A DNA stretch of 32,000 bases from Staphylothermus hellenicus DSM 12710 (GTDB taxonomy: Archaea; Thermoproteota; Thermoprotei_A; Sulfolobales; Desulfurococcaceae): positions 180,001 through 212,000 of the forward strand of contig NC_014205.1 in the NCBI RefSeq assembly GCF_000092465.1. The letters run 5' to 3'. Of the stretch, positions 1-32,000 are shown piece by piece. Positions within the stretch are counted from its first letter, which is position 1, and each line of letters opens with the position of its first letter. The notes beneath the pieces are model-generated. The model had not been told where the DNA came from. It saw only the letters and a program-made list of their open reading frames with translations, and searched no databases. The translations under genes and the position numbers were made by a program.

Positions 1-1272
1 ATTAAATAGCTTATAGAATTTATCAATACCCCATACAATTGTATGATAGGTGGATGAACAGTATGGCTCTATTGGCTCAGTTGGTAGGTCTGGGTCTTTC
101 CATATTTGTTTTAGTTTTTCTAGTGCTTTCCATAGTTTTTCTTGGTCTTCTTGTGTTGCCGGTGCGAATTCTATTTCTTTACCCCTAGTTTTTACCTTGA
201 CTAGTATTCTGGGTCTTGCAGGTGCTTTTTTGAGTTCTTCTAGGCTTGTTTCTCCGGACAAGTATTTTTCGAGGAGTGTGTTCCATTGTTTTAGAGCATA
301 TTTGGGGTAGAATATGACTTTTTTTCTGAGTGATGAGGGTAGGTTTGATTTTTCGGGATAGTGTTGTCCGGTTTCTGGGTTTATGTATCCTATTTTGTTT
401 TTGCAGTATAGGCATGTTGCTTTCTCTCTTCTCGCATCAATGTTTTTCTCTGGGACTTCGAGCTCTATGGTTTGTTTTCCTCTAGGTATGATTATTTTGT
501 TTGATTTAATCTTATCTTTGTCAAGGAAGGGGATTTTGTATTCTTTATTTATATCTACTACCTCAATATCTACTCTATCGTTTCTTTTCACTGGCTTCAT
601 ATAGGCTATTCTAGTATACTTATTATTTTTCTTCACTCTTGCCAGCCAATAGTTTCCTATTAGTGGTGTATATCTTTTACACCGGGGGCATTGAATCTCC
701 CATGTTCCTATGTATATTGCTGTATCCTCGTCGTATAGTTCTTTTAGATCCTGATCATTTTTTAATTGTTCAATAATCCATTTACCATATTTTTCCACAT
801 CTTTAACTAAATTTTTCCATTTAGGATCGCTAACTGCTTTTAGAGGATATTCTAGGACTGCTTTCAAGAATACGGCTGCTGTTGGTAATAGTTCTACTGC
901 TATTACTTTTCCCACGCCTAGTCTTAGTGCTTCTAGGGGTATTGAGCCGAAGCCAGCGAATGGATCTAGCAGACTTGTTTCTTTAAACAATTTCTTTAAA
1001 CCAGCTAGTTCTCCTTGAAAAACCGGGTTAAACCTGTGCGGTGTTTTCTTGTCTAGTCTTAGAATGTATTGTTTAAATGCTTCTGGATCGATCTTGTCTG
1101 CTGGTATTATTGATCCCGCTATTACTGCTCTTGCTGTTATTAATGGTTTACGTGTCCACCAGAAAACCATTTCCCAGTATGGGGGTCTGCCTGGTCCTTT
1201 TTCAGAGATGGCTTTTTCTGAGATCTCGATGCTTGGAAAGGATGGGGTCTCTATTAGTTTCTTTTCCAGAAT
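1..1272 (-). CDS. DUF1156/COG1743-type DNA methyltransferase with Zn-ribbon, N-terminal ~424 codons. The 3' part runs off the left window edge.
   Basis: The minus-strand frame is open from 1275 down to 1 (checked codon by codon). It is absent from the ORF track because no stop lies inside the window. The translation reads ..KKLIETPSFPSIEISEKAISEKGPGRPPYWEMVFWWTRKPLITARAVIAG.. (DUF1156-like N-terminus), LLDPFAGFGSIPLEALRLG (SAM-binding motif I) and CPRC...CLYC (Zn ribbon). There is no in-frame ATG before ~1170, so the start is uncertain. Confidence 0.75.
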   Translation of the reverse strand, partial: MLEKKLIETPSFPSIEISEKAISEKGPGRPPYWEMVFWWTRKPLITARAVIAGSIIPADKIDPEAFKQYILRLDKKTPHRFNPVFQGELAGLKKLFKETSLLDPFAGFGSIPLEALRLGVGKVIAVELLPTAAVFLKAVLEYPLKAVSDPKWKNLVKDVEKYGKWIIEQLKNDQDLKELYDEDTAIYIGTWEIQCPRCKRYTPLIGNYWLARVKKNNKYTRIAYMKPVKRNDRVDIEVVDINKEYKIPFLDKDKIKSNKIIIPRGKQTIELEVPEKNIDARREKATCLYCKNKIGYINPETGQHYPEKSNLPSSLRKKVIFYPKYALKQWNTLLEKYLSGETSLEELKKAPARPRILVKVKTRGKEIEFAPATQEDQEKLWKALEKLKQIWKDPDLPTEPIEPYCSSTYHTIVWGIDKFYKLFN

Positions 1273-1364
1273 ACCTCACCTATTACAGTGTTTTCTTTCT
1301 ATAATTTTTATATTCTGCCTTATAGGTAAATACTTTTCTCGGAAAACCCTATTAGGGCTTTATT

Positions 1365-2423
1365 GTGTTCTTTGGTGATCCTGTTTTGGATCCGTGGAAA
1401 AATATGCCTGTTCACAGAATATTTTCGTTTGTAGAGCATGGTTTATTGCCTGGTATTGTTGACGAGTTTTTCGTTCTAGCTGAGGAGATTGGTTGTAGCC
1501 TAATAGTTGATCCCTTTATTGGTGGAGGAGTTGTTACTGCTGAAAGTATTCGTAGAGGCTTCAAAAGAGAAGATATTGGCTAGATTCCTAGAAATACTTT
1601 AGGAAACAACTAAGCCATATATTCCTACACTGAGAGGCTGAAAAAAATATTATGTTCCAGAACACTTGGAAAAATAGGATTGATTAGGGCAGTAGTTGAG
1701 AATATAAAAGGTGATCTCAAATCATTACTGCTAACGGTGCTTGGGAGAATAGCTGATGAATATTCCCTTCTCAAAAGAACCCCTGCTCCAAGATTTAAGG
1801 GGGAGCCTCCTAGAAGTGATCCTGTAGAAAAATATGTTGAGATACTAGAAGAAGCTCTAAATGATCTAACCAAGGCTGAACCCAGGGGTTCAGCTATATT
1901 ATTACTAGCTGATTCTACCGAATGGCTTCCCGAACACATATGTGGATTACTAACCAGCCCCCCATTCGCAAACAATATTGACTATATAAGGCATACACAG
2001 CTACAACTGCTTTGGAGTGGTTTAGCACTTAATAGTGAAGACCTAGGTTATTGGAGAAACCTACAACTACCAGGATGCGAAGCAGCCTCTAGGGCATGGA
2101 AGAAGATTAATAATGATACAGCAGTTAATGAATTAATCAATAATATGACTCCAAAATATAGGAAAAGATATGGTCGCTTCCTCAAACAATACTTCTACTA
2201 TATGCAGAAACACATAAACCTATTAGCAGAGAAACTAGAAGGAACTGCATGGTATACTATTGGAGACAGCTACTTAGGAGGAGTATATGTTCCAACACAC
2301 TTATTCCTCCAAAGATATGCTGAGAAAAACGGGTTAAAGACTAGGATAAGGAGGATCAAGGATAGGCATTCAAGAAGTAAAAAGCTAGGATTATATTTAT
2401 TAGAAATAATGAATAAGCGATGA
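1365..2423 (+). pseudogene. N6-adenine/N4-cytosine DNA methyltransferase interrupted by two in-frame stop codons
   Basis: ORFs 1365-1583 and 1680-2423 are in the same frame. They are separated by TAG (1581-1583) and TAA (1611-1613). Motif I, IVDPFIGGGVVTAE, lies in the first part. Motif IV, LLTSPPFANNIDY, lies in the second part. Confidence 0.65.
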
Positions 2424-2445
2424 AAATATGTGAGGAAGTATTAGG

Positions 2446-4053
2446 TTAAACTATTCTGAAAGACTTACTTATAACATTGCCATTCTCTTTAAGCAACTCA
2501 ATGCCCTCTATTGTTTTCTCAATAGACTCGCCTGCAATTCTATACTGATAAATATATTTGCCCTTAATCTTAGCATGGTGTGCTGAACGCTTGAGCTTGT
2601 CTGTATTTCCTATTATTATCATTAATAATCTATGCCTGCTTAACTGCACGTTTAAAACTTGGTGTTCATTAAAATACATTGTTTCAGGCCTGATAGTGGC
2701 AAATGAATAATATGAGAAATCGTTCCGGGCCAACCATTCCTTACCAAGCATAGTCACTATAACATCGTCTTCACCTCCAATTATTGATTGGACAGTTGCA
2801 TATCTGAGATGATCAGTATCTATACCAGCTTCTACTAGTTTTTTCTTCAAATAATATCCCGTACTATAAGCTAGATCACTATATGGAGCTGTTAAGCTTA
2901 CTCCAAAAGCAGGCCTACCACCACGTAGCATTATAGATATTATTGAGAGATAAAGACCCGTTAAATAGCCTAGATATGCTCTGCTTCTATGATAAGTATC
3001 TCCAGACGGGAATTTTCTCGTTTTAAAAACAATTAATGGTATACCATTTGTTAATGCCTTATCAATTGCTTCAACAACGAGTTTAACACTGGATTTTGAA
3101 AGATCCAGTATTTTTCCCATTATTGTTTTAGATTTATTTAGAACATCCTCTAAGCCGCCGGCCAATAATTTATTGTATCTTACTTTAAAATGTTCTTTTG
3201 CTTTGAGTTTTCCTTCATAAAAACCTCTGCTTATCGGTGTTTCAGTAGGCCCTGGTAATCTAAAGGTGGTGTCGAGAAACTTATAGTATTCTTCTAAATT
3301 ACGTCTTTCAAGTATTCTTTTAATATAATCCATTAATAATGGTATACGGAATGTTTTAAATTCTGTTGAAATAGAGATTGCTTGTTGAGGATCTCCAAGA
3401 ACAATCATTGATTTGGGATATGCTTCCTCAGGATTCCTAATAATGCTTCTAGCTATTGGTAGGAAAACTCTGAAGAAGGGGGTTTTGCTAGCTTCGTCTA
3501 CAATAAATCTTATTTCATCAGGCTTTTCAACTAGTTTCGGAGATATTCTCTGATACTCTGTTGCGAATACGAATCTAACATTTCTAGGATCAATACTTTT
3601 CATTAGCTTTTTGATCTTGTCACATGGTAGAATTTTATTATCTATCGATATACCCATAGATCCCTTTCTGCATGGTTCAATTTTTGATCCATAAACACGT
3701 ATTAGATCAAGTATTACATTAACATCGTAGCCCTTATAAAACAGGTTCGCAACAAATCTTGTAAAAGCTTCGATAACAAGATGATTTGTTGGAGCAATGT
3801 ATAGATAAAGAATTTTCCCCTTATAACCTAGAATTTCATCTAGTATTCCTCTAGTGCCTAAATCGAAAACACTAGTCTTACCTGTTCCCGGGGGACCTTG
3901 AACAGCGCCTAATCCTATGTAGCCCTTAGCTACTTTCTCGAATAACTTGATTGCTTCAATCTGAGATCCTTCAGCATATCTCTCTATACAGCTCCTATTA
4001 TGTGAGCACTCATAAGCCTTACGAAGTGAATCAGATAAATAATACATTACCAT
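2446..4053 (-). CDS. Superfamily 1B (Upf1/Dna2-like, AAA_11/AAA_12-type) helicase
   Basis: 535 aa. Motifs: I GPPGTGKT, Ia APTNHLV, II IVDEASK, III LGDPQQ, V TVQSIIGGEDDVIV, VI LNVQLSRHRLLMIIIGN. The start overlaps the stop of the upstream nuclease gene by 7 nt. Confidence 0.8.
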   Translation of the reverse strand: MVMYYLSDSLRKAYECSHNRSCIERYAEGSQIEAIKLFEKVAKGYIGLGAVQGPPGTGKTSVFDLGTRGILDEILGYKGKILYLYIAPTNHLVIEAFTRFVANLFYKGYDVNVILDLIRVYGSKIEPCRKGSMGISIDNKILPCDKIKKLMKSIDPRNVRFVFATEYQRISPKLVEKPDEIRFIVDEASKTPFFRVFLPIARSIIRNPEEAYPKSMIVLGDPQQAISISTEFKTFRIPLLMDYIKRILERRNLEEYYKFLDTTFRLPGPTETPISRGFYEGKLKAKEHFKVRYNKLLAGGLEDVLNKSKTIMGKILDLSKSSVKLVVEAIDKALTNGIPLIVFKTRKFPSGDTYHRSRAYLGYLTGLYLSIISIMLRGGRPAFGVSLTAPYSDLAYSTGYYLKKKLVEAGIDTDHLRYATVQSIIGGEDDVIVTMLGKEWLARNDFSYYSFATIRPETMYFNEHQVLNVQLSRHRLLMIIIGNTDKLKRSAHHAKIKGKYIYQYRIAGESIEKTIEGIELLKENGNVISKSFRIV

Positions 4054-5840
4054 GACTCATTCTCCCCTTTTAATAAGCCTTCAGTAAACAAGACACTGAA
4101 CATTGCTTCTTTGTATTCTTTACGAATCTTTTTCGTAGTTTTAGCTAGTATCTTGAGTTTATCGTTTCTTTTAGCGATTCCGCGGCTGCCGCGGTGGAAT
4201 GCGTCGATTGCTTGTAGTTCTAGCTGGGTTAGATCAACGTTTATCTCGACCCCTATTATTTTCTCGAGATACTGGAGATTATGGGATACAGTTCTTCTCA
4301 GTATTTCAAGTTGCAGTCTTGATGGAATATTTGGGGCTGCGACGTGAACATATATTTTATCGCCTTTCCTTGAAGGCTTTATCTCTATTTCTTCGACTCT
4401 ACCATGGAAACTTAGCCTTAGAAGAGGATTATTCACGTATGGATCATTAAATATTATTAGAACAGGTTTTCCCTCTCTCAACGTTTTAAGCTTGATTGGT
4501 TCTATGGATTGCTCATATTCTCTAACTTGTCTCTCCAAGATTATTTCGTAGGATTCACTTAATGATGCTTTTTCAAAGTAATCTATGCGGTTCCCGCTTT
4601 CGCCTAGTGTATTTTCCCGCCTAACTATTGCTTCGATGAGTTTTTCTATATTATTATTGTTTGCAATGTATAGATTGTATAGTTCTTTTATGGGTTTCTG
4701 AGCATTCTCCCTAATCTTATATACAGCATGTCTAGCTCTATAGGCTAGTCTATCTAGAAGTGTCCAGTCTTTATATGTTTTCGTATAGAATTCACATGCT
4801 TCTCTATACATACATATTCTGCAGGGATACTTGTTTCCATATTTAACGGGATTACTTCGTGGCAGGTCTTTTGGCGCTCTGCGAAAAGCAGATATTTTCT
4901 GTCCATGTAATCCTTTTATGCTGCAGATTTTAGCAGTATTATTATCTACATAATCTTTATACTCTGTTATTGTTAAAACTAAGTGTTCTGCAGATAATAG
5001 TATGTTTCTAATTAGTTCATATTTATTAATGGTTTTACCAGCTGTTCTATAGGTATCAGCTATGCTGTATACCTTAATGTTTCCAGTGGGTCTTATCACT
5101 ATTGGGACAACGTCTTCTCTATCTCTAACAGCTCCAACAGGATCATCGTATCCAAGTCTTTCAGCCTCCATTAAAGCATAGGTATAAGCTTGTGCGATCT
5201 CCCAGTTTTCCGGGGTTCTCCCTGTTTTCCACTCAATGACTAGAGCTTTTCTAGAAATGGGATCTTCTATGACTGCATCAATTATTCCTACAATATGAAA
5301 CCTATAACTATACATAAATAGCTCTGTAAATAATCTAAGGCTCCCCTCATTCAACCCCATTTTATTTATGAATATAGGCATTACTCTAGATAAGCTATTG
5401 ATCATGTTAACAGCGTACATAATAGATTCATTAACTAATTTACTTCCCGACTCCTCAACAGCCTCCTTATTCAATATTCCAGCTTCTACTAAATCATTAT
5501 ATGCATTCCTAACATATGATTCAATAGTTGAATATGGTAGCCTCCCCTTAACGAAATCAACTCTATTCAGACCATAGAATATCTGCGGTAAAGCTACAGC
5601 TAGTAATTGATGAGTTAATCTCCCCCTCCCAGGTATTATGGATACAAAATCAGTTACTGCACCAATAGCCTCAGCTAAACGAGCCGCATAAATACAGAAA
5701 GCAGCGCCTCGAGCAACATTACTAGCTCTAACCAGATGAGATGTACCCGATAAAATCTTTTGCACTCCAATACCACAAAGTTCTTGACCAGTTAAATCAA
5801 CAATATATTTTTCAATAACCAAAACACTCCTACCCTTCAA
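4047..5840 (-). CDS. Cas4/RecB-family PD-(D/E)xK nuclease with Fe-S cysteine set and a ~250-aa C-terminal extension of unknown function
   Basis: 597 aa with a TTG start. It has an N-terminal Cys (TGQELCGIG), the catalytic GIIDAV..LVIEWKTGR, QxxxY (IAQAYTYAL) and CX2CX5C (CRICMYREAC). Residues ~350-597 carry no motif I can name. Confidence 0.75.
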   Translation of the reverse strand: MKGRSVLVIEKYIVDLTGQELCGIGVQKILSGTSHLVRASNVARGAAFCIYAARLAEAIGAVTDFVSIIPGRGRLTHQLLAVALPQIFYGLNRVDFVKGRLPYSTIESYVRNAYNDLVEAGILNKEAVEESGSKLVNESIMYAVNMINSLSRVMPIFINKMGLNEGSLRLFTELFMYSYRFHIVGIIDAVIEDPISRKALVIEWKTGRTPENWEIAQAYTYALMEAERLGYDDPVGAVRDREDVVPIVIRPTGNIKVYSIADTYRTAGKTINKYELIRNILLSAEHLVLTITEYKDYVDNNTAKICSIKGLHGQKISAFRRAPKDLPRSNPVKYGNKYPCRICMYREACEFYTKTYKDWTLLDRLAYRARHAVYKIRENAQKPIKELYNLYIANNNNIEKLIEAIVRRENTLGESGNRIDYFEKASLSESYEIILERQVREYEQSIEPIKLKTLREGKPVLIIFNDPYVNNPLLRLSFHGRVEEIEIKPSRKGDKIYVHVAAPNIPSRLQLEILRRTVSHNLQYLEKIIGVEINVDLTQLELQAIDAFHRGSRGIAKRNDKLKILAKTTKKIRKEYKEAMFSVLFTEGLLKGENESW

Positions 5841-6052
5841 CTCCTACAAATATTTTCACTGTAAAAAAACACTTATAAAAATGTATAAGCAAATGATAAA
5901 CCATAGAAATGTTAAAATTAAATCATATAAATATTAATTCATTAAACCTATGCTAATTCTTAAGCATTTAACTATGTTAATTCTACTTTTTATATTTAGA
6001 ATTATAATTATTGATATGATTTAAACGCATATATTTATGTGGAGGAAGAAAT

Positions 6053-6649
6053 TTGTTAGAAATTTCCGATATTATCCTAACTGGCATACTAGAAGGGTTA
6101 AGGCGAAAGCCTGTTCTCATAGTTCATTTTCTATTTGCAACTATTCTAGCAATGATCCTAGAAATTTTTGTAAGAACTATTATTAATTATTTTCACATTT
6201 CAGCGTTAAATTATTCCGAAGCTATTTTGGTTAGCATATTTGTGATATTAATACTTACATTAAATAAGTACATTTCCTTATGGAACAAAATATGGGACTC
6301 ACTATACGAAAACCTCTACGAAAAATCACCTGAAGAATCAGCACTTAAACAATTAGAAAATGTTTTTAAGGATCCTCAGGGATTTCTGCGAGAAATAATG
6401 GATAAAACTATCTATGACTTCTTAGATAAAGAAAGCATACTGGAGAAGGTATGGCCAATAGCTTCTAAGCTTCTGTTATTCTATTACTTAGCTTGGATAT
6501 CAGGTATCTATCTTGTAGATTTGTCTATCTACCTATCTACAAATTATCAGCTTACAGTATTGGGCTTGCTAATGGAAAAACCAATCGTTTATTTTACATT
6601 AATTAATATTTCTCATCGTAATTCTAAGTTTATTCATAAAGCCCTTTGA
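6053..6649 (+). CDS. Hypothetical integral membrane protein (about 4 hydrophobic segments)
   Basis: 198-aa ORF with long hydrophobic runs (VLIVHFLFATILAMILEIF, AILVSIFVILILTL, LLLFYYLAWISGIYLV). It diverges from the nuclease-helicase operon across a 212-bp AT-rich spacer. No recognisable family. Confidence 0.5.
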   Translation: MLEISDIILTGILEGLRRKPVLIVHFLFATILAMILEIFVRTIINYFHISALNYSEAILVSIFVILILTLNKYISLWNKIWDSLYENLYEKSPEESALKQLENVFKDPQGFLREIMDKTIYDFLDKESILEKVWPIASKLLLFYYLAWISGIYLVDLSIYLSTNYQLTVLGLLMEKPIVYFTLINISHRNSKFIHKAL

Positions 6650-6689
6650 AAATAATCAACAAAATGAAACCTACACATCAAAGTCAAAC

Positions 6690-7307
6690 GTGATTGATTT
6701 ACAATATTTAAGAATTCTATTTGAAAAATTTGTTTCGCCAGAAAAATATCTCGTAAAGAAAATTAGGATGAGTAAGGGGAGAAACAAAAGCTTAAACACT
6801 TTAATGAAAATATTCCTTAACGCACCACCGATACAAAACATATTTCTAAATATTGTATCGCTTCCCTCCCACATAAATTTTGATAGGTTATTTACTGTTG
6901 ACTTCTTCCAGTTGCCCAACAATGATAGATATGAGAACATAATTAATGAGATCATTAGGGATGGTCCTCTAATAGGATACTGGCTGGAGCCTATTAATAA
7001 TAATAATGTTAATCTCAAAAAATCAGGTAAAAAGAGAGTATTAAAAAAAGTGTATCCTCCTATACTTAGTAATTTACTTAGTGATTCCTGCTGGTATAGA
7101 GTTATTGAAGAATCTAGCGGAGATAAAGAATCTGAAAAACTTATAGGTTATGCCATGATCTCAGTAATTGCCATTGATAAAACAGTAAGATATAAATCTA
7201 AGAAAACTAGGAATACGTGGAAGCCCGAAACAATTCGTGGAGAAGCTATTTTCATATTATTACTAGGAAGCGAGAAGCTATTGGAACTTAAACTAGCTTT
7301 AATATAA
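6690..7307 (+). CDS. Hypothetical protein
   Basis: 205-aa ORF with a GTG start, 40 nt after the preceding gene. It is longer than the competing antisense ORF 6671-7018. No motifs recognised. Confidence 0.4.
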   Translation: MIDLQYLRILFEKFVSPEKYLVKKIRMSKGRNKSLNTLMKIFLNAPPIQNIFLNIVSLPSHINFDRLFTVDFFQLPNNDRYENIINEIIRDGPLIGYWLEPINNNNVNLKKSGKKRVLKKVYPPILSNLLSDSCWYRVIEESSGDKESEKLIGYAMISVIAIDKTVRYKSKKTRNTWKPETIRGEAIFILLLGSEKLLELKLALI

Positions 7308-7335
7308 GAATTTTCCAAGGCTATTATGTATCGTT

Positions 7336-7566
7336 TCACTTTCTAGGTTTTACTCTTATAGTGAATTCTGATTTCTTACCTTTCGGGCTTATGCCGTAGT
7401 AGTAGTTGAATATTCCATGGCATTTTGGGCATTCAAGTCTTTTAACAGTATAGAATCTAAACTTCCATGGATCTCTGAGAAGCTTGAACTCAGAAATATC
7501 TCCTTCATAGCCACAATAAGGGCACCTAACCATGTAATCCCACCTTTTTCTGCGGTAGATTTTCAA
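7336..7566 (-). CDS. Small Zn-ribbon protein
   Basis: 76-aa ORF with CPYCGY...CPKCHG (two CxxC pairs). The real start may be the internal Met at 7533 (MVRCPYCGY). Confidence 0.5.
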   Translation of the reverse strand: MKIYRRKRWDYMVRCPYCGYEGDISEFKLLRDPWKFRFYTVKRLECPKCHGIFNYYYGISPKGKKSEFTIRVKPRK

Positions 7567-8010
7567 AAACTTCTACTCTATAATATAGGATTAAATTTAT
7601 GTAATATAAATATAAGCATGTTACATACTGCATAATTAGGATCTCTAAATATTATCCATGCTTTTCAATATTAGCCTGTTCTTAATTAATGATAATACGT
7701 GGCCTTGTTCGATAAATAATAATATAATATATGTATATGGTGTAGATTAGGAGCCGCGTGTTTGAATCGTTCTCTAATCCTCCTCATGGCTGATTTCTTT
7801 TATCGAGAAATTCTGGGTGTTTTGAATTATATGAGACTTAACAATAAATGTTTACTAGGTAAGGGATTTAATTGTCTATGAGATCATTAAAACTAGTTAA
7901 TTAAAGTAAAGGTTTTAAGATTTGTTTACTGCTAATTATTTATAGAGAATAGGGTGGTTTAGAGAAACATTTTATATATGGAATAATGTTCATAGGAGGT
8001 GTTTTTCTCC

Positions 8011-8541
8011 ATGGATAGGAGAGATGTTTTATTGAATATTATCATGTATTTTAACAAGATCTATAAAAAGCCTCTTGATGGTAGGAAGAAGCTGCAGAAG
8101 CTTTTATTCCTAGTTGAGCATCTAGATATTGAATCCGGTAAACTATCTAGATCAAGGGGTTTGACTGGTTATAAATTCATTGTTTACAGCTATGGTCCTT
8201 TCTCCAAAGATGTATACAGAGATCTCGAAAGCCTTGTTAAGGAGGGGATTGTGGAGGAGAGGATGGAGACTTGGAGACAGGAATCATTACTGTACACTTA
8301 CATCGATGACGGGAAGCCTCGGAGAATATATTATTATAGAATATTAGATGAGAATAGAGTTCCGAAACTACCCCGCGAAGTAGAGGATAAAATTAAATTA
8401 GTGATTGAAAAATATGGTTCGCTCCCACCTATGAAATTAGAATCACATGTTAATGAACTCCTAAAGCTTACTCCGAAGAAAAAAGTGGAATACTGGGGCG
8501 AATTCATCGATGATTACTTAGAGGAAGAAGGATTTGAATAG
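8011..8541 (+). CDS. Panacea/DUF4065 (SocA/GepA-like, COG3600) domain protein, putative antitoxin
   Basis: RKKLQKLLFLVEHL ... YSYGPFSKDVYRDL matches the remembered DUF4065 signature (KLQKLLY...GPV..vY). The ATG at 8011 is preceded by GGAGGTG. The track start at 7999 is a GTG. Confidence 0.65.
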   Translation: MDRRDVLLNIIMYFNKIYKKPLDGRKKLQKLLFLVEHLDIESGKLSRSRGLTGYKFIVYSYGPFSKDVYRDLESLVKEGIVEERMETWRQESLLYTYIDDGKPRRIYYYRILDENRVPKLPREVEDKIKLVIEKYGSLPPMKLESHVNELLKLTPKKKVEYWGEFIDDYLEEEGFE

Positions 8542-8841
8542 AATAGTTGCAACAAAGAGAAAGCCTATCAATGTATCGGAGAACCTTGCATTAAGACCAG
8601 CAACACAGAATCCAAAAATAATCGGAAAAATATACAAACAGCTGACTTCTTTAAATAATCAAAAAATGAATTCTTTCCTATATATTTCAAGTATAGATTT
8701 TTTTTTAGCGCTCCTAATGTATTAAAGCATGAAGTTAATAAACATGTAAAATCACTAAAGGGGGGATTAAACATTAATTCTAGGACGATTCGAAAATTGA
8801 CATCGGCTACTGGTTTATTTTCGCTCAATATTGCATACATT

Positions 8842-9270
8842 ATGGATGAACAAGATTATCCAGACTACATAAAACTGTATATTGAACCAGAAGTTATATT
8901 TGGTGGGTCTGCGAGACAATTAGATTACGCTATAGTAGATCAAAGAGATCCGGTTAATGTGTTAGTGCTTGCTGAGGTAAAGAGGATAATAACAACGCAT
9001 AACCTTAGTGATTATGTCCATAATAGTTTCAAGGTATTTAATGAGATCCTAAAAGAGTCTCAGAATTATTTCAGCGATAACAGGTTCCTAGTTTTGCATA
9101 TTCATTTAGCTCCTTGGTTTTCTGGCGAAACTGAACTGTATGAGGTATTAAAGGCTTTGGATGCAGTTTCTATCTTTGCCAATGTCAGTGTGATCGTTAG
9201 CAGGGGAGAAGATATAGATCGATTTGAAGAGGATTTAGCTCCCTTTCTAGAACAAATAATCCACAGCTAG
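8842..9270 (+). CDS. Hypothetical protein with a possible PD-(D/E)xK nuclease motif
   Basis: The ORF runs 8797-9270 and the first ATG is at 8842. The segment E(PE)...QLDYAIVDQRDPVNVLVLAEVKR fits a D-x(n)-E-x-K pattern on predicted beta strands. This is motif-level evidence only. Confidence 0.4.
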   Translation: MDEQDYPDYIKLYIEPEVIFGGSARQLDYAIVDQRDPVNVLVLAEVKRIITTHNLSDYVHNSFKVFNEILKESQNYFSDNRFLVLHIHLAPWFSGETELYEVLKALDAVSIFANVSVIVSRGEDIDRFEEDLAPFLEQIIHS

Positions 9271-9795
9271 TACTTTATATGAATGCGTCTATAAAAGTTC
9301 ATATAACTCAATCACTGTAAAATATTAGATCATTTCATATAATTATTGAACTATTTTGTCTAAAATACCTAATTAAAGCCACATATTATTTAATTGATAA
9401 CATATGATAAGCCACGTTCCATGTTACGAAAAGTTTCTACTCTAGCTAACCATCTTGTATATATCAGCTTTTCAAATATATTTACAATACTTCTTATCTA
9501 CAGCTTCACATAATGGCTCACTATAATGCAAGCTGATCATATAAGATTTAAGCCTAATCCTCTCTGCATTCCTTAACTTATTTCTAAACACACGCCGCGA
9601 AATGGACAAACACTGCAATACATGGATGTTCACCAGAGTATATACTTCACTGAGCCTTAACCTATTTTAAAAATAATATATTGTTGAGAAAAGAACTCTA
9701 TGCTAATTTTGATTCTTAATACAGAAAAATATTGATTATTAATGATCTTTCCCATAAACTTGTTTAGACCACTATCTAGATACCAGATTAGCCTA

Positions 9796-9821
9796 CCTTT
9801 TAATTCTTTTAGTGTTGTTAC
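9796..9821 (-). repeat. Lone degenerate CRISPR repeat attached to leader copy A
   Basis: The plus strand reads ccttttaattcttttagtgttgttac, against the array consensus ccttcaattctttctgtgttgttac. The difference is a 1-nt insertion plus a few mismatches. It sits directly next to a leader-like sequence, and no spacer follows. Confidence 0.6.
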
Positions 9822-9825
9822 TTAC

Positions 9826-9976
9826 TTTGGTTCGAATACGTTGTTACATTTATAGTTTTTGTTCGAAGTAGTATATATTATTTTCTCTATTTGATCCCAT
9901 GGTTGATCCTGTTCGACTAGTTTACTATATGTTAAACGGGTTTGTATAATGATAAATGTTCGACTAGTTTACTATA
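9826..9976 (-). promoter_or_regulatory. CRISPR leader copy A (remnant)
   Basis: It shares long identical runs with 14173-14345: tttggttcgaata, acatttatagttttt, gatcctgttcga and gggtttgtataatgataaatgttcgac. Confidence 0.65.
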
Positions 9977-10264
9977 GGGTTTAGGTTGTTTTATGCTTGG
10001 TGTGAGGAACATAAGATGCGATGTATTATATGTTGTTGGGAAAACGATTTGTGAAGCATGCGGTTTTAAATATGATTAATACTTAACACTTTTTATTTCT
10101 CCTCTAACAGAAACTGTGCCACGTATATTTCTCATCCTAAACCAATTCTAAGAATGAAACCTAAACAATTCCACAAGCACATAAATAGTGCAGTGAAAAT
10201 ACACTAATACCTACATTCCAGAATAACCAAGCAACCCCCATAACAGAAAAACACATAAACAACT

Positions 10265-10434
10265 ACGCAGCTCAATCGAACACTTCACATTATACAAACC
10301 AATCAACACCCCAACGATACTATCAAACCTATAGAAAACCAGTCGAACACTATCAAGCATGGATCAATCATGGAAAAGCATATATATCAGGTTCGAGGAA
10401 AAAACTATAAATGTAGCAATTTATTCGAACCAAA
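10265..10434 (+). promoter_or_regulatory. CRISPR leader copy B (inverted relative to copies A and C)
   Basis: Its reverse complement aligns with 14173-14345, for example atatatatgcttttccat, ttgatccatgcttgat and tttggttcgaata. It ends exactly at the first repeat of the mini-array. Confidence 0.7.
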
Positions 10435-10525
10435 GTAACAACACAAAAAGAATTGAAAGTGGTGTTTGCTAAATTAACGGTGTCCGAGAGGCCTCGCAGC
10501 GTAACAACACAGAAAGAATTGAAAG
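10435..10525 (+). CRISPR. CRISPR mini-array: 2 repeats, 1 spacer
   Basis: The repeats are GTAACAACACAAAAAGAATTGAAAG (10435-10459) and GTAACAACACAGAAAGAATTGAAAG (10501-10525). The 41-nt spacer lies at 10460-10500. The repeat 3' end ATTGAAAG is the typical archaeal crRNA 5' handle, which sets the orientation. Confidence 0.8.
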
Positions 10526-10579
10526 GCTGTATAGATAAGTAGAGGATAATAATGAGTAGTTGTATGCTTAGTTATTGTG

Positions 10580-11596
10580 TTAAACATTTAGTTTCATGTA
10601 TGTGCTGTACTTGTATTTCCTATATTCTTTTTTGTCTATTGGTTTTCTTAGTATGAATAGTTTTTCATGATATATTAGTAGGAAGTCTTTGTTTTTCAGC
10701 TTTGACCATATTTCTCGTGTGGTCTTCATTTTGTGCTGTATTTTCACAACTTCTTCTTTAAGTATGAATCCTGTTTTTAGAAGGGTTTCTAGTACATGGT
10801 GGGTTATTGGGACGTAGTGTTTGTGGATCCTTGTGTCACCGATTAGGATCCCCAGGATTCTTCCTGGCTTAAGCACTCTGAAGGCTTCTTTTCCAACTTG
10901 TTGTATCATGGCTAAGTATTCTTCTAATCTCCTAGCTCCCGAGAGGTCTCCAGGGATCTTCTTGGTTCTGCTATACCTTATAATATTGTAGTATGGTGGG
11001 TGGGTAGCTACTAAGTCTATGCTGTTACTGCTTATCTTGTCCAGGTTCCGGGCATCTCCATGGTAGATTTCAACTCTAGCCTTGAGAATATCCTCAATGG
11101 ATACGGGAGAGTATTCTCCTCCAAATATTTCTTGGGTGGAGGCTTGTTTCTCCAAGTATTTCTCCAGCCAGTATAGTCTGTGGAGTGTTAGTATGACTGC
11201 GTTGTAGTTTATATCTACACCTATACAGTTCCTGCCCAGAAGCTTTGCTTCAATACATGTTGTACCACTACCAATCATTGGATCCAATACTGTTTCTCCA
11301 GGCATAGTATATGCAAGTATAAGTGCGCGAGCCATTTGAGGAGGCCAATTACCCCGATAATCCCCGCGGTGAGTGGCCCAAGAACCCCTCTTCGGAAAAC
11401 TCCAAACAGTAGTACTTATATCAGTTAATTCCTGTGGTAAAGGATATAAACGCTTCACACGTATAGGTTCCAAGCTAATCCTGTTCCCCTCAATCTCCAC
11501 CGCCCTATTATTCTTTAAGAACTCTAGGTAATCATCATAGGAAACCCTCCTCATACCAGCCACATTACTGTTTCTCTGCAACTTGCCTTTCTTCAT
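10580..11596 (-). CDS. Orphan N6/N4 DNA methyltransferase
   Basis: 338 aa. NWPPQMARALILAYTMPGETVLDPMIGSGTTCIEAKLLGRNCIGVDIN is motif I with the flanks typical of N6_N4_Mtase. It is followed ~90 aa later by IDLVATHPPYYNII (motif IV). No adjacent endonuclease is recognisable. Confidence 0.75.
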   Translation of the reverse strand: MKKGKLQRNSNVAGMRRVSYDDYLEFLKNNRAVEIEGNRISLEPIRVKRLYPLPQELTDISTTVWSFPKRGSWATHRGDYRGNWPPQMARALILAYTMPGETVLDPMIGSGTTCIEAKLLGRNCIGVDINYNAVILTLHRLYWLEKYLEKQASTQEIFGGEYSPVSIEDILKARVEIYHGDARNLDKISSNSIDLVATHPPYYNIIRYSRTKKIPGDLSGARRLEEYLAMIQQVGKEAFRVLKPGRILGILIGDTRIHKHYVPITHHVLETLLKTGFILKEEVVKIQHKMKTTREIWSKLKNKDFLLIYHEKLFILRKPIDKKEYRKYKYSTYMKLNV

Positions 11597-11813
11597 ATTA
11601 GCTATACACCCTGGAAAACCACTTATGCTTTTCTAAAATATATTACATGTATATTATTATTTAGGGAATCATATTGATCACATAGTATTAGGTATAAGTG
11701 TTTATCTCTTCTTTAATCTTAATATATGATTGAACATTGTTTATTGTAGCGAAACTTTTATAATATGGATACAGTATACATGGAGTCAACACTATTATTT
11801 ATAGGCTAGGAGA

Positions 11814-13757
11814 TTGTTTGGAATGAATAAAATACTTGCTCTACTATTCTTATCCATAATGATTCTCAGCATACCAGCTATAGTTCCAAATAATACAGTT
11901 GGCTCAGCAGGGGGAGAAATGGGGCCTTATTGGTTCAAGGACTATTATAATGTACCTGGCCATATTCTTGATCTCTACGACTTCGACACAGTTTTTGCTC
12001 CTAACGGGGACATCGTTGTTGCCGGTAATATTTATGGTTTTGGTGCTGGAGAAATTGATGCTTTGGTTATGAGGGTTAACAGGTGTGGTGAAATAGTATG
12101 GTATAAAAGCTATGGCGGGGTCGAAGACGATATTGTATCCTCTGCAATTATAGCTCCTAATGGAGACATAATAGTTGCTGGTTGGACCGGGAGCTTTATT
12201 GAGGATGGAGACTGGGATCTATGGATTCTCCGCCTAGACGGGAATGGAAGCATTGTTTGGGAGAAGGATTATGGTGGAAGCACTGATGATGGTGGCACAA
12301 AGGTTTCCCTAGCAATTGATCCATCATCTGGAGACATAGTTGTTGCTACATCAACTCTTCAAAGCGACAACTATGGTGGCTTGTGGAATAATATATGGCT
12401 TCTACGCCTGGATAAACACGGTAATGTTAAGTGGGAGAAAACATATGGTGTGGAATCAGATGAAGACTATGCTTTTGCAGTAAGTATCGCCCCTAACGGA
12501 GACATAGTTGTAGGTGGAGAAACAAGTGGATCTTATTGGGTAGGAGACAACATTGTCTCTGGTGCATGGGTGTTGAGACTTGACCCAAACGGGGATATTA
12601 TATGGCAGAAAGTCTATGAAACCCCTCAAGCTTATGAGGAAATCAGCGGGATCCTAGTATTGCCAAGTGGAGACATATTGGTTAGTGGTTCAAGTGGGAG
12701 TTTAAGCGAAGTAATGCATAGTTGGATCGCGTATCTAGATGGGGGAGGCAATGTTAAATGGTCGAAAACCTATATTCGAAGCATCGAGGAAGGAGGTTCA
12801 ATAAGTGAACCCGTCCTAGCCCCAAATGGTGACATTATAGGTAGAGACATCTATACTATAGCGGTATCCCAGGATGGAAGCTTGAAATGGGCTAAGTGGA
12901 TGATAGATGGGGCAATGGCTGGACCCATAATATCACCGGATGGAACAGCTGCAGTAGCTGGAATAGAAGCACATGGTTTCGCTATTGGGAGATTCAATAT
13001 AAGCAATGTACCAGAGTATTCTGGCTGGCAAAACCCAAACGATCCAGGCTGGGATGGATGGGGCAGTGTTGACCTAAAAGTTTACGATGCTGAACTAATT
13101 GTTACATCTTCAAATATTGCCCCAAACACACTGCCTGGTTCACCACGAAACATAAATGTTGAGATACATGAAGCAGAACATAATGCTATATCCAATATTA
13201 CATCTAATACTATATGGAGTGTATCATCCATATCAGAACCACAAAACCTCCAAGCAACAACTAATAACAATAATGTCGAGTTAACATGGGATCCACCAAT
13301 AGATAATGGTGGGTGCAGAATAGTAGAATATAGGATTTACCGTGGAACAAACAATAATAACCTAGAATATTATGCATCAGTAAATGGGTCAACAACAAGC
13401 TTCACAGATAAAAACACTGCTAATGGTCAAACCTATTATTACAGAGTAAGCGCTGTAAACAACATAGTTGAAGGACCAAAATCAAACATAGCAAGCGCTA
13501 CAACAACAAGTTCAACACCAAGCGAAACAACAAGCACAACACCCACAACAACCATAGGCACAACCACAACCACCACCAGTACAAGCACAAGCCACACACA
13601 AACAACCCCTCCACAAACCAGTACAGAAAAAACAAGCAATACACCAAGCGAAAACACAAGCCCCAACAATCAAGGATTCCCATACGAAACAGCAGCGATC
13701 ATAGCAGTAATCATAATTATCCCACTACTAGCATACACACTGATACGCTTAAAATAA
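11814..13757 (+). CDS. Secreted, membrane-anchored surface protein: ~7 beta-propeller-like repeats + fibronectin type III domain + Thr/Ser-rich stalk + C-terminal TM anchor
   Basis: It has an N-terminal signal/TM segment (NKILALLFLSIMILSIPAIV). A repeated module occurs about 7 times (APNGDI[IV]VAG ... W.K.YGG). The FN3-like segment is PQNLQATTNNNNVELTWDPP..YRIYRG..YYYRVSAVN. A TTTSSTPSETTSTTPTTT stalk is followed by the terminal AAIIAVIIIIPLLAYTLIRLK. The ATG at 11823 may be the real start. Confidence 0.75.
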   Translation: MFGMNKILALLFLSIMILSIPAIVPNNTVGSAGGEMGPYWFKDYYNVPGHILDLYDFDTVFAPNGDIVVAGNIYGFGAGEIDALVMRVNRCGEIVWYKSYGGVEDDIVSSAIIAPNGDIIVAGWTGSFIEDGDWDLWILRLDGNGSIVWEKDYGGSTDDGGTKVSLAIDPSSGDIVVATSTLQSDNYGGLWNNIWLLRLDKHGNVKWEKTYGVESDEDYAFAVSIAPNGDIVVGGETSGSYWVGDNIVSGAWVLRLDPNGDIIWQKVYETPQAYEEISGILVLPSGDILVSGSSGSLSEVMHSWIAYLDGGGNVKWSKTYIRSIEEGGSISEPVLAPNGDIIGRDIYTIAVSQDGSLKWAKWMIDGAMAGPIISPDGTAAVAGIEAHGFAIGRFNISNVPEYSGWQNPNDPGWDGWGSVDLKVYDAELIVTSSNIAPNTLPGSPRNINVEIHEAEHNAISNITSNTIWSVSSISEPQNLQATTNNNNVELTWDPPIDNGGCRIVEYRIYRGTNNNNLEYYASVNGSTTSFTDKNTANGQTYYYRVSAVNNIVEGPKSNIASATTTSSTPSETTSTTPTTTIGTTTTTTSTSTSHTQTTPPQTSTEKTSNTPSENTSPNNQGFPYETAAIIAVIIIIPLLAYTLIRLK

Positions 13758-13882
13758 AGAAAGAACGAAAAACCCATAAAAACACCAAGACATTTTGTAC
13801 TCACCAAAATCATTTTTGTATCCTCCCAGCCAGACATTTAATTTACCGAATACTAGTAGAAGAACCGAGTGGAAGAAATTCA

Positions 13883-14172
13883 CTTTCAATTCTTTCTATG
13901 TTGTTACCAAGTCAAAATATGACTACGATGGAACAGGGAGCAAGGTCCTCCTTCAATTCTTTCTGTGTTGTTACAAGGGACTTGGATAACAGACTGGGAA
14001 AAAGATAAGATTTGGGACCTTCAATTCTTTTTGTGTTGTTACCTAATGAAATTGGTAGACTACAAACAATAAGCGATGTAAGCCTTCAATTCTTTCTGTG
14101 TTGTTACCACGGTTTATTCTTACCGGTAATTATGAGTGGAAAATAATCCTTCAATTCTTTCTGTGTTGTTAC
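13883..14172 (-). CRISPR. CRISPR array: 5 repeats, 4 spacers (40-43 nt), transcribed on the minus strand
   Basis: The repeats lie at 14148-14172, 14083-14107, 14018-14042, 13950-13974 and 13883-13907. On the minus strand they read GTAACAACACAGAAAGAATTGAAGG. The leader-distal repeat is degenerate (..CATAGAAAGAATTGAAAG). The leader adjoins position 14173. Confidence 0.9.
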
Positions 14173-14345
14173 TTTGGTTCGAATACCTTGGTACATTTAT
14201 AGTTTTTCTTCGAACCACATATATATGCTTTTCCATACTTGATCCATGCTTGATCCTGTTCGAACAATTATCTATAGGCTTATTAGTATCGCTGACCCCT
14301 TGACGGGTTTGTATAATGATAAATGTTCGACCAGTTTTCTATATT
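14173..14345 (-). promoter_or_regulatory. CRISPR leader copy C
   Basis: This AT-rich sequence directly abuts the first repeat. It is repeated at 9826-9976 in the same orientation and at 10265-10434 inverted. It contains several TTCGAA-type palindromes. Confidence 0.75.
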
Positions 14346-14429
14346 GGTTTGTGGGTAAGGTTTCTATATTTTCTCTATTATTTTTCTATTTGGTGGTTGG
14401 TTTTGGTGTTTTCGAGTGATAGGGTTTAT

Positions 14430-16097
14430 TTGGTTGTTGATGAGATTGGTGTTTTTCTTGGGAGATTTGCTGGTAGGGGGTTTGGGTATTACAAGTCTTT
14501 GAGGAATGTTGTTTTTGATTATGATGGTGTTAAGGCTTATTTTACTCGTATACAGTCTGACCCCTATGCTCCCCCATCTGTATTTCAGATAGTTGTTCCT
14601 GGGAAGATACATGGTTTGAAGCTTAAGGGATATGGTAAAAACGATTACTTGGCTTTATCTGATTATCTCTATAGGAGATTGTATAGTGAATCTGTTAAGT
14701 ATAGGAGGAAATGTGGTAGTGGGTATAGTTGTTTCCTTGGAGTTCCTAAGCCTTCTCCAATAATGATTTATCGTAGTGGGGCTGAAATTGTTGGGGAAGA
14801 TATTGTTTTGAGAATATTTATTGGTTTACCAGCATCTGGTAGGAGAATATTGGTTAAACCACTTAATCATATATTATCAGTAATTATTCCCAGAATAATC
14901 AATAAGTTCAGGAACATGTATAGGTGTGAAGAAGAGATATGGGAGAGGATTCTTTATCTTAGGGACTACTTGTATATTCAGAAACTACTCGAGGAGGAGA
15001 ATGCTGTAGCTTTTATAGCTAATAATAGTGTTTTACCTAGAGAATCCAGTATATCGCAGAAACCCTTAGCAAACGCTGTTCCTTTCAGGGTAGAGGATAG
15101 GTTTTCTCGAGAAATAAGGGTTCCAAGCGGTAAAACAGTTTATGGACTAATTATCCCCCGAGGACTCACAGTTATAACTGGTGGGGGGTATCATGGTAAA
15201 ACTACATTGTTGGAGGCATTACAGGATGGAATATATCCCCACATACCCGGTGATGGCAGAGAATACGTTGTATCTAGGCCTAGAACTGTTCTTGTAAAAG
15301 CTGAGGATGGCAGATTTATTCATAGAGTAGATATTTCTAGTTTTATAAAGAAAATACCCGGTGGTGGGGATACTAGGGATTTTATAAGTAGGGATGCAAG
15401 CGGATCTACAAGCATGGCTGCATCAATAAATGAGCTTGTCGAGGTAGGAGTTGACAATATCTTGTTGGATGAGGATACTAGTGCTACAAACCTATTATAT
15501 AAGGATGAATACATGTCTAAACTACTCTACGACGACCCAATAACAACAATTACACAATTAGCCAGAAGCTTCACCGAGAAAACAAGAACTAACCTAGTAA
15601 TAGTTTCCAGTGCTTCATCGATTCTACTAAGCAAAGCTGGCTTCATTATTCTTATGAGAAACTATAAGCCCACAATACGGTCTAGGAAAGAAATGGGTTT
15701 AGTGGATAAGCTCCCGGATAAACAATACATTCCGCCCAGGGAGAGGAGAGTGTTTAGGGGGATAAGAGGTGTTAAAAAAATTAGGGCTAAGGGGTCAAAG
15801 CTTATATTAAAATATGTGGATGGAATAGTTTTCGAGCTAGACTTAAAGAATAATCCGAGAATAATTGAGAATGGACAAGTAAAAATGATCGCCACTATTC
15901 TTAAATGGATTATTAGAGAAAAAATCAATGGTTCAACGAGAGAACTGGTTGAAACAATAAATAATGTGTTCCGAGAAAAAGGATTCCGGGGATTCACTAG
16001 TATGGTTCCCCCTGATCTCGGATGGGTTGATGGATTAGATGTTGCATGGACTATTAATAGATTATACAATGTAGTATTCGAGAAAAGACCCTCATAG
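14430..16097 (+). CDS. ABC_ATPase family protein (COG3044-like predicted ATPase of the ABC class)
   Basis: Matching segments are ITGGGYHGKTTLLEALQDGIYPHIPGDGRE, ASGSTSMAASI, ILLDEDTSATNLL and the N-terminal GYYKSLRN..IQSDPYAPPS. The track ORF starts at 14316, but its first ~38 codons lie inside the repeated CRISPR leader. The TTG at 14430 is a more plausible start, though unverified. Confidence 0.75.
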   Translation: MVVDEIGVFLGRFAGRGFGYYKSLRNVVFDYDGVKAYFTRIQSDPYAPPSVFQIVVPGKIHGLKLKGYGKNDYLALSDYLYRRLYSESVKYRRKCGSGYSCFLGVPKPSPIMIYRSGAEIVGEDIVLRIFIGLPASGRRILVKPLNHILSVIIPRIINKFRNMYRCEEEIWERILYLRDYLYIQKLLEEENAVAFIANNSVLPRESSISQKPLANAVPFRVEDRFSREIRVPSGKTVYGLIIPRGLTVITGGGYHGKTTLLEALQDGIYPHIPGDGREYVVSRPRTVLVKAEDGRFIHRVDISSFIKKIPGGGDTRDFISRDASGSTSMAASINELVEVGVDNILLDEDTSATNLLYKDEYMSKLLYDDPITTITQLARSFTEKTRTNLVIVSSASSILLSKAGFIILMRNYKPTIRSRKEMGLVDKLPDKQYIPPRERRVFRGIRGVKKIRAKGSKLILKYVDGIVFELDLKNNPRIIENGQVKMIATILKWIIREKINGSTRELVETINNVFREKGFRGFTSMVPPDLGWVDGLDVAWTINRLYNVVFEKRPS

Positions 16098-16192
16098 CCG
16101 AGGGATTCGTCACCTTATCAGACGATGCGGGCGACACCCGACGGGCTGTCATCGGGTCATATATATGTATATTGTTGATTAGGATATATTGT

Positions 16193-17098
16193 TTATTTCC
16201 TATGCGCATATCCTATAATATCCGATATTCTTGAAAACCCTTTCTCCTCCATATACTTCTTGACACCATCAAGTATATTATGAACTATATCGTATCCAAC
16301 CATGTAGAACCCCGTACCTATCTGAACAGCTTTCGCGCCAGCAAGTAACAGTTCAACACATGTTTTCCAATCAACTACCCCGCCCACACCTATTATTTCA
16401 GCTCCAAGCTCTTCATACACCTTATAAACACTATACACAGCTACCGGATGTATTGCTGGCCCAGACAATCCTCCATACCCATGTGTTAATACAGGTTTAC
16501 CAACATATACATCAATAAACATGCCGGGCAAAGTATTTATTAAAACAACAGCGTCAACCCCATTACTCAACAATATCTCTGATTCACGGACAATCCTCCT
16601 ACTAAAACCAAGCTTACCCCATACAGGAATACTGGAAATACTAGATACGTTTAGAGCAATATGTTTTAAGGCCTTATCCGTGGCAGCCGCGTCAACACCG
16701 AAGCCTGGGGTGTGTGGGCAGCTAAGATTAAGCTCTAAAGCTTCTGGCTTCGCATCTAATGCTTTCTCAGCTAATACTTGGAATTCCCCTGGATCCCGTC
16801 CACCAATACTCACAATAGCGGGTAATCCATATCTATGAATTTCTTCAACAAGAACATTTACAGCATCAATACCTGGATTGGCAAGTCCAACAGCATTAAG
16901 TAATCCATAATCTAGCGGAATAGTTATTGGGGGCAAATATCCTTCCCTAGGCTCGAGTGTGAGGGTTTTTGTTACAATACCTGCTACTCCGGTTTTTGCA
17001 AGAATCCTTACACCATTAATACTTGCTGCTAAGATACCGCTAGCATTCATTACTGGGTGTTTGAAAACTATACCTGTAACACTAGTTGTTAAATCCAT
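16193..17098 (-). CDS. pyrD: Dihydroorotate dehydrogenase, catalytic subunit (class 1B type)
   Basis: 301 aa with NASG, ELNLSCPHT and GGLSGPAIHP motifs. It lies in an operon with pyrK. Confidence 0.9.
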   Translation of the reverse strand: MDLTTSVTGIVFKHPVMNASGILAASINGVRILAKTGVAGIVTKTLTLEPREGYLPPITIPLDYGLLNAVGLANPGIDAVNVLVEEIHRYGLPAIVSIGGRDPGEFQVLAEKALDAKPEALELNLSCPHTPGFGVDAAATDKALKHIALNVSSISSIPVWGKLGFSRRIVRESEILLSNGVDAVVLINTLPGMFIDVYVGKPVLTHGYGGLSGPAIHPVAVYSVYKVYEELGAEIIGVGGVVDWKTCVELLLAGAKAVQIGTGFYMVGYDIVHNILDGVKKYMEEKGFSRISDIIGYAHRK

Positions 17099-18393
17099 GA
17101 ATAACCCTCCACAACACCAACTGCTTCTCCGCGAAGCCTTCGTGAAAAACCTTTTCCACGGTGGAAACCTAGTTCTCCACCAACAATTGTTGCTTCAACA
17201 CATGAGTGGAATTCCCAAGAATCATATACACTATATTTTGCTTTAGAAACAATATATTCTGGCTTAATCCTTGTCTTACAGTTAAACCTAGTAATTGATA
17301 AATTACCTCTACAACCCCTACATAACACGCCATATTTTCTTAAACCAAGAATTCTGGATGGATTATAGCTTAGTAAACGATACATTTGGTCAAGGCTAAT
17401 AATTCCTTTCGAAACAAGATCTCCTGCAAAAACACTCAGTACTTCAACACCATTAATGCCTGGAGGACATGTTTTTGGACAACACATTTTCTCCATTACA
17501 CCATGGGGTGCGTGATCGCTTGCTAAGACATCTATATGGCCTGATACGAATAAATCATATAGTAGGGCCCGGTTCTGGTGATCCCTTATGGGTGGCAGGA
17601 CTTTTACGTAGCAGTTTTTAGCATTAAATCTTTCATAATCCAATAACAGGTAGTGGGGACAAGTATCAACTGTGTATCCGAATCTCTTAGCTTCTAGTAG
17701 TGATAAATAACTAGTTATATGTGTTATATGTGTTTTAACATTGAATTTACTGTTTAAGATGGAAATATGCCGTATGGATTCGGTTTCAATCCTGACATCT
17801 CTAAACCAATAATACTCGTCCAGACCAGTCCTATACTTATCTATCATGTATTGTTCTTCGGGATGAAGAATTAGTATCTTATTTGTTTTTCCTAGTTTCT
17901 CAAGCGCATAATCCAGTGTTGGAGCACCGATTTTTTCAGGATAGAGTTTAATACCCATTACTATGGGGTTTCTAATCATTTGTTCAACATCTAATTTGTT
18001 CTCGGGAACATCTATGTATACATAGTAATCTGTATATGAGTTGTTCTCCAATATCTTTATTCTCTTCTCGAGGGTGGAGAGATTATTTATTCTGGGAACA
18101 GTATTGGGCATTTCTCCAACAACAGTGATTCCCCCATGCAGTGCTGCTTTGGTACCGGTTTCTATTGTTTCCTTATATGATTGCTTGAAATCTCTAAGAT
18201 GTACATGTATATCTATGAATCCTGGAAAAGCTATGACGTTTTTATCTCTTCTATAATCGAGGACTATTTCGCCGGATACATTCTCCCATGGATCAAGTGT
18301 TTCCTTGATGAAACCATTCTCAATAACTAGTGTGGCTTTTCTTAACCCATGCAAATCATATATTAGTCCACGATAAACTATTTGGGGAATCAA
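17089..18393 (-). CDS. pyrC: Dihydroorotase
   Basis: 434 aa with the amidohydrolase signature GFIDIHVHLRD and a later SDHAPH. It lies between pyrK and pyrD. Confidence 0.85.
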   Translation of the reverse strand: MIPQIVYRGLIYDLHGLRKATLVIENGFIKETLDPWENVSGEIVLDYRRDKNVIAFPGFIDIHVHLRDFKQSYKETIETGTKAALHGGITVVGEMPNTVPRINNLSTLEKRIKILENNSYTDYYVYIDVPENKLDVEQMIRNPIVMGIKLYPEKIGAPTLDYALEKLGKTNKILILHPEEQYMIDKYRTGLDEYYWFRDVRIETESIRHISILNSKFNVKTHITHITSYLSLLEAKRFGYTVDTCPHYLLLDYERFNAKNCYVKVLPPIRDHQNRALLYDLFVSGHIDVLASDHAPHGVMEKMCCPKTCPPGINGVEVLSVFAGDLVSKGIISLDQMYRLLSYNPSRILGLRKYGVLCRGCRGNLSITRFNCKTRIKPEYIVSKAKYSVYDSWEFHSCVEATIVGGELGFHRGKGFSRRLRGEAVGVVEGYSWI

Positions 18394-19166
18394 CTATAGA
18401 CCCTCACAGTATCTTCGTAGTTGAATAATGGGCCGTCAATACAGAGAAGCTTATCGAGTTTTCCCAATGAGCATTTACCACATAAGCCTATGCCGCACTT
18501 AATTGTTTCCTCAAGTATAAAGTAGTGGTTAACAGTATTATTCACCTTGTCAAGCATGTTCTTGATCATTTCCGGAGGCCCCGATACTATGACTGCATCA
18601 TATCCTTCTAAGTTAATCCTTGTATATGCATCTAGGATTGTTCCTTGATAATCGCATTCTCCGAGGCATGCAGTATAGGGTTTTCCGCCTAGTTTACTTA
18701 TAAGTCTCGGCGCATCCCCTATTTCTCCTCTTCTCCAACACCCAAATAATACGTGGCACTTGTGAGGGGTGCAGCCTAGATATTTTAAATAGTATAGTAT
18801 GGGGGCTAAACCGCTTCCCCCAGCTATGAACAAGAACTTGTTGCCGGGTGGGATATATTCTCTGCCCAGGAAACCATACATGCCTAGATAGCTTCCACAA
18901 CTCATGGATGCCAAGTATTTAGTAGTAGGCCCTACTGGTTTAACAAGTATTGATAAAGTATTGTTTTCACCGTTAAAACCTGCAACGCTCATCGGGATAG
19001 CTTCGTATCCTGGAACCCATAACATAATGAATTGTGGCGGTTTTGGCTCAGTAACTGGTTTATCCAATGTTTTAAACATTAAAAGGTATAGGTTTGATGA
19101 GATCTTGTTATTGCTTAGCAGTTTAATACTATAGTATCTAATACTATGTTTCAATATAGTCTTCAA
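18390..19166 (-). CDS. pyrK: Dihydroorotate dehydrogenase electron-transfer subunit
   Basis: 258 aa with IPMSV (RPxS-like FAD site), FIAGGSGLAPI and the C-terminal 2Fe-2S ligand motif CGIGLCGKC. Confidence 0.8.
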   Translation of the reverse strand: MKTILKHSIRYYSIKLLSNNKISSNLYLLMFKTLDKPVTEPKPPQFIMLWVPGYEAIPMSVAGFNGENNTLSILVKPVGPTTKYLASMSCGSYLGMYGFLGREYIPPGNKFLFIAGGSGLAPILYYLKYLGCTPHKCHVLFGCWRRGEIGDAPRLISKLGGKPYTACLGECDYQGTILDAYTRINLEGYDAVIVSGPPEMIKNMLDKVNNTVNHYFILEETIKCGIGLCGKCSLGKLDKLLCIDGPLFNYEDTVRVYS

Positions 19167-19629
19167 TCTCGTCGCCCCTTAAAACATATCCGCAATACTG
19201 GCATTCCAGCATAATTGGATTAGTTGATTTCAGCTTAAACAATGACTTAATGGGTTCGTTTTTCTTCCTAGATATACATGTGGGGTTTGGGCACTTGATC
19301 AAGCCCTTAACTATGCTTGGAGGCTTAACTTTTTGTTTCTCTACAACCTTGTATTCTTTAATAATATTTATTGTAGCGGTTGGAGCTATTAATGCTATGA
19401 GGCTTAATTCTTTCATTGATAGATATTTTTCTTCGATTTTAACTATGTCTTTTCTGCCAAGTTTTCTGCTTTCAACATTCATTACTAGGGCTACTCGTAA
19501 TCCTTCACTACCAGTTATTCCAAGCACTTTCAGAACCTTTAATGCTTTACCGGCGGGTATGTGGTCTATAACTATTCCATTCCTAATTTTTGTGACAACA
19601 AGTTTTTCCTCCATTCTTAATCCCTCCAA
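19144..19629 (-). CDS. pyrI: Aspartate carbamoyltransferase regulatory subunit
   Basis: 161 aa with KIRNGIVIDHIPAG and the Zn site CPNPTC...CQYCG. It lies directly downstream of pyrB. Confidence 0.9.
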   Translation of the reverse strand: MEGLRMEEKLVVTKIRNGIVIDHIPAGKALKVLKVLGITGSEGLRVALVMNVESRKLGRKDIVKIEEKYLSMKELSLIALIAPTATINIIKEYKVVEKQKVKPPSIVKGLIKCPNPTCISRKKNEPIKSLFKLKSTNPIMLECQYCGYVLRGDEIEDYIET

Positions 19630-20552
19630 ACACCTAGTACGAGGGATAATAGAGCCATTCTCAATGGAACCCCTAGCTTGGCTTGGTAGAAATATGCTGC
19701 ATAAGGTGTTTCATCAACTCTATAATCTATCTCGTCTATTTTTGGTAGTGGGTGAAGTATTCTAAACTCTTTCTTAACATTTCTCAATATATCAATACTT
19801 ATCCGGTATAGGTTCTTAACCCTCTCATACTCTATGGGATCAGGGTATCTCTCCTTCTGAATTCTCGTAACATATAGTACATCTAGTTCATCGATAACGT
19901 CTTGTAGACTAGTTGTTTCCTCAAACGGTAATCTAAGCTCAACTATTTTGTTTCTAACCTCTTCTCTCAGCCTAAGTATTCCGGGAGATATCAAGTATAC
20001 TTTTCTCGGTTTAAACCTTGTTAAACCATATAGGAGGCTTGCTATTGTCCTAGCATATTTTAGGTCTCCTAGAATACCTATTGTTAACCCATCTATTCCT
20101 CCAAATATTTTATACATAGTGTATAAATCAATCATTGCCTGGGTTGGATGCTCATGTCTACCATCTCCTCCATTGATTACAGGGTTTTCCGCTATTTCTG
20201 CAGCGTACCTAGCTGTTCCCTCATATTTTGACCTAATAACTATTAGGTCACTGTATGAGTCAAGCATTCTAATAGTGTCAGCATAGTTTTCTCCCTTTGC
20301 TAGACTAGTAGCTGTTTCACTTGTGAATACAAGTGTTTTCCCGCCCAGCCTATATGTTGCTGATTGAAAACTATACATTGTCCTAGTGCTTGGTTCGAGG
20401 AATGCTAAAGCAATAATGTATCCGTCCAGCAAATTCAGCTTCTTTTTCTCAGACAAGTATTTCTCCATTTGATCAGCTACTGAGAAGAGATATTCTAAGT
20501 TTTCACGGCTATAATCCAGTATGCTTAATACGTCTCCTCTGGGAAAACTCAT
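19617..20552 (-). CDS. pyrB: Aspartate carbamoyltransferase catalytic subunit
   Basis: 311 aa with STRTMYSF, HEHPTQA and HPLPK motifs. Confidence 0.92.
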   Translation of the reverse strand: MSFPRGDVLSILDYSRENLEYLFSVADQMEKYLSEKKKLNLLDGYIIALAFLEPSTRTMYSFQSATYRLGGKTLVFTSETATSLAKGENYADTIRMLDSYSDLIVIRSKYEGTARYAAEIAENPVINGGDGRHEHPTQAMIDLYTMYKIFGGIDGLTIGILGDLKYARTIASLLYGLTRFKPRKVYLISPGILRLREEVRNKIVELRLPFEETTSLQDVIDELDVLYVTRIQKERYPDPIEYERVKNLYRISIDILRNVKKEFRILHPLPKIDEIDYRVDETPYAAYFYQAKLGVPLRMALLSLVLGVWRD

Positions 20553-20591
20553 GTGCCCGGCTCAATCTATGGTGAAAACAGAATTATAAGT

Positions 20592-21203
20592 TTAACCATG
20601 TGTTTCCCTATCCAGGTAATTCTTGATCATATAATATGTTTGTTCATCGATTATTCTATGCTTCACTAATACATTTATTATAAACCATGTATTCATGAGA
20701 GAGACTAGTTCAACACCTAGCCGTCTAAGCCTCTCCCTAGCCCCCTCCTGTCTATCTATAAAAACAAATGCTTTCTCAACAGTTCCACCCTCACTTCTTA
20801 CCGCATTAACTGCATGCTCTAAACTACCACCGGTTGTTGCTACATCATCAACTACTAAAACCTTTTTACCAGTAACTATTCCCTCGACAAGTCTCCTAGT
20901 ACCATGTTGCTTAGGCTTCTTCCTCACATAACCTACAGGCTTACGTGTTCTGCACGCTATGAATGATGCATGAATTATTCCAGCAGACTCTATACCCACA
21001 ACTATATCGAATTTTAGGGGTTTCAGCTTAGATATGGAGATATCGATTATTCTAGAATATATATCATAGTAGCTTGGCAGAATTCTTAAATCAATATAGT
21101 AGGGGCTTATTTTTCCACTCGTTAACCTGTACTCGCCGATCTTGAATAGTTTATTCCTATAAAGATCTATAACTATTTCCTCGAGGACGGATTCGTTTTT
21201 CAC
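20592..21203 (-). CDS. pyrE: Orotate phosphoribosyltransferase
   Basis: 203 aa with the PRPP-binding motif VLVVDDVATTGGS, in a pyr operon context. Confidence 0.85.
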   Translation of the reverse strand: MKNESVLEEIVIDLYRNKLFKIGEYRLTSGKISPYYIDLRILPSYYDIYSRIIDISISKLKPLKFDIVVGIESAGIIHASFIACRTRKPVGYVRKKPKQHGTRRLVEGIVTGKKVLVVDDVATTGGSLEHAVNAVRSEGGTVEKAFVFIDRQEGARERLRRLGVELVSLMNTWFIINVLVKHRIIDEQTYYMIKNYLDRETHG

Positions 21204-21892
21204 CTATGATCCTCTCCAACAATGTCTTTATGGATCTTGTTTGTTTCCTCTATGATCTTAACTGGATTGTTTGATAATGTAATCATTCTACCAATTATTT
21301 CATAATCAGCTCCGAAACGAATAGCTGTGCCGGGAGCGGCTCCTTGAGCACCTATTCCCGGGGAAAATATTTTTGCGGGGATATTGTTTTCTAATAGGAA
21401 ATTTTTAATCTCAACTATTCTCTCCGGCCGAGTAGCTGGTGCGACAAGGCCCCATGGTTTAAGCTTCTTTATAGCTTCTAGTATATGGGGTAAGCACTTA
21501 TCTATAATATCTAGTGATCCCTTATGGCTCATTGATGCTACTAGTAATAGTTTAGAATTATGTTTTGATAGAAACTCTTTTAACTTGAGTAGTCCTCCTT
21601 CTAAACCTATGAATGCGTGTGCAATATATGTATTATATCCTATTTTGACTAGTTGATCCACTGTATTAATCATTATCGGCGCTATGTCGGCTAGTTTGAA
21701 ATCTATGATCCAGTAATGCTTGTTATCAATTAGTTTCGATATTTCCTTAAATCCTTCTAAACCATATCTTATGAGGAATGGTAATCCAAACTTGTATCCA
21801 GCAACTAGTTTCTTAGTTGTATTGATGAAGTCGATGAACCAGTTTAGGGGCTTGTTTGTTATGTCGAGAGCTACTATTATCCTACTATTCAA
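21200..21892 (-). CDS. pyrF: Orotidine 5'-phosphate decarboxylase
   Basis: 230 aa with IIVALD ... DFKLADI (the DxKxxDI signature), in an operon context. Confidence 0.8.
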   Translation of the reverse strand: MNSRIIVALDITNKPLNWFIDFINTTKKLVAGYKFGLPFLIRYGLEGFKEISKLIDNKHYWIIDFKLADIAPIMINTVDQLVKIGYNTYIAHAFIGLEGGLLKLKEFLSKHNSKLLLVASMSHKGSLDIIDKCLPHILEAIKKLKPWGLVAPATRPERIVEIKNFLLENNIPAKIFSPGIGAQGAAPGTAIRFGADYEIIGRMITLSNNPVKIIEETNKIHKDIVGEDHR

Positions 21893-23493
21893 TGCTTCAA
21901 CTCCTCAACTATTTTCTTTATGAAATAATAATATATGGGGGCTGGTGTTAATGGTCTGCTTTTGAATTCTGGGTGTGGCTGAGACCCGAAGTATAGTGTT
22001 TTATATTTTGGTAGCTCGATGAATTCCGGGTATTTCTCAGGGCTCCAACCACTTATTTTTAGACCGGTGTTTTCGAGTTTATCGATGTATTTAGGGTTGA
22101 CTTCGTATCTATGCCTGTGTCTTTCGTAAACTATTTCTTTACGGTAGATTTGCCATGCAATAGTGTTTTTCTCAATATGTATTGGGTGTGCTCCAAGCCT
22201 CATTGTTCCTCCCAGGTGTTTAACATTGTACTGGCTTGGCAATAGATCAATTACTGGATGCGGCGTGTTTGGATCTATTTCTCTACTATTTGCTCTCTCT
22301 AATCCTACAACGTTTCTAGCGTATTCGACAACCATTAATTGCATTCCAAAACATATTCCCAGCAATGGCTTATTGTTTTCTCTCAGGAAATTTATGGCTT
22401 TGATCTTGCCTTCTGCTCCTCTCTTACCGAATCCTGGCAGGATAACTGCTCCATCATAATCCAGTAGTTTTTCCAGAGATAATTTTCCGTTCTCAATATT
22501 TGTTGCTTCAAACCATCCAAGCTCTATTCCCGTATTATTCCATGCTCCAGCATGTTTTAATGCTTCAATTATGCTTATATAGCTGTCATGGAGCTTAGTA
22601 TATTTTCCAATCATAGCGATCCTTATTTTCTTCTCTGGATTAGTTAGTTTTTCTAAGAAATCATACCATTTAGATAGATCTGGTTCTCGATACTCTAGCC
22701 TCAGCTTCTCGGCGAGATATCTAGTATATCCTTGTCTATGTAGAATTATTGGGATTCGATAAATAGTGTCTACATCTGGATCACTATAAACTGCTTCTTT
22801 CGACAAATTAGAATATAATGCTATTTTAGCTCTATTCTCCTCCTCTAATTCTCTAGGTGAGCGAACAACTACTATGTCTGGTTGAATACCTATTCTTCTA
22901 AGCTCCTGAATACTATGTTGTACAGGCTTTGTTTTTTGTTCACCAGTAGATATTATTGGTGCTAAAGCTACATGTATTGCTACAGTATTTCCATAACCCT
23001 CCTCTATACGCATCTGCCTAATTGCTTCTAGGAAAGGTAATCCTTCAATATCGCCAACGGTTCCACCGATCTCTACGAGAACTATGTCTGCATGTGTTTC
23101 ATTTGCAATACTTCTTATTCTCTCCTTAATCTCATCTGTTACATGCGGTATTATCTGTACGCATTTCCCTAGATACTCTCCTCTACGCTCCTTCATGATG
23201 ACACTATAGTAGATCTGGCCTGTGGTAATATTGTGTTTCTTGGTTAGGTTCTGGTCTAGGAACCTCTCATAATGGCCGATATCAAGATCTGTTTCTCCGC
23301 CGTCTTCTGTAACAAATACTTCTCCATGCATATATGGATTCATTGTTCCAGCATCAACGTTGACGTATGGGTCAATCTTTATAGCTGTTACATTATAGCC
23401 TATTGATTTCAATAATAAGCCTGTAGAAGCTGTTATAACTCCTTTCCCTAAACCAGATAATACTCCACCAGTTATAAATACGTATTTAACCAT
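21889..23493 (-). CDS. pyrG: CTP synthase
   Basis: 534 aa with the N-terminal [16 protein letters not shown], and the glutamine amidotransferase domain LGICFGMQ and HRHRYEVN. Confidence 0.95.
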
Positions 23494-23589
23494 GTGCCCA
23501 CCACATAGTAAGTTTTCAAAAGCTTAAAAACCTACCCCGGCTTTTCCTCAGCAATAAGTATTTATTATGTAATCATTATACATGTAATT

Positions 23590-24159
23590 ATGACTGGCGA
23601 GAAGATCAAGCTAGAATATATTTCTTGGAAACAACTCCACATAGCCCTAGTAAATCTAGCTAGGACTATGATTAGTGATGGTTATCGTCCCGACATAATA
23701 TATGCTGTTATTAAGGGCGGGCTTGTTCCTGCAAGGATATTGTCGGACCTGTTAGAAGTAGGCCGGATCGGTTTTATCGGTGTAAAATTCTATAAAGGCG
23801 TGGGAACCCGGGAAGCCAAACCAGAATTAACACTGCCACCAACTCATCCTGTGAGAAATAAAAATGTCTTAGTAGTTGATGATGTTGTTGATAGTGGTAG
23901 AACACTACAGTTAGTATTAGAGGAGCTAAACAGGTATGGTGCTAAAAACATTAAATCCCTAGTAATCTATGTAAAGCCTTGGAGCCCTATTTATCCAGAC
24001 TACTACTATAAGGAGACCCGTAACTGGGTAGTTTTCCCATGGGAAATGATCGAGACATATAGGGAAACAAGTATTAGTCCCGAAGATTTAGGCGAGGACA
24101 AAACTATTTTTCAAAGCATACTTAGAAGCCTATTTGGAAATCCTAGGAAAAATGCGTAG
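23590..24159 (+). CDS. Purine phosphoribosyltransferase (Gpt/Hpt-like)
   Basis: 189 aa with the PRPP motif VLVVDDVVDSGRT. The overall layout is Gpt-like (ISW..L......GGLVPARIL ... WVVFPWE). Confidence 0.75.
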   Translation: MTGEKIKLEYISWKQLHIALVNLARTMISDGYRPDIIYAVIKGGLVPARILSDLLEVGRIGFIGVKFYKGVGTREAKPELTLPPTHPVRNKNVLVVDDVVDSGRTLQLVLEELNRYGAKNIKSLVIYVKPWSPIYPDYYYKETRNWVVFPWEMIETYRETSISPEDLGEDKTIFQSILRSLFGNPRKNA

Positions 24160-25554
24160 TAGTTTCTTAGTGGTTCCAATAATTTTTTCGGCGACAACTC
24201 TATAATGTATTCTCGACAACCCTGCACTTACTACTTCAAATACGAATATGTAGCCGGTAATTGTTAGAACTAGTGAATATAATAGGTAGGATTCCTCATC
24301 GAAAACCATGAGGGAGAAACGGTCGAGAAGATTCCAAATATCCATGTTGGGCTCCCTTATATGTACATGTGCCCACCAACTTGTAGGGAACATTATCGGC
24401 CATAAACCTATAAGGAAAATATATAGGATAGCTAAGAATCTGCAACGAGTATATCCTCTGAGTTTTGCAAATAATATTATTGAGAAAGCAATTGCTGGGA
24501 CAAGATATTGGTGATTTACTCTCCAATATGTTGTTGTGAAAACTATGTATGCTAGGCTAGAATAGACTATTGGGTCGCGGTATCCAAGATAAGCTATCAG
24601 GATCATTGCTAATAGTGTGATAGCTGGTAACCACCAATATTCTATGAGGAACATCATATTCTTACCTGTGTGTTCATTAATATATGTTGCAAGACTAGAT
24701 AATCCATTAAAACTATAACATACTGGATAAGTATATCCTGGCTCACTAGATGATAAAGCATTGTTAATGAACATTTCTATACTGCTGAAACAAGCTAGTT
24801 CGAAAGGTATAAACAATACTAGTGCTCCAATAACTAGGCTTGAAACAAACAGGGTTTTTCTAAACCGTTTATCTCTCCTCATAATTAGATCATAGAATAT
24901 AAGAGCTGCTGAGAATAGAAATGTGTGTTTAAACCCGATGCTTAGTCCCGAAGAAAACGCTCCCAAAATTTTCCTCCAGGATTTATCTCCGCTGCGAACA
25001 TATAGTAAATATATGCCTACGAGAAAGAAGAAGAGAGGTATTTGATCAAACATTCCATAAATACTTGAAATATATATTGTCATTGGGTTGAAAGCATATA
25101 GTGAAGCTAGGATTGCTGAGGATTTCCATTTATAGCCTAAGCCCCTAATGATCACATAGATCATTATTGTAGATAATACATCGAACAATATAAATAATGA
25201 TTTAGAAGCAATTATCCAATCCATCGAAACATATACATAGTAAACCTGTTGATCCCAGTAATGAATTATGGGTGAGGAAGCAAGCAGTCTTAAAGGGGCT
25301 AAGAACAATACTAGTCCAGGCCCATAAACATATGGCCATGAATAAGGCCAGTTCTCGGTTGATGAGTGCTTTGTATCAGCAAATTTATAGAAGCATAAGC
25401 CGTGTCTCAGAAAAGTATCAGCGAAACCTGCAAACTGGGGTATGTCGCTGCCAGAAGTATAGGGAGCAACTATTAGTCGTGGTATAAGCATTAAAACAAC
25501 TATGATCAACACAGTAATTATATCTCTTTTATCCAAATTCACCAAGTACACCAT
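24130..25554 (-). CDS. Polytopic membrane protein, possible GT-C-type glycosyltransferase
   Basis: 474 aa, with more than 10 hydrophobic segments and an early acidic loop (TSGSDIPQFAGFADTF). The family assignment is tentative. Confidence 0.55.
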   Translation of the reverse strand: MVYLVNLDKRDIITVLIIVVLMLIPRLIVAPYTSGSDIPQFAGFADTFLRHGLCFYKFADTKHSSTENWPYSWPYVYGPGLVLFLAPLRLLASSPIIHYWDQQVYYVYVSMDWIIASKSLFILFDVLSTIMIYVIIRGLGYKWKSSAILASLYAFNPMTIYISSIYGMFDQIPLFFFLVGIYLLYVRSGDKSWRKILGAFSSGLSIGFKHTFLFSAALIFYDLIMRRDKRFRKTLFVSSLVIGALVLFIPFELACFSSIEMFINNALSSSEPGYTYPVCYSFNGLSSLATYINEHTGKNMMFLIEYWWLPAITLLAMILIAYLGYRDPIVYSSLAYIVFTTTYWRVNHQYLVPAIAFSIILFAKLRGYTRCRFLAILYIFLIGLWPIMFPTSWWAHVHIREPNMDIWNLLDRFSLMVFDEESYLLYSLVLTITGYIFVFEVVSAGLSRIHYRVVAEKIIGTTKKLLRIFPRISK

Positions 25555-25620
25555 AATTATTGGTTCAAAACAATAATTACACTATGCCAAATATTTAACA
25601 ATACCATATATGAAGAAAGG

Positions 25621-25695
25621 TGCCGCCGCCGGGATTTGAACCCGGGTCACGGGCTCGAAAGGCCCGCATACTTGGCCGGGCTATACTACGGCGGC
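25621..25695 (-). tRNA. tRNA-Glu (anticodon UUC), no intron
   Basis: The minus strand reads GCCGCCG-TA-...-CGGGC CTTTCGA GCCCG-TGAC-CCGGG TTCAAAT CCCGG-CGGCGGC-A. This is a cloverleaf with a 7-bp acceptor stem, followed by CC. Confidence 0.9.
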
Positions 25696-25880
25696 TACTT
25701 GCCTCCCCAACCCGCGCTTTTCTCGGTATATTTTTCTCCATAGTTAGAGACTTATATTTCTTGCCGCTAATTATTTCATTATTTCATAATAATATAATAT
25801 AAACTAATTACCAAGTATTAATTAATCCATACTGATAAAAAAGTATCTGGACAGGGTTGTTTCAGAAACGAATCTGAGAG

Positions 25881-26474
25881 GTGGTATGTATGAGGATTTG
25901 GGAGATTGCTAGAAAACCAAAGCTTGTGATTAGGGATTTATCGTTGCCCTTAAGTGTTGTTAGGAGCAAGGCTAGAAGGGCTGGTGAAACAGTTATCCCT
26001 GTATTAAAGGATCTGGTTGAGGATAAAGTAGTGGGTTATCTGACACCCATAGAGCTTATCATGCCAACCAGTCACCATACAACGATTAGGGTTAGGGATG
26101 CTTTAAGAGAGCATCCTGTTCTCTTCCAAGACATGAGTATTGGAGAAGTCTTCGATAAGCTTCGAGAATTTAAAACTATTGGCGCCCCAGTTGTTAACAG
26201 TGTTGATGAAATGAAGCTTCAGGGAGTTGTATCATATAATGATATATTGAATTATTTGATCAAGGCCGGTTATAGACCTATTGCTGAGAGTATAGCAGAG
26301 ATTATGACTGTTAAAGAACTAGATAAATACGTTGTTTCAGCAAATGATCGTGTTAACAAGGTTTGGAGCAGAATAGTTTATCGTGGACAACCAGGCGTTG
26401 TTGTTAGAAGCCTTGACGAACCTATTCCGCAGGGTATTCTAACATATCACGAGTTTATAAGAACTAGTAGATGA
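25881..26474 (+). CDS. CBS-domain protein
   Basis: 197 aa with repeated CBS-like modules (..VIPVLKD..VVGYLTPIELI; ..GAPVVNSVDEMKLQGVVSYNDIL; ..GVVVRSLDEPIPQGILTYHEFI). The ATG at 25890 may be the real start. Confidence 0.7.
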   Translation: MVCMRIWEIARKPKLVIRDLSLPLSVVRSKARRAGETVIPVLKDLVEDKVVGYLTPIELIMPTSHHTTIRVRDALREHPVLFQDMSIGEVFDKLREFKTIGAPVVNSVDEMKLQGVVSYNDILNYLIKAGYRPIAESIAEIMTVKELDKYVVSANDRVNKVWSRIVYRGQPGVVVRSLDEPIPQGILTYHEFIRTSR

Positions 26475-26564
26475 TTCTTCCACCGTGAAAGCGAACAACA
26501 CATAACCACGCCCTCCGAAACTGTTAAATATTTAATAGGCAAATGCAACACTTGATAAGCGGTT

Positions 26565-27173
26565 ATGGAACGATTATATACGATGAAGGAAGCATCTAGG
26601 CTGCTGGGTGTTCATGTTAGGACTATTCAGAAGTGGGATAAGAAGGGGAAGATAAGATGTGTAAGGGCTCTTGGCGGGAAGAGAAGAGTACTAGAATCTG
26701 AGATAAAGAGGATTCTCGGAATTCATGGAGAAAGGAAGAATTATCGGATATGCAAGGGTCTCATCACATACACAAAAGGATGATTTAGAGAGACAAATTG
26801 AAGCAATAAGCAAGTATGCCGAGAAGAAGGGGTGGGATGTGAGGATCCTAAAAGATGTTGGATCAGGATTAAATGAAAACAGAAAAAACTTCCAGAAACT
26901 GCTCAAGATGGTAATGAATAGAGAAATCTCTAAGGTCATAGTAGCTTATCCAGATAGGTTGACAAGGTTTGGGTTCAAAACTCTGGAGGGGTTCTTTAAG
27001 AGCTATGGGACTGAAACAGTGGTGATAAATAAGGGGAAAAGTCGCCGAAAGAGGAGCTTGTCGAGGACTTGATCACAATAATCTCGTATTTTGCTGGAAA
27101 ACTGTACGGGATGAGATCTCACAAGTACAGGAAGGTGGTTGAGAATGCAAGGAAGCTCATTAGTGATCCGTGA
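26565..27173 (+). pseudogene. tnpA: IS607-type serine recombinase transposase with two frameshifts
   Basis: The HTH part ([27 protein letters not shown]) is in frame 0. The catalytic core ([26 protein letters not shown]) is in frame +1, starting at about 26707-26730. The C-terminal part ([28 protein letters not shown]) returns to frame 0 after about 27033-27045. Both switches occur at purine homopolymer tracts. Confidence 0.8.
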
Positions 27174-28464
27174 AGATGTGAGGATGTATTCTGTTGATTT
27201 CAGCGATGAAAGGATCAGGGAGCTTATCACATGGTACGTAAAGTCGTTGCAGAGAGCAATAGATGAGATTTGGGAGAACATGGAGTGGAAATATGACTTC
27301 AAGAGAAGATATGCAAAGGTCCGAATACCCGTAATTCCTAGGAATAAAGAATTCAAGAAATATCTGAGAGACAAGCTGATGAAGGATAATCCATACACTA
27401 AACACTGGGTTGATGCTGTGATAAGGACAGCATACAGTATCATGGAGAATTGGAGGAAAAGATACGTCAAAGGAATGGCTAGGAAGAAAAAGCCTACGGT
27501 GAAGAGAAGATTTGCTAGGTGCAAGATAACATTGATGAAGGTTGATTACTCAAGAAAAACCATAAGGATAACGTTGAAGCCGTATGAGTATATTGAGGTA
27601 AGCTATGCTAATCAATGGTTTAGTAAGAGAATAGATGAGTGGAAAGTTGGGGGAGTTGTACTGAAGGATGATAGAGTATTAATACCGTTCAAAAAGGAGA
27701 ATACATACAGAGTTAACCGTGAGATTGCATGGGACTGTAATGAAAAAACTATCGATGGCTTCTCTCCTCAGATGGGTTTTGTCCAGGTTGATCTGAGGAA
27801 GTTAATTACTGCTAGGATAAGGTATCAGGAGAAGAGATCGAGGATCCAGTCATTGATGAAGAGAAAACCTAAAAGTGCTAGGAAACTCTGGGAGAAGTAT
27901 AGCAGAAGAGAGAGGAATGTCTGCAGGGATATTGAGAGGAAGATTGCAATAGAAATTGTAAATGCATTCCCAAACACTCTACACATCTTTGAGAAGTTAA
28001 ATAAGCAGAAAATGATAAGCAAAAGGAAAAACAAAAACAAGAATCTTAGGAAGAGGGTAGCAAGAATAAGCTGGATCAATATAATTAGAGAAGTTGAGAT
28101 GAGAGCTCCTGTTAAAAAGGTTGATCCATATTTTACATCAAAGACCTGCCCCCTATGCGGGTATGTGAATAAAGACCTGAGGGGGCAGGTTTTCGAGTGT
28201 CCGAGATGCGGGTGGAGAATTGATAGGCAGAAGAATGCAAGCATAAACATCTATCTCAAGATGAAGGGTTTTCCTCCCTCCCCAAACACCTTCTACAGAG
28301 TGGTGACAAAAAGAATGATCCACTCTGGGAAGGTGTGGATGAGGAGGGGGAGTGGGGTTACCCAGATCGGGGGCGAGACCAATGAAATGCTCCCCAATGA
28401 AAGGGGAGACGAGGCCGGTGTGCCCCAAAGCCTACATAGGCAAATCAAAGCCTATGTAGGCTGA
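27139..28464 (+). CDS. tnpB: TnpB (OrfB) RNA-guided endonuclease-family protein
   Basis: 441-aa intact ORF with the C-terminal Zn finger [23 protein letters not shown] followed by [10 protein letters not shown] (the RuvC-III region). The start overlaps the tnpA 3' end. The true start may be a downstream Met (MYSVDF). Confidence 0.85.
28270..28464 (+). ncRNA. Candidate TnpB omega-RNA (reRNA) scaffold overlapping the tnpB 3' end
   Basis: There are nested hairpins: CACCTTC 28287-28293 pairs with GAAGGTG 28329-28335, and CAGAGTGG 28296-28303 pairs with CCACTCTG 28320-28327. CTCCCC 28390-28395 pairs with GGGGAG 28403-28408. A perfect 12-bp hairpin runs 28430-28461. The position matches where omega-RNAs are known to be encoded. 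Confidence 0.4.
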
Positions 28465-28488
28465 ACCCCTGCAAAGGTTAAGAGAATA

Positions 28489-29715
28489 ATGCTGAGAGGG
28501 GTCCTTGTAGCAACCCAGGATATGCCTGTCGAAGCTGTTGCGGAGGTAATGGCTAAACACGATATACCATTGGTGCCGGTGATTGATGATGATGGAAAAG
28601 TTATTGGTGTAATAACTTATGAAGACATTATAAGAGCTTATCTAGAAGGAGCAAAGCCTGGACGCGTACGTGTACCCGTTAAGATACCGTTGCCAATACC
28701 TGTTAGAGCAGAGGAGCGTATACAGTATGTTTCCCGCGAACAAGCATTAACACAGGTACTCGTTGAGAAAGCTGCGCCTGTTGAGAGAGCAGGTATACTG
28801 GCCGATGATATAATGGTTGAGGAACTACCAGCGATCACTATAAACGATACCGTAGAGCATGCACGCAAAGAAATGCTTAGGAGAAAAACAGATTATCTCC
28901 TAGTACTAGATGAGGAAGAAAACATTGTAGGTGTGGTTACCAAGTGGAACATGCTGTACGCTCTAGGTCTTAAAGGGCCCTTGTGGAGGAGGAGAACTAA
29001 GGATAGATACTTCATCGACTATATTATGACAAGGAATGTTCCAAGAGTAAATCCTGACACACCCATAGAAGATGTTGCTCTAGAAATGGTTAACTCGGAA
29101 TCAGAAGTTGTATTCGTAGTTAATGAATCAGGCGAGATAATAGGTTATATAACAAAGGATCAAATAATAGATGCTGCCAGGAAGCTACTAGTAGACTTGC
29201 TAGTAGAAAACGTTATCTTACCAGGTAAAACAGGCAGCGTACACCCATTCCACAGCTTATACCATGTAGTTAACAAGATGAAAGCACTATACCTGGACGC
29301 GTTAACAGTTTATGATGGCTCAAGAGTTTTAGGAGTAGTATCAGCTAATAGATTACTATTTGTAGCATTCGAGGATGCAGTAACAGGTATTAAGAGTAGA
29401 AGGCTTATATGGGTTAGGAAACTGGTTCGCGGAGCAGCTAGGAGAGGCAGATACGTGAAGATAACTCCGCTAGTAGCACTAGATGTTATGGTGCCGTATA
29501 AGAAATACATATCTCCAAACACATTGTTAACGAGAGCAATTGATCTAATGAAAGAAGCTAATCTAAACGGTATACCTGTTCTAAGCGATGATAGACAAGT
29601 AGTAAGCATAATCAGTAAAAACGATATACTTAGAGAACTAGCTCGCAGAGCAAAGAAACTAGTTAAAGTTGAGAAGAAAATTATTGAGAAAAGAGAAGAA
29701 AAAGCTAAAACATAA
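28489..29715 (+). CDS. Multi-CBS-domain protein
   Basis: 408 aa with at least four CBS-like modules (..IPLVPVIDDDGKVIGVITYEDII; ..DYLLVLDEEENIVGVVTKWNML; ..VVFVVNESGEIIGYITKDQII; ..GIPVLSDDRQVVSIISKNDIL). Confidence 0.8.
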   Translation: MLRGVLVATQDMPVEAVAEVMAKHDIPLVPVIDDDGKVIGVITYEDIIRAYLEGAKPGRVRVPVKIPLPIPVRAEERIQYVSREQALTQVLVEKAAPVERAGILADDIMVEELPAITINDTVEHARKEMLRRKTDYLLVLDEEENIVGVVTKWNMLYALGLKGPLWRRRTKDRYFIDYIMTRNVPRVNPDTPIEDVALEMVNSESEVVFVVNESGEIIGYITKDQIIDAARKLLVDLLVENVILPGKTGSVHPFHSLYHVVNKMKALYLDALTVYDGSRVLGVVSANRLLFVAFEDAVTGIKSRRLIWVRKLVRGAARRGRYVKITPLVALDVMVPYKKYISPNTLLTRAIDLMKEANLNGIPVLSDDRQVVSIISKNDILRELARRAKKLVKVEKKIIEKREEKAKT

Positions 29716-29747
29716 ATGTTTTTATCGAGTAACAATTTAAACCGTTT

Positions 29748-29910
29748 GTCCCTACCGTGTCATTCTATATTTATGTATCTGCGGTAGGGACTTCCGCCTC
29801 CCTCCACAACCCCCTCTCTTGGGGGTTGTGGTGTCATGGGCGGCTGTCGAGGCCAACGGCACGGGCCTCCCATCTACAGCAAGCCCCATGGGTCTCGGAG
29901 CATAGCTCCC
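29748..29910. ncRNA. GC-rich structured intergenic island, candidate non-coding RNA of unknown class
   Basis: A perfect 10-bp inverted repeat, 29748-29757 with 29782-29791, flanks an AT-rich loop. An 11-bp hairpin pairs CCACAACCCCC 29804-29814 with GGGGGTTGTGG 29821-29831. GGAGC-ATA-GCTCC lies at 29897-29909. GC content is well above the surrounding intergenic DNA. The strand is undetermined. Confidence 0.3.
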
Positions 29911-30004
29911 ATCAACCCATAGGAACATAGATCAATACAGGAAAATATGATCCGAAAATATTTAAAGCTTTCTGCCCCTAATAACCTAATACATGTATTG
30001 GTAT

Positions 30005-30108
30005 GCGGCGGTCGTCTAGCCTGGACTAGGACGCCGGCCTGCCATACGGGTTCGTGTAGCCGTGTAGAACGCCGGAGATCCCGGGTTCAAATCCCGGCCG
30101 CCGCACCA
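30005..30108 (+). tRNA. tRNA-Gly (anticodon GCC) with a ~25-nt intron at the canonical 37/38 position; CCA encoded
   Basis: GCGGCGG...CCGGC-CT-GCC-A[intron ~30045-30069]C-GCCGG-AGATC-CCGGG TTCAAAT CCCGG-CCGCCGC-A-CCA. The anticodon lies at 30041-30043. Confidence 0.85.
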
Positions 30109-30118
30109 TTTCTCATAT

Positions 30119-30769
30119 CTAATCTTTACTCTTCAATGCTTCATCGATCTTTTTGGAAACCATGTATGCGTTACGAGTATTTATGAGTAGAACCTTTGTA
30201 TCATCAACTAGTCTCCTAGCTACGTCAACCTTGTGTCTCAGCCCAGGGGCTAGGGGGTCTGGATAGTTTAGTTTTCTCAGCCACAAATATATTGTCTCCA
30301 TAACCTCTAAGTATTTCATAGCTTCTCCTATCTCGCCATTGCCTAGAAGAGATAATACGTGTCTCCGAAGCTCTCCAACAACATCTCCTAGACCCTGTAG
30401 ATAGGGAATGTATGGAACACCTATTTCCTTATATGAAGGCATCTCCTTATCCACTATGAGCTTATATGTTATATAAGACTCAGCATACTCGCTTAAACTA
30501 TTATATATTAAACCACTATAATAGAGATCAGGATGATCGGCTAGGAGTTCTCGAAGACCAACAATAAGTTCTCCCGCCCGAGAAATATTTCTCCAAGCCT
30601 CCTCATACTTCCCCAAATGAATAAGCCTAACAGCTTCCGTACTATACCTTAAAATATCACGCGTAATCCTAATAGCTTCCTCACGAACCTCATCCTTCTT
30701 CTTCAAAACATTATCAATAAACAATATATCATTAGCCAAAACCTTCTCAACAACATCCTCCAAAACCAT
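30119..30769 (-). CDS. Translin-family (COG2178-like) nucleic-acid-binding protein
   Basis: PYLQGLGDVVGELRR resembles the remembered translin signature (GLaDv.GELrR). The protein is helical, with heptad-like composition. The track ORF starts at 30805, but MVLEDVV at 30769 is a more plausible start. Confidence 0.55.
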   Translation of the reverse strand: MVLEDVVEKVLANDILFIDNVLKKKDEVREEAIRITRDILRYSTEAVRLIHLGKYEEAWRNISRAGELIVGLRELLADHPDLYYSGLIYNSLSEYAESYITYKLIVDKEMPSYKEIGVPYIPYLQGLGDVVGELRRHVLSLLGNGEIGEAMKYLEVMETIYLWLRKLNYPDPLAPGLRHKVDVARRLVDDTKVLLINTRNAYMVSKKIDEALKSKD

Positions 30770-30845
30770 GAATACACACCCATATAAAACAAAAATATAA
30801 ATCATAAAAATAAAAACCCCCTATAAGACAAATAATAATATAGGT

Positions 30846-31014
30846 CCCGCGGTAGCTCAGCGGCAGAGCGCCCGGCTGTAGTGGGGAAAATCTGAGCCCC
30901 CCACCCGCCAGACACCCCCGGAAACCTGGGGAGATAGAATGATGGCGGGGCGGCAAAATAGAGGGCTCAGCAGATACCGGGTGGTCGGGGGTTCAAGTCC
31001 CCCCCGCGGGACCA
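30846..31014 (+). tRNA. tRNA-Tyr (anticodon GUA) with a ~94-nt intron at 37/38; CCA encoded
   Basis: CCCGCGG-TA-GCTC AGCGGCA GAGC-G-CCCGG-CT-GTA-G[intron ~30882-30975]A-CCGGG-TGGTC-GGGGG TTCAAGT CCCCC-CCGCGGG-A-CCA. The C1-G72 pair is the archaeal/eukaryal tRNA-Tyr identity feature. Confidence 0.85.
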
Positions 31015-31090
31015 TTTTTAACTCATAATGGTCTTAAGCAGGTGTATGAGTATCTTCTACTGTATATACAGATAGTATTATGATCGGATC

Positions 31091-31285
31091 TTATTTTCTT
31101 TCAAGCATTTTTATAATACCTAAAGCAACTCTTCTACTCTTCGTTCTCACAATTATTTCATCACCCATTTCGATCAATTCTATTTGTCCCCGATACCTTT
31201 TCACAATAATGTTGGCTAGGCTCTGTGGAGCTTTAACTATATAGTATCCATCAGGGTCTTTTGAGCCTAGAAGATTTTTCGTCAT
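31091..31285 (-). CDS. Small hypothetical protein (64 aa)
   Basis: This is the only ORF in this interval. Its basic composition resembles a small nucleic-acid binder. No family recognised. Confidence 0.4.
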   Translation of the reverse strand: MTKNLLGSKDPDGYYIVKAPQSLANIIVKRYRGQIELIEMGDEIIVRTKSRRVALGIIKMLERK

Positions 31286-31363
31286 CTCTGCTCACAATAT
31301 ATTTAGAATTAGTTGATTAGCTATTATATAATTATTATATTAATATTAGCTTGATTTGTTGAT

Positions 31364-31978
31364 TTAGGATATGTTTCCAAGACTTTTCAGATACTTAGCT
31401 AGTTTTGCGTCTGCTTCTTCCAAGTATTTATCGAAGTAAGTATGAAAGATCATTAGTAGGTTTTCCAGTAGGCTTATATAGTCTTTTTTCTCGGCGTTTT
31501 TCTTTATTTCACTAATTATTTTTAGAAAGTCTTTATGCCACGTAATATGTATTTTATAGTCTTCTTTGTAGTGTTTATTATATTTTGTCTGCAGCATGAG
31601 GTCTTCTTCGGTTTTGAAGTGTTTCTTCTCCGTATGTTCATAGAGTTTCTCGGCGAGATTCTTCAAGTTTTTGAGGTCTCCTCTAATAATTGCTAGTATT
31701 AAATTATCCATTAACCCGAACATTTCTATATGGAGTTGATCCATTATTTTTATTCCGCACAAGTATTTATTGATAAATCTATATGTTGGCTGTTTTACTC
31801 TGTATACTGTTATTATGCATGGATTATTAAGTGATCTCAACATGTTTTTAACATCTTCCTTTTCATTAATCTCCAGTTTTCCCGGCCCTATATTGGTGAT
31901 TACACCATTATAGACGAGTAATTCTAGAAAAATAGAATCTCTAATGCTATATAGAAATATACCATTACCTCTTTTCAT
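31364..31978 (-). CDS. Hypothetical protein with a hemerythrin-like (HHE cation-binding) C-terminal domain
   Basis: 204 aa. The spaced His/Glu pattern HIEMF ... HTEKKHFKTEEDLM ... HITWHKDF ... HTYFDKYLEEAD resembles hemerythrin-like four-helix metal sites. Confidence 0.45.
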   Translation of the reverse strand: MKRGNGIFLYSIRDSIFLELLVYNGVITNIGPGKLEINEKEDVKNMLRSLNNPCIITVYRVKQPTYRFINKYLCGIKIMDQLHIEMFGLMDNLILAIIRGDLKNLKNLAEKLYEHTEKKHFKTEEDLMLQTKYNKHYKEDYKIHITWHKDFLKIISEIKKNAEKKDYISLLENLLMIFHTYFDKYLEEADAKLAKYLKSLGNIS

Positions 31979-32000
31979 AATATCATTATATAGGTCTTCG

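Follow-up and report, generated by a model that had tools for sequence, protein, structure and literature searches.

Several described systems join a nuclease to a DNA helicase. In eukaryotes, Dna2 carries in one polypeptide an Fe-S PD-(D/E)xK nuclease, a beta-barrel on a two-helix stalk and the Upf1-like SF1B helicase domains 1A and 2A, and it is a universal housekeeping enzyme; the stalk/beta-barrel arrangement of Dna2 and Upf1 has been described (PMC4716839). Nhi of staphylococci is an antiviral defence protein made up of a nuclease and an SF1 helicase resembling Upf1. The UvrD-Cas4-like fusion proteins, in which a PF12705 Cas4-like Fe-S nuclease is linked to an SF1 helicase, occur in contexts associated with restriction-modification (RM) and adjoin type III RM or Dcm genes (Hudaiberdiev et al. 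2017; PMC5704561). Type I and type III (Res/Mod) RM systems consist of an ATP-dependent motor, a PD-(D/E)xK nuclease and a separately encoded methyltransferase, and in BREX type 4 (BrxP) and Dnd/Ssp an enzyme of the DndC/PAPS-reductase family is the presumed self-marking component. The DUF499-centred BREX-related (BR) systems, called Hma, follow an RM-like logic with a helicase-nuclease effector (PMC12839542). Here we compare with these systems a nuclease-helicase gene pair found in a window of 32,000 nucleotides (the whole stretch of DNA that was analysed) from the archaeon Staphylothermus hellenicus (Desulfurococcales).

Predicted architecture of the nuclease and the helicase

Two open reading frames were read in the sequence at the coordinates given by the initial annotation, both on the minus strand and overlapping by 7 nt. 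The nuclease subunit (4047..5840, 597 aa, TTG start) appears, from its motifs and its predicted structure, to be an Fe-S-cluster PD-(D/E)xK enzyme that continues into a stalk of two helices and a beta-barrel. The motifs that had been named for it all fall in invariant or near-invariant columns of an 18-sequence family alignment (C22, D188, (E/D)203-W204-K205, Q217, Y221, C340, C343 and C349), and the same alignment holds two further invariant cysteines, C49 and C306, that had gone unmentioned. A 572-aa gene call (P0001) was rejected in favor of the 597-aa frame because it would drop the invariant C22. This residue lies in an N-terminal helical region (residues ~1-160), which is followed by the PD-(D/E)xK core with the C-terminal CX2CX5C (residues ~165-350). 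Of particular concern were residues 350-597, where a Dna2-like barrel and stalk had been suspected. The last ~250 aa are indeed modelled as stalk helix, beta-barrel and stalk helix (361-558; helices at 361-393 and 538-558, barrel at 418-532) ahead of a low-confidence tail (561-597), and the secondary structure of 361-558 fits the arrangement described for Dna2 and Upf1. The AlphaFold model (pLDDT 83, pTM 0.86) has Dna2 (5EAX) as its best solved-structure match in Foldseek (E 2.4e-7, ~595 columns), followed by AddB, SETX/Aquarius and Cas4, in that order.

The helicase subunit (2446..4053, minus strand, 535 aa), 100% identical to a hypothetical protein of S. hellenicus, is predicted to be an SF1B enzyme of the Upf1/Dna2-like type that consists of the RecA-like domains 1A and 2A only, without a stalk or barrel of its own. 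The SF1B motifs listed for it in the initial annotation are invariant in a 41-sequence alignment, which comprises the Walker A motif G53-P-x-G-x-x-K59-T60, APTN at 87-90, D186-E187, G220-D221-x-x-Q224, R265, G426/E428 and N468-V-Q-x-S-R473. A helicase profile searched against PDB sequences matches Upf1/Nam7/Sen1/IGHMBP2, and the predicted structure (pLDDT 91.5) has three Dna2 entries, 5EAN, 5EAW and 5EAX, as its best three Foldseek matches (E 5.9e-17 to 5.3e-15).

With Dna2 as the top solved-structure match of both proteins, the proposal of a split Dna2-like module holds: sequence and models together indicate the domain order of Dna2 in two polypeptides, cut exactly at the stalk/1A junction. 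No helicase fusion was found among the ~100 nuclease family representatives. The profile scores of the window proteins themselves are weak (nuclease, 23.2 bits for PF12705 with a cut-off of 22 and 2.5e-6 for the Cas4-like nuclease model of PADLOC; helicase, 24.2 for AAA_11 and 23.1 for AAA_12, both under the cut-off of 27), whereas orthologues clear the profile cut-offs. The label "Cas4-family" proved too specific for the nuclease: the cas4 equivalog TIGR00372 gives it 20 bits where the cut-off is 65, and Cas4 structures come far behind Dna2 and AddB among its matches. The label "Nhi-like" is apt as an architectural analogy but not as a statement of family relation, as the PADLOC Nhi model (E <= 0.1) matches neither the nuclease nor the helicase of the window; the helicase of a distant family member matches it weakly (1.1e-6).

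Gene junction, upstream region and selection

The nuclease stop codon (TAA) and the helicase start codon (ATG) overlap at 4047..4053 on the minus strand, where ...GGGGAG AAT GAG TCA TGG TAA overlaps ATG GTA ATG. The 7-nt overlap, together with the Shine-Dalgarno-like GGGGAG 11-16 nt upstream of the helicase ATG, implies that translation of the two genes would be coupled, and overlapping or near-abutting junctions are seen again in orthologous loci. Upstream of the nuclease, a putative promoter and 5' region of the operon (5841..5881, minus strand) may be read from the sequence: TTTTTATAAG, a putative archaeal TATA-like element, precedes the TTG start by about 32-41 nt, and GGAG stands directly 5' of this codon. 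A bacterial sigma-70 scan (14 sites versus 16.1 expected) is uninformative. The dN/dS ratio against an 87-88% identical relative is 0.14 for the nuclease and for the helicase, and both are therefore real genes under purifying selection.

Neighbours in the window

Two methyltransferase genes had been reported on one side of the pair. Both are present: a pseudogene and a gene of the HmaB/DUF1156 type. Translation, tblastn and family conservation point to the pseudogene (1365..2423, plus strand) as the cognate DNA methyltransferase of the pair. It retains motif I (DPFIGGG) and motif IV (TSPPF) and aligns over its full length, through the stops, with four intact orthologues (39-43% identity, tblastn), but it carries in-frame stops at 1581-1583 (TAG) and 1611-1613 (TAA) and a ~23-codon deletion that removes the family-conserved G-x-D-x-NPW block. 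An independent assembly, built from a different sequencing run, has the same sequence. The second gene (1..1257, minus strand) is the 5' part of an HmaB-type DUF1156 DNA methyltransferase, open to the window edge, with 422 codons without a stop, an uncertain exact start codon and 34% identity to the HmaB of locus L003 (E 2e-28, tblastn). The complete gene, which runs past the window, has 1003 aa and precedes a gene for a 1139-aa DUF499 HmaC ATPase (L102); HmaB/HmaC orthologues were assigned by PADLOC. Elsewhere in the window, what had been called an orphan CRISPR remnant consists of two repeats of 25 nt (10435-10525), and the "TA-like" gene encodes a SocA/Panacea-domain protein.

Distribution and association with modification genes

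The nuclease family is rare, with about 100 cluster representatives among 1.84 billion and 7 loci among 185,579 species representatives, and in two lineages (L015/L020) it lies within a clean insertion bounded by EF-1alpha and RNA polymerase genes. This agrees with the patchy, accessory distribution that had been proposed. The expected co-occurrence of the two genes was also found: after de-replication at 95%, 65 of 67 loci have the helicase next to the nuclease, the remaining 2 being truncated contigs, and the two genes co-evolve, their distance matrices correlating with r = 0.979. The pair is strictly co-inherited.

The earlier view of the pair as a functional unit among unrelated neighbours did not survive the comparison. 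Among the 58 loci informative for a modification gene, 57 carry one alongside and 1 has neither type; the partner is a DndC-like PAPS reductase in 38 and a ~370-aa DNA methyltransferase in 19, and none has both, such that the two are mutually exclusive. The loci come mostly from related hot-environment archaeal metagenomes and part of the conserved linkage reflects shared descent, a concern eased by the 95% de-replication and by protein identities of 25-49%. The linkage of the triad outlasts changes of gene order: the modification gene is variously upstream, downstream, co-directional or convergent to the pair, and in the Pyrobaculum loci L018/L097 the helicase comes first. The methyltransferase-type triads form a single clade in both trees; this version arose once. 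By their motifs, the methyltransferase partner is predicted to be a DNA methyltransferase of the alpha type, its motif IV being TSPPF (DPFxGxG, GxDxNPW and TSPPFxNNxDY are retained in the family) and the alternative partner a DndC-like PP-loop ATPase, with an SGGKDS PP-loop, conserved Cys and matches to DndC (8.7e-34) and BrxP (8.6e-15). Across loci, the neighbours of the pair include HmaB/HmaC, GmrSD, OLD-type ATPases and type IIG RM. The pair fits none of the PADLOC system models, in agreement with the first impression that it belongs to no named defence system.

Proposed function and rival explanations

Taken together, we think it probable that the pair is the restriction (effector) half of an undescribed three-component, RM-like archaeal defence system. 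The two subunits would form a cylinder like that of Dna2, through which single-stranded DNA would be threaded from an end or nick; the complex would move 5'->3' and destroy invading DNA. The partner enzyme would mark host DNA, by methylation or by a phosphorothioate-type or other DndC-dependent mark, and so allow it to escape attack. No domain that could read a sequence is recognisable in the effector, and target recognition is therefore probably a further task of the modification enzyme, in the manner of type I/III RM and BREX. In type I/III RM, restriction depends on the modification subunit, and the dependence proposed here is modelled on those systems; it would explain why an intact nuclease-helicase is tolerated beside a dead methyltransferase in S. 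hellenicus. Intact effector genes beside a dead methyltransferase fit poorly with a classical autonomous restriction enzyme, and the RM-like reading therefore needs either methyltransferase-dependent restriction or a silent system; that of S. hellenicus is probably inactive or decaying. We know of no established chemistry for a lone DndC homologue without DndA/D/E, and this weighs against the RM-like reading, as do the need of a Dna2-type tunnel for a free ssDNA end (PMC4716839) and the difficulty of seeing how such an enzyme would read a modification state. BREX types 1 and 4 offer a parallel to the two kinds of partner: there, too, a methyltransferase and a PAPS-reductase-type enzyme replace one another (PMC12839542).

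The HmaB and HmaC genes raise the possibility, which we regard as doubtful, that in the methyltransferase clade the pair serves a DUF499/DUF1156 (Hma, "BREX-related") system as its effector, replacing the Swi2/Snf2 helicase-REase HmaA in a unit of HmaC, HmaB, nuclease, helicase and small methyltransferase. HmaB/HmaC (DUF1156/DUF499) are directly adjacent in 13 of the 19 methyltransferase-type groups, the window's own genome included; a Snf2-sized gene (HmaA) is absent where flanks are long (L003/L021, L005, L015/L020 and L102), and the L015/L020 insertion between housekeeping genes is exactly the Hma plus triad block. Canonical systems require a helicase-nuclease effector (PMC12839542), HmaA by itself gives defence (PMC11232893), HmaBC without any effector would be odd, and an intact HmaB could account for loss of the small methyltransferase. 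However, the triad is found without Hma in L027, L033, L035 and all 38 DndC-type groups, and the placement of HmaBC relative to it varies (upstream and divergent, downstream, or 2 kb away). Because Hma loci are known insertion hotspots for unrelated defence cassettes, 62.7% of them with embedded genes (bioRxiv 10.1101/2024.01.29.577857; PMC11232893), adjacency to Hma alone is weak evidence.

It is improbable that the pair works on its own, independently of modification, as an Nhi-type immunity enzyme that attacks viral replication intermediates or linear genome ends, with the modification genes belonging to other systems of the island. The resemblance to nuclease plus Upf1-like helicase immunity proteins, including the distant Nhi match, would fit this, as would the action of Dna2-type enzymes on free ssDNA ends without sequence recognition (PMC4716839) and the intactness of the pair despite the dead methyltransferase; yet one of two specific modification-gene families accompanies the pair through several gene orders and at protein identities of 25-49%, the single methyltransferase-type clade in both trees is not expected of chance neighbours, and the Nhi model fails on the window proteins. 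We give very little weight to the idea that the pair belongs to an integrated plasmid or virus and serves its replication, recombination or anti-restriction. The patchy insertion of the pair into conserved chromosomal regions, the proximity of some loci to TnpB genes and an integrase, and the abundance of Cas4-like nucleases in viruses (PMC5704561) point in that direction, but there are no matches among 72,556 plasmid and 50,697 phage records, viral structure matches are limited to the bare nuclease domain (E ~2e-4, TMq 0.25), the L015/L020 insertion holds no integrase, replication or structural genes, and the neighbours are defence genes rather than mobile-element backbones. A merely split housekeeping Dna2 orthologue, serving end resection or Okazaki-flap processing, is scarcely tenable and is largely refuted by distribution. 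Dna2 is the best structural match of both subunits, but universal orthologues syntenic with replication or repair genes, which the initial annotation would have taken as a sign of such a role, were not what was found: the family is rare and accessory, the pair lies in a variable island tied to modification and defence genes rather than replication genes, and the OB or Rpa-binding region of Dna2 is missing.

Comparison with known systems

The RM-like system proposed here differs from each of its closest counterparts. Unlike Dna2, with which the proteins share about 12-16% sequence identity, it is made of two polypeptides, has no N-terminal OB or Rpa-binding region, and is rare, accessory and tied to DNA-modification genes. 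With AddB and Cas4, the nuclease shares its D...(D/E)xK...QxxxY active site and a four-cysteine cluster by which the N-terminal and C-terminal extensions are stapled together, but Cas4 is a ~200-aa stand-alone adaptation nuclease, whose equivalog model the window nuclease fails. Nhi is a single bacterial protein without an associated modification gene, and the UvrD-Cas4-like fusions are single chains with an SF1A UvrD-type (3'-5') helicase and without stalk or barrel, found in bacteria and mesophilic archaea as ancillaries to complete RM systems (PMC5704561). The canonical Hma/BR effector is a Swi2/Snf2 helicase with a REase or HKD nuclease, and no such effector is present here. PglZ, BrxC, BrxL, DndA/D/E and SspABC genes are absent from triad loci, and the effector is unrelated to DndFGH or SspE. 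In comparison with type I/III RM, the motor is SF1B (Upf1/Dna2-like) rather than SF2, the nuclease is of the Fe-S Cas4/AddB/Dna2 class and forms a separate subunit with stalk and barrel, and a DndC-like PP-loop ATPase can take the place of the methyltransferase.

RESULTS

Two overlapping genes encode a predicted Fe-S nuclease and a predicted SF1B helicase

The nuclease ORF (4047-5840, minus strand) encodes 597 amino acids from a TTG start and is followed on the same strand by the 535-amino-acid helicase ORF (2446-4053). The 7-nt overlap reported in the initial annotation can be read directly at the junction (GGGGAG AAT GAG TCA TGG TAA in one frame, ATG GTA ATG in the other), and a Shine-Dalgarno-like motif precedes it. 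A shorter call of the nuclease gene (P0001, 572 amino acids) was rejected because it would delete the invariant C22. Against an 87-88% identical relative, dN/dS was 0.14 for the nuclease and for the helicase. The TATA-like sequence TTTTTATAAG, which precedes the nuclease start by approximately 35 nt, is a putative TATA element of this gene. A promoter/terminator scan with bacterial models says little about an archaeal host; it gave 14 sites versus 16.1 expected.

Among 18 aligned nuclease homologs, C22, D188, (E/D)203-W-K205, Q217, Y221, C340, C343, and C349 are invariant or near-invariant, and these columns are the Fe-S nuclease motifs that the initial annotation had picked out. The C-terminal 250 residues are conserved as strongly as the nuclease core, and the S. 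hellenicus nuclease and helicase keep every invariant residue. Profile matches of the two proteins are weak, though they agree with one another. PF12705 (PDDEXK_1) passes as a borderline case, with 23.2 bits versus a gathering threshold of 22 over residues 172-349, and a precomputed match to it is present in most homologs. The cas4 equivalog model TIGR00372 (NCBIfam) fails, reaching 20 bits versus a cutoff of 65 over residues 177-229 only. Cas4 models of PADLOC gave values of 1.3e-4 to 0.09, and the PADLOC model of an Argonaute-associated Cas4-like nuclease matched at 2.5e-6. The predicted four-Cys Fe-S cluster with its D...(D/E)xK...QxxxY site is common to AddB and Dna2, and is therefore not specific to Cas4.

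All SF1 motifs of the helicase (I, Ia, II, III, V, and VI, within two RecA-like domains) are invariant in an alignment of 41 sequences, in agreement with the SF1B motifs originally noted. The protein shows 100% identity to an S. hellenicus hypothetical protein, which places the host in the Desulfurococcales and not in the Sulfolobales. AAA_11 and AAA_12 fall just under threshold for the S. hellenicus protein and over it for orthologs. Among PADLOC models, MkoA matches the helicase at 8e-10, and the HmaA models (Swi2/Snf2 helicase-nuclease) do not match it. A sequence profile searched against PDB sequences retrieved Upf1, Nam7, Sen1, and IGHMBP2; by sequence and model, the protein is a predicted helicase of the Upf1-like branch of SF1B.

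Structure predictions point to complementary parts of Dna2

The predicted structure of the nuclease is confident (pLDDT 83, pTM 0.86). It begins with a helical region bearing C22, which leads into the nuclease core and a Cys-rich extension. Residues 350-597, to which the initial annotation could assign no motif, are modeled as a stalk helix of 33 residues (361-393), a beta-barrel (strands 418-532), and a second long stalk helix (538-558). In a Foldseek search of the PDB, mouse Dna2 (5EAX) ranked at the top (E = 2.4e-7, approximately 595 aligned columns), followed by AddB, then by SETX and Aquarius in their stalk/barrel regions, and then by Cas4. With Cas4 ranked below both Dna2 and AddB, and with the shortfall against TIGR00372, the assignment to the Cas4 family is too narrow. 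The Dna2 likeness was revealed by fold comparison only, as the nuclease-family sequence profile found nothing meaningful among PDB sequences (best E = 0.22).

For the helicase (pLDDT 91.5), the top three Foldseek matches in the PDB were all Dna2 (E = 5.9e-17 to 5.3e-15) with IGHMBP2 and Upf1 behind, the three proteins together spanning 1e-17 to 1e-12. From the models, we infer that the two proteins cover complementary parts of Dna2.

The gene pair is inherited with a DNA modification gene

In the first homologs found, the nuclease gene was always followed by the helicase gene and then by a convergent gene recognized weakly as an N6/N4-type DNA methyltransferase. In a distant subfamily, this place is taken by a PAPS-reductase-domain protein that matches DndC (8.7e-34) and BrxP. 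We gathered 102 loci, mapped their components by tblastn, and de-replicated them at 95% nucleotide identity into 67 groups. The helicase gene adjoins the nuclease gene in 65/67 groups, the other two ending within 140 bp, and the co-occurrence of the two genes is thereby borne out. A DndC-like partner is present in 38/67 groups and a methyltransferase partner in 19/67, the two being found together in 0/67; nine groups are too short to judge. A modification gene thus accompanies the pair in 57 of the 58 informative de-replicated loci, the one group with neither partner (L096) having flanks of approximately 1.8-2.5 kb. Convergent unannotated genes of approximately 355 amino acids in L096 and in another locus, L038, were considered as a third kind of modification gene and rejected, as they show no relationship to one another or to the methyltransferase and DndC profiles.

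The linkage of the triad is kept despite changes in gene order and orientation: the modification gene lies upstream or downstream of the pair on either strand, and in Pyrobaculum the helicase gene comes first. DndC-like partners have an invariant SGGKDS PP-loop and conserved Cys residues, and methyltransferase partners retain DPFxGxG, GxDxNPW, and TSPPFxNNxDY. SPPF is the form of motif IV typical of N4-cytosine methyltransferases. In neighbor-joining trees of both the nuclease and the helicase, loci with a methyltransferase partner group into one pure clade (18/18) nested among DndC-type lineages, and the distance matrices of the two proteins correlate with an r of 0.979. The two proteins therefore co-evolve strictly, with a single exchange of the modification gene. 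These loci are biased toward hot-environment metagenomes, and absences from our scan of species-representative genomes should be read with care, as it missed S. hellenicus despite the ExNVDLTQLE pattern in the window.

Some loci carry further genes. Seven DndC-type groups (Thermoproteales-like; L016, L018, L063, L068, L083, L088, L094, and L097) have the triad surrounded by four additional conserved genes, encoding proteins of approximately 530 and 375 amino acids without a Pfam match, a Methyltransf_11 protein of approximately 385-430 amino acids, and a protein of approximately 170 amino acids, which suggests a more elaborate modification pathway. In one MAG, a second, canonical AAA_11/AAA_12 SF1 helicase (L001:2539-4329, minus strand; 596 amino acids; 141 and 169 bits) lies upstream of the triad in divergent orientation; at such scores, it is unrelated to the triad helicase family. 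Two TnpB genes (Cas12f1-like TNB domain) are found directly upstream of the pair in another locus (L087:188-2400).

The methyltransferase partner in S. hellenicus is a pseudogene

The initial annotation placed two methyltransferase genes on one side of the pair. The one at the window edge is HmaB, a DUF1156 methyltransferase. The other, the triad methyltransferase copy (1365-2423, plus strand), aligns end to end with intact orthologs at 39-43% identity, but contains in-frame TAG (1581) and TAA (1611) codons, and a deletion of approximately 23 codons has taken the conserved GxDxNPW block with it. Over 6 kb, a second assembly, based on another sequencing run, shows 100% identity; together with the deletion of the conserved block, this rules out sequencing error and identifies 1365-2423 as a genuine pseudogene. 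A restriction enzyme that acts autonomously could not persist once its methylase is lost, and the intact pair beside a dead methylase therefore leaves three simplest reconciliations. Restriction may require the methyltransferase for target recognition, by analogy with type I/III restriction-modification (RM) systems and BREX; HmaB may be standing in for the lost methylase; or the nuclease-helicase operon may be silent. The system in S. hellenicus has probably been crippled through loss of the methyltransferase.

HmaB and HmaC accompany many methyltransferase-type loci

The DUF1156 and DUF499 genes that adjoin the triad match, in orthologs, the PADLOC models of HmaB (7e-58) and HmaC (1.5e-65), the latter a DUF499 ATPase. 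They are found in 13/19 methyltransferase-type groups and in 0/38 DndC-type groups. The window begins inside HmaB (5' part of the gene). The independent S. hellenicus assembly (L102) gives the order nuclease, helicase, split methyltransferase, HmaB (1,003 amino acids), HmaC (1,139 amino acids), a 147-amino-acid gene, and an AAA_5 ATPase. Past HmaC in this assembly (L102:15150-17412), the 147-amino-acid gene, the 568-amino-acid AAA_5 ATPase, and a 447-amino-acid gene may be a McrBC-like module that extends the island beyond the window start.

The canonical effector of Hma, a BREX-related (BR) system, is the Swi2/Snf2 helicase-nuclease (PMC12839542), which alone gives defense (PMC11232893). No locus with long flanks has a Snf2-type gene (neither this nor any other large gene occurs in the flanks of L003/L021, L005, L015/L020, and L102), and in MAGs of Aeropyrum and Acidilobaceae the block of five genes is a bounded insertion that separates the EF-1alpha gene from RNA polymerase genes. 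These findings suggest that the Dna2-like pair may replace HmaA. However, unrelated defense cassettes are known to be embedded in Hma loci, which are hotspots for them (10.1101/2024.01.29.577857), and L027, L033, L035, and all loci of the DndC type have the triad without Hma; we therefore rank the replacement of HmaA as a rival to, or an extension of, the reading of the triad as a system in itself, which we retain as the main one. The two large genes flanking the triad in L027 were considered as divergent HmaB and HmaC; one proved to encode an Lhr-like helicase, the other an Eco57I-like enzyme.

Other features of the island

Cas genes are absent from the window and from all of the approximately 100 loci, and the pair indeed lies away from cas1/cas2. 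The CRISPR remnants reported near it come down to two 25-nt CRISPR-like repeats, GTAACAACACA(A/G)AAAGAATTGAAAG, at 10435-10525 with a 66-nt spacing, which are a one-spacer CRISPR remnant 4.6 kb from the nuclease gene and the only CRISPR-like feature in the window. Intergenic sequence at 9910-9976 has two exact direct copies of the 20-nt TGTTCGACTAGTTTACTATA, 47 nt apart. An intact stand-alone DNA methyltransferase (10580-11596, minus strand; PF01555, 1e-27; PADLOC MTase_II, 5e-55), in which motif I precedes an HPPY-type motif IV and which no nuclease adjoins, might in principle share in the marking of host DNA. A SocA/Panacea-domain protein (7999-8541, plus strand; PF13274, 3e-9; PADLOC candidate PDC-M19A, 2.9e-10) and the unannotated 157-amino-acid gene after it (8797-9270, plus strand) may form a toxin-antitoxin or candidate defense pair. 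The edge of the accessory region is marked by a secreted 647-amino-acid protein (11814-13757, plus strand) with repeated APNGDIVVAG-type beta-propeller units, a region resembling fibronectin, a stalk rich in Thr and Ser, and a membrane anchor at its C terminus. Housekeeping genes of pyrimidine biosynthesis start at approximately 16.2 kb, and a TnpB gene (Cas12f1-like TNB domain) is found at 27139-28464 (plus strand).

DISCUSSION

We consider it rather probable that the nuclease-helicase pair is an RM-like defense effector acting with a modification partner. This reading builds on what sequences and models show: catalytic and Fe-S cluster residues, helicase motifs, predicted Dna2-like folds, translational coupling, and co-inheritance with a modification gene. 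The two proteins would assemble into a putative Dna2-like cylinder that loads onto single-stranded ends or nicks of invading DNA, translocates in a putative 5'-to-3' direction, and degrades that DNA, while the methyltransferase or DndC-like enzyme would mark host DNA and probably provide specificity as well. A broader claim, that the pair is the effector of a new archaeal restriction class in which a Dna2-type, ssDNA-threading Fe-S heterodimer is licensed or directed by interchangeable marking enzymes, and in one clade of which it displaced HmaA to give a fourth, HmaA-less BR subtype, seems to us doubtful. Such a class would also be a prokaryotic defense-system relative of the eukaryotic Dna2 architecture.

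Outside CRISPR and classical RM, little of archaeal immunity has been charted. If our reading is true, it adds a defined archaeal system of three genes, or five with HmaB and HmaC, found so far only in archaea that are mostly thermophilic (Desulfurococcales, Thermoproteales, Acidilobales, Thermoplasmatales, and Bathyarchaeota). A Dna2-like requirement for free ssDNA ends, combined with DNA marks, poses the mechanistic question of how modification state is read. The clean swap of methyltransferase and DndC-like enzymes is a natural experiment on the modularity of self-marking, parallel to BREX, and the HmaA-less association with HmaBC suggests effector exchange in DUF499 systems. In the pair, it is the nuclease gene and not the motor gene that encodes the stalk and barrel, a point that bears on how Dna2 was assembled in evolution.

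The closest architecture is that of Dna2, in which the N- and C-terminal extensions of the nuclease domain are stapled by the Fe-S cluster, followed by a beta-barrel on a stalk that two long helices form and then by the Upf1-like SF1B domains 1A and 2A; ssDNA is threaded through a tunnel and a free end is required (PMC4716839). In the models, the pair has the same order (Fe-S nuclease, barrel with two-helix stalk, and SF1B 1A/2A) and would therefore reproduce Dna2 cut at the stalk/1A junction. Dna2 is a single polypeptide, whereas the pair consists of two ORFs in 65/65 loci that have both, and no fused form occurs among the approximately 100 family representatives (550-736 amino acids) recovered when 1.84 billion proteins were searched exhaustively with a profile. 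The stalk and barrel of Upf1-like helicases are part of the helicase chain, but here they are on the nuclease chain, which suggests that the pair was derived by fission of a Dna2-like ancestor. Dna2 is a conserved housekeeping enzyme that acts with RPA, whereas the pair is rare, patchy, and located in variable defense-type islands, which speaks against a housekeeping role, and neither an OB fold nor an Rpa-binding N terminus was found in the nuclease model. Searches of plasmid (72,556 records) and phage (50,697 records) collections were without a match, and in a library of viral structures the matches were confined to the nuclease domain; on these grounds we rate the reading of the pair as a mobile-element module lower.

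The description "split Dna2/Nhi-like" thus stands in its Dna2 part, with Dna2 the top Foldseek match for both proteins. Its Nhi part is an analogy only: Nhi is a single-chain nuclease-helicase, the pair has two chains, and the PADLOC Nhi model (PDLC02372) matched neither S. hellenicus protein at E <= 0.1. The helicase of one locus (L008) gave a partial Nhi match (1.1e-6). The pair was also said to resemble no named archaeal defense system, and the proteins of the window match no PADLOC system model. A phylogenomic survey of Cas4 describes UvrD-Cas4 fusions adjoining type III RM or Dcm genes and Cas4-like genes linked to YprA, and does not describe the present module (PMC5704561). A survey of BREX and BR systems gives PD-(D/E)xK auxiliaries and no Cas4- or Dna2-type effector, both terms having zero occurrences; a "DNA2-like helicase/nuclease fusion" is mentioned solely as accompanying BRIGADE type I. 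Full-text searches of a collection of open-access papers gave no account of the triad. With Hma/BR systems, the present locus has HmaB and HmaC in common, whereas HmaA (Swi2/Snf2 with a REase or HKD domain) is missing. With RM systems in general, it shares, on sequence grounds, the generic feature of a putative nuclease effector whose gene is linked to that of a DNA-modifying enzyme. The triad is not Cas4, Nhi, or Dna2 proper, nor is it categorically new; we class it as a predicted RM-like defense with a helicase-nuclease effector.
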